Source: Myxococcales bacterium
GTDB lineage: Bacteria; Myxococcota_A; UBA9042
Reading direction: 5' to 3'
Assembly (NCBI GenBank): GCA_947491025.1
Contig: CANLIC010000003.1
Span: 114,005-178,004, forward strand
DNA length: 64,000 bases
Numbering within the stretch: the first letter of the stretch is position 1; each line of letters opens with the position of its first letter. Of the stretch, positions 1 through 64,000 are shown in pieces. The notes under the pieces were generated by a model. It worked only from the letters and a program-made list of their open reading frames with translations. It was not told where the DNA came from and did no database searches. Made by a program: the position numbers and the translations under genes.

Positions 1-1
1 C

Positions 2-610
2 TTCGACGTCGCCTGGGACGTCGCAGTCGCGGCCGAAGGCGGCTTTGTCGTCCTCGGCGACACCGCGCCCGGAGGCGAAGGCCCACACACCTGGCTAGTG
101 CGCCTCGACGACAATGGCGCTGTCACCTGGCAGCGCACCTACTTTCAAGACGGCGAAGACAGCGGTTGGGGCCTCGCCATCCACACCGATCCTGCGCTGC
201 AGATCACCGGCATCGTCGTCGCCGGTCAGCGCAAGCCCAAGGGCGCCGCAGCCGCCGAGGGTTGGCTCATGCGGGCTGATGCCACCGGCAACATTGTGTG
301 GCAACAGTCCTTTCCCGCATCTGGTGGCGCCACCGCCTTCGACGTCGCGGTCAGCCAAGGGGGCCAGGTCGTGGTCGGCCGTGCGGTCCCCAAGCAAGGC
401 AAGGCCAAGGCGACGATGTGGCACGGCGACGGCAAGGGCGGCCTCGACTGGACCGCCTCGCCGCCGACGCCGGCCGACGTCGAGAGCGAGGCCAGCGCCG
501 CGCTGGTCCACAACGACGGCCTCGGCCTCGCCGGGCGCGTCGGTGTCGGCAAGGCCGCTGACGCCCTCGTGGTGCGGCTCGGGCTCAAGGGCGAGCCGTC
601 ATGTCCCTAG
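2..610 (+). CDS. Partial (5'-truncated) secreted-type protein with beta-propeller-like repeats
   Basis: The frame is open from the window edge (FDVAWDVAVAAEGGFVVLG...). It repeats 'WLVRLDDNGAVTWQ' / 'WLMRADATGNIVWQ' blade-like units and stops with TAG at 608-610. Confidence 0.6.
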   Translation, partial: FDVAWDVAVAAEGGFVVLGDTAPGGEGPHTWLVRLDDNGAVTWQRTYFQDGEDSGWGLAIHTDPALQITGIVVAGQRKPKGAAAAEGWLMRADATGNIVWQQSFPASGGATAFDVAVSQGGQVVVGRAVPKQGKAKATMWHGDGKGGLDWTASPPTPADVESEASAALVHNDGLGLAGRVGVGKAADALVVRLGLKGEPSCP

Positions 611-782
611 GACGCCCCAGCCCGCACGCCCGCTGCGCTGCTGCCGCTGGCGCATCCGCCGATGCCGCCGGGCCCGCTTGCGCCGATGCCCGTGCGCTTG
701 GCCGCAGCTTCTCTCCGCGAGCGGTCGCCCTCGCACCGCCGCTCCAAACCGGATTGCGCCGCCCAGAAGGGCACGGAAGGTC

Positions 783-3263
783 ATGATGTTCGCATCCAGG
801 CAGCCCAATTCCGGCTCTTTGCAGCACCCAGCCAACGTTGCGACCGGCACCCTAGGCCGCTCTAGCGCTGCCGGAGCCCTGAGGCGGCCATTGCCCGGCT
901 CCGCTGGCGTTGTCGCGCTGCTCGGCGCAATTCTGGGCGCCGCCGGGCCCGCCCATGCCGCCGCCGCCGCTCCACCGCCCACGACACCACCCGCCGCGGC
1001 GGCCCCTGCGGCGCCAGAGGCGAAGGCCAAAGCGACCCCCGAGCCGGAGCTGTCAGCCGAGGACCGGGCGATCCGTGACCACCAGGAGCGTGAACGCGCC
1101 CGCCAGAACGATCCCAAGGTCCGCGCCGCGCTTGCCCGCAAGCAGGCCGACGAGGCCCGCGCCGCCGCTGCTGAGAAGGCCCGCGCCGAGAAGGAGCGCG
1201 TCGAAGCCGAACGCAAGCGTCGAGCCGAAGAGCGCGAGGCCATCGCCGCCGAGGAGCGCGCCCGCCGTGCAGACGAGGCCGCAGCCGCTGCCCAGCGCAA
1301 GCGCGCCGCCGATGAGCGCGCCGCCGCCGAGCGCGCTGCCCAAGACACCGAACGCAAGCGCGCCGCCGATGAGCGGGCCGCCGCCGCTGCCGCCGAACGC
1401 TCCAATTCGACCGAGTCGCAGGCCGCTGCCGCTGCCGAGCGCCGGCGCCAGGACGCCGAGCGCGCCGCCGCCGAAGAAGCGCAGCGGGCCCGCATTGCCG
1501 CCGCGGCCGCCGCCGCGGCCGCCGATCGCAAGCGCGCCGCTGATGAGCGGGCAGCTGCCGCCGCAGCCGAGGCAGAGCGCAGTCGCCAGGAGGAGGCGCG
1601 CAAGCGCGCCGAGGCAGAGCGCGTCGCCACCGAAGAGCGCTCCAAGGCCGCGGCAGAGAAGGCCGCGGCAGAGAAAGCCGCAGAAGAGGCCCAGGCGCGG
1701 GCCCTGGCGGAGCGTGCCGCCGCCGAGAAGGCCGCGGCAGAGGCCAAGGCCGCCGCCGAAAAGGCCGCAGCAGAGGCCAAGGCCCGGGCCGCCGCTGACC
1801 GCGCTGCTGCCGAGAAGGCCGCGGCAGACGCCAAGGCGGCAGCTGCCAAGGCAGCAGAAGACGCCAAGGCTGCGGCGGCGCGTGCAGCAGATGATGCCAG
1901 GGCCCGCGCCGCCGCCGAGAAAGCCGCCGCCGATGCTGCCGCCTCGAAGGCCGCCGCCGACCGGGCCGCCGCCGAGGCCAAGTCCCAACAGGACGCGTTG
2001 CAAGCCGATCTCGCGACAGCGCGCCAGCTGGCGACCAGCGGCGCGTTCGCGGCCTTGTTGGTGCGCCGCCAGGGTACCGCCGTCGCCCGTGATGCCGAGA
2101 CCGAGCTGCAGCGCGCGGTGCTGCGCGAGGCCGCGACCTGGCTGACGGCAGGCGCGCCAGCGGCCTCAGAGGCGCTCATCGACCTGCCGCTCGCCAAGGC
2201 GCCTGCATCGCTTCGCGATGATCTCGCGGCCCTGCGCGGCAATGGCTGGCGCGCGCTGGCGCCCAAGGCCGTCGTGGTGGAGTGGACGCTGCGCAACCCG
2301 ACGGGCAGGCCGATGATGGCCCACCTCGAGCTCGCCGGGCAGCGCCAACATGTGCTCGTGCCCGCCAACGCGCCGTTGCAAGGACGGAGCGAGTTCCCGT
2401 GCCTCGCCGGCGGCGAGCCCGCCAAGGGCGTGCGGGATGGCGTGCTCGAGTACCGCTACAGTTGCACCGGCATCGGCCCGCTCAGCCTGCGCGGCGCCCA
2501 CCCGGCTGAGATCGAGCTCGCCGCCAACCGCAAGGCGGCCGATGCCGGGATGGGCCTGGATGCGGCTGCGGCGCTGCTGCAGGCGATGCCGACGTCTTGG
2601 CTCGCTGAGACGTGGGCCGATCGCATCGACGACGCCATGGCCGCTTTCGCCAATGGCGTTCAAGCCATCCGCGCCACCGCCCGCCCAGGCAAGGCGATCG
2701 CCGGTGGTGGCACACCTGTCGACGTCAGCCTGAGCAACGGCGCGCGCTTCGACGCGACGGTCTTCTACACCATCGGCACCGGCCGTGTGGAGCGCCTGCT
2801 GGTCGAGCGCGGGCAATCCGCCGCGATCAAGCTGGTTACGATGCCGGGTCAGCGGCCTGTCCTCGACTTGCTCCGCCTGATGCCCCGGCTGCGCTCGGCC
2901 GAATGGCTCTTTGGCGCGTGGCGCTCGCTTCGCGCAACCGTCGCCATCGTGCCAGGCAAGGCGGGCCCGCTGGCCCTGCTGCTCGCCAAGGACGCACAAG
3001 GACTGCCGCGCATGGTCTCGGTGCCCTTGGTCGTCGAGGGCGATCGTTTTCGGTTCGCCGCCGCGGTGGGTGCCGATTTTGCCGGACGTCTGCTCGGCGA
3101 CACCGACAGCCTGCCGCTGCAATGCGACGAGGCCTGCGAGATCCGGGTGTCCGGTAGCCTGACCCGCCAGGATTTGTTCGAGAGCGACGGACGGCGCGGT
3201 CTGCTCATCGACGTCGAGGTCGGCAATCGCCGCAAGGCGCTCCAGCTTCAGGCGCGCTACTGA
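783..3263 (+). CDS. Secreted protein with long Ala/Glu/Lys/Arg coiled coil (TolA-like low complexity) and unknown C-terminal domain
   Basis: A hydrophobic signal-like segment (VVALLGAILGAAGPAHA) is followed by about 320 aa of AAEKAAAEAKA-type helical repeats, then a globular region. The start is uncertain; ATG 783 was chosen over ORF start 114. Confidence 0.6.
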   Translation: MMFASRQPNSGSLQHPANVATGTLGRSSAAGALRRPLPGSAGVVALLGAILGAAGPAHAAAAAPPPTTPPAAAAPAAPEAKAKATPEPELSAEDRAIRDHQERERARQNDPKVRAALARKQADEARAAAAEKARAEKERVEAERKRRAEEREAIAAEERARRADEAAAAAQRKRAADERAAAERAAQDTERKRAADERAAAAAAERSNSTESQAAAAAERRRQDAERAAAEEAQRARIAAAAAAAAADRKRAADERAAAAAAEAERSRQEEARKRAEAERVATEERSKAAAEKAAAEKAAEEAQARALAERAAAEKAAAEAKAAAEKAAAEAKARAAADRAAAEKAAADAKAAAAKAAEDAKAAAARAADDARARAAAEKAAADAAASKAAADRAAAEAKSQQDALQADLATARQLATSGAFAALLVRRQGTAVARDAETELQRAVLREAATWLTAGAPAASEALIDLPLAKAPASLRDDLAALRGNGWRALAPKAVVVEWTLRNPTGRPMMAHLELAGQRQHVLVPANAPLQGRSEFPCLAGGEPAKGVRDGVLEYRYSCTGIGPLSLRGAHPAEIELAANRKAADAGMGLDAAAALLQAMPTSWLAETWADRIDDAMAAFANGVQAIRATARPGKAIAGGGTPVDVSLSNGARFDATVFYTIGTGRVERLLVERGQSAAIKLVTMPGQRPVLDLLRLMPRLRSAEWLFGAWRSLRATVAIVPGKAGPLALLLAKDAQGLPRMVSVPLVVEGDRFRFAAAVGADFAGRLLGDTDSLPLQCDEACEIRVSGSLTRQDLFESDGRRGLLIDVEVGNRRKALQLQARY

Positions 3264-3303
3264 GCCTTGGTCTCGCGCCTGCTGGCGGCTTGTGGACGTC
3301 GGG

Positions 3304-5337
3304 CTAAGGCGCCTCTGGGCCGACCAGCGTGCGCTGTTGCTCGGCCCACTCGGCTAGAAATGCCAGCCGATACCCGAGATCGCCAATGGCTGCGCCGCGC
3401 GCGGCCTGAGCCGGACTGCTCCCAGCGAACCCAGCGCGCCGCTCGATCTCGGCGGCAGCCATCGCGCCGTCGAAGTCGGGCAGTCCGGGCAGTCCAGCCC
3501 GGAGCCTGGTGCAGAGGGCGTCGATGCGTGCCCGGTCGCTCATCCACGTGTGCATCGGCACCGAGAACCCCTGCTTGCGCTTCATCCGCGCCTCAGGGGG
3601 CAGCAGGCGAGCCAACAGGCCGCGCAAGATCTGCTTGGTCTGCAGGGGCGTGACGCGATCGCTGGCAGCGATCTGCCAGCATGCATTGGTGAAGTCGACG
3701 TCCAACAGCGGCGCCCGCGCTTCGACGGCGTGCGCCATCGTCGCCACGTCCATCTTCATCGTCAGGTCTTCGGGCAGATAGAGTCGGAATTCGACCGCAA
3801 GGCAACGGTCGAGCTCGGTGGCAGCTGAAAACGCCTCGAAGGTGCGGGTCTGAAGCGCTGAGAAGCCCTCGGTGCGCAGCGTCGGGCGCAGCTCGGCGGC
3901 AAACCACGAATGCAGGTCTCGCACGCCCTCTGACTCGGCCACGAGCGACATCGCCCCCGGCGCCAGCAGGCGGTGGGCGCGAAATGTCGACGCCTGCAGA
4001 CGCCCGGTTGGCCGAAACCGGCGCGAAAGACCCATCGGCAGGGCGCGCTCGAGGGCAGCGGCGGCGTGCAAGAGGCTCGCGGGAGCCCCAGCGGGGACGG
4101 GCAGCATGGGGACGCCGGCACGGTCGTGCAGCCAGTGGCGCACGGCGAAGAGTTGGGTACGCCGGTAGCCGCCTTGCACCTCGTCGCCGCCGTCGCCGGT
4201 CAGCACCACCCGGTGCTCACGCCCGGCGCGCTCGGCGATCCGCCAGCTTGGCAACGCGCTGGAGTCGCCGAACGGCTCGCCGTGGTGGCGAACCAACCGG
4301 GGAAGCAGGTCGAGCCCGCCGGCGTCGACGTCGATGATCTCATGCCGCACGCCAGTGGCGCGGGCGACCAGCCGCGCGATCGCCAACTCGTCTTCCTGGC
4401 CGTCGCCTGTGCGCACCGTGTAGGCCGTAATGCCCGGATGAGAGCGGGCGGCCAGAGCAGTCACCAGGCTGGAGTCGATGCCACCGGATAGAAACGTCGC
4501 GACCGGCACATCGCTGCGCAGGCGCCGCTCCACCGCCCGCGCCAGCAGCCGCTCCAGCTCGTCGAGCGTGGTCGGGCTGAGCCTTCGCCCTGGGGTCGCG
4601 AACGGCGGCGGGGGCGGCGCAATGCGGCGCAGGCCATGCGCATCGATGCGAAGCGTCTCCCCCGCCTCCAGCTTGGCCACCTGGCGCCAGATGGTGCGCG
4701 GCGCCGCGATGTAGCCAGCGGCCAGGTGATGCTCGACCGCCACCGGATCGGCGTCGAGGCGGATGCCTTTGGCGCGCAACCAGCCCGCGAGGGGCCACAG
4801 CGACGAAGCAAACACCAGCTGACCGCCGCCCTGAGCGCTCGCCGAAGCGAGGCTGCCGACCGATCGCCAGAGGTAGAGCGGTTTCTTGCCGATCGGGTCG
4901 CGGGCGAGCCAGAGGGCCCGGGCGGAGGCTTCGTAGTAGGCAAAGGCGAACATGCCGCGCAGCTTCGGCAGCGTCCGCTCGGGCCCGAACACCCGCAGCG
5001 CCCGCAGCAACACCTCGGAGTCGCCCGTCGAGCGAAAGCTGTGCCCGAGGGCCTGTAGCTCGGTCCGCAGCTCCACGTAGTTGTAGATCTCGCCGTTGAA
5101 GGTCAGCGCCGAGCCGTCGGCGTCGACCATCGGTTGGGCCCCGGTCGGCGCCAGGTCCAGAATCGCGAGCCGCCGCTGGCTGAGAATGACGCCCGGCGTC
5201 GTCCACTGGCCTTCGCCGTCGGGGCCTCGGTGACGCATGCCGTCGCGCAGGGCCGCCGCCAGGGCGAGGTCCTCGTCGCCGAAGGGTACGCCCGCCGCCA
5301 GGCGGTCAAAGTCGACGATGCCACTGATGCCACACAT
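3304..5337 (-). CDS. asnB: Asparagine synthase (glutamine-hydrolysing) family amidotransferase
   Basis: N-terminal MCGI, HRGPD, RRLAILDL, FNGEIYNY, ARDPIGKKPLY, LSGGIDSS, TGDGGDE and KQGFSVP motifs. Confidence 0.93.
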   Translation of the reverse strand: MCGISGIVDFDRLAAGVPFGDEDLALAAALRDGMRHRGPDGEGQWTTPGVILSQRRLAILDLAPTGAQPMVDADGSALTFNGEIYNYVELRTELQALGHSFRSTGDSEVLLRALRVFGPERTLPKLRGMFAFAYYEASARALWLARDPIGKKPLYLWRSVGSLASASAQGGGQLVFASSLWPLAGWLRAKGIRLDADPVAVEHHLAAGYIAAPRTIWRQVAKLEAGETLRIDAHGLRRIAPPPPPFATPGRRLSPTTLDELERLLARAVERRLRSDVPVATFLSGGIDSSLVTALAARSHPGITAYTVRTGDGQEDELAIARLVARATGVRHEIIDVDAGGLDLLPRLVRHHGEPFGDSSALPSWRIAERAGREHRVVLTGDGGDEVQGGYRRTQLFAVRHWLHDRAGVPMLPVPAGAPASLLHAAAALERALPMGLSRRFRPTGRLQASTFRAHRLLAPGAMSLVAESEGVRDLHSWFAAELRPTLRTEGFSALQTRTFEAFSAATELDRCLAVEFRLYLPEDLTMKMDVATMAHAVEARAPLLDVDFTNACWQIAASDRVTPLQTKQILRGLLARLLPPEARMKRKQGFSVPMHTWMSDRARIDALCTRLRAGLPGLPDFDGAMAAAEIERRAGFAGSSPAQAARGAAIGDLGYRLAFLAEWAEQQRTLVGPEAP

Positions 5338-5504
5338 GTCGTCAGGGCTCCGTCGGGCAGCGCACCCGGATCCACGCCGCCGGCCGACCCTAGCAATGCG
5401 GCCGCGCGAGCGGTAGGGGTGCAGATTGCAGCCGCTTGGATCAACGGCGTGGCGACCAGCGGGCCCCCTTCACAGGGCCGCGGCGCCCGCGCTACGTTGC
5501 GTTC

Positions 5505-6867
5505 ATGGCGAGCGCCCCGACAATCCTCATCGTCACCTGCTACTACCCGCCCTCACGCGCGATCGGCGCCAAACGACCGCTGCGGATGGCCCGTGGCCTG
5601 CGCGACCTCGGCTGGCAGGTCAGCGTCCTCACCACCAGCCCGTCGCTGCAGGGCGCGCTGGACCAAGAAGAGCCCAGCGATCCCGGCATTGAGCTCGTGC
5701 GCTCTGCCGCCTTTATGCCCAGAATCTCCCTGCGCTCGCGTGCCGAGCGAGCCCAGGGGCCCAGCGCAGGTGCCATACCGCCGGCCGATCGCGCGCCACC
5801 CGGAACCGCCCCACACGTCGCTGAACAAGAGCCCGCCGGCGCCAGAGACCCAGTGCCTTGGCGCGCGCTGGCCGGCCCGCCGCGCCGCCTCGTCTCCGCG
5901 GCGCTGTCGGCGTTGGAATTTCCCGACGCCTTCATCGGCTGGCTGCCCTTCGCCGTCGCGGCCATGCGTGGTCGCCGCTTCGACGTCGTGCTGGCGACCC
6001 TGCCGCCCCGCAGCGTCGCCCTGGTCGGCGCGGCCGTGGCGAAGGTGACCGGCGCTCGGCTCGTCCTCGACTACCGCGACCCATGGTCCGAGCTGCTGAC
6101 CGCCGACGGCAGCTACGGGGAGCCTCGCGCGGTGCCCGCCTGGGAGCGTGCCCTGCACCGTCAGACCGAAGACGCCACCTTGCGGCAGGCCGCTTTGACC
6201 CTGACGGTGACGCCGACCATCCAACGCTGGCTCTCCAAGCGCACCTCCGGCGAGGTCGTCCTGCTGCCGAACGGGCTCGACGCCATGCCGCCACAGCCGC
6301 CGCCCTCGCGCACGTCGCCGCTGCGCCTCGTCTACGCTGGCTCGCTGGCCTACGAGCGAAGCCTCGAGCCGCTGCTGCAATCGATGGCGGACTTGCGCCC
6401 GAGGTGGGACGCCACGCGCCTTCGGCTCGTCTACGCCGGACCCCACGGGGCTGACCTCCTCCGCGCCGCTGCCGCCTTCGGCGTGGCCGACGCGGTCGAT
6501 GACATGGGCGCGCTCCCCTCGGCGCAGGCCCGTGCGCTCTACGTCGGTGCAGCGGCCGGGGTCGTCTCGGTCTCCGCCCGCACGTCCTACAGCTATCCCG
6601 GCAAGCTCTTTGAGATCTTGGCCGCCGGCTGCCCGATCTGGCTCGGCGGCCCAAGCGACTGCGACGCTGCGGTTCTGGTGCGACAGCTCGGCGCCGGCAC
6701 CTGCGACGACGGCAGCGATCGCGCGGCCGCTGCCGCCCGCTTGCACGCCCTGCTGGAGGCCGAGCCGGCGCCGCTCTCGCCCGCGGGACTCGCGGAGTGG
6801 CAGGCGGGCCGGCAAGTCGCCACACTCGACGCCTTGTTGACCCGGGTCGCCGGTCGGAGCTCCGCAG

Positions 6868-6875
<8 letters not shown>
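5505..6875 (+). CDS. Glycosyltransferase, GT4-like
   Basis: ILIVTCYYPP start, LDYRDPW, LPNGLD, LVYAGSL and YPGKLFE motifs. ATG at 5505. Confidence 0.8.
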
Positions 6876-10668
<3,793 letters not shown>

Positions 10669-10777
10669 GCCAACAAACCGGCAGCGCCACAGGCCAGAGG
10701 CCAAGCGCCGCCGATCCGCTCGAAGCGCCGGCCGGACCCTGCGGCCAGGCCCGCCGGACCACGCGGGGAGCCAAGCC

Positions 10778-11488
10778 ATGTCCAACGCCGCCGCCCCGTA
10801 CGACGCCCTCGTCAACGCCACCCAGCGCGACGCAGGGGTTCAGACCGACGCCGTGCAGGTTGCCCGCACGGCCCTGGTCGCGCACACCGGCCCTGTCGGT
10901 GCCCGCCACGGCTGGCTGGTCCTCCACGGCATCCTGCAGCGGGCGGCAGAATTCGTCAGGCCCTGGACGCGCATCGATGGACGGGACGGACGGCGCGTGC
11001 TGGCCCCGGAAGGCCTCTCTCGCATCATCACCGACTTCGAGACCGACGCCACGGGCGCATGCTGGACCACGGTTCCGGACCGCGAGATCGAAATGCACGA
11101 CGCCTTCGCCTGGCTCGACCTCTGCTGGCAGCGGCTGGATGCCGAAGCCGGCGACGGCGCCCGCGTGCTGGTTGGCTTCTCGCAGGGGTCGATCGTGGCC
11201 GCGCGCTGGGCCGTGGCGCGGGGGCACGTCTGGGACGCCGTCGTGCTCTGGGGCGGCGTGGTACCGAGCGATGTCGACCCCGCAGCGCTCGCCGCCTGCA
11301 GCCGCGACGGCGCGGTGCACATTGTGGTCGGCAGCCGCGACTCTCTGGCCGACGATGAGCGCCGCGCCAAGCAGCAAGCGCGACTTGCAGCCGCTGGCGT
11401 CCGGCTGGAGCTCGTGACGTTTGAGGGTGGGCATAGGCTCGACGACGCCACCCTGAGCGCCCTGGCTGACACGCTCGAGGCGCGATGA
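10778..11488 (+). CDS. Alpha/beta hydrolase (phospholipase/carboxylesterase family)
   Basis: LHG, APEGLSR, GFSQG nucleophile elbow, GSRD and FEGGH. GGGGAG RBS before ATG 10778. Confidence 0.8.
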   Translation: MSNAAAPYDALVNATQRDAGVQTDAVQVARTALVAHTGPVGARHGWLVLHGILQRAAEFVRPWTRIDGRDGRRVLAPEGLSRIITDFETDATGACWTTVPDREIEMHDAFAWLDLCWQRLDAEAGDGARVLVGFSQGSIVAARWAVARGHVWDAVVLWGGVVPSDVDPAALAACSRDGAVHIVVGSRDSLADDERRAKQQARLAAAGVRLELVTFEGGHRLDDATLSALADTLEAR

Positions 11489-12510
11489 GCGCTGCGCAGG
11501 TGCGTCGGCTGCTGGGCCTTCTCGCGATGGCGCTGCTCTGCGCAGCGACCGCCTGTAGCGAGGCGCCCGCAGCGGGGCAGGGCAGCGGCGTCTCGGCGTC
11601 CGGTGGCGACGGGCAGGGGAGCGATGGGCTCGGAGGCGACAGCGATGCCAAAGATGCACTCGGCAGCGACGCCGTAGATGCGGATGCTCCCAGACCTGGC
11701 ACCGATGCCGCCAGCGCGTCCGACGCCGTCGCGCCCGACAGCGGCCCAAGCGACACGGCCCCACCTTCCGACGCCTCGACCGCCGACGGCGTTGCCCCGC
11801 CTGCCGACGCCGCAGCCGACGGCGATGCCGCCGACGACGCCCTGGCCTCGGCGGACCTTGAGGGCGGCGACGCCTTCGATGGAGCCGGCGACGGCACCAG
11901 CCTCGACACAGGCGAAGAGCCCCCCTGCCAGAGCGCGCTGACCTCGATCGCTGACATCCCGCTGGAGGCGGTCAAGGTCGACTTCGAGACCTGCAGTGAC
12001 TGCCTCTGCTGCCTCCCCGGCGGCCTCTATCCGGCCGAGATACCCCTTGATTGCCTGATGTGCGGACCCGCAGGCGCCCTGCAGAAAGCCGGCGCGGTGC
12101 TCACGGGCGGAATGTTGACCACGCTGGTCGGCTGCGTCGAGGGCAACAAGGGCGCCCCGCTGGCCAACCGCGCGACCTTCATCGGCTCTGCTTACACCAC
12201 CCCGAGTGGCTCCGCGGGCCTGCAGCTCGTGTTGCAGCCGCCGGCGACGATGTTCGGCTTCTCCGCCGTGCCCACCAGCTCCGATGCCAAGCCCGTCGTC
12301 ATCCTGCGCGGCTACGACGCCAACGATCAGCTCGTAGCCCAGGACGCATTCGACTTCTACCAAGCGCCCGGCGGCAGCTGCGCGACCCTCAACCCAGCGG
12401 CGCAGTTCTTCGGCTTCCGCCCCTGCTTCGGCGCCAAGCTGCACAAGGTCATCGTTGAGGTCAGCGACGCCAACGTCGCCATCGACGAGGTCCGAATCTA
12501 CCGGCCCTAG
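11485..12510 (+). CDS. Putative lipoprotein with acidic linker and Cys-containing beta domain
   Basis: Lipobox-like ATAC, an Asp/Ala-rich linker and a globular C-terminus. ATGA overlap with the upstream gene. Confidence 0.6.
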   Translation: MSAAQVRRLLGLLAMALLCAATACSEAPAAGQGSGVSASGGDGQGSDGLGGDSDAKDALGSDAVDADAPRPGTDAASASDAVAPDSGPSDTAPPSDASTADGVAPPADAAADGDAADDALASADLEGGDAFDGAGDGTSLDTGEEPPCQSALTSIADIPLEAVKVDFETCSDCLCCLPGGLYPAEIPLDCLMCGPAGALQKAGAVLTGGMLTTLVGCVEGNKGAPLANRATFIGSAYTTPSGSAGLQLVLQPPATMFGFSAVPTSSDAKPVVILRGYDANDQLVAQDAFDFYQAPGGSCATLNPAAQFFGFRPCFGAKLHKVIVEVSDANVAIDEVRIYRP

Positions 12511-12532
12511 GGTTCGGGCGCTGTCGACGTCT

Positions 12533-13684
12533 CTACAGCGACTTGGCGCAGCGAATGCCAATGGCGGCGTGCGCCTTGGTCTGCGGCCACAAGAAGCCGC
12601 GATGATCGCTTCGCCCCTCGCAGGCCGCGGTCTCCGGCACGCCCGAGCCGATGAAGAACGAGCCGCCTCGCACCACCCGCTCCCCCGTCTCCCAGAGGGA
12701 AGGCACGCCGATTGCGACCGGCAACTTCGCGCTCGGCACGGCCGCGCAGACCGGCGTTTCGCACGGCTTGTAGCAGTTGGGCTTGCTGCTGGCCGGGCCC
12801 TCCCCGCAGACACAGCCGAGGCACTGGGGCTGGCAGCCTGCCAAGGGCTTGCCGCTGTTGAGGCATTTGACGCAGTCGCCGCAGTCGTAGGGCTGCTGGC
12901 GGTCGCAGGTCACCTCTTCATCGCCGTCGGAGAGCGTCCACTCGTGGACGTTGCCGAACACGTCGAAGATCTTCTGTCCGCCCTCGAGCACGACGTCGGC
13001 GGTGCTCGTCATCGCGGCGCGCGGAATGTCGAACTTCGTGCAGCCGTAGAGGTTGACGTCCTCATTGCCGCATTTGCCGAGCTCGTCGCGCGGGCCGGCC
13101 GGCCCAAAGGGGTAGACGCGCTTGTTGGCGCTCGCCGTTGCCGGACCGCCCGCGACCCGCTCCCACTCGAACTCGGTCGGCAGCCGCTTGCCGACGAATG
13201 CGCAGTACTCGCGGGCTTGCAGCCAGCTGACATAGACCACCGGATGCGAGAAGAACTCCGGGTTGGCGACGGTGCCGCCGCCCGAGGCCAGCTTCGCCCA
13301 GTACTCTCGGATGTTGGAGGTCTCGTCGCCCTCGGGTTCGCTGCAGACGCCCATCTCGAAGCAATAGCGGTACTGCTCGAGTGTCACCTCGTGCACGTCG
13401 AAGGCGAACGCCTGGAGCTTCACCTGTTGCGCAGGGATGCCGAAGTTGTACGCGCCCGGCGACTCTTTGCACTGCTGATCGCTCGGCACCTGGCAGCCTT
13501 GCTGGCCGAGGCCGAACTGAAAGACCAGTCCTTCGCGCACCTCGACCATCGCCGTCACCGCCGGCGGGTCCTTGCCCTCGGCGCAGCCGGCGAGCGCTGC
13601 CACGGTCAGCAGCGCGCGGAGGGTCGACGCCAAGCGCGGCCAAGGCGCCGAGCGGCAAGGCATGGCTGCGGGGGCTCGCCTCAT
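12533..13684 (-). CDS. FGE-sulfatase (SUMF1/EgtB/PvdO) domain lipoprotein
   Basis: Lipobox LAGC; HEVT, HPVVYVSW, FVGKRLPTEFEWE, DVFGNVHEW, RVVRGGSF and IGIRC motifs. Confidence 0.85.
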   Translation of the reverse strand: MRRAPAAMPCRSAPWPRLASTLRALLTVAALAGCAEGKDPPAVTAMVEVREGLVFQFGLGQQGCQVPSDQQCKESPGAYNFGIPAQQVKLQAFAFDVHEVTLEQYRYCFEMGVCSEPEGDETSNIREYWAKLASGGGTVANPEFFSHPVVYVSWLQAREYCAFVGKRLPTEFEWERVAGGPATASANKRVYPFGPAGPRDELGKCGNEDVNLYGCTKFDIPRAAMTSTADVVLEGGQKIFDVFGNVHEWTLSDGDEEVTCDRQQPYDCGDCVKCLNSGKPLAGCQPQCLGCVCGEGPASSKPNCYKPCETPVCAAVPSAKLPVAIGVPSLWETGERVVRGGSFFIGSGVPETAACEGRSDHRGFLWPQTKAHAAIGIRCAKSL

Positions 13685-14919
13685 CGCGGCTCTCCGGGGG
13701 ATGGCTCGCCCAGCGGCGTCAGGCGCTGGCCTTGGCCGCGCTTGGGCCCCGGCGCCAGATCTTGCTCAGGGATGTTGTCGCGGAATGCGTCCCAAATCAC
13801 GAGGCCGAGGCCAAGGCCCAAGCCGGCGCCGCCCGCGCCGTAACCGATCTGCTGCCATTGCGCCCAGCGGTCGAAGTCTGGGCTGCCGCGGTAGTGCTCA
13901 TCGGCTTGCTGACCGGTCGCCACGCCGACGCCCACGCCACTCGCCCCGAGGATCATCAGGGTCCAGCCGATGGCGCTACGCCAGCTCGAGCTGCCCGAGA
14001 GCGGCTGCAGATTGTAGTCGAGGTGGAGCTGCTTATCTTCGGGTACGTCGACGATCTCCTCCACCGTGCCATAGCCCTCGCGCGAGAGGCTAATCTGGTG
14101 GCGGCCCGGCGGCACCTCGATGCGGCCCGAAAAGGGTGTGACCGCCACCACTTTGCCGTCCACGGCGATCTTGACCTGGCGCACGTTGCACCAAAAGGAC
14201 ACCGCCGCCAGCCGATAGGTTGGCTTGAGCGCGAGCACCGCCCGCACTTTGCCCGACTCCGGCACGACCACGTCTGTCTCGAGTGGGGCGTGCTTGTCCA
14301 GCTCGAGCCGCAGCTTGTAGATGCCGGGCTTGAGGTGCGTGGTCACGGGCGTGTTGCCGATGACGACGCCGTCAGGCAGCAGCCGCACTGCCGCGCCAGT
14401 CGGGCTCGACGCGATGGTCACCTCGGGCAACGCCTCGTACGAGCGCTGCTTGAGCGTCCGAATCAGGTTTTCGACGTCCGCCTTGTTCGCAGGCTCGCCG
14501 CCGGTCTGGGCGCGGTAGGCCTCCAGGTAGCGCTGCAGCAGCTCGAGCGCCTCGGGGTAGGCGGCGAGCTTCTCCTGACACCGCGCCATGTTGTAGATCA
14601 AGTTCGGCCGCTGCTCCTGTGCGTATGCCGCCTCAAAGGCGCGGTAGGCCTCCTGGTAGCGGCCGGCGCGGTAATGCTCGCGGCCCTCGGCGTCCAAGCG
14701 ATCGGCTTCGCCCTTGGCGTCGGTTGCGGCGGCCGGGCTGCCAGCGGGCGCCGCGGCGGTGGGCGGCGGGGCCGTGGCGGCAGCCGGTGGCGGCGGCGGC
14801 GGATCGTCCCCAGCGCGGGCCAGCTTTGGCGCTACGGTGAGCAGCACGAGCGCGATCCAGCCGACAGGGCAGGCACGGTGCAGGGGGCGGCCAGGCTTGC
14901 AGGGCGTCGTGCGGTGCAT
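13681..14919 (-). CDS. TPR + PEGA domain membrane protein
   Basis: Signal-like N-terminus, TPR helices (YQEAYRAFEAAY, LIYNMARCQEKL), two PEGA-like repeats (SSPTGAAV...GNTPV; VDGKVVAVTP...PPGRHQI) and C-terminal TM helices. The start is uncertain (14919 or 14955). Confidence 0.75.
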   Translation of the reverse strand: MHRTTPCKPGRPLHRACPVGWIALVLLTVAPKLARAGDDPPPPPPAAATAPPPTAAAPAGSPAAATDAKGEADRLDAEGREHYRAGRYQEAYRAFEAAYAQEQRPNLIYNMARCQEKLAAYPEALELLQRYLEAYRAQTGGEPANKADVENLIRTLKQRSYEALPEVTIASSPTGAAVRLLPDGVVIGNTPVTTHLKPGIYKLRLELDKHAPLETDVVVPESGKVRAVLALKPTYRLAAVSFWCNVRQVKIAVDGKVVAVTPFSGRIEVPPGRHQISLSREGYGTVEEIVDVPEDKQLHLDYNLQPLSGSSSWRSAIGWTLMILGASGVGVGVATGQQADEHYRGSPDFDRWAQWQQIGYGAGGAGLGLGLGLVIWDAFRDNIPEQDLAPGPKRGQGQRLTPLGEPSPGEPR

Positions 14920-15066
14920 GTCAGGTCCAGAAGTTGCGACGCCGCGGCGGGTCACGGCATGCGGCGCCCCATCCTACGTCGAATCGGCGCCCGATGCGAG
15001 GAACCCGCCGCGACGACCGCGCCAGCGCCGCGGTCCGCCCAAGGAGCGACTGCGCCGAGACCCTGC

Positions 15067-15663
15067 CTAGCGCACGAGGGTCGACACGATGGTGAGCTTC
15101 TCGCCGTTCTGGATGGCGTCGAGCGTCCGCGCCCCTGCCGCGACCGAGCGCGTGGTCTTGCCGCCCGGCATCGTCGCCTGGTAGCGGACCCGCTGCACCT
15201 TGCCCATCTGCAAGCCCAAGAATTGCAGGATGAACTGAGCTCCGCCCGGCAACGCAATCTCGCGGCTGGCCTGGGACGCCAACGCGAACGTGGCCTCGCT
15301 GACCAGCGCAAAGCGGTTGAATCTGCCGTCGAAGGGCTTGAGCTCGCGCCGCATGTCTTCCAGGCGCGCATCGACCGATGCTTCAGCCCGGCTGGCCTCG
15401 ATGACGCGCACCACGAACGACGCCTGCTCGGGCGCCGTCGCACCCTCGTTGACCGGACGCGGCGCCTCACGCGGCTCCCGTGGCGACAAGCGCGCGGGTG
15501 TGGCAGGCGTCGGTGCAACCGCAGCGGACGCGGAGGCGACGGTGGCCCGCGACGCCGGCTCGACTGCAAGCACCAAGACCGAATGGCTCAGCAAGATCAG
15601 ACCAGCGCCCAAGCCGGCGAGTGTTGGCCGCGAGCGGCTGGCGATCGGTTGCCGCGTGCTCAT
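15067..15663 (-). CDS. Hypothetical exported protein in the ECF sigma operon
   Basis: N-terminal hydrophobic segment, Pro/Ala linker and small beta domain. Its start overlaps the anti-sigma stop by 4 nt. Confidence 0.6.
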   Translation of the reverse strand: MSTRQPIASRSRPTLAGLGAGLILLSHSVLVLAVEPASRATVASASAAVAPTPATPARLSPREPREAPRPVNEGATAPEQASFVVRVIEASRAEASVDARLEDMRRELKPFDGRFNRFALVSEATFALASQASREIALPGGAQFILQFLGLQMGKVQRVRYQATMPGGKTTRSVAAGARTLDAIQNGEKLTIVSTLVR

Positions 15664-16301
15664 CCCGCCCCCCCTTCGGCACTGAGGTGCCAGATGATCA
15701 CTGGGCTGCCCTCGCCCTCGCTTGGATCGACCACGATGGTGCCGGAGTCGATCTCCATCTCCTCGATGATCACCGCCGGCAGCTGGCCGCCCGGCTCCTC
15801 GGCCGCGCCAGCGCCGCTCCCCGCGGAGCCCTCGACCGCGACAATCGGCGCCTCGGGGCGTCCGTCGCTGACCTGCGGGCTGCGCAACGCGAAGACCGCC
15901 GCCACCGCCGCCAGCACGACGCTGACGCCGAACGCCAAGCGGCCAAACGAGAAGCCAGAGAGGAGGCCGCGGGCCCAGCTCGGTGCCGGCGCAGGCGACA
16001 CTTCACGCGTTGGCGCCGGCAGCTTGGTCATCACCCGGCCACGCACCATGGAGAGCGCGTCCTCACTGGCCCGGCTGAATTGCGGCGGTGGAGTCAGCGC
16101 CGCCTCTCGAAGCGCCGCCGACAGCTCCCGCTGGCCAGGAATCGCGGCCTGTAGCTGCGTGTGCTGCTTCAGCAGGGCCTCGGCCTCGGCGCGCAGCTCC
16201 GCGTCGCCGTCGAGCTCGCCGTCCGCCAGCGCCATCAGCAGCATCTGCTGCTCCTCGCTGAGCGTCGGTGCGCTGTCCATCGGGTCCCTTGTGTCAGCCA
16301 T
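15660..16301 (-). CDS. Putative transmembrane anti-sigma factor
   Basis: Directly downstream of and overlapping the ECF sigma gene. LLMALADGELD anti-sigma-like N-terminus, one TM helix and a short periplasmic tail. AGGAGG RBS before ATG 16301. Confidence 0.75.
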   Translation of the reverse strand: MADTRDPMDSAPTLSEEQQMLLMALADGELDGDAELRAEAEALLKQHTQLQAAIPGQRELSAALREAALTPPPQFSRASEDALSMVRGRVMTKLPAPTREVSPAPAPSWARGLLSGFSFGRLAFGVSVVLAAVAAVFALRSPQVSDGRPEAPIVAVEGSAGSGAGAAEEPGGQLPAVIIEEMEIDSGTIVVDPSEGEGSPVIIWHLSAEGGAG

Positions 16302-16893
16302 GGCTGGCCTCCTGCCGGTAATCCTCGAGCAGCACTTGCAGCCGCTTGCGGGCATAAAAGAGGCGGCTCATCACCGTTCCCTTTGGGATCTGCAGCTCTT
16401 CGGCGATCTCTTGGTACGAGTAGCCGTGCACATCGCACAGCAGCACGCACTGGCGATGCGCCTCGGGTAAGGTGTCGAGCGCTTCCATCAGGCGGGCGCC
16501 GAGCGCCGAGCGCGACGTCTCCTGCATCGGGTCGCTGTGCCCCCACATGCCGATCGCCGGTACGCGCGAGTCTGCGATGTCGGCGTGGCCGAGCCGCTCA
16601 TCGATCTCCTCGGCCCGGCGGGTCTTGTTGCGGCGCAGCTTGTCGACGCTGCCGTTGGCAGCGATGCGGCACAGCCACGCCTTGAAGTTGCTGTCCGGCT
16701 GGAAGGAGTCCAGTCGGGTCCAGGCCTTCAAGAATGTGTCCTGCACCAAGTCCATCGCCTCGTCCTCGTTGCGCAGGTGCTTCAGCGCGACGCTGAACAC
16801 CACACGCTTATGGAGGTCGACCAAGGCGCCAAAGGCGTCTCGGTCGCCGGCCAGGGCTCGGGTCACCAGCTCTCGCTCTTGGGCTTCCTGCAC
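16294..16893 (-). CDS. ECF RNA polymerase sigma-70 factor
   Basis: GDRDAFGALV, EAMDLVQDTFLKAW, FKAWLCRIAAN, YSYQEIAEEL and GTVMSRLFYAR motifs. Confidence 0.93.
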   Translation of the reverse strand: MQEAQERELVTRALAGDRDAFGALVDLHKRVVFSVALKHLRNEDEAMDLVQDTFLKAWTRLDSFQPDSNFKAWLCRIAANGSVDKLRRNKTRRAEEIDERLGHADIADSRVPAIGMWGHSDPMQETSRSALGARLMEALDTLPEAHRQCVLLCDVHGYSYQEIAEELQIPKGTVMSRLFYARKRLQVLLEDYRQEASHG

Positions 16894-16914
16894 CGAGTCT
16901 CCCGAGCCCAGTCG

Positions 16915-16943
16915 AACAACGCGTGGGCGCGACGCCTATTCAA
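16915..16943 (-). promoter_or_regulatory. Possible ECF-type autoregulatory promoter
   Basis: Minus strand tGAAT-N17-GTTg just upstream of the sigma gene, resembling ECF -35/-10 elements. Confidence 0.3.
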
Positions 16944-17135
16944 CACCCTCGTGCCGAGCCTGCCAAGTCGCGGCCATGCCTCCGCTTCGACGCGGTGCCA
17001 GAGCCTGGGGCGCGGTGGGGCTGCGCCCGAAGCGAAGTACGAACGTCGGCAGCGAGCGGCAGCGACCGCGCAGGACCTTGCAGGTACGGTCCGGTGTTGG
17101 CCGTCATATGGCAGCGCCGCGCGCGACCCGGCTGG

Positions 17136-18449
17136 CTAGCGCAGGTCCGCGAGCAAAAGCGCCGGCGCCTCGAGCAGCTCGCGCACGGCCTGGACGAAGG
17201 CCGCGCCGATGTGGCCGTCGATGATGCGATGGTCGAAGCTGCAGCTCATGTACATGCGCTCGCGGATGACGATGGCGTCACCGACGACCACAGGCCGCTT
17301 TTCGATCTTGTGCAGGCCCAAGATCGCCACCTCGGGCTGGTTGATGATCGGCGTGGCGAACATGCCGCCGGCCTTGCCCAAGCTGGTGATGGTGAACGTC
17401 GAGCCCGAGAGCGACGCCACCGGCAACGCGTTGGCGCGGGCGGCGTCAGCCATCGCCGCCAGTTCGCCGACCAGCGTGCGCAGCGACTTGCCATGGACAT
17501 CGAGCACCACCGGCACCAGCAGGCCAGCGTCGGTGGCGGTCGCGATGCCGAGGTGGACGCCCGCCTTTTTGGTCAGCGTGCCAGCCTGGTAGTCCACGTG
17601 GGCGTTGATGTTGTGGAACTCGGCGCGCTGAAGGGCGATCGCCACCGCCTTCATGACGAAGGGCAGGTAGGTGGTGCGCAGGCCCGCGTCGCGGAGCTGG
17701 TCCTTCAACACCGAGATGGCGGTGAAGTCGACCTCCTCGACGTAGGTAAAGTGCGCCGCCGTATCGCGCGAATGCCGCATGCGATCGCTGATCTTGCGGC
17801 GCAAACCGAGGAGCTTCTGGACCTCGTCGGCGCCGAGGCCCGTGGGCGCCAGGGGTGGCGTCGGGGCGGCCGGTGCGCGGGGTGCCGCCGCGGCGGGCGC
17901 AGGCGCGGACGGACGAGGTGCAGGCGCGGCTGCCGCTACGCCGGTGTGGGCGCGGCTCACGTCTTCTTGCGTGACGCGGCCGTGGTCACCGGTACCGGCG
18001 ACGCGGGTGATGTCGACGCCGAGGCTGCGGGCCAGCTTGCGGGTCGCCGGTGCGGCCCGAACGCGCTCGCTGGCTTGGGCAAGCGGAGCGACAGGTTCCA
18101 TGGCGGGCACGGCGGCTGGGCTCGCCTTCGGCGCGGCGTGCACGTTGGCTTCCGGCGCGGCCTGGGCGTTGCCGGCAGGCGCTGCAGCCGGCGCTGCCGC
18201 GCTTGAACCGCTCGCCTCCTCGATGGTCAGCACGACGGCGCCCACGGGCACCACGTCGCCCTCGCCGAAGTGGCGCTTGCTGACACGGCCGCGGCGCGGC
18301 GACGGGATGACGGCCGAGACCTTGTCGGTCAGGACCTCGAAAAGCGGCGTGTCCTCAGCGACGTCCGCGCCCTCGTCGACCAGCCACTTGGTGAGCTCAC
18401 CCTCGACCACGCCTTCGCCGATGTCAGGGAGCTTGAATTCGAACGCCAT
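17136..18449 (-). CDS. 2-oxoacid dehydrogenase E2, dihydrolipoamide acyltransferase
   Basis: Single lipoyl domain (LPDIGEGVVEG, TDKV), E3-binding segment (AAPATRKLA...GTGDHGRV) and catalytic DHRIIDG. Confidence 0.93.
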   Translation of the reverse strand: MAFEFKLPDIGEGVVEGELTKWLVDEGADVAEDTPLFEVLTDKVSAVIPSPRRGRVSKRHFGEGDVVPVGAVVLTIEEASGSSAAAPAAAPAGNAQAAPEANVHAAPKASPAAVPAMEPVAPLAQASERVRAAPATRKLARSLGVDITRVAGTGDHGRVTQEDVSRAHTGVAAAAPAPRPSAPAPAAAAPRAPAAPTPPLAPTGLGADEVQKLLGLRRKISDRMRHSRDTAAHFTYVEEVDFTAISVLKDQLRDAGLRTTYLPFVMKAVAIALQRAEFHNINAHVDYQAGTLTKKAGVHLGIATATDAGLLVPVVLDVHGKSLRTLVGELAAMADAARANALPVASLSGSTFTITSLGKAGGMFATPIINQPEVAILGLHKIEKRPVVVGDAIVIRERMYMSCSFDHRIIDGHIGAAFVQAVRELLEAPALLLADLR

Positions 18450-18501
18450 CGTCTCCTCCAGAGGGCCGGCGCCTACGCTGCGCCACGCCGACGCGCCGCC
18501 A

Positions 18502-19521
18502 TCACTTGTATCGCGCCACCTGGCGCACGGCCGCTGCCACCCGGCCGGAGTCGGGCAAGTAGGCCGCCTCCAGGGTGTAGGGGAACGGGGTGTCGTACCC
18601 GGTCACCCGCAGCGGTGGCGCCTGCAGCCAATCGAAGCAGTGCTCCATGATCAGCGCCACGACCTCTGCGGCGAAGCCGCAGGTCTTGGGCGCCTCGTTG
18701 GCGACCACTGCGCGGCCGGTCCGGCTGACGCTCTCGACGATCGCCGGCAGGTCGTAGGGCACGAGCGTGCGGAGGTCGATGAGCTCGACGTCGATGCCCT
18801 CTGCCTCTAGCTTGGCGGCCGCCTCACGGCAGGTCTCGACCATCGCGCCATAGCTGATAAGCGATACCGGAATGCCCTTGCCGCGCAGCGGTCGCGCGAT
18901 GTCGGCCTTGCCGATCGGCACGGTGTAATGGCCTGCCGGCACTTCGCCCTTCGGGTGAGCGGACCAGTTGGTGCCGTGCGCCGGGCCTCGGTAGATGCGC
19001 TTGGGTTCGAAGACCATGACCGGGTCCGGCGAGGCGAGCGCCGCCAGCAGCAAACCCTTGGCGTCATAGGGGTTCGAGGGCGTCACGCAGACCAGGCCGG
19101 CGTGGTGGGCGAACGTCGCCTCGGGCGACTGGGAGTGGTAGTGGCCGCCGCGGATGCCGCCGCCAAACGGGGTGCGGATCACCATCGGGCACGGGTACTC
19201 GCCGCCGGAGCGGTAGCGGAACTTTGCGAGTTCGTTGACAATTTGGTCGTAGGCTGGGAAGATGAAGTCGCTGAACTGGATCTCGGCCACCGGGCGCAGC
19301 CCATAGAGCGCCATGCCGATGGCTGTGCCGATGATGCCGGCCTCGGCCAGCGGCGTGTCGATGACGCGGTCCTCGCCGTACTTCTCTTGCAGGCCGACGG
19401 TGGCGCGGAAGACGCCGCCGAACTTGCCGACGTCCTCGCCCAGGATGACGACGTCTTTGTCCGCTGCCATCGCCAGGTCGAGCGCGTCATTGACGGCCTG
19501 GATGATGTTCATCGTCGGCAT
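18502..19521 (-). CDS. 2-oxoacid (probably branched-chain) dehydrogenase E1 beta
   Basis: GEDVGKFGGVFR, DTPLAEAG, EIQFSDF, GGHYHSQSPE and DTPFP motifs. Confidence 0.93.
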   Translation of the reverse strand: MPTMNIIQAVNDALDLAMAADKDVVILGEDVGKFGGVFRATVGLQEKYGEDRVIDTPLAEAGIIGTAIGMALYGLRPVAEIQFSDFIFPAYDQIVNELAKFRYRSGGEYPCPMVIRTPFGGGIRGGHYHSQSPEATFAHHAGLVCVTPSNPYDAKGLLLAALASPDPVMVFEPKRIYRGPAHGTNWSAHPKGEVPAGHYTVPIGKADIARPLRGKGIPVSLISYGAMVETCREAAAKLEAEGIDVELIDLRTLVPYDLPAIVESVSRTGRAVVANEAPKTCGFAAEVVALIMEHCFDWLQAPPLRVTGYDTPFPYTLEAAYLPDSGRVAAAVRQVARYK

Positions 19522-19597
19522 CGAAGCTCCTGCAAAGTCATGGTCGAGCGGTCACACCTGCGCGCCCGGGTGGCGGCGGTCGGCGTCGCGTCGTTCC

Positions 19598-20797
19598 TCA
19601 GTGGCCGCCCGCGGCGCGGTAGGCGGACTCGCCGCTCGCCAGGTGCGCCGCCAATTCCAAGGCCTGCGCCTCGAGCAGCGGTGTGCGGGCCGCGAAGACG
19701 TCGTCAAACAGGGTCGACAGAGGCGGATGGGGCTTGGCTTCGGCCAGGGCCAGCGCCGCCAAGATCGCCTCGGACGCTTCGGTCTGGGTCTGCTGCTCGC
19801 GCGCCTCGTCCCACAAGCCTTGGGCTTCAAGCCAGCGCCGCAGCCGCGGCAACGGGTCTTGGATCAGTGCCTCGGCCTCTTCCTCGCGACTGCGGTAGGC
19901 CTTCGGGTCGTCAGAGGTCGAGTGCGCCGCGAGGCGGTAGGTCTTGGCCTCGATGAGCGTCGGACCGTGCCCGGCCCGCGCGTAGGCGGCGGCCTCGCCC
20001 ACGGCCTTGATCACAGCGAACAAGTCGTTGCCGTCGACCACCTGGCCGCGGATGCCGTAGCCGTGGGCGCGCAACGCGATGTGCGGCGCCGCCGTCGTTT
20101 TCTCGTAGGGCGTCGAGATGGCGTAGCCGTTGTTGCGGCAGAAGAAGATGGCGGGCGCTTTGGCCACGCCGGCGAAGTTGAGGCCGACGTGAAAGTCACC
20201 CTCCGAGCTCGTGCCCTCGCCGAAGAAGCAGATCGCGACCGCGTCGTCGCCACGTTGCCGCATGGCGTAGGCGGTGCCGGCGCACTGCGGAATCTGCGTG
20301 CCGACCGGTGAGCTGATCGACACGACGTTCTGCGCGCGTGCCGACCAATGCACCGGCATCTGCCTGCCTTTGACCGGGTCGTCGCAGTTGCCGACGAGGT
20401 TGTCGACCCAGGTCTGCAGCGGAAAACCGCGCCACAGCGCGACGCCGGGCTCGCGGTAGGCCGGGTACATCCAGTCGTCATTGCGAAGCGCATAGGCTGG
20501 GCCGTAAGCGCAGGCCTCCTCGCCGGTGCAGGCGAGGTAGAATCCGAGTCGGCCCTGCCGCTGCATCTTGATCATGCGGTCGTCGTACACGCGCTGCGCC
20601 ACCATCGCCGCGTAGAGCCGGGCGATGTCGGCCGGCGGCACGCTGGCGATGAACTCGGGATCGACGATCGTGCCGTCCGCCCGCAGCACTTGCATCGGCG
20701 CAATGGCGACTGGCGGCGGGTGGCTCACGCTCGTCGCAGCACCTCCTGCATCGGGCGCTCGAGCTGTCGGGGCTGCGTTGGACCTCGTCATCGCCAC
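19598..20797 (-). CDS. 2-oxoacid (probably branched-chain) dehydrogenase E1 alpha
   Basis: QRQGRLGFY, KGRQMPVH, TPP-binding GEGTSSEGDF...NNGYAIS and YRLAAHSTSDDP motifs. Confidence 0.93.
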   Translation of the reverse strand: MAMTRSNAAPTARAPDAGGAATSVSHPPPVAIAPMQVLRADGTIVDPEFIASVPPADIARLYAAMVAQRVYDDRMIKMQRQGRLGFYLACTGEEACAYGPAYALRNDDWMYPAYREPGVALWRGFPLQTWVDNLVGNCDDPVKGRQMPVHWSARAQNVVSISSPVGTQIPQCAGTAYAMRQRGDDAVAICFFGEGTSSEGDFHVGLNFAGVAKAPAIFFCRNNGYAISTPYEKTTAAPHIALRAHGYGIRGQVVDGNDLFAVIKAVGEAAAYARAGHGPTLIEAKTYRLAAHSTSDDPKAYRSREEEAEALIQDPLPRLRRWLEAQGLWDEAREQQTQTEASEAILAALALAEAKPHPPLSTLFDDVFAARTPLLEAQALELAAHLASGESAYRAAGGH

Positions 20798-20851
20798 ACT
20801 CCGTCGCCCGCGGCGCCGGCGCCGAACGCGGCCGGACCCGAGGGCGCCGGA

Positions 20852-20880
20852 ACCCTAGCACCGGTGGGCAGGCATGGGAA
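20852..20880 (-). promoter_or_regulatory. Putative sigma70 promoter of the E1/E2 cluster
   Basis: TTCCCA-N17-TAGGGT with an extended TG before -10. Confidence 0.35.
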
Positions 20881-20979
20881 GGTCGCCGGGGCTTGCGGCC
20901 AGCCCCGCGCGCGGCAACTCTGCAGCCTCTGGCGGGTGGGCCCTCCCCTTCGGCTTCGCCCAGCGCCGGGAGATCTGCC

Positions 20980-21891
20980 ATGCCGCCGATTCGCCGCGTC
21001 GCCATCATTCTGCCATCAGGGCCCCCCGTCGCCGCGAACCTGGAGGCCGGCATCGCCTGGCTGCAGAGATGCGGCGTCGACGTCGTGGCGCCGCGCATGC
21101 GCAGCGAGGGCCACGCCACTTGCCCGGCCTACCTCGCAGACACCGATGATGCGCGTGCGGAGGCGCTGGCCGAGGCCCTGTGCCGAGCCGACGTCGACGC
21201 GGTCTGGGCAGGTCGCGGTGGCGTCGGCGCGTTTCGCACGTTGCAGGCGCTGCCGGGGCAGGGCGCTGGCGCGATCGCCGCTAGCCCCCAGCGGCCGTTG
21301 ATCGGGCTGTCGGACATCACGGCCCTGCTCCTCGCTCGCCTGCATGCCGGCGCGACGGCTGTTCATGGCCCTGTCGTCACCATGCTGGCGATTCAGGACC
21401 GCCCGAGCCAGGCCGCTATCCGCGCCTTCCTCCGCGATCCCGATCGCGGCATGCGCCTGCGCGCCGGCGTTCGAGCCGGCCGACGCGGTGTCGCCGCCGA
21501 CGGAACCCTCGTCGCCGGCAACCTCGCGCTGCTCGCTGGCTGCTGTGGCCTCCCCGAGCAACCCCGCCTGGACGGCGCGCTTCTTCTGGTCGAGGACGTC
21601 GGCGAGCCCGATTGGCGCATCGACCGCTTCATGGCCCAGCTGGAGCGAGCGGGCGCCCTGCGCGGGTTGCGAGGGCTCGGCGTCGGCGACTTCGGGCCCA
21701 ACCCGCTCGGGGCGGCAGCCGAGCACACGCTGCTCGCCTGGGCCGACAAGCTCGGCATCCCGGCCCTCTGCGGCCTGCCCTTGGGCCACCGTCGCCGCAA
21801 CGTGCCTCTGCCCCTCGGCCGCCCGGCGCGCCTCCTTCCCAACACCGGCGTCCTCGAGGTCGCCGCCGCGGCGTCTGGCGGCGCCACGTGA
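20980..21891 (+). CDS. LD-carboxypeptidase (peptidase S66)
   Basis: GRGGVG, IGLSDIT (Ser), HGP, GNL, LVEDVGE (Glu) and PLGH (His). Confidence 0.88.
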   Translation: MPPIRRVAIILPSGPPVAANLEAGIAWLQRCGVDVVAPRMRSEGHATCPAYLADTDDARAEALAEALCRADVDAVWAGRGGVGAFRTLQALPGQGAGAIAASPQRPLIGLSDITALLLARLHAGATAVHGPVVTMLAIQDRPSQAAIRAFLRDPDRGMRLRAGVRAGRRGVAADGTLVAGNLALLAGCCGLPEQPRLDGALLLVEDVGEPDWRIDRFMAQLERAGALRGLRGLGVGDFGPNPLGAAAEHTLLAWADKLGIPALCGLPLGHRRRNVPLPLGRPARLLPNTGVLEVAAAASGGAT

Positions 21892-23093
21892 AGCGCACGC
21901 AGCCACCAGAGGTCGCCGAGGGCCGCGCCATGCCGCGCGAAGCGCTCGAGTTGGTTCGTCGGTTCGTTGCCGATGGCCACGCCTCGGCCGCGGCCTTGGC
22001 CGTCGTGACCCTGGACGACAGCGCGCTGTTCGCCGTCGGTCGCCGCCGCAGCGTACGCCTCGACCTGAGGACCGGTGAACTGCGACCGAGCCCGGCCGCC
22101 GCCATCGACCTCGACACGCCCTTTGACCTCGCTTCATTGACCAAACCGATGGTCACCCTCGGCTTGCTCGCCCGCGGCATCGGCGACGGCAGCCTCGACC
22201 TCGAAGCACCCCTCGCCCGCTACCTTCCCGCGGCAGCGCACTCGGCGATGGGGGAGGTGCCGCTGCGTTCTCTCATGGGCCACGGCAGCGGCTGGCCTGC
22301 CTGGCGCGACTTCGCGGCGGTCTTCGATGCCCGAGGGCGCGCCGGTCGCGTCCGGCCCGATGCGCGCTCCCTGCGGCACGACATCGAGGCGGCCGTCCTG
22401 TCGACGCCTCCCGAGCGCGCGCCCGGTGTCGCGGCGGTTTATAGCGATCTCGGCTACTTGACGCTCGGGTTCCTGCTCGAAGCCCAGCTGCGGCGGCCCC
22501 TCGACCTCGCCGCGTTCGAGCTACTCTCGGCCCTGCCGGTGTCGACGCCGCCAACCTACCGCCGCACGCCGGTCGGCCTGACGCCGCGCGACGGCGACGC
22601 GGTCGCCACCGAAATCTGGCCTCGCCGCTGCTTGGACGGCTGGCCATTGCAGGGAGTCGTCCACGACGACAACGCCGCGGCGCTGCAGGGGATTGCTGGG
22701 CACGCCGGTCTCTTCGCCAGCGTCCGCGGGGTTGCGGCCTGGGCACGCGAGTGGCTGCGGGCGGTCTGTGCCCGCGAGGTCGCTTTGGGGGGCGCGCTCC
22801 TGCCAGAGGTGGCCGACCTGCTGCGGGGCACCAGCGCGGCGCCCGACACCACCTGGCGCCTTGGGTTTGATACCCCGAGTCGGCCACACTCCAACGCTGG
22901 GACGCTCTGCTCAGACGCCACCTTTGGCCATCTCGGCTTCGTCGGCACCAGCGTCTTCTTCGATCCTGCACGGCGGGCCGCTGTCGTCTTGCTGACCAAC
23001 CGGGTCCATCCGAGCCGCGACGCGACGGCGGCGATTCGTGCCCTGCGCCCAGCGGTCCACGACGCTGTCTGGCGCGTGCTGCAAGTGCACTAA
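21888..23093 (+). CDS. Serine hydrolase, beta-lactamase/penicillin-binding family
   Basis: FDLASLTK (SxxK), YSD, GVVHDDNA, AGHAGLF, FGHLGFVGTS and LLTNRVHP motifs. GTGA overlap with the S66 gene. Confidence 0.88.
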   Translation: MKRTQPPEVAEGRAMPREALELVRRFVADGHASAAALAVVTLDDSALFAVGRRRSVRLDLRTGELRPSPAAAIDLDTPFDLASLTKPMVTLGLLARGIGDGSLDLEAPLARYLPAAAHSAMGEVPLRSLMGHGSGWPAWRDFAAVFDARGRAGRVRPDARSLRHDIEAAVLSTPPERAPGVAAVYSDLGYLTLGFLLEAQLRRPLDLAAFELLSALPVSTPPTYRRTPVGLTPRDGDAVATEIWPRRCLDGWPLQGVVHDDNAAALQGIAGHAGLFASVRGVAAWAREWLRAVCAREVALGGALLPEVADLLRGTSAAPDTTWRLGFDTPSRPHSNAGTLCSDATFGHLGFVGTSVFFDPARRAAVVLLTNRVHPSRDATAAIRALRPAVHDAVWRVLQVH

Positions 23094-23156
23094 GTGGAGA
23101 GTGCCTGCAGCACGGCAGCGCCTTCCGCTCGCCACGTGCCAAGTCGCCCGAGTCGA

Positions 23157-23186
23157 TTGACCGCTTTCGTCCAGCGCTGCTAGGCT
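23157..23186 (+). promoter_or_regulatory. Putative sigma70 promoter
   Basis: TTGACC-N18-TAGGCT with an extended TG, about 100 nt upstream of the next CDS. Confidence 0.45.
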
Positions 23187-23283
23187 CCGGTCACGCGGTG
23201 CGCGAGGCGAACGGCCCCCTGCCTTCGCCGATCGCCGCTGCTCGGTGGGCGGCGGCTGCGCCCTGCTTTCGAGGATTGTGGCA

Positions 23284-25257
23284 GTGTCTGACGCCCGCCC
23301 CATCACCAATGTCACCGAGTACGTCTGTGGTGCATGTTGGAATGGCTTTGGCGCGCTCGACCCGGGAGTCCGAGGCAGTGACGGGTCACTCACCTGCCCC
23401 CACTGCTGCAATTTGCAAGTCGAATCAGGCGACTGGACTGCCATGGTCCAAGGCGCCGCCGACACCGAGGACGCCCCAGATCAGCCCGAGGTCGACTTCG
23501 CAGACACATTGCCTGGACCCACAGCCGGTGACGCCGCCCTCGCCGGAGCGGTAAGCACGCCCGAAGCCTTCGCGGTCGTCCACACCGCCAGCCCTGCAGG
23601 GAAGGCCACCGCCGAAGAAGCTCCCCCCGCCGCCGACGAAGGTGCCGCCGCCGCTCATGGAGCCACCGTCAGCGCACCAGCAGCGCTCGTCGATGACGAC
23701 CCCGAGCCCACGATCGCCCTCGCTGACGCCACAGACGGCTTTGAGGCGCCGAGCGCCCGACCGCCCGCGCTCGACGACGACTCCGACTTGATGGCCGCCC
23801 TCGCCGACGCCTCCGCTGCCCTGGGTGCCGAGGCCGCCGCCGGACACATCGCCGGTGACGCTGAGCTGTCGGTCGACCTCGGTGAGGATACGCCCGTCTC
23901 CCAAGCGAGCGCGTCTCCTGCGGCGCGGCAGCCGATCCTGAACACGGCTGAGGAGCTCTTGGCGTTCCTCGACGCCGCGGAAGCCGATGGCGTGGATGAT
24001 GCCTTCTACGGCGAAACGATGGCGTCATTGCCTTCCGTGTTTGTGGCCCCAAATGACGGTGCGCCGCGCGTCGGCAACGTCGCGGCCGTTGCCTCCGCGG
24101 CCCATGCCGCTGACGACGCCGAAGGCAACGTAGATCCGCTCGAATTCGACACCGCTGAGGTCAGGCGCCCGCGTTCGACCAGCTCAACGACCGCCGCTGC
24201 GACCCAGCCCGGTGTTGCGTCCGGCTTTACGACTGCCGAGGCGAGAGTGGCGGGCAAGCCGGCAGCCGTCGCCAAGGCCGCCGCAGCGGAATACGCCCCC
24301 GATCTCGCCGCAACCATGGACGACGACGACGACGACGAGGCGGCCATTCTCGCCGAGAACACGTCGCCCGACCTCGAGATCGCCGACCTCTCGCCCGAAC
24401 CCAGCGAGTGGAAACTGCGGGCACCGCCAGGCCTCACGTACAATTTCCATAGCGTCGACGCACTCTTGGGCTGGGCTTCCAACCGCTCGACCGAAGGCCT
24501 GCAGGTGTCTGTCGACGGCCAGACGTGGCGGCCGGTCGGACCTTTCCTCGACGCGCTGCGCGCCGGTCACCGCGGGCGCAAGGCCTTTGCCCTGGCGCAG
24601 GTGCCGGAGATGGTCGCGAGCTTGCGCGACGGCTCCCGCACCGCCCTCGACGACATCCGCGACGTGGACGTCCGCGACGAGGTCCTACGTGCCCTCGAGT
24701 CGCGCGCCCCTGGCCAACCGAGCGCGCCAGAGCTGATCCTGACTTCGCGCCCGACGTCGAGCCGCCGCGGCAGCCGCACCAGCGGGGCGGTAGAGCCTGC
24801 AGAGGAGCCGAAGCCAGAATTGCAGGCACCCGCGCCAGAGGAGCCGGCCGAAGAGACCCGTGGTGGGCGCCGCCCGACGCTGCGCTCCATGCCGCAGGTC
24901 GTCGGTGGCGTCACCATGCAACCGACCGACGAACCTGGACTTGCCGCACGTCCCGGTGCGGCGCTGCCGACCGGGCGGCCGAGCGGAGAGCGGCGCAGCC
25001 AGTCGCCCTTACCGCGCACCACCGGCGAGCAACGGGTCGGCGCCGTCGCCGCCGCCGGCAAGAGCCAACCGTCCAGCCAAGGGATCCCCGTCGCAGCCAG
25101 CCGGGCCCGGCCCTCATCGGCGCGCACGGTCGCCGCTCCGAAGCAAGCGAGCGGCACGCCCATGGCGGCAAAGATCGCGGCAGGTCTTGTCATCGTCGGC
25201 GTCATCGCGGTGATCGTGCTTCACGTCCTCGGCATCGTCAGGCTGCCCCTGCCATGA
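23284..25257 (+). CDS. Zinc-ribbon / GYF-like domain protein with acidic linkers and C-terminal TM helix
   Basis: N-terminal CGAC...CPHC, a central EWKLRAPPGLTYNF...VSVDGQTWRPV module and a terminal hydrophobic helix. The start is uncertain. Confidence 0.65.
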   Translation: MSDARPITNVTEYVCGACWNGFGALDPGVRGSDGSLTCPHCCNLQVESGDWTAMVQGAADTEDAPDQPEVDFADTLPGPTAGDAALAGAVSTPEAFAVVHTASPAGKATAEEAPPAADEGAAAAHGATVSAPAALVDDDPEPTIALADATDGFEAPSARPPALDDDSDLMAALADASAALGAEAAAGHIAGDAELSVDLGEDTPVSQASASPAARQPILNTAEELLAFLDAAEADGVDDAFYGETMASLPSVFVAPNDGAPRVGNVAAVASAAHAADDAEGNVDPLEFDTAEVRRPRSTSSTTAAATQPGVASGFTTAEARVAGKPAAVAKAAAAEYAPDLAATMDDDDDDEAAILAENTSPDLEIADLSPEPSEWKLRAPPGLTYNFHSVDALLGWASNRSTEGLQVSVDGQTWRPVGPFLDALRAGHRGRKAFALAQVPEMVASLRDGSRTALDDIRDVDVRDEVLRALESRAPGQPSAPELILTSRPTSSRRGSRTSGAVEPAEEPKPELQAPAPEEPAEETRGGRRPTLRSMPQVVGGVTMQPTDEPGLAARPGAALPTGRPSGERRSQSPLPRTTGEQRVGAVAAAGKSQPSSQGIPVAASRARPSSARTVAAPKQASGTPMAAKIAAGLVIVGVIAVIVLHVLGIVRLPLP

Positions 25258-26240
25258 GCGCGCGCAACGCTTGGCGCCGAGCGCCACAACCTCTGCAGGT
25301 CGGGGCGAGCGCCCTGTTGGCCGCCCCACGCCGGCCGCGCCCGTTCTCGGCGGCGCTGCTCGCCTGCTGGGCGGCCGTGGCCAGCACCGCCCTGCTGCTC
25401 GGCTGCAGCACCGCGCCCCGGCTGCTGCGGCCCAAGGACGAAGCAGCGGCGCTGTACTTGGAAGGGCTGCTTCAGGTTCGCTCGGGCAACCACCTCGAGG
25501 CCGCTCAGACCTTCGCCAACGTCGTCAAACTGCCGGCTTACCTGTCGGCCACCGCCCCGGCGCGCCTCCGGCTCGGCGACGCGCTGGCCTCCCAAGGCAA
25601 GCTCGAGGAGGCCATCGAGGTCTTCGAGGGCTACCAGCGGCGGCACGAGGGCACCCGGGACGTCGCCTACGCCGCCTGGCGCATCGCCGAGTGCCATGCG
25701 CAGCTTGTGCCCGAGGACTTCTGGTTGATGCCTCCCGTGCGCGAGATGGATCTCTCGGCCGCCGACAAGGCGCGCTACCACCTGGAGCGCTTCGTGCGCG
25801 CCCATCCGACCGCGCCGTGGGTTGGACGTGCGCTAGAGCTCCGCGATCAGGCCATGGACCTCGAGCTGGCGCAGCACCGCTATGTGATCGGCTTCTACCG
25901 CGAGCGGAAGCAGCCGCTTGGGGTCGCCTGGCGCAGCCACGAGATGATGAAGCGCTTTCCGCTGCACGCCCACGGCCTGCAGGATTACAGCGCCCTCGCC
26001 GAGGCCTACGACGAGCTTCAGTGGCGCCGCCGCGCCCGCGAGCTCTACCGCCTGATCGCCAGCAGATGGCCGCGGGCCCAGCAGAGCGCCGCCGCAGCCG
26101 CGCGCGCCGCGGCCCTCGACGCCGAAATCGCCCGCCGCAAGGCAGCCGGCGAGGCCGACGCGGAGATGCCCACCGAGCCGCCGCCAACCGCGCAGATCGA
26201 GCCTGAGACGTTCGACGCCGTCGTCCGCGACGAGGGCTGA
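25254..26240 (+). CDS. bamD: Outer membrane protein assembly factor BamD
   Basis: Lipobox LLGC, TPR helices, ARLRLGDA, YAAWRIAECH, ERFVRAHP and LAQHRYVIGFY. ATGA overlap with the upstream gene. Confidence 0.8.
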   Translation: MSARNAWRRAPQPLQVGASALLAAPRRPRPFSAALLACWAAVASTALLLGCSTAPRLLRPKDEAAALYLEGLLQVRSGNHLEAAQTFANVVKLPAYLSATAPARLRLGDALASQGKLEEAIEVFEGYQRRHEGTRDVAYAAWRIAECHAQLVPEDFWLMPPVREMDLSAADKARYHLERFVRAHPTAPWVGRALELRDQAMDLELAQHRYVIGFYRERKQPLGVAWRSHEMMKRFPLHAHGLQDYSALAEAYDELQWRRRARELYRLIASRWPRAQQSAAAAARAAALDAEIARRKAAGEADAEMPTEPPPTAQIEPETFDAVVRDEG

Positions 26241-26483
26241 GCCGGCGCTCGCGCCTGGCCTCAGCGGGCCCTTCTACGGGCTCCTCGCCTTCGCCCCAGG
26301 CCACCTGCCAAGCCTTGGCCCCACGCCCGCAGCGCACCTGCCCCTTGCGCCAGGGCCTTGATTCGGCTAGATCCGCGCCCCCCGCGACCGCCACCGGCGT
26401 GATTCGCGGGTGAAGGGCATTTCCGCCCACCGGACGTCGGCCGGGCCGGCTGGCGATACGTTGCAAATACCCAAGAGGAAACC

Positions 26484-26933
26484 ATGGCCAACAGCAAGAA
26501 GGGCACCGCCCAAGTCAACCCGCCGACCCCCAAGCAGCGCGTCGCCACAGCTTTTGGCGACAAGGGCTCGCTGGTCAGCGAGATCTTGCGCCTCATCGGC
26601 GACGACGGCTCTGCCCGTAGCAAGCTGATGCAGGTCAGCAACCTGCGCCTGATGAAGCATCACCACGCCGCGCGCCGCATGTCGCAGCAGTTCGGCGGAA
26701 AGGACGCCCTCGTCGACGCGATCCTCGCCGTGCGCTTCGGCAGCCGCAAGCCCGACGAAGGGGCCCGCGAGAAGCTCGAGGCCGCCAGCGTCTGGAAGCT
26801 GATGGATCAGCACCGCCAGGCGATCGACCTCGAGGCCCGCGCCAAGATCGAGGCTGCAGCCGCCGCCAAGGTCAAGGAAGTCAAGGCGAAGCGCCGCGCC
26901 AAGGTGCGCGCTGCCCGCGCTGCCCGCTCCTAG
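26484..26933 (+). CDS. Small basic hypothetical protein with internal duplication
   Basis: AGAGGA RBS, GC3-biased codons, duplicated FGxKxxLVxxIL motif and a Lys/Arg/Ala tail. Confidence 0.75.
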   Translation: MANSKKGTAQVNPPTPKQRVATAFGDKGSLVSEILRLIGDDGSARSKLMQVSNLRLMKHHHAARRMSQQFGGKDALVDAILAVRFGSRKPDEGAREKLEAASVWKLMDQHRQAIDLEARAKIEAAAAAKVKEVKAKRRAKVRAARAARS

Positions 26934-26957
26934 GCCGCGACCACCGGTGACGCCGCA

Positions 26958-28002
26958 ATGAATGCGCCGCCTCCCGCTGGGCGCGCAGACGCGGCGCCGA
27001 ACCAGCTCCCTATCTTTGCCGCCGATGACGCCACGGCTCGCGCCGGGGCGATCGCCGCCCTGCGCTCAGGCCTGCTCGTCGTCGTGCCGACCGAGACGGT
27101 CTATGGCCTCGCCGCTGACGCCCGCCAGGCTGAGGCGGTGGCCCGTGTTTTCGACGCCAAGGGCCGACCGAGCCACAATCCGCTCATCGTCCACGTCAGC
27201 GACGTCGAGGCGGCCCGCGCGCTCGGTCACCTCGACGAAGACGCCGAGGCGCTGGCCGCCCACTTCTGGCCGGGCCCGCTGACGCTGGTCGTACCGCGGC
27301 GGCACGCGACCGGGCTCGCCTCAGCCGTCACCGCCGGCCTCGACACCGTCGCGCTGCGGGTGCCGGCGCAGCCTGCCTTTCGCGCCTTGCTGGCCGAGAG
27401 CGGCCTGGCCCTCGCCGCACCTTCCGCCAACCCCTCAGGTCGCCTCAGCCCGACCTTGGCCATCCACGCCGCCGCTGACCTCGCAGGCTGCGCAGCGATG
27501 GTCGCCGCAGTGCTCGACGGCGGGCCCTGCGCCCTCGGGTTGGAGTCTACCATCGTCGCCCTGGGCGACCGCACGCGCGACGCCGCAGATGCCGCTGCCT
27601 CTGGGACACGGACCCCAAGTTTACCTCGGCTGCTACGGCTCGGCGCGCTGCCGATCGAGGCCATCGAGCAAGTCGTCGGCCCGCTGCAGCGCCCCGCGCC
27701 CGGCGGCCCCGTCGAGGCGCCCGGGATGATGCTGCGCCACTATGCGCCAGGCCGGCCCCTGCGCATCAACGCCGAGGCACCCCATCCGGGAGAGGCGTAC
27801 GTCGCCTTCGGCCCAAACTGCAGCGCAGGCGCCTTCTGCAACCTCAGCCCACGCGGCGATGTCGGCGAAGCGGCCGCCGCCCTTTTCGCCGCCCTGCGCG
27901 CCGCGGACGCTGCCCCAGGCTATCGCGCCATCGCGGTGGCGCCGATCCCCCGGCACGGCCTCGGCAACGCCATCCGCGACCGCCTCGAGCGGGCCGTCGG
28001 CG

Positions 28003-28025
<23 letters not shown>
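26958..28025 (+). CDS. sua5: L-threonylcarbamoyladenylate synthase (Sua5-type)
   Basis: PTETVYGL, KGRPSHNPLIVH, FWPGPLT, AAPSANPSG, GLESTI and PGMMLRHYAP motifs. Confidence 0.92.
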
Positions 28026-29370
<1,345 letters not shown>

Positions 29371-29392
29371 GGTCTGCCGCATCCGCCGGAGG

Positions 29393-32300
29393 TTACTTGC
29401 AGAACGCGAGGTTGTCCACGGCGCCAGAGCCCACCAGCCGCACCTCAAGCGCCTTGACCGACGCCCAGCCGATGGCGACCGTCGCCTGCGCCCCGTTTTT
29501 CATGCCGCCGATGGCCAGCGTCTTCTTGGTGCCATTGGCCAGTGTGGCGATGAGCTGGCCGCCGGTCTCCTCGACGTCGACGAGCCCGATGCCGTTGAGC
29601 GTGACCGGCGCGGCGAACGAGAAGAAGAGGCTGCCGCCGCTCGCCTCGTCGTCCGGAACGTCGACAAGACCGTTCTTGTCCTTGTCGAGGTCGCTTTCGG
29701 CGACGATGAGCAGGTTCTTCCAGTCCGGCGTCGCGAGGTCGGTGTCACCGCCTGTCGGCGCGGCCGAGTTGAACGTGATCGCCTTGTCGGGGTGGCAGCC
29801 GCTGGCGTTGGTGGCCGAGATGGCGACGCCGAGCCCGCTGTACTGGCTCGTCATCACCGTGCCGGCGGCGATGGCGGTACCGGTCGAGGTCTTGTCGAAG
29901 TCCAGCACGTGGCAGATGGCACCGCAGCCGGAGATCGGCGTGTGGACGCACGCGCCGCCCTTGATGTCGCAGCTGTCCATGGTGCAGGCGTTGTCGTCAT
30001 TGCAGACCTTGGCCGTCCCGCCCTTGCAACCGCCGCCGCTGCAGGTGTCGCTCGCGGTGCAGGCGTTGCCGTCGTCGCAAGCGGCATTCATCGGCGTCGC
30101 GGTGCACTTGCCCGTGGCGCTGTCGCATCCATCCGCGGTGCAGGCGTTGCCATCATTGCAGTCCACGGTGCTACCGCCGCCGATGCAGCCGGCATTGGCG
30201 CTGTGGCTGTTGTTGTAGTCGTCGAGGTCGTCCTTGAGCGCCAGACCGGCGATGCGCACTTCGCCGCCGGGGTTGCTGCCGTAGGGGTTGGCGACGAGGA
30301 AGGCGTCCGCCGCGGCGACCGTCTTGCTGATTCCGTCGTCCTTAGCGCCGGTCAGCAGGTTGAGCTTGGTGGCGACGAGCTGCGCCGCCAGCATCTTGGT
30401 CGCGTCCACCGCCGTCGCCTGGCTGAGAATCGAGAGCAGCTGGCTCTGGTTGTAGGTGGTCGGGCCGAGCTTCAGGCTCTGCGCCGGCCAGCTGCTGCCG
30501 TGGTTCTTCCAGTAGCCGATGGTCTTGGGCTCGCCGCAGACCTTGGGCCCGCTCGGCTTCGGCTCGCAGGTGCCGGCCTTGCACGCGTCAGCGCCGTTGC
30601 AGAAGTTGCCATCGTCGCAGGCGGTGCCGTCCACGACCGGGCTCTTCTTGCAGCCCACCTTGCTGTCGCAGGTGTCGGCGGTGCAGGCGTCGCCGTCGTC
30701 GCAGCTGATGGTCTTGCCGACGCACTTTCCGGCGCTGCAGACGTCCTCGCTCGTGCAGGCGCTGCCGTCGTCGCAGGCGCCGCCGGTCTTGGCGCTGGTT
30801 GCGCAGCCGGCCTTCATGTCACAGGCGTCGGCTGTGCAGGGGTCGCCATCGTCGCAGAGCGCAGCCTTGCCGACGCACTTGCCGGCGCTGCAGCTGTCCG
30901 AGAGCGAGCAGGCGTTGCCGTCGTTGCAGGCCAGGCCGTCTTTGGCGCTTGAGGTGCATCCTTTGCCCACGACGCAGGTGTCGGTGGTGCAGACGTTGCC
31001 GTCATCGCAGGCCACGCCCTTGCCGACGCACTTGCCGTAGCTGCAGGCGTCGCCGCTGGTGCAGGCGTTGCCGTCGTCACAGATGCCGGTCAGTACCTTG
31101 TGCAGGCAGCCGCCGCACTTGTCGCAGCTGTCGCCGGTGCAGGGGTTGCCGTCGTTGCAGTCGAGCGCCTTGCCGACGCACTTGCCACCGCTGCAGGCGT
31201 CGCTCGTCGTGCAGACGCTGTTGTCGCTGCAGCTGCCGCCGTCGACGGCCTTGTGGATGCAGCCGGCCGTCTTGTCGCAGGCGTCCGAGGTGCAGGGGTT
31301 GCCGTCGTTGCAGACCTTTTGCTTGCCCACGCAGGCGCCGGCGCTGCAGGCGTCGTAGGTCGTGCAGGCGTTGCCGTCATTGCAGGCGCCGGTCTTGGCG
31401 ACCTGCTTGCAGCCGGTCGAGGTGACGCAGCTGTCGCTGGTGCAGGGGTTGCCGTCGTCACAGCCCACCACCGCCGGCTTGCAGACGCCGCCGCTGCAGG
31501 CGTCACCGCTGCTGCACTTGTTGCCGTCATCGCAGGCCTTGCCGTCGGCTGGCGTGACTGCGCAACCGGCGCCGACATCGCAGGCGTCCGTGGTGCAGGG
31601 GTTGCCGTCGTCGCAGCTGATCGCCTTGCCCTGGCAGCTGCCGCTCTGGCAGAGGTCGCCCGTGGTGCATGCGCTGCCATCGCTGCAGGCGTCGCCGGTC
31701 GCGGCCGCGCTCTGGCAGCCGAGCTTGGCGTTGCAGCTGTCCGTCGTGCAGGGATTGCCATCGTCGCAGGCGATCGCCGCGCCCTTGCAGGCGCCGCCGC
31801 CACAGACATCGCCGCTGGTGCAGGCGCTGGCGTCGTCGCAGGGCTTGCCCTCGACCGGCGCAACCTTGCAGCCGGCCTTGGTGTCGCAGCTATCGGCGGT
31901 GCAGGGATTGCCGTCGTCGCAGGCGATGGAGGCGCCCACGCAGGTGCCCTCGCTGCAGGCATCGCCGGCGGTGCAGGCGCTGGCGTCATCGCAGGCCTTG
32001 CCCGTCAGCGGCGCGGCGACGCAGCCCTTGGCCTTGTCGCAGGCGTCGGCGGTGCAGGGATTGCCGTCGTCGCAGGCCACCGTGGCGCCCTTGCACTGTC
32101 CGGCGCTGCAAGCATCGCCGCTGGTGCAGGCGTTGGCGTCATCGCAGGCTCCGCCCTGGGCGGCGTGCTGGCAGCCGAGCTTGGCGTCGCAACTGTCCGC
32201 GGTGCAGGGGTTGGCATCGTCACAGACCTTGACCGCGCCCTGGCACGCGCTCGCGGCGCAGGCGTCGCCCACGGTGCAGGCGTTGCCGTCGTCGCAGGCC

Positions 32301-35300
32301 TTGCCGGTCAGGGCCTGGGCCGTACATCCCTTGGCCTTGTCGCAGGCGTCGGCGGTGCAGGGGTTGCCGTCGTCGCAAGCGATGGCGGCGCCGCCGCACT
32401 TGCCGGCCTGGCAGGCGTCGTTGCTGGTGCAGGCGTCGCCGTCGTTGCAGCCCTGGCCCGTCAGCGCCTTGACGAAGCAACCCTGCTGCGCGTCACAGCC
32501 GTCGCTGGTGCAGGCGTTGCCGTCATCGCAGGCCTTGGCGCTGCCGCCGCAGACGCCGCTCTGGCAGCTGTCGCCGGTGGTGCAGGCGTTGGCGTCGTCG
32601 CAGGCCTTGCCCGTCTGCGCGGCGAAGGCGCAGCCGGACTTGGCGTCGCAGGCGTCGGCGGTGCAGGGGTTACCGTCGTCGCAGGTGACGGCCGCGCCGA
32701 CGCACTTGCCATCCTTGCAGCCATCGCTCGCCGAGCAGGCGTTGCCGTCGTCGCAGCTGGGGCCGGTCAGCGCTTGCGGTGCGCAGCCCTTGCCGGCGAT
32801 GCAGGCGTCCTGGGTGCATGGGTTGCCGTCGTCGCAGGAGAGGCCGAGGCCCTTGCACTTGCCGGCCTGGCAGCTGTCGGCGCTGGTGCAGACGTTGCCG
32901 TCGTCGCAGCCGCCGCCCTGGATGGCGGTGAAGATGCAGCCCTTCAGCGAATCGCAGGCGTCCTTGGTGCAGGCGTTGCCGTCGTCGCAGGCGATGGCCT
33001 TGCCCAGGCAGCTGCCGGATTGGCAGGCGTCTGCGCCGGTGCAGGCGCTGCCGTCGTCACAGCCGCCGCCGGTGAGCGGCTTGCTCAGGCAACCGAGCTT
33101 GGGATCGCAGCCGTCGCTGGTGCAGGCGTTGCCGTCGTCGCAGGCGATCGCCGCGCCGCTGCACTTGCCGGCGCTGCAGCTGTCTTTGGCCGTGCAAGCG
33201 CTGCCATCGTCGCAGGCGCCGCCGCTCGCCGGGGCGTAGGTGCAGCCGCTCGCCTTCAGGCAGCTGTCGATGGTGCAGGGATTGCCGTCGTCACAGGCGA
33301 TCGCCTTGCCGAGGCAGCTGCCCTTCTGGCAAGCGTCCTGGCTGGTGCAGGCGTCGCCGTCGTCGCAGGGCTTGGTGCCGCAGGGCGCCGACTTGCAGCC
33401 GGTGGCCTTGTCGCAGGCGTCGTCGGTGCACGGATTGCCGTCGTCGCAGGACTTGGCGCTGCCCTGGCAGAGACCCAGCTTGCAGGCGTCGCCGACGCTG
33501 CAGGCGTTGCCGTCGTCGCAGGCCTGGCCGGACTGGGCCTTGTGCACGCAGCCGGTGGTCTTGTCGCAGGTGTCGGCCGTGCAGGCGTTGCCATCGTCGC
33601 AGGCGACCGCCTGGCCCTGGCAGCTGCCCTGCTTGCAGGCGTCTTTGCTCGTGCAGGCGCTGCCGTCGTGGCAGGGGCTGCCGTCGAGGTTGGCGTGGAT
33701 GCAGCCCTTCGCCGAATCGCAGGCGTCCTTGGTGCAGGCGTTGTCGTCATCGCAGGCGACCGTGGCGCCATGGCACTTGCCATCCTTGCAGCCGTCGTTG
33801 CTGGTGCAGGCGTCGCCATCGCTGCAGCCGGGCCCGGTCAGGGGCTTGGCGATGCAGCCAGCCTTCTTGTCGCAGCTGTCGGTGGTGCAGGCGTTGCCGT
33901 CGTTGCAGGCCACAGGCTTGCCTTGGCAGCTGCCGCCCTGGCAGGCGTCGTCGGCGGTGCAGGCGTCGCCGTCGTGGCACGGCTTGGCGCCTTGGCAGGC
34001 CGTGTGGACGCAGCCCTTGCTGGCGTCGCAGGTGTCGTCGGTGCAGGGGTTGTCGTCGTCACACTGCACGGGCGCGCCGGCGCACTTGCCCGCCAGGCAG
34101 CTGTCGGCGCTGCTGCAGGCGCTGCCGTCGTCGCAGGTCCCGCCGTTCTTGCCGGCGTGGACACAGCCGCTGCCTTTGTTGCAGCTGTCGTCGGTGCAGG
34201 GATTGCTGTCGTCGCAGCTCTTGGCCGCGCCCTGGCAGACGCCGGCCTGGCAGGCGTCGCCGCTGGTGCAGGCGTTGCCGTCGTCGCAAGCCTTCTCCCC
34301 CTTGCAGGCCGTGTGGACGCAGCCCTTGCCGGCATCGCAGCTGTCGTCGGTGCAGGGGTTGGCGTCGTCGCAGGCCTTGGTGGCGCCCTTGCAGGCTCCC
34401 TCCTGACAGCCATCGCCGGTGGTGCAGGCGTCGCCATCGTCGCAGGCCGCGCCGCTCGATGGGCCGTGCTGGCAGCCGACGATCGGCTCGCAGCTGTCCG
34501 CCGTGCAGGGCTTGTTGTCGTCGCAGACGAGCGCCTTGCCTTGGCAGCTGCCACCCTGGCAGGCGTCGTCGGTGGTGCACTTGCTGCCGTCGTCGCAGGC
34601 CACGCCCTTTGCTGCCGCGTGGGTGCAGCTGCCTTTGCCGTCGCAGGCATCGATGGTGCAGGGGTTGCCGTCGTCGCAGCTCACACCCTGACCGACGCAG
34701 GCGCCCTTGCCGCAGACATCGCCCTGGGTGCAGGGGTTGCCATCATCGCAGGCCTTGGCGGCGCACGGCGCAAAGACGCAGCCCTGCTCGGCGTCGCAGA
34801 CGTCGTCCGTGCAGGGGTTGCCGTCGTCACAGGGGACCGTCTTGCCGACGCAGCCACCGGCCTGACAGGCGTCGCCCGTCGTGCAGGCGTCGCCGTCGTC
34901 GCAGCCCTGTGAGGTCGCGCAGGGGCCATGTACGCAGCCGAGCTTGGGCTCGCAGCTGTCGTCCGTGCAGGGATTGCCGTCGTCGCAGCCGAGCTTCTGG
35001 CCCAGGCAGGCGCCATCGATGCAGCCATCGCCGGCGGTGCAGACGTCGCCGTCATCGCAGTCGGCGCCCGCGGTCGCGGCGTGCAAGCAGCCGGCGGCGC
35101 CGGCGCAGCTGTCTTTGGTGCAGGCATTGCCGTCGTCGCAGCTGCAGCCGTCGTCGATCTTGCCGTTGCAGTCGTCGTCCTTGCCGTTGCAGGTCTCGGC
35201 GCCGGTGGCGACGCAGGGGGGCTCGCCGCCGTTGCCGCCGCCGTTGCCCGCGTCGTCGCCGCTGCCTCCGCCGCCGTTGCCGCCACCCGCGTCGTCGCCG

Positions 35301-36289
35301 CTACCACCGCCGCTGTTGCCGCCACCGCCGCCGTTGCCGCCACCGGCGTCGTTGCTGCCGCCCGCGTCATCGCCGCTGCCGCCGCCGCCGTTCCCGCCGC
35401 CGCCGTTGCCGCCGCCGCTGCCGCCGCCGCTGCCGCCGCCGCTGCCGCCGCCGCTGCCGCCGCCGCCGCCGCCGTTGCTACCGCCGCCGCCGTTGCCGCC
35501 GCTCGCGTCATCGCCGCTGCCGCCGCCGCCGCCGCCGTTGCCGCCGCCGCCGCCGCTGTTGCCGCCGCTGCCGCCCGCGTCATCGCTGCTGCCGCCCGCG
35601 TCATCGCCGCCGCCGTTGCCGCCGCCGCCGTTGCCGCCGCCGCTGCCGCCGCCGCTGCCGTCGCCGTTGCTGCCGCCGTTGCCGCCGCCGTCGTTGCCGC
35701 CGCCGCTGCCGTCGCCGTTGCTGCCGCCGCCCGCGTCATCGCCGGTGCCGCCGCCGGTGCCGCCGCCGTTGCCGCCGCCCGCGTCATCGCCGCTGCCGCC
35801 GCCGTTGCCGCCGCCCGCGTCATCGCCGCCGCCGCTCGCGTCATCGCCGTTGCCGCCCACGTCATCACCGCTGCCGCTGCTGCCGCCGCCGTTGCTGCCG
35901 CCATTGCTGCCGCTGCTGCTGCCGCCGCCGTTGCCGCCGCCGTTGCCGCCGCCCGCGTCATCGCCGCCGCCGCCGTTGCCGGCGTCATCACCACCATTGC
36001 CAGCTCGGCCGTCGCCCTCGCCGGGCAGGCTCGCGCCGCCGCTCTGGACATCTTCCCCTAGCACCTGGGCGCTACCGGCGCCGGCGCGGCTATCTTGGCC
36101 CCCGATGTTGCTGAGTCCGCCATCGTTTTCGTCGCTGCCAGCGACACCCAGTGTGTCCTCGTCGATCGCGGCTGAGCCGTCTGCCAAAGGGGTTGCGCCG
36201 CCGGGCTCGCCGCCGCAGGCCGCGAGGCCCATGCCCAGGGCGAGTGTGAGTGCGATGCGCGGGGTCCAGGTGGTCTTGGTGACGGCCAT
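29393..36289 (-). CDS. Giant Cys-rich repeat surface lipoprotein (~2300 aa)
   Basis: GGAGGA RBS and ATG 36289, lipobox LAAC, a Gly/Asn/Asp tract, an ETCNGKDDDCNG motif, dozens of CDDGNPCTxDxC repeats, a GYWKNH domain and a terminal beta domain. Confidence 0.88.
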   Translation of the reverse strand: MAVTKTTWTPRIALTLALGMGLAACGGEPGGATPLADGSAAIDEDTLGVAGSDENDGGLSNIGGQDSRAGAGSAQVLGEDVQSGGASLPGEGDGRAGNGGDDAGNGGGGDDAGGGNGGGNGGGSSSGSNGGSNGGGSSGSGDDVGGNGDDASGGGDDAGGGNGGGSGDDAGGGNGGGTGGGTGDDAGGGSNGDGSGGGNDGGGNGGSNGDGSGGGSGGGNGGGGNGGGDDAGGSSDDAGGSGGNSGGGGGNGGGGGGSGDDASGGNGGGGSNGGGGGGSGGGSGGGSGGGSGGGNGGGGNGGGGSGDDAGGSNDAGGGNGGGGGNSGGGSGDDAGGGNGGGGSGDDAGNGGGNGGEPPCVATGAETCNGKDDDCNGKIDDGCSCDDGNACTKDSCAGAAGCLHAATAGADCDDGDVCTAGDGCIDGACLGQKLGCDDGNPCTDDSCEPKLGCVHGPCATSQGCDDGDACTTGDACQAGGCVGKTVPCDDGNPCTDDVCDAEQGCVFAPCAAKACDDGNPCTQGDVCGKGACVGQGVSCDDGNPCTIDACDGKGSCTHAAAKGVACDDGSKCTTDDACQGGSCQGKALVCDDNKPCTADSCEPIVGCQHGPSSGAACDDGDACTTGDGCQEGACKGATKACDDANPCTDDSCDAGKGCVHTACKGEKACDDGNACTSGDACQAGVCQGAAKSCDDSNPCTDDSCNKGSGCVHAGKNGGTCDDGSACSSADSCLAGKCAGAPVQCDDDNPCTDDTCDASKGCVHTACQGAKPCHDGDACTADDACQGGSCQGKPVACNDGNACTTDSCDKKAGCIAKPLTGPGCSDGDACTSNDGCKDGKCHGATVACDDDNACTKDACDSAKGCIHANLDGSPCHDGSACTSKDACKQGSCQGQAVACDDGNACTADTCDKTTGCVHKAQSGQACDDGNACSVGDACKLGLCQGSAKSCDDGNPCTDDACDKATGCKSAPCGTKPCDDGDACTSQDACQKGSCLGKAIACDDGNPCTIDSCLKASGCTYAPASGGACDDGSACTAKDSCSAGKCSGAAIACDDGNACTSDGCDPKLGCLSKPLTGGGCDDGSACTGADACQSGSCLGKAIACDDGNACTKDACDSLKGCIFTAIQGGGCDDGNVCTSADSCQAGKCKGLGLSCDDGNPCTQDACIAGKGCAPQALTGPSCDDGNACSASDGCKDGKCVGAAVTCDDGNPCTADACDAKSGCAFAAQTGKACDDANACTTGDSCQSGVCGGSAKACDDGNACTSDGCDAQQGCFVKALTGQGCNDGDACTSNDACQAGKCGGAAIACDDGNPCTADACDKAKGCTAQALTGKACDDGNACTVGDACAASACQGAVKVCDDANPCTADSCDAKLGCQHAAQGGACDDANACTSGDACSAGQCKGATVACDDGNPCTADACDKAKGCVAAPLTGKACDDASACTAGDACSEGTCVGASIACDDGNPCTADSCDTKAGCKVAPVEGKPCDDASACTSGDVCGGGACKGAAIACDDGNPCTTDSCNAKLGCQSAAATGDACSDGSACTTGDLCQSGSCQGKAISCDDGNPCTTDACDVGAGCAVTPADGKACDDGNKCSSGDACSGGVCKPAVVGCDDGNPCTSDSCVTSTGCKQVAKTGACNDGNACTTYDACSAGACVGKQKVCNDGNPCTSDACDKTAGCIHKAVDGGSCSDNSVCTTSDACSGGKCVGKALDCNDGNPCTGDSCDKCGGCLHKVLTGICDDGNACTSGDACSYGKCVGKGVACDDGNVCTTDTCVVGKGCTSSAKDGLACNDGNACSLSDSCSAGKCVGKAALCDDGDPCTADACDMKAGCATSAKTGGACDDGSACTSEDVCSAGKCVGKTISCDDGDACTADTCDSKVGCKKSPVVDGTACDDGNFCNGADACKAGTCEPKPSGPKVCGEPKTIGYWKNHGSSWPAQSLKLGPTTYNQSQLLSILSQATAVDATKMLAAQLVATKLNLLTGAKDDGISKTVAAADAFLVANPYGSNPGGEVRIAGLALKDDLDDYNNSHSANAGCIGGGSTVDCNDGNACTADGCDSATGKCTATPMNAACDDGNACTASDTCSGGGCKGGTAKVCNDDNACTMDSCDIKGGACVHTPISGCGAICHVLDFDKTSTGTAIAAGTVMTSQYSGLGVAISATNASGCHPDKAITFNSAAPTGGDTDLATPDWKNLLIVAESDLDKDKNGLVDVPDDEASGGSLFFSFAAPVTLNGIGLVDVEETGGQLIATLANGTKKTLAIGGMKNGAQATVAIGWASVKALEVRLVGSGAVDNLAFCK
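35225..36000. repeat. GCC-rich low-complexity tract encoding G/N/S/DDA repeats
   Basis: Runs of gccgccgcc punctuated by cgcgtcatc; the minus-strand translation gives GDDAGGGNGGG units. Confidence 0.85.
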
Positions 36290-36299
36290 CGCTGTCCTC

Positions 36300-36720
36300 C
36301 CTAGCGGCTGGCGGAGAGACACCCGCCATTCTCATCAGTCAAACTACGGGTCCCGGGCTTGGTGCGCAAGTGCTTGAAATCATGATAGACTTCTATTCAT
36401 CGGGGTGTCTAAACCCCATCGAGGGAGATCAAGAAAAAACGAGGCAATAACGATGGTATGGCGCGATCTCCGCAGCGAGGCGCGCCAGACTCTCGATGAT
36501 GTGCTAGGTACGAATCGCAGGGCCCGCCTGGCGATGAAATGCTATGGTGTCTATCTGGTTGTCGTCATGGTCCACGCCACGGGCTTGGCAGAGGAGTCGT
36601 TGGCGGCATCACTAGATAGGTATATACTAGACAAATCATAAGTTAGCATTTCGCTACATTATAATAGCTGAGTATAAACATGGTTACAATCAATTCTCGC
36701 AGGAATTCGACCGAAAAGAG
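36300..36720. promoter_or_regulatory. AT-rich regulatory region upstream of the giant lipoprotein gene
   Basis: Visibly lower GC than the flanks, several palindromes and no credible ORF. Confidence 0.5.
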
Positions 36721-37028
36721 GAGGATGAGGCAGGGACCGACGGTGATCGCGCGACACCACTGCAACGGCAGCTTGATCATTGGAGATCGCGGCCGAGGCC
36801 GGATCCAACATACTTCTTCACATCCGGCCCTGACAAGGGTAACGAGGGCAAGGGACAACCCTAGGTTTTCAAGCCTTGCGCTGCGCCTCGACCGAAACGG
36901 CCATCGACTTCTTGTTCCCGGCGGGTGCGTGGCGGTGACCCCGCCGCGGCGTCGTGCGTCGAAGCTGCCGCTGGTGGGGAGGCGAAAGTGAGGCGGCTTG
37001 CCATCTGCCGACGGCGTCGGCCTGCGCG

Positions 37029-37970
37029 TTAGGACTCGGCGGGCAAGAGCAACGCCGCGCCTTCGAATTCCAGGCGTACCGCATCGGCGCCGCAGCGGCG
37101 CTCGAGCCACCTGAGCCCGAAATGATAGCGCGCGACCCTATGGTGGTGGTCCAGGAATGCGACGTTGATGGCCGCGGCCGTTGCGGCCCCGAGGATCGGC
37201 AGCACCTGCAGCGCGCTCTTTTGCGAGACGACGGTTCCATAGCGGCCGGCGATCTTGCCGAGAAGCTCGGCCAGCGCTGGCGACTTGGAGCGCAGCAGCG
37301 CGCGCGCCAGGTCGTCGGCGGAGAGCTGGGCCGCCATGCGACCGAGGTCCAGCGTCGCGCGCTGCAGGCCCCAGCGCGTCGCGTAGTAGGCCGTTTGGGC
37401 GTGCGGTGGCGCATCGGCCACACCGGCTGAGGAGATCGGCGGGCTTTGGTGGAGGCCGCTGCCGCCGAGACGAGTCGGCGGCGGTCCTGCGCCGAGGGCG
37501 AAGACGGCGACGCACTCGAGCCGTTCGCGCGGGTCATCGAGGTCAGCGCCCAGGTGCGCCGCGATGTCGGCGATGCTGCGCAGCATGAGAATGGTCGTGG
37601 CGCTCAGCTCGGCTGCCAGCGTGAGGCCGCCCAGCAGCCCACCGACAAAGCCAGAGGCCCCGGCTGCCGCGATGCGCTGGTTGCCGGCGTGGTAGCTGTT
37701 GGCGATGAGCGCCTGCAGCTCGCTATGGTCTTCGGCGGCGGCGCCGCGTTGGCGTGGCAGGCCGGTGAGCGCGACGTCGAGCGCACGGCGGAGTGCGGCT
37801 TCGCTGGCGCGGTCGAGGGTGCGGCCTGCGGCGGCGGGCAATCGGCTGAGGAGCAGCTCGACGGGACGGCCCAGCAGGCGTTGGGCGCGCAGGGCGAAAC
37901 TCGGGCGCTCGAGGTAGGCGGCGGCCTCAGCGATGAAGGCGCGCTCCTCGTCACGTAGTGGCCGGGTCAT
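37029..37970 (-). CDS. EcsC family protein
   Basis: YLERPS, TILMLRSIADIA, RLECVAVFALG, QVLPILGA and ARYHFGLRWLER. ATGA overlap with the mutase gene. Confidence 0.8.
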   Translation of the reverse strand: MTRPLRDEERAFIAEAAAYLERPSFALRAQRLLGRPVELLLSRLPAAAGRTLDRASEAALRRALDVALTGLPRQRGAAAEDHSELQALIANSYHAGNQRIAAAGASGFVGGLLGGLTLAAELSATTILMLRSIADIAAHLGADLDDPRERLECVAVFALGAGPPPTRLGGSGLHQSPPISSAGVADAPPHAQTAYYATRWGLQRATLDLGRMAAQLSADDLARALLRSKSPALAELLGKIAGRYGTVVSQKSALQVLPILGAATAAAINVAFLDHHHRVARYHFGLRWLERRCGADAVRLEFEGAALLLPAES

Positions 37971-39961
37971 CGCCCCTCGCTGCTGCCGTGGGTCGGCTTT
38001 GCCTCAGGGCGGGCGCAGGCGGCGAATGCGGCGACGATGTCGGACACCGCCGCGCCAGGACCGAAAAGGGAGACCACGCCTAGCGCACGCAGGGCATCGT
38101 GGTCGGCCTGCGGCAAGATGCCGCCGAGCAGGATGGGCAGGTCTGCCGCGCCATGACGGGCCAGCTCTGCGCGCACTTCGCTCGTGACCCAGAGGTGGGC
38201 CCCCGAGAGGCTCGACAGGCCGATGGCATCGACGCCTTCGCTCACCGCGCCGAGTGCGATGGCGCGCGGGGTGGTCCCAGGTCCGAGCCAGATCACCTCC
38301 ATGCCGGCGTCGCGCAGGGCCATCGCCAGCAAGCGCAGCGCGTTGGTGTGACCATCGAGGCCGGCCTTGGCCAGCAGCACCCGCGTCGGTGTGCGGACCG
38401 AGAAGCTGACGGGGAGCCCACCTGCGTCGGCTTGGGGCGTTGTCGGCTGCAGCGCAGCGGCCCTTGGCGCGCCGCCGCTGAGGTCGACGCCGAGCGGGGC
38501 AGACCAGCGTGGGCCGCGGACTTCGAGGATGGCGCTCGTCCACTCGCCGGTGGTGCCGCCGGCCTTGGCGAAGTCGATGGAGGCCTCCACGATGCCGAGA
38601 TCGCCGCGCGCGGCCTCGATCAGCGCAGCCCGCGCCGTCCGCCAGGCCTCATCGTCGCGACCTTGGCGCCAGGCCCGCAGCGCTTGCGCACGCAGGGCGG
38701 CCACGGCGTCGTTGCTGGGGCCGGACTCGACGGCGGCGGGGCCAGCGATGCCCATGGGCTCCTGGAACGCGTTGACGCCGACCAGCACTTGCTCGCCGCG
38801 CTCGATGCGCTGGCTCCACTCGCGCACCCGGCGCCCGAGCAGACCGGCCAGCTCGAGGATCGTCGCCTCGTAGCCGAGCTTCAACGAACGGTCGACGATC
38901 GCCTCCGCCGCGGCCGCGATGCGCGCGGTCTCGGCCTCGATGACGTGGGAGCCGGCGAAGATGTCCGGCCAATCGGCGATGCCGGTCTCGTGCATCCAGA
39001 CCTGCTGCGTTCGCAGCGCGAGCAGCTGCTCGGCCGCGTCGGGCAGGCCGATGGCCTCGCGAAAACCCGGGAGCTGCAGCGCCCCCACCCGCGCCTCGGC
39101 CGATGCCAGAACCGGCAAGCAACTGAGCGCGATGCGAACGATATTGACCTCCGGCTGCTGCGCGGTGAGCGTCAGAGAGCGCACCTGGCAGCCGGCGCGG
39201 AAGCGCGTCTCGACCCCGTAGCGCTGCCGGCACATGCGCGGCCACAGCGCAGCGTAGGCGCGCACTTTCGCGATCTCAGGCACCAATTCGATGCCGGAGT
39301 TGATGAAGAACGACGTCGCGTCGACCGCCTCCGCCAGCTCCTCTGCCGGCAGGCGCGCCCGCACCGCATCGAGCAGCAGGACGGCGCCGGCGATGGCGTA
39401 GCCGACCTCCTCCTCCGGCCGAGCGGCGGACTCCATCAGGTGGTAGCCGCAGCAATTGGTTGGGTTCCAGCGCGGGGTGTGGGCGCGGGCGGTGGCGACG
39501 AGATCGACGCTGAAGGCGAAGCTGGTGGCGGGATCGAAAATCGACGTGCCGCGGGCGACGAACTCCTTGAGCAGGTCGTTCTGGGTGGTGCCGCGCAGGG
39601 CGGCGCGGTTGACGCCTCGCTCGTCGGCCAGGGCCAGGTACATGGCGTAGAGCCAAGGCGCGGTCGCGTTGATGGTCATCGAGGTGTTGGCGGCGGCCAG
39701 GTCGATTCCATCAAAAAGAGCCCTCATATCGCCGAGATGGCCAATACTGACACCCGTGCGTCCCACCTCGCCTTGCGCCATCGCGTCGTCGGCGTCGTAG
39801 CCGCACTGCGTCGGCAGGTCGAACGCCACCGAGAGGCCGCGCTGGCCCTGTGCAAGGTTCTGGCGGAAGCGCGCGTTGGTGTCAGCCGCGCTGCCGAACC
39901 CGGCGTAGGTGCGGATGATCCAAGGGGTGCGCCCTGGCGACGAGGCGGGCTCGGCGCTCAT
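37967..39961 (-). CDS. ecm: Ethylmalonyl-CoA mutase-like B12-dependent mutase (MeaA/Ecm)
   Basis: PWIIRTYAG, GLSVAFDLPTQ, TSMTINATAPW, GTTQND, GCQV and LQLP (Ecm-type Gly/Pro positions); fused B12 domain GLDGH...GLSSLSGAH. Confidence 0.8.
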   Translation of the reverse strand: MSAEPASSPGRTPWIIRTYAGFGSAADTNARFRQNLAQGQRGLSVAFDLPTQCGYDADDAMAQGEVGRTGVSIGHLGDMRALFDGIDLAAANTSMTINATAPWLYAMYLALADERGVNRAALRGTTQNDLLKEFVARGTSIFDPATSFAFSVDLVATARAHTPRWNPTNCCGYHLMESAARPEEEVGYAIAGAVLLLDAVRARLPAEELAEAVDATSFFINSGIELVPEIAKVRAYAALWPRMCRQRYGVETRFRAGCQVRSLTLTAQQPEVNIVRIALSCLPVLASAEARVGALQLPGFREAIGLPDAAEQLLALRTQQVWMHETGIADWPDIFAGSHVIEAETARIAAAAEAIVDRSLKLGYEATILELAGLLGRRVREWSQRIERGEQVLVGVNAFQEPMGIAGPAAVESGPSNDAVAALRAQALRAWRQGRDDEAWRTARAALIEAARGDLGIVEASIDFAKAGGTTGEWTSAILEVRGPRWSAPLGVDLSGGAPRAAALQPTTPQADAGGLPVSFSVRTPTRVLLAKAGLDGHTNALRLLAMALRDAGMEVIWLGPGTTPRAIALGAVSEGVDAIGLSSLSGAHLWVTSEVRAELARHGAADLPILLGGILPQADHDALRALGVVSLFGPGAAVSDIVAAFAACARPEAKPTHGSSEGR

Positions 39962-41736
39962 GGCTGCCCCCCAGGGGCGGCGCTCTTCGCTCGGTCTGCC
40001 GACGCTGCTCGCGTGGCCAGGCGGTCGCGCAGCAAGGCACGCGCGATGACCAGGACCGCCAGGACCTCCTCGGCGCCCTCAAAGATCGACAGCACGCGTG
40101 CGTCCTGCCAGTAGCGGCTCACGGCGAACTCTTCGGAGTAGCCCATGCCGCCGTGCAGCTGCATCGCCTCGCGCGTCACCGACTCCGCGTCGCGGCAAGC
40201 CAGCAGCTTGACCAGGCTGGCGTCGTGGTCGCCGCGAGCGCGCGTGGCGGCATCTGCGCTGTCCATGGCGTCGCATACCGCATAGGTCATCTGGCGCGCC
40301 AGGGCGACGCGCGCCGCCATGTCGCAGAGCTTGCGGCGGCAGATGGGCAGGCTGTCGAGGCTGCGACCGAAGACCATGCGCTCGCGGCTGTAGCGCAGCG
40401 CAGCGCGCAACGCGGCCTCCATGACGCCCACGGCGCGGGCGGCGGTCTGGATGCGACCGCCAGCGAAGCCCTTCATCTGCAGGGCGAAGCCGGCGCCGAC
40501 GTCACCGACGCGGTGCTCGTCGCTCACCCAGAAGCGCTCCAAAAAGCAGGTGAAGCTGTGCATCCCTCGGTAGCCCACCGTGGGGATGGCCCGTCCGGAG
40601 AGGGTGCCGCCACGGCCGTCATCACAGGCGAAGCTGCGATCGTCGGCCGGCGCCATCACCGGCGGCTTCGGCACCAGAAAGAGCGTCAGGCCCTTGGCAC
40701 CGTCCGCGGCGCTGCCGGTGCGGGCCAAGACCAGCAGCACGCTTGCGCGGCCGGCGAAGGTGCACCAGGTCTTCTCGCCGGTGAGCAGCCAGCCGCCATC
40801 GGGTGCGCGATCGGCGACGGTGCGCACCGCGGCGACGTCGGAGCCGGCCCCGGGCTCGGTGACCGCGATGGCGACGATCTCCTGGCCACGCGCGATCCTC
40901 GGCAGCCATTGGCGCTTTTGCGCCTCGGTGCCGCCGGCGAGCAGCGCCTTGCTGGCGATCTCGGGCCTCGTGATCACCGAGCCGCCAGCGCCTAGGCTGC
41001 AGCGGCTGAGCTCCTCGGTGGCGATGGCCATGCTGCGGTGGTCGATGAACTGGCCGCCCCAACGCTCCGGAATGGTGATGCCGAGCGCGCCGACCTCGGC
41101 GTAAGCGCTGAGCAGCGACTCGGGCAGCAGGGCGTCGTGGCGGTGGATCTCTTCGGCCAGCGGCGCCACTTGTGCGTCGGCGAAATCGCGGAAGAGCGTG
41201 CGGATGTCGTCGTGATCGCTCGACAATGCGTAGGCCGGCGCCGCGCTGGTGCCGCCCTCGGCGAGCAGCGGCCAGAGCGCATCCAGGGCGGCGGGCCCAC
41301 AGGCGGCGGGGGCGGCGGCCTTCACCGCCGGCGTGAGCGCCAGGCCCGAGGCAGCGGGCGACGCCTCAACGCCGGCCAGGCCCGGCCATGCTACCTCGGC
41401 GCGAAAGCTGGCGTCCAAGCTGAGCAGCGCCCGCGCCACCGCGTAGGCCCCGAGTCGCTGCAGGGCCGCGCTACGGCCGGCGTAGGCGTCGAGCAGGGTC
41501 TGCGCCGCGCGCAGCTCGGCCACTGCGCGGGCCAGGAGCATCGCCGCCTCGCCGTGTCGGTGCAGGCGGTCCGCGTCGAGGCTGCCGCTGCGCCGTGGGT
41601 CGGCGACGGCGTCTGCCAGGGCGTCGGTGAGGGTGTCGAGCTGGGCCGTGGCCTCGGCGAGCCCGGCACGCAGGGCGTCGTTCAAGGCGGCTTGCGACGG
41701 CCCTGGCCCGGAGCCAGCGGCGGGTTCGACGGACAT
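39958..41736 (-). CDS. mcd: Acyl-CoA dehydrogenase, methylsuccinyl-CoA dehydrogenase-like
   Basis: Long N-terminal extension, TEPGAGSD, GEKTW, GYRGMHSF, GGRIQTAARAVG and ARVLSIFEGAEE; adjacent to ecm. Confidence 0.75.
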   Translation of the reverse strand: MSVEPAAGSGPGPSQAALNDALRAGLAEATAQLDTLTDALADAVADPRRSGSLDADRLHRHGEAAMLLARAVAELRAAQTLLDAYAGRSAALQRLGAYAVARALLSLDASFRAEVAWPGLAGVEASPAASGLALTPAVKAAAPAACGPAALDALWPLLAEGGTSAAPAYALSSDHDDIRTLFRDFADAQVAPLAEEIHRHDALLPESLLSAYAEVGALGITIPERWGGQFIDHRSMAIATEELSRCSLGAGGSVITRPEIASKALLAGGTEAQKRQWLPRIARGQEIVAIAVTEPGAGSDVAAVRTVADRAPDGGWLLTGEKTWCTFAGRASVLLVLARTGSAADGAKGLTLFLVPKPPVMAPADDRSFACDDGRGGTLSGRAIPTVGYRGMHSFTCFLERFWVSDEHRVGDVGAGFALQMKGFAGGRIQTAARAVGVMEAALRAALRYSRERMVFGRSLDSLPICRRKLCDMAARVALARQMTYAVCDAMDSADAATRARGDHDASLVKLLACRDAESVTREAMQLHGGMGYSEEFAVSRYWQDARVLSIFEGAEEVLAVLVIARALLRDRLATRAASADRAKSAAPGGQP

Positions 41737-41785
41737 CGGCGCGCTCCCGGGCGGCGGGGGAATCGGCGTCAAAGGCCTTACAGCG

Positions 41786-42961
41786 TCAAGGCTTATTGAC
41801 TTCGTAGATGGGGAAGTACGAGCTGCAGACGCCGGAGTGATACTCCTCGTGCAAGCGCGGCACCTCTTCGAAGCCGTAGACGTCCATCTCGGCGATGTCG
41901 TCCGGCATCCAACCCGTGTTCTCGGCGAACTGCACCGCCGCCCGGCCCTGCGGGTAGCGCGCGTAGTGGGTGTGGACGTGCGTGTGGCGCTCAATGCACT
42001 CGATGGCGCGGATGTTCTCGATCCGCATCCCTTCTTTCCAGCCGGCGGTGGCCACCACGCCCTGCCGCGAGAGCGCCTTGATGGTCGCCCGCGTCACCGG
42101 TGAGCCGACGTAGTCGAGGAAGATCGAGACGCCGATGCCTTCGGTGCCCTCCTGAACGATGCGCAGAAAGATCTTCTCGCTCTCGAGGTAACGCTTCTTG
42201 TAGTCAGGATCGGAGGCGTAGCGCTGTTGGTCGTAGTCGAGATCGGCGAAGTGCCTGCGGTCGATCGCGGTCATTCCGGCGCGCTTGATGGCGCGCAAGC
42301 GCCTGGCGCTGCTGGAGATCATGGCGACGCGCGCGCCGGAAAACTTGGCGAGGGTCAGCTCGGCCCAGGTCACGCCGCCGCCCCAGCCCCAGACGTAGGG
42401 CGAAGGGCAATCCTCGACGCCCATCTGAACGCGCCAGCAGCCGTAGGCCTGCTGCCAGTTCGACCACGCCGTGATGTAGCGCAGCGAGAAGGCCGCCCAC
42501 TGCTTGAGCGAGAAGCGCGAGGCGTCCGGCACCGCGATGACCTGGTGCTGGTGCAGCACCGTTCGCTTGGCGAGCAGGCCGATGGTGCCTGGTGCGTCAT
42601 AGCCGAAGATCTTGATCGGGTAGCCCCACTTGTCCCACACGCCATTGCAGAACAAGATCGCGAGGTCACCCTCCTTGACGGTCTTGACGCGCTCGCCCAC
42701 CCGCAGCACGCGCACCACGCCTGCGTTGCCGAGCACGACGTAGTCTTCGCCGCGTTGCCGCGCCACATCCACCGGCTTGCGCTCGATGGCGTGGCTCATG
42801 TTGCCTTCCCAGCAGCCGTAGAGTGACTCAACGAGGCAATACTCTTCGCCCATCTCCGGCAGCGTGATGTCGGTCAGCTCGAGCTGGCCCGGGCCCGGCT
42901 TGGGGTCGTTGACGGTGGCCCGCAAGATCCAGGCCTGGCTGCGTTCGGTGGTGTGCGGCAT
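41786..42961 (-). CDS. Divergent crotonyl-CoA carboxylase/reductase-like MDR oxidoreductase
   Basis: MDR-type segments (VGERVKTVKEGD, IFGYDAPG, VWGWGGGV) align by eye with Ccr. GGGGAG RBS before ATG 42961. Confidence 0.65.
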   Translation of the reverse strand: MPHTTERSQAWILRATVNDPKPGPGQLELTDITLPEMGEEYCLVESLYGCWEGNMSHAIERKPVDVARQRGEDYVVLGNAGVVRVLRVGERVKTVKEGDLAILFCNGVWDKWGYPIKIFGYDAPGTIGLLAKRTVLHQHQVIAVPDASRFSLKQWAAFSLRYITAWSNWQQAYGCWRVQMGVEDCPSPYVWGWGGGVTWAELTLAKFSGARVAMISSSARRLRAIKRAGMTAIDRRHFADLDYDQQRYASDPDYKKRYLESEKIFLRIVQEGTEGIGVSIFLDYVGSPVTRATIKALSRQGVVATAGWKEGMRIENIRAIECIERHTHVHTHYARYPQGRAAVQFAENTGWMPDDIAEMDVYGFEEVPRLHEEYHSGVCSSYFPIYEVNKP

Positions 42962-43009
42962 GGTCAAACTCCCCGTCAGCGGATGCGACGCCAGCGCGTG
43001 TATGGCCGC

Positions 43010-43039
43010 ACCCTAGCGAGAATTGACACGCTGCGTCAA
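43010..43039 (-). promoter_or_regulatory. Sigma70 promoter with overlapping inverted repeat
   Basis: TTGACG-N18-TAGGGT on the minus strand; TTGAC-N7-GTCAA palindrome at 43023-43039. Confidence 0.55.
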
Positions 43040-43163
43040 GGTTGACGGAGGGTGTCGTCCGCTGTCTGTTGGGAACACGATCGCGTACGAGAAGGTCGCG
43101 TCCCCAATTCGCCATGCGAACGCTGCGGCGATTGGCGCCGCGCTTCCACGTTTGGCTGGGAGG

Positions 43164-44345
43164 CTACTCCTCGTCTTTGGCGTTGATCACGGTCCGCACC
43201 GCGTTCTGGAAGGCGGTGAGATCCAGCGATCCTGAGCCATTCGGCGCGAAGTACATGATGTTCTTGCCATTCTTCGCGTAGCCGTAGCCGCTGTTGCGGA
43301 TCTGCGAGCCAGCGAACTTGCCGGCAAAGGGGGCGTTCATCTTGGCCCAGGCGTCTACAGCGCCGTTGTCTTGGAAAACCGGAATGGTCTTCACCTTCGC
43401 GGTCAAGGCCTTGGGCGTGTTGCTTGCCTTGTCGTTGATGACCAACATCACCACGTCAGACTTGCCGGACGCGTTCGCCTCGTCTTGCAGCTTCTGCATG
43501 TCGGCGGCCTGCGCGATGCAGGAGGCACACCAGTCCGAGACCAGGGCGACGACGACCTTCTTGCCCTTGAAGGCATCGAGGCCGTAGGTCGTGTCAAAGC
43601 CGGGGCTGCCCGGGTTGATGTCCTTGAGCTCCCACTGCGGGAAGTCGTGGAAGGTCTTGACGCACGCAACGTTCTCGTCGCCCTTGCTGACCACGTCGCC
43701 GGTTAAGGTGATCTTCGAGAGGTCGACGTCAAAGGTACGGCCCTTGAAGCGCATGGTCAGCGGCCCAGCGAAGGTCGGCTTGAGCGTCACACCGCGCAAC
43801 GTCGCCTCCGTCAGGCCGGCGTTCGGCTGGCCAAGCGGCGCCATGGGCAAGCTGCCGGTTCCGGCCGTCGAGGTGTAGACGACGACGCCCTTGGCCGGCT
43901 CGGTGGCCCAGCCGGGGCAGTCGATGGTCTGGATCAGCTGATCGTCTTGGTAGATTCCGGACTTGGCGTAGAAGCTCGCGGTCTTCAGGACCAAGCCCTC
44001 GCCCGCGAAGCCCGCCTGGTAGTCGAGCTGCAGCTTGCAGCTGCCGTCTGGCCGCGCGACCTCGATCGACAGCGAGGGCACGCAAGCCAGGCCGCCGACG
44101 TCCTTGTTGATGCGGTGCATCATCGTCGCCTTGGCCTCAAGCCCGTCGTACGCGACCGTGAAATTGCCGCCGTCGATCGCCGCGCTAAAAGCGCCGCCGG
44201 CGCGCAGCCCCTGTGACCCAAGCCCAGCGCCGCCCGTGCCGCTTTCTGCCGCGCAGCCCGCCGCCAATGCCACGACCGCGAAGACGGCGAGCGCCATCCG
44301 GGTAACGGAGCCCAGCCATAGGCCCGTCGAGATCTGCAGAGCCAT
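43164..44345 (-). CDS. Lipoprotein with C-terminal thioredoxin-fold (redoxin) domain
   Basis: GGGAGG RBS, lipobox AAGC, a beta-rich N-terminal domain and C-terminal WCASC. Confidence 0.75.
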   Translation of the reverse strand: MALQISTGLWLGSVTRMALAVFAVVALAAGCAAESGTGGAGLGSQGLRAGGAFSAAIDGGNFTVAYDGLEAKATMMHRINKDVGGLACVPSLSIEVARPDGSCKLQLDYQAGFAGEGLVLKTASFYAKSGIYQDDQLIQTIDCPGWATEPAKGVVVYTSTAGTGSLPMAPLGQPNAGLTEATLRGVTLKPTFAGPLTMRFKGRTFDVDLSKITLTGDVVSKGDENVACVKTFHDFPQWELKDINPGSPGFDTTYGLDAFKGKKVVVALVSDWCASCIAQAADMQKLQDEANASGKSDVVMLVINDKASNTPKALTAKVKTIPVFQDNGAVDAWAKMNAPFAGKFAGSQIRNSGYGYAKNGKNIMYFAPNGSGSLDLTAFQNAVRTVINAKDEE

Positions 44346-44675
44346 CGGATCCTCCCACGCGCAAGAGCATCTAGTTCAGCCCGGTCCGCCGGTTGCCGTC
44401 GACCGGAGTCGTGGATCGGCTCGCCACGGCCGCGCCGCGGCGCCCCGGCGCCAGACACCGAGAGCATAGCACAGCGGCGCCGCCTCGGGAAGGGCAAAGA
44501 CATATTCACCGCCAGTCCACCTGCGACACCGCTCCGTCTGGCGCGCCCCTTGTCGCCGCCAGCGTCTCGGCCTTGGCTGTCTCAAGTCGCCAGGGCCGGG
44601 CGGCGCATGCCGCCGAGGCCAAGGCGTCGAAGTCGACCCTTCGGACCGCCTCGCCAGGTGGGCGCGGCCCGACCC

Positions 44676-44704
44676 TTGATTTCCCCGATGCGATCCCACA
44701 CACT
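44676..44704 (+). promoter_or_regulatory. Putative sigma70 promoter of rpsU
   Basis: TTGATT-N17-CACACT. Confidence 0.4.
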
Positions 44705-44790
44705 CTTGGGCCTTCCGCCGGCCGGGACCGAGTCGGAAGCCATGACGAGGGCCCGCAGGGCGCCGGGACGGCCATGAGCCGGGAGCAGAG

Positions 44791-45192
44791 ATGAGCAACG
44801 ATTACCAGGGCATGGGCGGTGGTTACGGTCGCGATGGCGGCGGCGGCGGCGGCGGCGGCTACGGCGGCGGCGGCTACGGCGGCGGTGGCGGTGGCTTCGG
44901 CGGCGACTACGGCGGCGACGGCGGCGACAAGCCGCGCGGTGATCGGCCGCGTCGCGCCTCGGCGCGCGCTGTTGAGTTCCGCGCTCTCGAGGTCTCGGTC
45001 CAGGACGGCAACGTCAACCGCGCGCTGTCGATGCTGAAGCGCAAGATGGCCAACGAGGGCATCTACAAGGAGCTTCGCAAGCGTCGCTACTTTGAGAAGC
45101 CTTCCGAGGAGAAGAAGCGCCGCAGCCGCGAGGCAGATCGCCGCCGCAAGAAGGCGATTCGTATCGCGCGAGAGCGCGGCGCGCAGGCCTGA
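44791..45192 (+). CDS. rpsU: 30S ribosomal protein bS21 with Gly-rich N-terminal extension
   Basis: LEVSVQDGNVNRALSMLKRKMANEGIYKELRKRRYFEKPSEEKKRR core. Confidence 0.9.
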   Translation: MSNDYQGMGGGYGRDGGGGGGGGYGGGGYGGGGGGFGGDYGGDGGDKPRGDRPRRASARAVEFRALEVSVQDGNVNRALSMLKRKMANEGIYKELRKRRYFEKPSEEKKRRSREADRRRKKAIRIARERGAQA

Positions 45193-45199
45193 GCCTACG

Positions 45200-46351
45200 A
45201 TGATGCGCGCTGCGTGGTCTCACGGGCGGCTGCCGGCGGGGGCGTACGCAGTGCGCTCTGTCCGACCGTTCGGTCCGACGATCGCAGCGCTCTGCCTCGC
45301 CCTGCTGGCCGCGCTCACCTCGCCGCAGGTTGCTGACGCGGCGACCAAGCAGAAGACCAAAGTCCGCAAGGGCTCGAGCGCGGGCGCAGCGCCGGCGAAA
45401 TCGAGCGATCGCGAAGCCGCGGCGCCGACCAAGGCGACCTCATCGGGCCGCGATGGCGAGGGCAGCACACCCGAGGGCGGCACGGCTGCTGAGCCGACGT
45501 CGCCGTCGAGCAGCGATCGCGGCGCCACGGGCGGGGGACGCGGCGCAAGCGGCAGCGCAGATCGCGACACGGCCCCAGCGCCGAAGCCCGCAGACACTGC
45601 AACCCCAGCGCCGGCCAAGTCGTCCAAGCCGAAGGTGGCGATCGCCGCCCCGTCCGACGACGTCTCGGAGCGGGTGGAGGCCGCGATTCGGCCCCTGTGG
45701 CAGGGCGGGTTCATCCAGGTCAATGTCGGCTACGGCCTGGCTGGCGGTGAAGCGGGCCCCGCAATCCCTGACCCACAAAACGCGGTGTTCAACGGCGGCT
45801 TCGCGGCGTGGCGCGAGAAGAACTGCCTGTTCGGCGATCAAGGCTGCTACAACAAGGCCATCACTACCGACGCCGGCACTGGGCTCGCCGTTGCCTTTCA
45901 GTTTGGTTACAACATCCTCGGATGGGCCTCCGTCTGGGCCGACTTGGCATGGAAGGGTAGCCTCGGCAGCAAGATCGAGATGGCCGGAACCGGCGCGGTC
46001 TCTCTCATCGCCGGCTTCCATCCGTTGCGGGCCTGGCGCGCCGACACGCCGGTCGATCTGCGCATCTACGGTGGGTACGGCTTCTTCGACATCCTCTACT
46101 ACCACGAGACGGAGTTCCAACAGGATGCGACGGGCAAAGCCTTCACTGGCACCTCAATCCCGTTCGGCCTCTCGACCGAGTGGCGGGTGCCGGAGAGCAC
46201 CTTCGCGATCGGCCTCGATCTGCGCGGTGTGCGGGCGAGCTACCGCCGCTGGGTCTACAACGACGACAAGGACATCTCGTCCGACATGTCGGCCGATCCG
46301 GTCACGACCCTGCGCATGGAAGGCCGAATTATCTTCGCCTGGCACCTCTAG
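45200..46351 (+). CDS. Putative outer-membrane beta-barrel protein with disordered N-terminal linker
   Basis: Signal-like segment, Ser/Ala/Pro linker, alternating beta strands (FQFGYN, YGGYGF) and terminal IFAWHL. The start is uncertain. Confidence 0.6.
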   Translation: MMRAAWSHGRLPAGAYAVRSVRPFGPTIAALCLALLAALTSPQVADAATKQKTKVRKGSSAGAAPAKSSDREAAAPTKATSSGRDGEGSTPEGGTAAEPTSPSSSDRGATGGGRGASGSADRDTAPAPKPADTATPAPAKSSKPKVAIAAPSDDVSERVEAAIRPLWQGGFIQVNVGYGLAGGEAGPAIPDPQNAVFNGGFAAWREKNCLFGDQGCYNKAITTDAGTGLAVAFQFGYNILGWASVWADLAWKGSLGSKIEMAGTGAVSLIAGFHPLRAWRADTPVDLRIYGGYGFFDILYYHETEFQQDATGKAFTGTSIPFGLSTEWRVPESTFAIGLDLRGVRASYRRWVYNDDKDISSDMSADPVTTLRMEGRIIFAWHL

Positions 46352-46618
46352 CGCCGCTTCGCCTTCGCACTACGCGCCCCGTCGAAGTTCGACGCCAAAG
46401 GGGCGGCTGCACCCGGCAGATCCTGTCGAAGCGCGAGGGTCCGCGGCGCAGGGCGTCGCGACGTCGCGGCTCTCGAAAGACCACACAGCGGCGCCTCTTG
46501 CGGCGGCCTATCGGTGCCTTTGGGTTGGGGGCTCGCCGTGGCGGCTCGCGCGGTTGACGCCCGTCCAGCGCCGTTCCAGCATGCCGACGTGCGCCGGCCC
46601 GGCCGGCATGGAGCCTGA

Positions 46619-47545
46619 ATGCAAAGCCCCTCGATCCGTCGCCTGATGCCCGCCCGCCCGCTGCTGCTGGGCCTTCTGGCCGCCGGCCTCTGCATCTCCG
46701 CTTCACCAGCGGCGCGCGCCGCCAACGTCGACGCTGTCCTGTCGATCTTGCAGAAGAAGGGCAACGCCGGTGCGGCACGCGGCCCCAAGACCATCGATGA
46801 CGCGGCCAAGGCCAAGGTCGATGGCATGGCGGAGCAGCTGGCACAACGCACCGGCGGCAAGGCCTACATCGTCGTCCTGCCGGAAGACGAAGAGCCCGAT
46901 GATTACATCAGCATCTACGGAAAGATGGGGCTCGGCGGCAAGGACGTCCTCATCGCGACCAACGGCAAGGAGTGGGAGCTGCGCTGTGACGCGATCGCCA
47001 AGGCGCAGAAGGACACGCTCTTCGCCCAGACCTTGGGCACGGGCGGCAACCCTCTGCAGCGGCTGGAGAAGCTGACCACCGCACTGCCCGGCGCCATCCA
47101 GTCGAGCCAGAAGGTGCACGGTGGCACCAGGGCGATCGCGACCACTGGCGCCCGGCCCTATCAGCCCCACGTGCAGCACGAGAGCGGATTCCCTTGGGGC
47201 TGGACGCTGTTTGGTGCCCTCGTCGCTGGTGCGGTCGGCTTCGTCTTCTGGCGGCGCAAGCAGCGCGATCGCGCCCTCGCTGCTGAGCTCAAGGCCGCCC
47301 TGGATCCTGGCGAGTCTTCCATGGCCGAGATCTTCCTCGGCATGGACGGCCTGGAGCAGCATCCCCGCTTCGACCAGCTGCTCAGCCGCGCAACGGGACT
47401 GTCCAGCAAATTCGATGAATTGAAGGCTCAGAGCCCGAGTCGGCAGGCCATCGTCCAGGCGGAGTCGTTGTCGCGGCAAGCGCGCGAGCTGCATGGTGAA
47501 TTCCGGGTCCTGGGCGCGCCCGCGAGTCGCCTGTCCGGCCTCTAG
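46619..47545 (+). CDS. TPM-like domain membrane protein
   Basis: Signal peptide, QLAQRTGGKAYIVVL...MGLGGKDVLI (TPM-like), one TM helix followed by RRK, and a cytoplasmic helical tail. Confidence 0.6.
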   Translation: MQSPSIRRLMPARPLLLGLLAAGLCISASPAARAANVDAVLSILQKKGNAGAARGPKTIDDAAKAKVDGMAEQLAQRTGGKAYIVVLPEDEEPDDYISIYGKMGLGGKDVLIATNGKEWELRCDAIAKAQKDTLFAQTLGTGGNPLQRLEKLTTALPGAIQSSQKVHGGTRAIATTGARPYQPHVQHESGFPWGWTLFGALVAGAVGFVFWRRKQRDRALAAELKAALDPGESSMAEIFLGMDGLEQHPRFDQLLSRATGLSSKFDELKAQSPSRQAIVQAESLSRQARELHGEFRVLGAPASRLSGL

Positions 47546-47582
47546 GCTTCGACGCAGCCCCGTCAGTCGCAAAGGAGCTTCC

Positions 47583-48824
47583 ATGCGCCTCGTGAGTCAG
47601 GGTCGAATCTACCTGCCGGGCGAGCAGGTGTTCAGAGCGCCTCGCTTTTTCGACAAGTTCAAGCACTTCTTCGGCGGCGAGATGGACCTGCGCACCGGCG
47701 AGCAGAAGCTGTCGCGCGACGCGCTGTCGTTGACCGAGGCCATCCAGACCGGCCTCGCGAGGGCCGGCGTCGACAACGCCGTGAGCTTGGTGGTCGACAC
47801 CGACGTCGTGTTTCAAGACGCCGAGGGGCAGCGCGGCGACGGCGAGATGTTGGTCAGCGCCATGCGTTACGCCCACGAGCGCTTCGAGTCGGGCTTCGAG
47901 ACGTTGCGCGCCGTGTTCGAACATGAGGGCCACGGACTGCACGCCCTCATCGAGGTGACGGTCAAGGCCAAGCACGCCCAGGAAGCGCCGGCGGCGACGA
48001 TCGCGATTGGTGCCCGCATCGACGAGCTGCGGCCGCGCGACGGGGAGTCGATGGAGGAGGCCCGCGAGCGTATCGGCAAGCGTCTCGCGGACACCGCCCT
48101 GGTTCCGACGGCCCGCAACGCGCTCGCCGACCTCGGCAGCCGGATTCAGCAGGGATTGGCGCGCACCTTCGTTCAGGGGCGCGTCGAGATGGACCAGCCC
48201 GAGGTGGCGGTGGTGCGCCCGAGTGGCGAGGAGGTCCGTGACGCAGCCATCCACCGCGACGAGCGAAGCGCCCACCTGCGCGAAACGCCTCACTATCCGC
48301 GAGCCGGCGCCTACGGACCCTATTACGACCCCTGGGGCACCTACTACCGCGATCCGATGGACACGATGGTCAACCTCATGATCCTCGATGCGATGCTGGC
48401 TCCGCGGCACCACTGGGGCTATGGCGCCTATGGGCTCGGCCACGGCTGGGCCAGCTACGGCGCCCCGGTACACGTCATCCACCATCACGGCGGGGCGATC
48501 TGCGACGCCAGCGAGATCGGCAGCTACAGCAGCCAGTTGGGCGGCGTGGGCCAGGTGGCGAGCCTCGACTTTGACTCGGCGAGCTGGGACGATTCGGCGA
48601 TGTCGGGCTATGATGCTGGCCAGTCCTCCTGGGCCTCCACAGGCAGCGGCGCTGGCACCAATTCGAGTTTCGATTGCGTCGGTTATGATGATCCCAACCA
48701 ACGCGCAGCCTCGTGGGATTGCTCGAGCGACTGCTCGTGGGACTGCTCGAGCGACTGTTCCTTCGATTGTTCGAGCGACTGTTCTTGGGACTGCTCTAGC
48801 GACTGCTCGACGAGCTGGGATTGA
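47583..48824 (+). CDS. Protein with C-terminal S[W/F]DCSSDC repeats; candidate radical SAM substrate
   Basis: AAAGGAG RBS and ATG 47583. About 240 aa globular N-terminus, an aromatic/Gly-rich middle and a tail of (SWDCSSDC)2-SFDCSSDC-SWDCSSDC-STSWD. Its stop overlaps the rSAM start. Confidence 0.8.
   Translation: MRLVSQGRIYLPGEQVFRAPRFFDKFKHFFGGEMDLRTGEQKLSRDALSLTEAIQTGLARAGVDNAVSLVVDTDVVFQDAEGQRGDGEMLVSAMRYAHERFESGFETLRAVFEHEGHGLHALIEVTVKAKHAQEAPAATIAIGARIDELRPRDGESMEEARERIGKRLADTALVPTARNALADLGSRIQQGLARTFVQGRVEMDQPEVAVVRPSGEEVRDAAIHRDERSAHLRETPHYPRAGAYGPYYDPWGTYYRDPMDTMVNLMILDAMLAPRHHWGYGAYGLGHGWASYGAPVHVIHHHGGAICDASEIGSYSSQLGGVGQVASLDFDSASWDDSAMSGYDAGQSSWASTGSGAGTNSSFDCVGYDDPNQRAASWDCSSDCSWDCSSDCSFDCSSDCSWDCSSDCSTSWD
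48711..48806 (+). repeat. 24-nt coding tandem repeat x4
   Basis: tcgtgggattgctcgagcgactgc and three variants that differ mostly at synonymous positions. Confidence 0.9.
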
Positions 48825-50383
48825 GCTTGGAACTCGAGGCCGACGGCACCGTCGCAGCGATCGCCTCCGCACCCTCGGCGGCGCTGCCAGGGGCGATGGC
48901 GGCGCTGCCGATCTGGCGGGGCGACCGGCTTTTGCAGGGCATCGTTCGCGGCCAGCGCTTCGTGCACAACCCGGCGGTGCAAGACGGCCTGCTCTTGTTG
49001 TCACGCCGCGCCGGCGCCCTGCTCGACAGCGCGGACGGCGCGCCGCTCAGTCAGACCCTCGAGCGCATCCACATCGGCGCGGCGTCCGATCCGGCCTGGC
49101 TCCGTGAGGCGAGGCTGCTGCTTCGCTACGGCATGGTCCAGCATCCGCGTCACGAGCAGCTCGCCGTCGACGCATGGCTCGGTCGGCGCCCGAAGGCGGC
49201 CGAGCGCAGCTTCGACCTCTGGCTGCACGTGACCAACGACTGCAACCTCGACTGCCCCTACTGCTACATCGACAAGTCCAAAGCGCGCATGGACGACGGC
49301 GCCATGGACCGGGCTCTGCGCGCCATCGAGGCCGCCGCCGCCGCCGGGCACTGCGAGCGGGTGCACGTCCGGTATGCGGGCGGCGAGCCGATGTTGCGTT
49401 TCGCCCAGCTGCAGCGCTTCCACGCCGACGCTGTCGCCGCCTGCGCCCGCCATGGCGTGCGCTATACCGCCGCGATCTTGAGCAATGGCACGGTCGTGCC
49501 AGACGGCGCGCCGGCGTGGGTGCGGGCCCACGGTGTCGGGCTCTCGCTCTCCATCGATGGCCTCGGCGATACGCAAGACGTCATGCGCCCGACGCGCGCT
49601 GGGCGGGGAAGCTGGCAACACCTGGAGCGCGGTCTCGCGGCCTGGCGGCGTGGCGGGGTTGAGCCCTACGTGCTGGTCACGCTGGGTGCCGGCAATATCG
49701 ATGAGGCGCCGGCGCTGGTCGACTGGCTGCTGGCTGAGGGGCTGGCTTTTCGCTTGAGCCTGGTGCGCGACCTCGAACTGGGCAGCGGCGACCTGGATGA
49801 TAAGCACGGCGCCCAGCGTCCGCGCCAAGCGCCACTGGCGGCAGGCGGCATCCTGCAAGGCGCGCCGCTGCAACGGGTGCTGCGGCCCTTGATGGCGGCC
49901 TACGACGCCATCGAGGCCCACGTCGGGGCCCAGATCGACGCCGGGGTCAAGGTCGCGCCGGAGTTCCGCGCCCGCCATCGCTTCTGCGACTTGTCGCCCT
50001 TTCGCCCGATCGGCAAGGCCTGCGGGGCCGGCAGCAACTACGCGGCGATCGGCCCAGCCGCGGCGTTCTCGGCCTGCCAGGCGGCGCTGCACCACGGCGA
50101 TGAGGTCGCGACCCTGGACGGCGATCGCTCCATCGTCGAGCAAGCGCGCGCACACCAGCCCTTTGGTGCCTTTACCCGCGCCGAGGGCAACGTCGACTGT
50201 CGCACCTGCCGGCACCAACTCAGCTGCGCCGGCGGCTGTCCGCTCCTGTTGTACCGCCGCGACGGTCACATCGACGGCCGATCGCCCTTCTGCGAGATCT
50301 TCCGCGCGGTCCTGCCCCGTATCGTCCGCATCGCCGCCCTGGAACTTGTCGGGGTCCAGCGTCGCGCTGCGGCGGCTGTGTAG
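48821..50383 (+). CDS. Radical SAM/SPASM domain maturase
   Basis: CNLDCPYC, YAGGEPML, ILSNGT and SLSIDG; SPASM CGAG...SAC and CRTCRHQLSCAGGCP...PFC. Confidence 0.92.
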   Translation: MSLELEADGTVAAIASAPSAALPGAMAALPIWRGDRLLQGIVRGQRFVHNPAVQDGLLLLSRRAGALLDSADGAPLSQTLERIHIGAASDPAWLREARLLLRYGMVQHPRHEQLAVDAWLGRRPKAAERSFDLWLHVTNDCNLDCPYCYIDKSKARMDDGAMDRALRAIEAAAAAGHCERVHVRYAGGEPMLRFAQLQRFHADAVAACARHGVRYTAAILSNGTVVPDGAPAWVRAHGVGLSLSIDGLGDTQDVMRPTRAGRGSWQHLERGLAAWRRGGVEPYVLVTLGAGNIDEAPALVDWLLAEGLAFRLSLVRDLELGSGDLDDKHGAQRPRQAPLAAGGILQGAPLQRVLRPLMAAYDAIEAHVGAQIDAGVKVAPEFRARHRFCDLSPFRPIGKACGAGSNYAAIGPAAAFSACQAALHHGDEVATLDGDRSIVEQARAHQPFGAFTRAEGNVDCRTCRHQLSCAGGCPLLLYRRDGHIDGRSPFCEIFRAVLPRIVRIAALELVGVQRRAAAAV

Positions 50384-50392
50384 CGGCTGAAC

Positions 50393-50773
50393 CTAGTTCG
50401 CCTCGACCCCGGCGAGGCGCGCCTCGCACTCGGCACAGCGCTCCGCCCAAGGCGCCTCGTCGAGCACCTGTAGCGGCAGCGCGGCGGCACAGTCCACGCA
50501 ATGGCCATAGGCGGGCTGCGCCTCGGGGCCGGCGGCGAGGCGCTTCTGGGCGTCGCTGATCTGGTCGAGGAAGGCGCGCACCCGCTCCAGGGGCGTCTGG
50601 CCGGGCTTGCGCTCGTGCGGCAGCTTGAGGTCGAGCAGCTTGGCGTTCTGACTGGCCAACATCGAGGTCAGCTTGGCGTTGACGGCCATGCCCTTGCGTC
50701 CAAGTTCGAGCCGCCAGCGCGCGCGTCGCGTCCGATCGGCAAGCTCGAGGGGTGTCGCCGGGTGAATGCGCAT
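50393..50773 (-). CDS. DksA/TraR-type C4 zinc-finger protein
   Basis: LDQISDAQKRL...YGHCVDCAAALPLQVLDEAPWAERCAEC. Confidence 0.75.
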   Translation of the reverse strand: MRIHPATPLELADRTRRARWRLELGRKGMAVNAKLTSMLASQNAKLLDLKLPHERKPGQTPLERVRAFLDQISDAQKRLAAGPEAQPAYGHCVDCAAALPLQVLDEAPWAERCAECEARLAGVEAN

Positions 50774-51074
50774 CGGATCCCCAGTGCCCGCGTCGACGGC
50801 GCATCGTCGCCGCCCTTCAGACCGTGGGCAGCGTCAGTGTGGCACGGACGGGGTCGCGACGCACGCTTGCGGTTGGGCCCAAGTTCCCGCCCATGTGCAA
50901 CAGAGCAGCATCCTTCGTGCTCCGGCGTCCCAGCAGGCAGCAATGCGTCTCCTGCCGCAACTTTGGTCGCTGCACCGCATCCAACCCGGCGCTGCCGGGG
51001 CCAGGCGTGACAACGCCGGGTGGGCATCGGCCAGCAATATGTCGGTCCGTCGCACGAATCATGGCCCTCTTTGC

Positions 51075-51102
51075 TTGCCTTTCCGATCTTGCCGACTACC
51101 AT
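51075..51102 (+). promoter_or_regulatory. Putative sigma70 promoter of the OmpA-family gene
   Basis: TTGCCT-N16-TACCAT about 90 nt upstream of ATG 51192. Confidence 0.35.
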
Positions 51103-51191
51103 TCGCGCAGGTGTGTGTGCGGACGCCGCTCTCTCGTCCGTACAACGCCTCCTTCTGCTCCCGCATGGCGGGGGCGCGGAGCCAGCAACTC

Positions 51192-52751
51192 ATGAGGAAT
51201 TGGACTCTTATTGGCCTAGCCTTGGCCATGTGGGCGCTTCTGGTGGCGGCCACTCCCCTCGATCACTCCGGCTCCATCGAGGTCGGTGTGTTCGGCGGCT
51301 ACAACGTCATCTCCGAGGATTCCGAGCTCGGCAATGCCAAGAACCCGGGCAACGTGCCTGAGTCTGGCCTCCTGCTTGGCGGCCGGGGCGGCCTCAACTT
51401 GAACAACGGCCTCGGCGCAGAGCTCGAGTTCAAGTACGTGCCGACCGACTACAGCAACGGCGGCGGCGCGGCGCCGATCATGGGTTTCCGCGGCAATGGT
51501 CTCGTGCACTTCGGCGTCATGGGCCACCGGCTGCGGCCCTTCCTTCTCATCGGCGCTGGCGGCGAGTACCTGAGCCGCGCCAATGACTTGAAGGGCGACG
51601 ACGCCACCGTGACCGACGTCGACTTCGAGTGGCACCTCGGCGTCGGCGCCAAGTACCACGTGCTCGACAACCTGCTGCTGCGACTCGACGCTCGCTACGT
51701 CAACATCGCCGGCCGCAACGACCTCACCAGCACCAACCTCGAGTTCATGCTCGGCGTCTCCTGGTGGATGGAGGGCAAGCCCGCCGACACCGACGAGGAC
51801 GGGCTGGCCGATCGCGACGACAAGTGCCCGGAGCAGGCCGAAGACAAGGACGGCTTCGAGGACTCCGACGGCTGCCCGGAGGCGGACAACGACCAGGACG
51901 GCATCCTCGACGCCGCGGACAAGTGCCCGCTCGAGGCCGAGGACAAGGACGGCTTTGAGGACGCCAATGGCTGCCCCGACCCGGACAACGACGGCGACGG
52001 GGTGCCGGACACCGCCGACAAGTGCCCCATTCAGGCGGAGGACAAGGACGGCTTCAAGGACGAGGACGGCTGCCCGGACCCGGACAACGACGGCGACAGC
52101 GTGCTCGATGGCGACGACAAGTGCCCGAACCAGGCGGGCGTCAAGGAAGAGGCCGGCTGCCCTGTGCAGGACAAGGACAAGGACGGCATCCCGGACAAGC
52201 TGGACAAGTGCCCAGATCAGGCCGAGACCTTCAACGGCATCGACGATGAGGACGGCTGCCCGGACAAGAAGTCGCTGGTCGTGATCACCGAGACCGAGGT
52301 CAAGATCTTGCAGAAGGTCAACTTTGAGACCGGCAAGTCGACCATCAAGTCTGACAGCTTCGAGCTCCTCGACACGGTGGCGTTGGTGCTCAACAAGCAG
52401 CCGCAGATCAGCAAGATCATGACCGAGGGCCATACCGACGACGTGGGCGGCGACGACGCCAACTTGGCCTTGTCGCAGGGCCGCGCTGAGGCAGTGCGCA
52501 ACTACCTGATCGAGCAGGGCGTTGCCAAGGATCGGCTGGAGGCCAAGGGCTACGGCGAGACCGCCCCGCTTTGCCTGGAGGTCGCCACGTTGGCCAAGGA
52601 CAAGGCTGCCGAGAAGAAGAACAAGGCTGCGCTCGCCGTCTGCCGTGAGCAGAACCGCCGCGTGCAGTTCAAGATCTTGGAGATTAACGGCAAGGCAGTC
52701 GAGGCCACCGAGACGGTGACCATCAAAGAGAAGAAGGAAGTGACCGAGTAG
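51192..52751 (+). CDS. OmpA family protein with beta-barrel and thrombospondin type-3 repeats
   Basis: Signal peptide, 8-strand barrel-like region, DKCPxxAEDKDGFEDxDGCPDPDNDGDG repeats, EGHTD, NLALSQGRA and NRRVQF. Confidence 0.92.
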   Translation: MRNWTLIGLALAMWALLVAATPLDHSGSIEVGVFGGYNVISEDSELGNAKNPGNVPESGLLLGGRGGLNLNNGLGAELEFKYVPTDYSNGGGAAPIMGFRGNGLVHFGVMGHRLRPFLLIGAGGEYLSRANDLKGDDATVTDVDFEWHLGVGAKYHVLDNLLLRLDARYVNIAGRNDLTSTNLEFMLGVSWWMEGKPADTDEDGLADRDDKCPEQAEDKDGFEDSDGCPEADNDQDGILDAADKCPLEAEDKDGFEDANGCPDPDNDGDGVPDTADKCPIQAEDKDGFKDEDGCPDPDNDGDSVLDGDDKCPNQAGVKEEAGCPVQDKDKDGIPDKLDKCPDQAETFNGIDDEDGCPDKKSLVVITETEVKILQKVNFETGKSTIKSDSFELLDTVALVLNKQPQISKIMTEGHTDDVGGDDANLALSQGRAEAVRNYLIEQGVAKDRLEAKGYGETAPLCLEVATLAKDKAAEKKNKAALAVCREQNRRVQFKILEINGKAVEATETVTIKEKKEVTE

Positions 52752-53111
52752 GCTGCGGAAGATGGCACGCCGACCGTCGCGGTCTTTGCGGCGGTCGGCG
52801 CCTCTCCGCTGGCCCGACTCCGTCACGCCCGCAGCGCAGCGGCCGTCCAAGTTCGCTGCCGCCAGTCCACACCGACAACTCCAGTCTGCGCGCCTGAGCG
52901 CTCCCGCCTCCCGCGCCCTTCTGCCTGGCGCTCTTCAGCTGGCCAGGCCTTTGGGCCTCTAGGTCATTCGCGCTCGCTGCGGCCATCGCCCCGCCGCGAT
53001 CGGTTCGTGCCGCCTTCTCGATGACGCCTTCCCATGCCGTCGCCGATTGCCGTCCGCGGCCAAGACAACTACGCTGCCGCCGCGCTTCAACGGGCGCAGT
53101 GGAGCCACCAG

Positions 53112-54242
53112 ATGCCGAGCACCTTGACCCAGCTGCGCGAGCAGTTCGACGGCCTGCAGCAGCAGTACTACCTCCATTTCGCAGGGCAGCCACGCGTCAC
53201 CCGCAACCTGGAGATGATGCGGCAGATGGCGGAGCGGGCGAGCGCGTTGCGCAGTGAGATCGCGACTTTGACCGAGAGCGAAGCCCGGAAGGAGGCGCTG
53301 AGCTTGGCCGCGGAGCGACTCGACCTCTATCGAGGCGAAGTGGCGGCCATCGATACGGCACGGGTCGAGGTCGGCGATCGCGGCGTTGAGGCGGCTTGGT
53401 TGGGGCAGCGCGCCAATCATGTCTTTCACCGCTACCGTCGGCACTTCGCCGGGCGCTCGCGCTCTGGGCGTGACCTGTCCATCTTGCAAGAGATGATCGC
53501 CGACCTGGAGGCGATTCGCAGCGAGATGGCGACGCTCGGCAACGGGTGGCGGAGCGATCAGCTGACCCGCGATCGCGAGATCGTCGACAACTTCCACGGC
53601 CTGTTCCGCCAGGAGGTGCGCGAGATCAAGTCCGCGCGCGATGGCGCCGAAGGTGAGCAGGCCGAGTCGTTGCTGGCGCAGTTGGCGAACGACCAGTTCG
53701 AGATGTACCGCCTTCACTTCGCCGGCCAGCCACGGGTGAGCCGTCGTCCCGAGCTGCTGGAGCGGATGTGCGGGAACCTCGAGGCCATTTTGTCGCGGAT
53801 GCAGGCGCTGCCCTCGCAGGGCTTCCATGGCGCGCACAACCCGCAGAACGCGCGCATCGTCAGCGAGCGTCAGGCGGCGTGGCGGGCCGAGTTGGAGGAG
53901 ATCCGCCAGATTCGCACCAAGACCTCGCTGGGCGAGATGGTGTCGCAGCTCGGCCGCGCCGCAGAGGTGGTGCTGGAGGTCTACAATGAGCGCTTCGCCG
54001 GTCAGGCCCGTGCCAGCCGCGATCTCAGCCTCCTCTGCGGTCTCTGCGACCGCCTTGTCGATCTGGAGCGCCAGATGGAGACGATCGGGCGCGTCCAGAC
54101 CCTGGTCGACAACGAGCGCAACCTCGAACTCGTGCATGACTTGATGCACATGCTGGAGGCCGAGTACGACGAGATCGCCAAGGTGCAGCAGGCGGGCGCA
54201 GCGGCCTCGCCCGGACCGGCAGGGGCGCCGTCGGCGTCTTGA
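53112..54242 (+). CDS. Hypothetical helical protein with four ~90-aa HFAGxxR repeats
   Basis: GGAG RBS and ATG 53112; the motif recurs at 53175, 53442, 53715 and 53991. Confidence 0.75.
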   Translation: MPSTLTQLREQFDGLQQQYYLHFAGQPRVTRNLEMMRQMAERASALRSEIATLTESEARKEALSLAAERLDLYRGEVAAIDTARVEVGDRGVEAAWLGQRANHVFHRYRRHFAGRSRSGRDLSILQEMIADLEAIRSEMATLGNGWRSDQLTRDREIVDNFHGLFRQEVREIKSARDGAEGEQAESLLAQLANDQFEMYRLHFAGQPRVSRRPELLERMCGNLEAILSRMQALPSQGFHGAHNPQNARIVSERQAAWRAELEEIRQIRTKTSLGEMVSQLGRAAEVVLEVYNERFAGQARASRDLSLLCGLCDRLVDLERQMETIGRVQTLVDNERNLELVHDLMHMLEAEYDEIAKVQQAGAAASPGPAGAPSAS

Positions 54243-54319
54243 AGAAGGCTCGCTGACCGAGCGCCTGACTGAGAAAACTCTCGAGCGCGCGACAAGACCG
54301 CAGCGCAGGAGCACGGCCC

Positions 54320-55507
54320 ATGAAGCAGGAGTTCGCGGCGCGGGTGGCGGCCACCCTGGCGGAGATCGAGGCGGCGGGCACCTTCAAACGGGAGCGCCAA
54401 CTGCTCTCGTCGCAGGGCGCAGAGATCCAGGTCGAGCGCGGCGAGGTCCTCAACTTCTGCGCCAACAACTACCTAGGCCTGGCCAACCACCCCAGGCTGC
54501 TCGCGGCGGCTCATCAAGCGCTCGCTGACCATGGCTACGGGCTGAGCTCGGTGCGCTTCATCTGCGGCACCCAGGACATCCACAAGGCCTTGGAGCGCGA
54601 ACTCGCGGCTTTCCTGGGCATGGAAGACGCCATCCTCTATTCGAGCTGCTTCGACGCCAACGGCGGTCTCTTCGAGACGTTGTTGGACGCTGAGGACGCC
54701 ATCATCTCCGACAGCCTCAATCACGCCTCGATCATCGATGGCATCCGCCTCAGCAAGGCGCAACGGTTGCGTTGGAACCACGGCGACCTCAGCGATCTCG
54801 AGGCGCAGCTGCAGGCTTCGTCGTCGGCGCGCACGCGCCTCATCGCCACCGACGGCGTTTTCTCGATGGACGGCGACATCGCCGACCTCGCGGCGATCTG
54901 CGACCTCGCCGATCGCTACGACGCGCTGGTGATGGTCGATGACAGCCACGCCACCGGCTTCGTCGGACGCACCGGCCGCGGCTCGCCCGAGCATTGTGGC
55001 GTGCAGGGCAGGATCGACATCCTGACCAGCACGCTCGGCAAGGCCCTCGGCGGTGCATCCGGTGGATTCGTGGCGGCGAGCGCGGACGTCGTCGCCCTGT
55101 TGCGCCAGCGCTCGCGGCCGTATTTGTTTTCGAACACCCTCGCGCCCGTCATCACCGCCACCTCGCGCGAGTGTCTGCGCATGTTGAGCGAGACGACCGC
55201 GCTGCGCGACAAGCTGGAAGCCAACACCGCGCAGTTCCGCGGCGCGATGGAGGCTGCGGGCTTTGCGATTCGTCCCGGTGTGCATCCGATTGTGCCGATC
55301 ATGCTGGGCGAGGCGCGCCTGGCGTCGGCGATGGCGGACGCGCTCTTGGGTGAAGGCATCTATGTGATTGGTTTCAGCTTTCCCGTCGTGCCCCGCGGCC
55401 AGGCGCGGATCCGCGTCCAGATCAGCGCGGCCCATTCGCCGGAGATGGTGGAGCGGGCGGTGGCCGCCTTTGTCCGTATCGGTCGCCAGCTCGGGGTGAT
55501 CGCCTAG
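54320..55507 (+). CDS. kbl: Glycine C-acetyltransferase (2-amino-3-ketobutyrate CoA ligase)
   Basis: [44 protein letters not shown] and RSRPYLFSN motifs. Confidence 0.95.
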
Positions 55508-55761
55508 ATCGCCATGATTTCAGCGGAATCGGGTCGCGGCGTGGCCGTGGCCGCATTGACCGAGACCCTGCGCGATGGCGCTCACACCGCCGAGCGCGTT
55601 CACGTCTGAGCCTCGTGTCCGCGGTCATCTCGGACAAGCCAGTCCTGGGCCAAACGCAACGAATCCGGTGGCAGCGAAGTTCAGGCGCGGCGCTGCGACG
55701 CGCAGCCTAGCGCGCGGCCGCGGCGAGCGCAGAGCGCGTGATTGCGCCACTCATTCTACTT

Positions 55762-58700
55762 CTACTTGCAGGCAGAGGACTGCCAGGACTTGCCGCTCTT
55801 GGCGCCCGCGCAGATCTCGCATCCCTTGTCCGGATTGACGGTCCCGTCGGAGTAGCACTTGCCGCCGATGCTGCAGGCATTGCTGGTAATTCGAACGGTG
55901 CGTAGGCGGTGGTTGGCGGTGTCGCTCACGATGAGGTCGCCATTGGCCAACGCGAGGACGCCGAGGGGCGAGTTGAAGAGCGCCACCGAATTGTTCCCAT
56001 CCTTGTAGCCAGCGCCGCTGCCCGCCGCGGTGGTCACGATGCCGCTCTCGATCTGGCGGAGGCGGTGGTTGCCGAGCTCGACCACCCAGACGCGGCCGCT
56101 GCCGTCGACATCAATGCCCCACGGCCGGTTGAAGCGGGCATCGGTGGCGGCGCCATCGCCAAAGCCTGCGGTGAGCCCGGCGAAGGTGGTGACCGTGCCG
56201 TCGGGCAGCACGCGCCGGACCCGGTGGCCATCCCACTCGGTGACGTAGAGCGTGCCGGCGCCATCGACTGCGATGCCGATGGGGTACTGGAACTGCGCCA
56301 CCGCGCCCTTGCCATCCTTGTAGCCATAGCTCGAGCCGGCGAGCGTCGTCACCGTGCCGTCGGCCGCGATCGCGCGCACGCGGCTGTTCGCAAAATCCGC
56401 CACGTAGACCGTGTCCGCAGCGCCCACCGCCAATCCGATCGGCTGATTGAGGCCTGCTGCGCCGCCCTTGCCGTCCCCAGCACCAGGCGTGCTGCTGCCC
56501 GCGAGGGTCGTCACGACGCCATCGGTCGCCACGACGCGCACCCGGTGGTTGAAGCGGTCGGCCACGACCACTGCGCCTGAGGACAACACGCCGACGTCGC
56601 TTGGCGTGTTGAACCAGGCCTTGGCTCCGGCCGCGTCGACGAAGCCGGCGGTGCCCGACCCGGCGATGGTGGTGACCTTGCCATCGGAGTCGACTTGCCT
56701 CACGCGGTGGTTGGTCTGGTCCGCCACCCAAAGGGTGCCGGTCACATCCAGGGCGATGCCGATGGGCGCGTTGAAGCGGGCGTTGACGCCGGCAGCGTCG
56801 GTCCAGCCAGCCGTAGAGCCGGCCAGGGTGCCGACGATGGTGGTGCCAGCCTCCGGCTTGCAGGCCGCGTTCACGCAGATTTCGCCGATGGTGCAGACGT
56901 TGCCGTCGTCGCAGGGCAGGCTGTTGGGCGCGTGCTGGCAGGCATTGTTGACGCAAGCATCCGTCGTGCACGGGTTCTTGTCGTCGCAGTGGCTCGCGAG
57001 ATCGCACCAGCCCTTGCAGCCGATGATCTTGGTGAACGTGCACGCGCTCGTGCCGGTGTCGCAGGCGTCGGTGGTGCAGTCGTCCTGGTCGTCGCAACCC
57101 ACCGGTGTACCGGCGCAAGAGCCCGATTTGCAGGCGTCTTTCTCGACGCACAGCTTGCCGTCATCACAAGAGGCCCCGTCTGCGAGCGCCGAGAAGTTGC
57201 CGCTGTCCTTATCGCCTAGGCACGCCTGGCAGCTCGAGCCTGCCTTGGTCCAGCCGTGGCTCCAGCAAGCGCCGTTGATCTTGCAAGGCGTGGCCGTGGC
57301 TTGGGCCGAGCGGATTCGGTGGTTGCTGGCGTCGACAATGTAGACCAGACCGCTGGGGAGGCTGGCCAAGCTGCGCGGCGTATACAAGTGCGCTGACAGT
57401 CCCTCGCCGTTGACGTAGCCGGCGACGCCGCCGCCCGCCCAGTCCAGGACATTGGCGTTGGAATCGACGCGGCGCACCCGCTGGTTGTCGGAGTCCGCCA
57501 CCAGCAGCTCGCCGGTCGGCAGCCACAGCACATCCCAGGGCCTGTTGAAGCGCGCCTTCTGGCCTTGGCCGGCGAGGTACCCGACGCCGCCATCGCCCGC
57601 GATGGTGACGACCTGACCCGTCGCGCTCACCTTGCGCAGCCGGTTGCCACCATGCTCGACGAAGTAGACGGTGCCGTCCGGACCCACGTCGAGGCCGATG
57701 GGGCCGTTGAGCACCGCTGAGGCGCCTTGGCCGTCGGTGTGGCCGGCTGAGCCGTTGCCAGCTACGGTTGAGACCAGCGAATTAACGAGATCCAGCTTAC
57801 GGATCCTGTGGTTGCTGTAGTCGGCGACGTAGACTACGCCGCCTTGGGAGAACGCGACGCCGTACGGATTGGCGAAGCGCGCTTGCTGCGCCGGCCCGTC
57901 GAGGAAGCCAGCCGTGCCGCCCGCAGCGGTGCTGACGCTGGTGCCGTCGACGAGACGCACGCGCTGGTTGCCGAGGTCCGCGACGATGACCCGATCGCTC
58001 GAGTCGGCGTCGACGTCGGCTGGCTGGTTGAAGCGCGCGCTCTGCGTGTCGCCGTCAATGAGGCCCGCCACCGAGCCGGTCCAGGTCGAGACGATGCCGT
58101 CCGCGCTGATGAGGCGCAGCCGATGGTTGCCGCGATCCGCGATGACCTGGACGCCCGAGCTGAGGACGGTGACGCCGCCTGGGCCGTTGAAGCGTGCCTG
58201 ATTGGCCGCGCCGTCGGTCTCGCCTTGTCCGATGCCGGCTTGTAGTTCCACCCAAACCGCCGCGCCGGCCTGGCACTTGGCGCCCTTGCAGGCATCGCCC
58301 ATCGTGCAGCTGTCCCCGTCGTTGCAGGGCAGGCTGTTGCCGACCCACACGCACTTGTTCTTGGCGCAAGTATCGGTCGTGCAGGGGTTCTTGTCGTCGC
58401 ACTGCGGGTCCGTCTCGCAGTATTCGCCGCAGCCGACGATGACCTCGAACAGGCAGCCACCGGTCTTGGCGTCGCAGCTGTCCTTGGTGCAGCTGATCTT
58501 GTCGTCGCAGGCCTTCGCTGCGCCCGCGACGCACTTGCCGCTCGCGCAGGCGTCTTGCTGGGTGCAGGGTGCGCCGTCTTCGCAAACAGCGTTGTCAGCC
58601 AGCGTCGTCCACGCCTTGGCGTTGGCCGCGAAGTTGCAAGCCTGGCAGATCGCTGCGGGGTTGCGCAGGCCGTCGCCGATGCAGACGCCGCCAATGTTGC

Positions 58701-61700
58701 AGGTCGTCCCGCTCTCTTTGAGCCGGCGAATTCGATGGTTGGCCCAGTCCGCGACCAGCACAGTCCCGTCGGCAGAGACCTCGAAGCGCCAGGGCTGGTT
58801 GAGGCGCGCAACGGTCGTCGCCTCACCGTCTAGGATGCCGCCAACCGTGCCGGCGAAGGTGCTGACCGAGCCCGCAGTCGAGATGGCGCGCAGCCGGTGG
58901 TTGTAGCGGTCAGCGACCAGGACGCGGCCACTGCTGTCGACGCCGATGCCCCATGGGTAGTAGAACCGGGCATTTTGTGCGGCGCCATCGACCAGACCCG
59001 CGATGCCGCTGCCGGCGAGGGTCGTCACCTCGCCATCGGCGCTGACACGCCGGATGCGGTGGTTCTCGTAGTCAGCGACCAGCACGCCCCCACCTGCCAG
59101 GGTCGCGACGTCGATTGGGTAACGGAATTGGGCTGCGGCGCCCTTGCCGTCGGCGTAACCGATGCTGCTGCCGGCGAGCGTGGTGACGGTACCGTCCGCT
59201 GCGACGCGACGAATGCGGTTGTTGCTGAAGTCGGCGACATAGGCGCCGCCGCCGGGGATGAGCGACGCGCCATAGGGGTTGTTGAAGCGAGCGACGGTCG
59301 CTGCGCCGTCAGCGTAGCCGCCGCCGATACCCGTCCACGTCGATGTGTTGCCGTCCTTGTCGATGAGACGCAGGCGGTGGTTGCTGAGATCGGTGACGAC
59401 CAGGACGCCGTCCGGGCGCAGTTCGATGTCCGATGGCGCATTGAACTGTGCGGTCTCGCCTTTGGCATCGGTCATGCCTGCGACGCCGCTGCCGGCGAAG
59501 ACCGCCAGCGTTCCAGCCTTGAGGTCGATGACGCGGATGCGATGCTCTTCGCCGTTGGCAACGTAGAGCCGACCATCCGCGCCCGTGACGATCGCCCGCG
59601 GACCGTTCATCAGCGCCTTGGCGAGTGGGCCGTCGAGGCTGCCCTGGCTCACGCCAGCGATGGTCGAGACCTCTGTGCCCTTGCCAGACTTGCAGACGCC
59701 ACCGGCGCAGATGTCGCCCCAGGTGCAAAGATCGCCATCGTCACAGCTCTTGGTGTTCGCGGTGTTGCCGCACTTTCCGCTGCTGCAGGCGTCGTCGGTG
59801 CATGGGTTCTTGTCGTCGCAGTCCTCGACCTTGGCGCAGTTGCCGCCGCAGCCGACGATCGGCGTGAAGATGCAGCCGCCGGAGCCGTTGTCGCACGCGT
59901 CGTTGGTGCACTTGTCGCCGTCGTCGCAGCTCTTCGCGCTGCCCTTGCAGCTGCCGTCGACACAGACCTCCTTGGCGCTGCAGACGTCGTCGTCGAGACA
60001 GGCGCTGCTGTTGGCCAGGGTCGTCCAGTCCGTCGCGCTCTGATTCGGATCGCACACCTGGCACGGGCCCTGTGGGTTGGGCAGGCCAGCCCGGACGCAG
60101 CCCTTGGAGATCGAGCACCACGCTACGCCTCCGCCCGCCCAGAGCCGCCGGAGCCGGTGATTCACCGAATCGGCGACGACGATGCCACCCGTGCTCGGCT
60201 CGACGGCGAGGCCAGCCGGGAAGTTGAAACGCGCCGCCATCGCTGCGCCGTCGAGGAAGCCGGCCGTGCCGCTGCCCGCGACGGTGCTGACCGAGCCGCC
60301 AAGGATGCGACGGATCCGGTGGTTGTTGCGGTCGCTTATCCAGATGGCGCCCGAGTCGTCGACCGCCACGCTGTAGGGCGCGTTCAGCCGTGCCGTCGCC
60401 GCGTCGCCGTCGAGCCAGCCCGCGACGCCAGAGCCGGCGACGGTGGTGACCACATTATCGGGCGAGAGACGGCGGATGCGATGGTTGCCCATGTCGGCGA
60501 TGAAGATGGATCCGTCGGCGTGAATCGCCAATCCGCGCGGCAGGTTGAAGCGTGCGGCGGCCGCTGCGCCGTCGGCGAAGCCCGCCACCGAACCCGCGAG
60601 TGTCGCCACGTTGCCGCCCGCGATGATGCGCAGTCGATTGTTGTTCTGATCGCTGACCACAAGGGCGCCGCCCTTGCGCGCCACCACATCGATCGGCGCG
60701 TTGAAGCGGGCCTTGAGCGCCTCACCTTCGACGTAACCGGCCTGGCCGTCACCTGCGAGGCGGGTCACGACGCCGGCGTAGACCTTGCGCACGGTGTGGT
60801 TGCCGACCTCGGCAAAGTAGACCACGCCCTTGGCATCGACACCGACGCCGTACGGCTGATTCAGAAGCGCGTTCACGCCCTTGCCATCACCGAGGCCGGG
60901 CTGGCCCGAGCCGGCAAGGGTCGTCACCTTGCCGTCGGCGGCGACGCTGCGCAGCGTGTGGGTGAGGGTATCTGCGACGACGAAGCCGCCCGCTGGAAGG
61001 GCGACGATGTCCAGCGGGCTGTTGAAGCGGGCTTTGGCGCCGGCTTCGTCGACCAAACCGGCGGTGCCGTCACCCGACAGGTTGGCGACGGAATCTGCGG
61101 TGGAGGCCTTGCAGGCGCCATTGGCGCAGGCCTCGCCAAAGGTGCACGGCTGGCCATCGTCGCAGGTAGCGCCCGACAGTGGCGACTGGATGCACTTGCC
61201 GAGCACTTTGTCGCAGGAGTCGCTGGTGCAGCTGTTGCCGTCGTCGCAGCTTCCGGTCTTGCCCTGGCACACGATCTTGGCGTTCACGATGGCGCAGGCA
61301 TCGCCCAAGGTGCACGCCGAGTCGTCGTCGCATGTCGCCTTTTCGGGCAAGGCGACGAAGGCGCAGGCGCCGGTCTTCTTGTTGCAGGCGTCGGTGGTGC
61401 ATGGGTTGGTGTCGTCGCAGACCGTCTGGACGCCTGTGCAGGTGCCGCTGACACAGACATCTTTGGTGGTGCAGGCGTCGGTGTCGTCGCAGACCTTGGT
61501 ATTGGTCGCCGAGGAGCACTTGCCGCTGACGCAGCTTTCGTCCGTGCAGGGGTTTTTGTCGTCGCAGTCGCTGGCGTTGACGCAGTAGCCGCCGCATCCA
61601 GCGATCGGCTTGGCATTGCAGGTGCCATCGCCGGGGTTGCAGCTGTCCTTGGTGCAGTCATCGCCGTCGTCGCACTTCTTTGCGATGCCCGCGCACTTGC

Positions 61701-63999
61701 CGCCTGCGCAGCCGTCGCTGGCGGTACAGGCGTCGCCGTCGTCGCAGGCGCCGTTGTTGGCGACCTGGACGCAGCCCGCCACGGCGTCGCAGCTATCGTC
61801 GGTGCACTTGTTGCTGTCGTCGCAATTCTTCTTGGCGCCGACGCACTTGCCGTCGGCGCAGGCGTCCTTCTCCGTGCAGGCGGAGCCATCGTCGCAGGCG
61901 CCGGTCAGGACCTTGTATCCGCACTTGCCGGCGTTGGCGTCGCAGGCGTCGGCCGTGCACGGGTTGCTGTCGTTGCAGTCCTTGTCGGTGGCGCAGTTGC
62001 CGCCGCAGCCCAGAATCGGGCTGTACGCGCAAGCGCCGGTCTTGGCGTCACAAGCGTCTTTGGTGCACTGCTCGCCGTCGTCGCAGACTTTTTTCGCACC
62101 GGCGACGCAGACCTTGGCGCTGCAGGCATCGCCCGCGGTGCAGGCATCGCCGTCAGCGTCGCACGGCTTGACGTTGGCCGTCTGGACGCAGCCGGCCTTG
62201 GGGTCACAGGCATCGTCGGTGCAGGGGTTGCCGTCATTGCAGTCCAGTCCGGTGCCCGCGGTGCACTTGCCACCCAGGCAGACGTCGGTGCTGGTGCAGA
62301 CGGTGCCGTCGGCATCGCAGGGCTTGCCAGCCATCGCCTCGCCCTGGTTCTTGCAGGCGCCGGTCTGGGTGTCGCAGCTATCGATGGTGCAAAGCTCGCC
62401 GTCGTCGCAGCTCTTCTTCTTGCCGACGGTACAGACCTTGTCGATGCATGCATCGCCGACGGTGCAAGCGTCGCCGTCGGCGTCGCACGGGCCGACCTGG
62501 GAGAGGTGCTGGCAGCCTTTGGCCTGGTCGCAGCTGTCCTGTGTACAGGGGTTGCTATCGTCGCACCCGACCTGGGTGCCAGCCACGCAGGCTCCCTCTT
62601 TGCACGCGTCGCCGGCGGTGCAGACCGAGCCGTCGGCATCGCAGGACTTGCCGTCGCTGACGGCCGCCACAGCGCACTTGGCGGTCTTGGGATCGCAGAG
62701 ATTCTGGGCACAGGTGCTGTCGCCGCCGCTGTTGCAGGTGACCACCGTTGCCGGGTTCAGCTTGCAGAGCCAAGCGCTCGACGACTTGTCGCAGTAGAGC
62801 TTGCCGAGGCATGCGTTGGTCGGGTTCTGCGCGGCACAGTCCTCGTCGCTCTTGCAGGCGCAGATCGTCGTTCCGCCTTGGCAAGCGCCGGCCTTGCAGC
62901 TGTCGCCGCTGGTGCAGCTGTTGCCATCGTCACAGGGGCCTTCATGCGGCGCCTGGACGCAGCCGGTCTTGGGGTTGCAGCTGTCTTTGGTGCAGAGGTT
63001 GTCGTCATCGCAGTCGCTGGCGACTTTGGCGCTGCCCTTGCACTTGCCGCCGGCGCAGAGGTCGAAGTCGGTGCAGGCGTTGGCGTCGTCGCAGGGCGCT
63101 TTGTTGGCCTCGTAGCCACAGCCCGTCTTGGCGTCGCAGCTGTCCGTGGTGCATGGGTTGCTGTCGTCGCAGGGCAGGGCGGCGCCGGTGCAGGCGCCGT
63201 CCTTGCACGCGTCGTCCTTGGTGCAGAGCGAACCGTCGTCGCATGGGCCCTGCACCGACGTCGCGGCGCATTTGCCGGTGGCGACGTCGCAGCTGTCCGT
63301 GGTGCACGGGTTGCCGTCGTTGCAGGTTGTCGCGACGCCGCCCTGGCACGCGCCCTTGACGCAGGTGTCGCCCTGCGTGCAGCCGTTGCCGTCTTCGCAG
63401 GCGCCGCTCACCGCGCTCGAGCTGCACCCGGCCTGCGCATCGCAGACATCATTGGTGCAGGGGTTCTTGTCGTCGCAGTCGACGGCTTTGGCCTTGCAGT
63501 CGCCACCTTGGCAGGCGTCGCCGCTGGTACAGGCGCTGCCGTCGCTGCAGGTCGCGCCCTCGGGTAGGCCGACCGACGCGCATTGTCCGGTCTTGGCGTC
63601 GCAGCTGTCGATCGTGCAGGGCTTGCCGTCATTGCAGGTCTTGACGACGCCGCCCTGGCAGACCCCGTCCTTGCAGGTGTCTTCGCTGCAGGGGTTGCCG
63701 TCGGCTTCGCAGGGACCGCTTGAAGTCGTGTTGGCGCAGGCGCCGCTCGTGCAGGCGTCGATGGTGCATGGCTTGCCGTCATCGCAGCCGGCGCCACCCT
63801 CGTCGGTCTGGCCGTCGCAGTCGTCGTCTTTTCCGTTGCACGTTTCTGCGGCCGGCTCTGCCGCCGAACAGGCAGAGAAGGCATCGGCACCACAGGTGCG
63901 GGAGCCCTTGCAGGTGCCATGGCTGTTCGACTTGGCGCATGAGCTGCTGATGTTCTTCTCGATGGCGAGCGGCGGGCAGGTGCACGTGGCGCCCTGCGC
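55762..63999 (-). CDS. Giant Cys-rich repeat / NHL beta-propeller surface protein (5'-truncated by the window)
   Basis: The frame stays open to the window edge. ETCNGKDDDCDG motif, many CDDGNPCTxDxC repeats and four blocks of NHL repeats (ARFNxP, VADxxNHRIR). Confidence 0.88.
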   Translation of the reverse strand, partial: AQGATCTCPPLAIEKNISSSCAKSNSHGTCKGSRTCGADAFSACSAAEPAAETCNGKDDDCDGQTDEGGAGCDDGKPCTIDACTSGACANTTSSGPCEADGNPCSEDTCKDGVCQGGVVKTCNDGKPCTIDSCDAKTGQCASVGLPEGATCSDGSACTSGDACQGGDCKAKAVDCDDKNPCTNDVCDAQAGCSSSAVSGACEDGNGCTQGDTCVKGACQGGVATTCNDGNPCTTDSCDVATGKCAATSVQGPCDDGSLCTKDDACKDGACTGAALPCDDSNPCTTDSCDAKTGCGYEANKAPCDDANACTDFDLCAGGKCKGSAKVASDCDDDNLCTKDSCNPKTGCVQAPHEGPCDDGNSCTSGDSCKAGACQGGTTICACKSDEDCAAQNPTNACLGKLYCDKSSSAWLCKLNPATVVTCNSGGDSTCAQNLCDPKTAKCAVAAVSDGKSCDADGSVCTAGDACKEGACVAGTQVGCDDSNPCTQDSCDQAKGCQHLSQVGPCDADGDACTVGDACIDKVCTVGKKKSCDDGELCTIDSCDTQTGACKNQGEAMAGKPCDADGTVCTSTDVCLGGKCTAGTGLDCNDGNPCTDDACDPKAGCVQTANVKPCDADGDACTAGDACSAKVCVAGAKKVCDDGEQCTKDACDAKTGACAYSPILGCGGNCATDKDCNDSNPCTADACDANAGKCGYKVLTGACDDGSACTEKDACADGKCVGAKKNCDDSNKCTDDSCDAVAGCVQVANNGACDDGDACTASDGCAGGKCAGIAKKCDDGDDCTKDSCNPGDGTCNAKPIAGCGGYCVNASDCDDKNPCTDESCVSGKCSSATNTKVCDDTDACTTKDVCVSGTCTGVQTVCDDTNPCTTDACNKKTGACAFVALPEKATCDDDSACTLGDACAIVNAKIVCQGKTGSCDDGNSCTSDSCDKVLGKCIQSPLSGATCDDGQPCTFGEACANGACKASTADSVANLSGDGTAGLVDEAGAKARFNSPLDIVALPAGGFVVADTLTHTLRSVAADGKVTTLAGSGQPGLGDGKGVNALLNQPYGVGVDAKGVVYFAEVGNHTVRKVYAGVVTRLAGDGQAGYVEGEALKARFNAPIDVVARKGGALVVSDQNNNRLRIIAGGNVATLAGSVAGFADGAAAAARFNLPRGLAIHADGSIFIADMGNHRIRRLSPDNVVTTVAGSGVAGWLDGDAATARLNAPYSVAVDDSGAIWISDRNNHRIRRILGGSVSTVAGSGTAGFLDGAAMAARFNFPAGLAVEPSTGGIVVADSVNHRLRRLWAGGGVAWCSISKGCVRAGLPNPQGPCQVCDPNQSATDWTTLANSSACLDDDVCSAKEVCVDGSCKGSAKSCDDGDKCTNDACDNGSGGCIFTPIVGCGGNCAKVEDCDDKNPCTDDACSSGKCGNTANTKSCDDGDLCTWGDICAGGVCKSGKGTEVSTIAGVSQGSLDGPLAKALMNGPRAIVTGADGRLYVANGEEHRIRVIDLKAGTLAVFAGSGVAGMTDAKGETAQFNAPSDIELRPDGVLVVTDLSNHRLRLIDKDGNTSTWTGIGGGYADGAATVARFNNPYGASLIPGGGAYVADFSNNRIRRVAADGTVTTLAGSSIGYADGKGAAAQFRYPIDVATLAGGGVLVADYENHRIRRVSADGEVTTLAGSGIAGLVDGAAQNARFYYPWGIGVDSSGRVLVADRYNHRLRAISTAGSVSTFAGTVGGILDGEATTVARLNQPWRFEVSADGTVLVADWANHRIRRLKESGTTCNIGGVCIGDGLRNPAAICQACNFAANAKAWTTLADNAVCEDGAPCTQQDACASGKCVAGAAKACDDKISCTKDSCDAKTGGCLFEVIVGCGEYCETDPQCDDKNPCTTDTCAKNKCVWVGNSLPCNDGDSCTMGDACKGAKCQAGAAVWVELQAGIGQGETDGAANQARFNGPGGVTVLSSGVQVIADRGNHRLRLISADGIVSTWTGSVAGLIDGDTQSARFNQPADVDADSSDRVIVADLGNQRVRLVDGTSVSTAAGGTAGFLDGPAQQARFANPYGVAFSQGGVVYVADYSNHRIRKLDLVNSLVSTVAGNGSAGHTDGQGASAVLNGPIGLDVGPDGTVYFVEHGGNRLRKVSATGQVVTIAGDGGVGYLAGQGQKARFNRPWDVLWLPTGELLVADSDNQRVRRVDSNANVLDWAGGGVAGYVNGEGLSAHLYTPRSLASLPSGLVYIVDASNHRIRSAQATATPCKINGACWSHGWTKAGSSCQACLGDKDSGNFSALADGASCDDGKLCVEKDACKSGSCAGTPVGCDDQDDCTTDACDTGTSACTFTKIIGCKGWCDLASHCDDKNPCTTDACVNNACQHAPNSLPCDDGNVCTIGEICVNAACKPEAGTTIVGTLAGSTAGWTDAAGVNARFNAPIGIALDVTGTLWVADQTNHRVRQVDSDGKVTTIAGSGTAGFVDAAGAKAWFNTPSDVGVLSSGAVVVADRFNHRVRVVATDGVVTTLAGSSTPGAGDGKGGAAGLNQPIGLAVGAADTVYVADFANSRVRAIAADGTVTTLAGSSYGYKDGKGAVAQFQYPIGIAVDGAGTLYVTEWDGHRVRRVLPDGTVTTFAGLTAGFGDGAATDARFNRPWGIDVDGSGRVWVVELGNHRLRQIESGIVTTAAGSGAGYKDGNNSVALFNSPLGVLALANGDLIVSDTANHRLRTVRITSNACSIGGKCYSDGTVNPDKGCEICAGAKSGKSWQSSACK

Positions 64000-64000
64000 G

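Follow-up and report, generated by a model that had tools for sequence, protein, structure and literature searches.

The substrate of the SCIFF maturase is a peptide of about 45 aa, and PapA, the substrate of PapB, is a short peptide made up of leader and core, with its Cys and Asp in CX3D spacing; the QhpC subunit that is modified by QhpD remains a protein. QhpD/QhpC has been cited as a precedent for Cys-to-Asp/Glu thioethers made by a radical SAM/SPASM enzyme in a protein subunit (PMC13692751). CrpC installs ranthionine links in C-X-X-D/Q-type motifs (e.g., CAVD) of the 28.8 kDa repeat protein CrpA, and the pair has no known protease or exporter (PMC13692751). Here we analyze a window of 64,000 nucleotides (the whole stretch of DNA studied) from a Myxococcota bacterium. 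An earlier reading from the letters of this window (the sequence-only reading) proposed a candidate new protein-modification system. It does have precedents, namely CrpC/CrpA (2026), QhpD/QhpC, and the "Cys-Xaa-Xaa-Xaa repeat radical SAM target" families of NCBIfam, which belong to the same kind of system.

The tailed protein and its neighbors

Table 1. Features of the locus (positions in the window)
Feature	Position	Strand	Basis or remark
308-aa membrane protein	46619..47545	+	ORF; Pfam TPM_phosphatase below cut-off
AAGGAG ribosome-binding site	47572..47577	+	5 nt ahead of tailed-protein ATG; read from sequence
Tailed-protein gene, 413 aa, putative substrate	47583..48824	+	ORF list and translation; homologue searches
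Conserved N-terminal domain, about 296 aa	47583..48470	+	Two alignments and profile search
Eight tandem D-C-S-x units, proposed core region	48717..48812	+	Sequence, repeat finder, alignment
Radical SAM/SPASM enzyme	48821..50383	+	520 or 518 aa, depending on the start (TTG 48821 or TTG 48827)
N-terminal stretch, residues about 30-125, putative peptide recognition (RRE/PqqD-like)	48908..49195	+	Profile alignment with CteB
CNLDCPYC, CX3CX2C for SAM-cleaving [4Fe-4S] cluster	49241..49264	+	Cys141, 145, 148
SPASM region, seven Cys (401, 419, 460, 463, 469, 473, 491)	50021..50293	+	Alignment; matches CteB SPASM region

The protein with a Cys-repeat tail described by the sequence-only reading is real. 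Its translated C-terminus reads ...SWDCSSDCSWDCSSDCSFDCSSDCSWDCSSDCSTSWD, and the x position of its eight D-C-S-x units is S, W, S, F, S, W, S, and T. Residues 380 to 408 hold the eight Cys of the tail, one every 4 residues, and xxD comes after each of the first seven, as that reading had stated for seven consecutive Cys. Tandem Repeats Finder reported arrays of period 12 and period 24 at 48710-48810, and the degenerate DNA pattern (GAYTGYNNNNNN)x3-GAYTGY matched five times in the window, always within the tail, and in 0/100 shuffles. Since the D, C, and S codons of the eight units differ by synonymous third-base changes only, the repeat is maintained at the protein level. No indels appear in contigs of other sequencing runs that read through the tail and across the gene junction: X4 record 4 (48373-49841) has 0 differences to the window, and X6 record 18 (48406-49183) has 1.

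We found no recognisable signal peptide in the tailed protein, and profile searches returned no Pfam or NCBIfam family for it. At E<=1e-3 it has 46 homologues. Residues D387, C388, D395, C396, S397, D399, C400, and S401 are invariant in an alignment of 34 homologues, and the alignment also shows an invariant YDPW...DP segment in the N-terminal domain (residues 248-258). A profile of this domain retrieved, at E<=1e-3, 439 cluster representatives whose tails vary; the Atlas clusters that contain the domain are without a name and come from Myxococcota and Bacteroidota. The source of the cassette is a freshwater myxobacterial genome.

The membrane protein encoded upstream has a signal-peptide-like N-terminus, an outer domain of ~150 aa, one transmembrane helix (FPWGWTLFGALVAGAVGFVFW), and a C-terminal helical domain of ~90 aa. 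The sequence-only reading called it TPM-like; the upstream gene is there, but the TPM_phosphatase match (E 0.019, 15.4 bits) is below the cut-off of 22.1. The gene lies upstream of the tailed protein in loci of taxonomic family f1, is shortened to 204 aa and sits directly 5' of the enzyme in genus g5, and was undetected by tblastn in Polyangiales-type loci. It is thus a neighbor in one taxonomic family only and stands outside the conserved pair. The window's ORFs on either side of the three genes include no peptidase or exporter gene, in agreement with the earlier reading.

The radical SAM/SPASM enzyme

The tailed-protein stop codon (TGA, 48822-48824) overlaps the TTG at 48821, as the sequence-only reading had noted. 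The enzyme could start at this TTG or at the one at 48827; its database entry, P0047, is 518 aa long. The enzyme is translationally coupled to the stop codon of the tailed protein, or lies <=3 nt from it. An ATG at 48896 reads ATC (G48898C) in two other sequencing runs, which argues against a start at that position.

The CX3CX2C motif (residues 141-148) and the seven SPASM Cys are invariant in an alignment of 19 family members, and seven such Cys could hold two auxiliary [4Fe-4S] clusters. Among solved structures, the best match is CteB (5wgg), onto which the enzyme family profile aligns at E 2.4e-39 in one continuous stretch, from profile position 38 and CteB residue 23 onward. The part of CteB that aligns to the N-terminal stretch of the enzyme is presumably its RRE. 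We read this stretch as a putative peptide-recognition domain of RRE/PqqD-like type; a profile search gave no match to Pfam PqqD in the enzyme. With its CteB-aligning N-terminal stretch, radical SAM core, and seven-Cys SPASM domain, the predicted build of the enzyme is that of a peptide maturase.

A profile search of curated families placed the enzyme above none of their cut-offs. The top curated match is QhpD (TIGR03906; 91 bits, cut-off 453), and further scores are 90 bits for PapB (NF047865; cut-off 340), 73 for TIGR03942 (cut-off 349), 73 for the CteB/SCIFF maturase family TIGR03974 (cut-off 425), and 66 for the CrpC family TIGR04463 (cut-off 525). Across five clade members, PapB (90-115 bits) and QhpD (91-103 bits) were top or near-top in all five, and the geopeptide maturase was the top family in one. 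Scoring against SPASM subfamilies, which the earlier reading had suggested, thus favors thioether cross-linkers at scores that are all below cut-off; these matches lie mostly in the generic radical SAM core and so carry little information on chemistry.

Conservation of the gene pair

We asked how often the two genes occur together. Among 28 genomes of family f1, the tailed protein is present in 22, the enzyme in 24, and both in 21. The sole genome with the tailed protein and no enzyme match, G374, has a completeness of 81%, and a contig end truncates its gene. The DC-repeat DNA pattern occurs in 21 of the 28 genomes and in the window's own genome; in the f1 genomes the listed matches all fall on the tails, apart from additional repeats on two further G299 contigs, which the control pattern hit too. 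Membrane protein, tailed protein, and enzyme follow in a row at 16 loci, including that of the window. In genus g2, a DeaD helicase gene and an ORF of no assigned function separate the two genes; 5/5 genomes still have the enzyme, and in three of them it lies 4.2-5.3 kb downstream, on the same contig and strand.

A wider scan with one genome per species yielded 26 Myxococcota-clade enzyme loci, and in 19 of these a (DCxx)n-tailed protein is encoded directly upstream of the enzyme. The pairing is kept at loci L091-L095, whose N-domain is 31-33% identical, and at L098 the N-domain was undetected by tblastn, yet a (DCST)8(DCSS)n tail lies upstream of the enzyme. The paired genes overlap or lie a few bases apart, also in distant lineages. 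Because the upstream neighbor varies among distant loci, our data indicate that the tailed protein and the predicted radical SAM/SPASM enzyme form the conserved unit. In the enzyme tree, the tail-bearing loci include both the f1 clade and separately branching Polyangiales-type rows, and the tail label requires at least three changes.

The sequence-only reading took homologous enzymes without such a neighbor as grounds for refutation; this applies in part, as four lineages have an intact enzyme without one. The seven tail-less loci among the 26 fall in three of the four tail-less tree clusters, the fourth being G241. In genus g5 (3/3 genomes, 94-95% complete), G241, and G120, the enzyme orthologue was found at E 1e-113 to 1e-142. 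These five genomes gave no match to the whole tailed protein or to the N-domain profile; for the last 108 residues of the tailed protein the best hit, at E about 0.4, is not credible, and the (DCxx)4 DNA pattern is absent. The g5 enzymes show dN/dS of 0.09-0.11, indicative of purifying selection, and so must act on another substrate or in another role, whether original or acquired. In the nearest outgroup clade, D-C-x-C motifs are fused in frame to the enzyme N-terminus in 45/54 loci, at a density of 8.9 per 1000 aa; the remaining ORFs of these loci have 0.0086 per 1000 aa. A D-C motif thus accompanies this enzyme group in two arrangements, fused in the outgroup and as a separate tail here.

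Proposed mechanism and alternatives

We lean towards a two-gene cassette whose enzyme closes CxxD thioether rings along the tail of a protein. The 413-aa protein would be made in the cytoplasm and then bound by the enzyme encoded directly downstream, which would move along the C-terminal (D-C-S-x)8 tail. At each unit SAM would be cleaved, the Asp three positions downstream of the Cys would lose a hydrogen on a side-chain carbon, and this carbon would be joined to the Cys sulfur as a non-alpha (ranthionine) thioether, with loss of 2 Da. On a folded carrier domain of 300 aa, the product would bear at most seven four-residue rings (C-S-x-D), each directly following the last, and the tailed protein is probably neither cleaved nor exported as a peptide. 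A modified protein rather than a released peptide, as the earlier reading suggested, fits a conserved N-terminal domain of 300 aa and the absence of peptidase and exporter genes next to the pair. We infer the tail as substrate, the kind of bond, the Asp carbon used, the recognition element, and the role of the product, which may be to bind metal or to dock at the membrane.

Judged from sequence and analogy, Cys-to-Asp thioethers, the chemistry favored by the sequence-only reading, are the best fit, with PapB and QhpD the leading curated matches across the clade and the C-x-x-D spacing of the tail that of the CrpA motif proven to carry ranthionine (PMC13692751). The same pair could instead perform other chemistry, with Cys sulfur joined to an alpha-carbon (sactionine) or to Ser or other acceptors rather than to the Asp side chain. 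In sequence space sactisynthases and ranthisynthases intermix, and overall similarity cannot separate them (PMC10288494), and StsB, SCIFF, and other thioether families match the enzyme at similarly low scores. The Ser following each Cys is also as invariant in the alignment as the Asp preceding it. Given that Asp is invariant in every unit, with the fourth position freely variable, and given the standing of PapB and QhpD in all five clade members, we regard such other chemistry as unlikely.

The tail may also remain unmodified, as a thiolate/carboxylate appendage that binds metal or Fe-S (metallothionein-like or a cluster carrier), with the true substrate of the enzyme elsewhere and the linkage reflecting a shared process, e.g., cofactor supply. 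The same N-domain occurs with many non-Cys tails and without radical SAM neighbors, which means that the tail could function unmodified; the low-complexity tails of such relatives are acidic or rich in Gly, His, or Cys. The selection on enzymes in lineages without the tailed protein points the same way, and the D-C-x-C motifs of the outgroup could equally be an extra metal site. Against this, no complete genome or locus with a tail lacks the enzyme among those inspected (21/22 f1 genomes, the exception being the truncated contig of G374, and 19/19 tail loci of the wider scan), the gene spacing is tight in distant lineages, and the enzyme carries the recognition-type N-terminal domain of peptide maturases. 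We therefore give an unmodified tail only a small share of the probability.

Aromatic three-residue cyclophanes (triceptide-type C-C links from W, F, or Y, with Cys left free), the alternative named by the sequence-only reading, fare worse. W, F, or Y stands in every second unit of the window and of most f1 tails, and the cyclophane-forming families YhhB, FxsB, GrrM, AmcB, and XyeB are among the weak matches, but in the window's enzyme they score under PapB and QhpD. Many paired tails contain no aromatic residue (L091, L092, L095, and L098 have purely DCSS, DCST, or DCSK repeats, including the (DCSS)n or (DCST)n tails of L095 and L098), which makes cyclophanes very improbable.

The sulfatase maturation motif is C/S-x-P/A-x-R. 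A further alternative is an oxidase like the anaerobic sulfatase maturase (anSME), which would make formylglycine from Cys or Ser, either in the tail or in sulfatases encoded elsewhere. In its favor, anSME ranks third among the solved relatives (E 7e-24), PF00884 sulfatase-family genes occur in the window's genome (five matches) and in all five tail-less genomes, and orphan enzymes may act on a sulfatase in trans. We nevertheless attach scarcely any probability to it, as the TIGR03942 score is below cut-off, no sulfatase gene is adjacent (the nearest PF00884 match on the contig is ~148 kb off), the maturation motif is absent from the tail, and the enzyme has an N-terminal recognition domain that, to our knowledge, anSME lacks.

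Comparison with known systems

The putative Cys-to-Asp ring system compares with several described ones. The enzyme aligns with CteB (5wgg/5why) through the N-terminal domain, radical SAM core, and SPASM region, but differs at 5/6 positions that line the active site. The NCBIfam families TIGR04114 and TIGR04117, with the maturase TIGR04115, likewise place a period-4 Cys repeat beside a radical SAM/SPASM maturase. The tail matches the two target families at E 0.9-3.5 (8-10 bits; cut-offs 20 and 50), and TIGR04115 is not among the 25 families listed for the enzyme. QhpD is the top curated match, yet below its cut-off; no amine dehydrogenase subunit genes are among the neighbors inspected, and the tailed protein differs from QhpC in its fold and its repeat tail.

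PapB/PapA (freyrasin-type ranthipeptide) forms repeated Cys-to-Asp thioethers along one substrate (PMC10739248), as proposed here, and PapB is the best or second-best curated family in the five clade members, under its cut-off. The window differs in its CX2D spacing and 413-aa protein substrate. In CrpC/CrpA of Methanococcus voltae (TIGR04463; Dieter et al. 2026), as proposed for the window, a radical SAM enzyme with an RRE and a seven-Cys SPASM domain acts on a whole protein, and CrpA has a Cys-rich C-terminal repeat with C-X-X-D/Q motifs and non-alpha thioethers, as is putatively the case here (PMC13692751). The repeat unit has 4 residues in the window and 17 in CrpA; a conserved domain of 300 aa would serve as carrier in the window, where CrpA has a 47-residue leader-like N-terminus; and the host is a Myxococcota bacterium versus a methanogen (PMC13692751). 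CrpC/CrpA is a precedent for the kind of protein-tail modification proposed here (PMC13692751).

Gene order and the tail repeat

The sequence-only reading had described a protein with a repeated Cys/Asp tail whose gene adjoins a radical SAM gene, and this description was confirmed. The tail ends in eight D-C-S-x units, with its cysteines within residues 380-408, and the array was also found by Tandem Repeats Finder. A degenerate pattern of four DCxx units gave five matches in the window, all of them in the tail, and none in shuffles. Across the array, the codons for D, C and S differ from unit to unit only synonymously. The contig (C3) belongs to a 4.46-Mb metagenome-assembled genome that is 83% complete, the G+C content of the region is approximately 67-72%, and close homologues are named Myxococcales or Myxococcota in their sources. 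Near-identical DNA is present in lake-water and freshwater metagenomes of several studies, and contigs from other studies' runs span the tail and the gene junction without indels.

An alternative TTG at 48827 gives a 518-aa form of the enzyme, which is the protein-database entry, so that either upstream TTG start lies at, or 3 nt past, the stop of the tailed protein. The in-frame ATG at 48896 of the window is ATC in two of the other-study runs, which argues for an enzyme start at the upstream TTG codons.

Features of the window and of compared loci
Feature	Sequence	Position	Strand	Remark
393-aa protein with thioredoxin-fold domain	window	43164-44345	-
S21-like ORF	window	44791-45192	+
308-aa membrane protein	window	46619-47545	+	co-directional with the next two genes
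Tailed protein, 413 aa	window	47583-48824	+	AAGGAG 5 nt before ATG
Radical SAM protein, 520 aa	window	48821-50383	+	TTG overlaps preceding TGA
126-aa protein	window	50393-50773	-
Long ORF with acidic repeats	window	50766-52751	+
Insert between split genes, genome G009 (genus g2)	L042	5844-9351
N-domain homologue and double radical SAM/SPASM protein, genome G125	L044	3517-7275
Outgroup enzyme with N-terminal D-C-x-C	L109	6605-8053
Outgroup enzyme with N-terminal D-C-x-C	L113	6575-8047
Outgroup enzyme with N-terminal D-C-x-C	L120	6608-8074

Several neighbouring ORFs were also noted. The C-terminal half of the S21-like ORF resembles ribosomal protein S21 (read from ...NRALSMLKRKMANEGIYKELRKRRYFEKPSE...) and follows a Gly/Tyr-rich N-terminal extension of approximately 60 aa; the same gene occupies the same place in loci of a second genus of the family, g5. 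The C-terminal part of the 393-aa protein is a thioredoxin-fold domain (Pfam Redoxin, E 3e-8), and the protein gives a weak, sub-cut-off match to the NCBIfam model 'TUGYCR motif thioredoxin fold (seleno)protein'. The 126-aa protein ends in a four-Cys zinc-finger-like segment and matches DksA/TraR models weakly (E 5e-4, far under cut-off), and its homologue in g5 also adjoins the cassette on the opposite strand. In the long downstream ORF, acidic repeats of the DxDxDG type are numerous and resemble thrombospondin type 3 by eye, and the C-terminal region reads as OmpA-type; the actual start codon probably lies well within this ORF.

Conservation of the pair

We analyzed a phylum sample of 401 genomes, 28 of which, besides the window's own, belong to its taxonomic family. 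Within the family the tailed protein was found in 22/28 genomes, an enzyme orthologue in 24/28 and both in 21/28, while three genomes (all of g5) contain the enzyme only and three contain neither. In one further family genome (G374, 81% complete) the protein gene is cut by the contig end and the enzyme has no match. With the tailed protein as a single-protein query, its family was found in 34 of the 401 genomes. All complete homologues within the taxonomic family carry DC repeats; of the matches to a loose DC-repeat DNA pattern across the 401 genomes only the rows of this family were used, since elsewhere simple GACTGC-type repeats match and the reversed control matches in some genomes.

Sixteen loci are ordered membrane protein, tailed protein, enzyme. 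In genus g2 a DeaD helicase gene and one ORF of no assigned family split the tailed-protein and enzyme genes; the enzyme is found in 5/5 genomes, sharing contig and strand with the tailed-protein gene in three and lying on a different contig in two. In one such locus the insert consists of a 496-aa ORF and a DeaD-box RNA helicase gene (Pfam DEAD 2.5e-48), whose product also has DbpA and dimerisation domains. An MscS-like channel gene lies downstream of the enzyme in both g2 and g5.

A species-wide scan found a (DCxx)n-tailed protein immediately upstream in 19 of the 26 enzyme loci of the Myxococcota clade, a count that is not independent of the phylum sample since the two overlap in species representatives. 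These 19 include Polyangiales-type loci (L091-L095), with an N-domain identity of 31-33%, and locus L098, in which the tail is present and the N-domain is beyond tblastn detection. In an enzyme tree of 35 rows, the tail loci comprise the clade of the window's family and the separately branching Polyangiales-type rows, and the tail label changes at least three times. The gene upstream of the pair differs in the Polyangiales-type loci and in L098; what is conserved is therefore the pair of genes, to the exclusion of the membrane protein. The TPM-like identity first given to that membrane protein was not upheld either, as PF04536 (TPM) scored 15.4 bits (E 0.019) against a gathering cut-off of 22.1, and the match is absent in the g2 orthologue.

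The enzyme lies outside curated families

Our data indicate that the enzyme contains the motifs of a radical SAM/SPASM protein. Its SAM-cluster motif CX3CX2C (CNLDCPYC, residues 141-148) is invariant in 19 aligned family members, as are seven SPASM cysteines (401, 419, 460, 463, 469, 473 and 491), which align with the SPASM region of CteB in an arrangement that fits two auxiliary clusters. The Pfam Radical_SAM model was passed (E 9.4e-14; 52.4 bits against a cut-off of 29.5). The Pfam SPASM model did not match the window's enzyme at E<=0.01 and matched an orthologue weakly (E 0.0058). The closest solved relative is CteB (E 2.4e-39), in one alignment that takes in the N-terminal domain, the core and SPASM, followed by ChlB and then anaerobic sulfatase maturase. 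In the N-terminal stretch, a candidate RRE (PqqD-like) recognition domain, the family profile pairs from position 38 with CteB residue 23 onward, and Pfam PqqD gave no match. At six active-site-lining positions, as defined on CteB in the text of PMC10288494, our own mapping, a comparison against CteB only, reads Y,A,L,S,Q,A against F,F,T,S,H,Q.

The proposed scoring against curated SPASM subfamilies placed the thioether families PapB and QhpD at the top, with no NCBIfam model reaching its cut-off: QhpD (TIGR03906) gave 91.1 bits against 453 and the PapB family (NF047865) 89.8 against 340, followed by the DynA and geopeptide maturase models. The CrpC family (TIGR04463) scored 65.9 bits against 525. 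In four other clade members PapB and QhpD were likewise at or near the top, with 104-115 bits for PapB and 54-71 bits for TIGR04463. Such scores stem mainly from the generic radical SAM core and should be read as a lead only. Quinohemoprotein amine dehydrogenase subunit genes had no family match among the flanking ORFs scanned. Taken together, the motifs, the CteB alignment and the sub-cut-off scores indicate a peptide-maturase-type radical SAM/SPASM protein of an uncurated clade, whose nearest named relatives form Cys-to-Asp/Glu thioethers.

Enzymes without a tailed partner

The idea of a dedicated pair stood in part: conservation across 19/26 loci supports it, and strict pairing fails since the tailed protein is absent from the other 7/26. 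Enzymes without such a neighbour had been named beforehand as counting against the pair, together with a sulfatase gene beside the enzyme, of which none was found next to the window's enzyme or near that of five tail-less genomes. In g5 the protein gene is gone and the membrane protein, shortened to 204 aa, is directly followed by an intact enzyme of 516-520 aa. In loci of the type found in genome G120 the gene before the enzyme resembles glutamate-cysteine ligase, and in L097 and L131 it is ferrochelatase-like, both as read from sequence. ORFs of loci other than the window's were called with a home-made GC3 filter, by which short genes can be missed. The enzyme of genome G241 is without its first approximately 120 residues.

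We searched five tail-less genomes (G074, G089, G144, G241 and G120) for a hidden substrate. In these five, the whole tailed protein gave no match, its last 108 residues gave a best E of approximately 0.4, which is not credible, the (DCxx)4 DNA pattern was found in none, and neither was the N-domain profile, an empty result that by itself says little as the search included no positive control. The g5 enzymes have a dN/dS of 0.09-0.11, indicating that they are functional. Since a functional enzyme is present and no stand-in protein was found, the enzyme must serve another substrate or role in the tail-less lineages. Such orphan enzymes may act in trans in the manner of anaerobic sulfatase-maturating enzymes. 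Sulfatase-family genes occur in all five genomes, none of them near the enzyme; for the window's enzyme, the maturase model TIGR03942 scored 73 bits against a cut-off of 349, and the nearest PF00884 (sulfatase) match on the contig lies approximately 148 kb away.

An outgroup clade with fused D-C motifs

The nearest outgroup enzymes, 24-33% identical, come from Chloroflexota, Cyanobacteria and others (loci L103-L157), and most have one to three D-C-x-C motifs at their own N-terminus. Such fused motifs (e.g., DDDCACPD, QCDCDCDCAC) lie in frame upstream of the catalytic domain in 45/54 loci and are enriched approximately 1000-fold relative to other ORFs of the same loci; the D-C-x-C motif was found in 0/26 enzymes of the Myxococcota clade. 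Being fused in the outgroup and separate in Myxococcota, the D-C motif accompanies this enzyme group in either arrangement. The fused motif could serve as substrate or pseudo-substrate, or provide an additional metal site. Six Chloroflexota loci (L105, L109, L113, L120, L130 and L136) have a protein of approximately 970-1150 aa upstream, with a P-loop-like N-terminus in four of the six.

The N-domain family

The tailed protein matches no Pfam or NCBIfam family, and the CXXX-repeat target models TIGR04114 and TIGR04117 gave 8.3 and 9.7 bits against cut-offs of 20 and 50. We found 46 homologues; in an alignment of 34, the tail residues D387, C388, D395, C396, S397, D399, C400 and S401 are invariant, as is YDPW...DP at residues 248-258. 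A profile of the first approximately 290 residues retrieved 439 cluster representatives with highly varied tails (Gly/Asp/Phe-rich, Asp/Tyr-rich, His-rich, (GSSC)n and (DCxx)n). These classes come from a crude regex of our own, applied to the 150 best matches after removal of the 49 shorter than 310 aa, which left 101 proteins. In Atlas the N-domain belongs to clusters without a name, drawn from Myxococcota and Bacteroidota, and no named fold matches it convincingly (model pTM 0.66; nearest named match DUF1779, weak, TM 0.36). Many tails of the family are acidic and of low complexity and, in the (GGDF)n, (GDYDD)n, S/D/W-rich and (DCSS)n types alike (proteins P0167-P0312, loci L027-L034), end in W or DW, and this common ending suggests that the extreme C-terminus may have a shared role.

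Genome G125 encodes a distant N-domain homologue whose tail reads (GSSC)n-CGGGCGGGY, and a gene for a double radical SAM/SPASM protein follows 7 nt downstream. This double protein has 842 aa, and its first half passes TIGR04082 (481.5 bits against 350), a model named SbtM, thio(seleno)oxazole modification maturase. Two other (GSSC)n-tailed loci (L045, L046) have no SbtM-type neighbour, and nothing relevant on SbtM/TIGR04082 was found in main-text literature.

It is conceivable, though we consider it unlikely, that the N-domain represents a family of general carriers ('leader proteins'), coupled through their hypervariable tails to different radical SAM chemistries. Under such a scheme (DCSx)n tails, with this enzyme clade, would be turned into 7-10 four-residue thioether rings in one unbroken row, and this polycyclic appendage would be without described counterpart; (GSSC)n tails would be served by an SbtM-type enzyme, and the Chloroflexota/Cyanobacteria sister enzymes with fused D-C-x-C would be self-modifying.

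Proposed modification and comparison with known systems

We hypothesized that the enzyme forms tandem C-S-x-D thioether rings along the tail, which would number seven in the window's protein. The D, C and S of the tail units are constant while the fourth position varies, and these constant residues, with an Asp at +3 of Cys, led us to propose such rings. The cysteines might instead be joined by sactionine links, or the tail might be left without any modification. The cyclophanes considered in the sequence-only reading are unlikely as the conserved chemistry, because the tails of the Polyangiales-type loci and L098 are pure DCSS, DCST or DCSK units free of aromatic residues, which are thus dispensable. 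C-S-x-D thioethers remain the favoured interpretation.

Thioether rings made by enzymes are found mostly on short antibiotic-like peptides. To our knowledge, whole proteins with such rings are limited to a few cases, QhpC and, since 2026, CrpA. If the tandem rings are formed, the pair would be a bacterial example of thioether modification of a protein, by an enzyme clade that no curated family covers and on a repeat shorter and more regular than any so far, of four residues, each one within a ring. A maturase able to close CxxD rings in tandem along a fused tail could also become a stapling tool for recombinant proteins. Moreover, hundreds of uncharacterised proteins share the large putative carrier domain, and the lineages with the enzyme minus the protein, together with the sister clade with its fused motif, provide a natural experiment on substrate choice.

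The main-text literature contained no description of the pair and nothing relevant on the tail motif strings; Supplemental Dataset 1 of the CrpA paper, which covers RS-associated Cys-rich proteins of bacteria, archaea and eukaryota, may include the family (PMC13692751). According to the text of that paper, CrpC, a TIGR04463 RRE-rSAM-SPASM enzyme, installs ranthionine thioethers in C-X-X-D/Q-type motifs of the 28.8-kDa repeat protein CrpA, and QhpD is named as a further modified-protein case (PMC13692751). PapB forms Cys-Asp thioethers and, as its report describes, tolerates many substrate changes, some of them in the stretch that separates Cys from Asp (PMC10739248). Of the experimental precedents, CrpC/CrpA is the closest: as there, a large protein with a Cys-rich C-X-X-D repeat adjoins the enzyme, a functional likeness and not a family membership. 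The pair would work like CrpC/CrpA, PapB and QhpD, yet it lies outside all their families.
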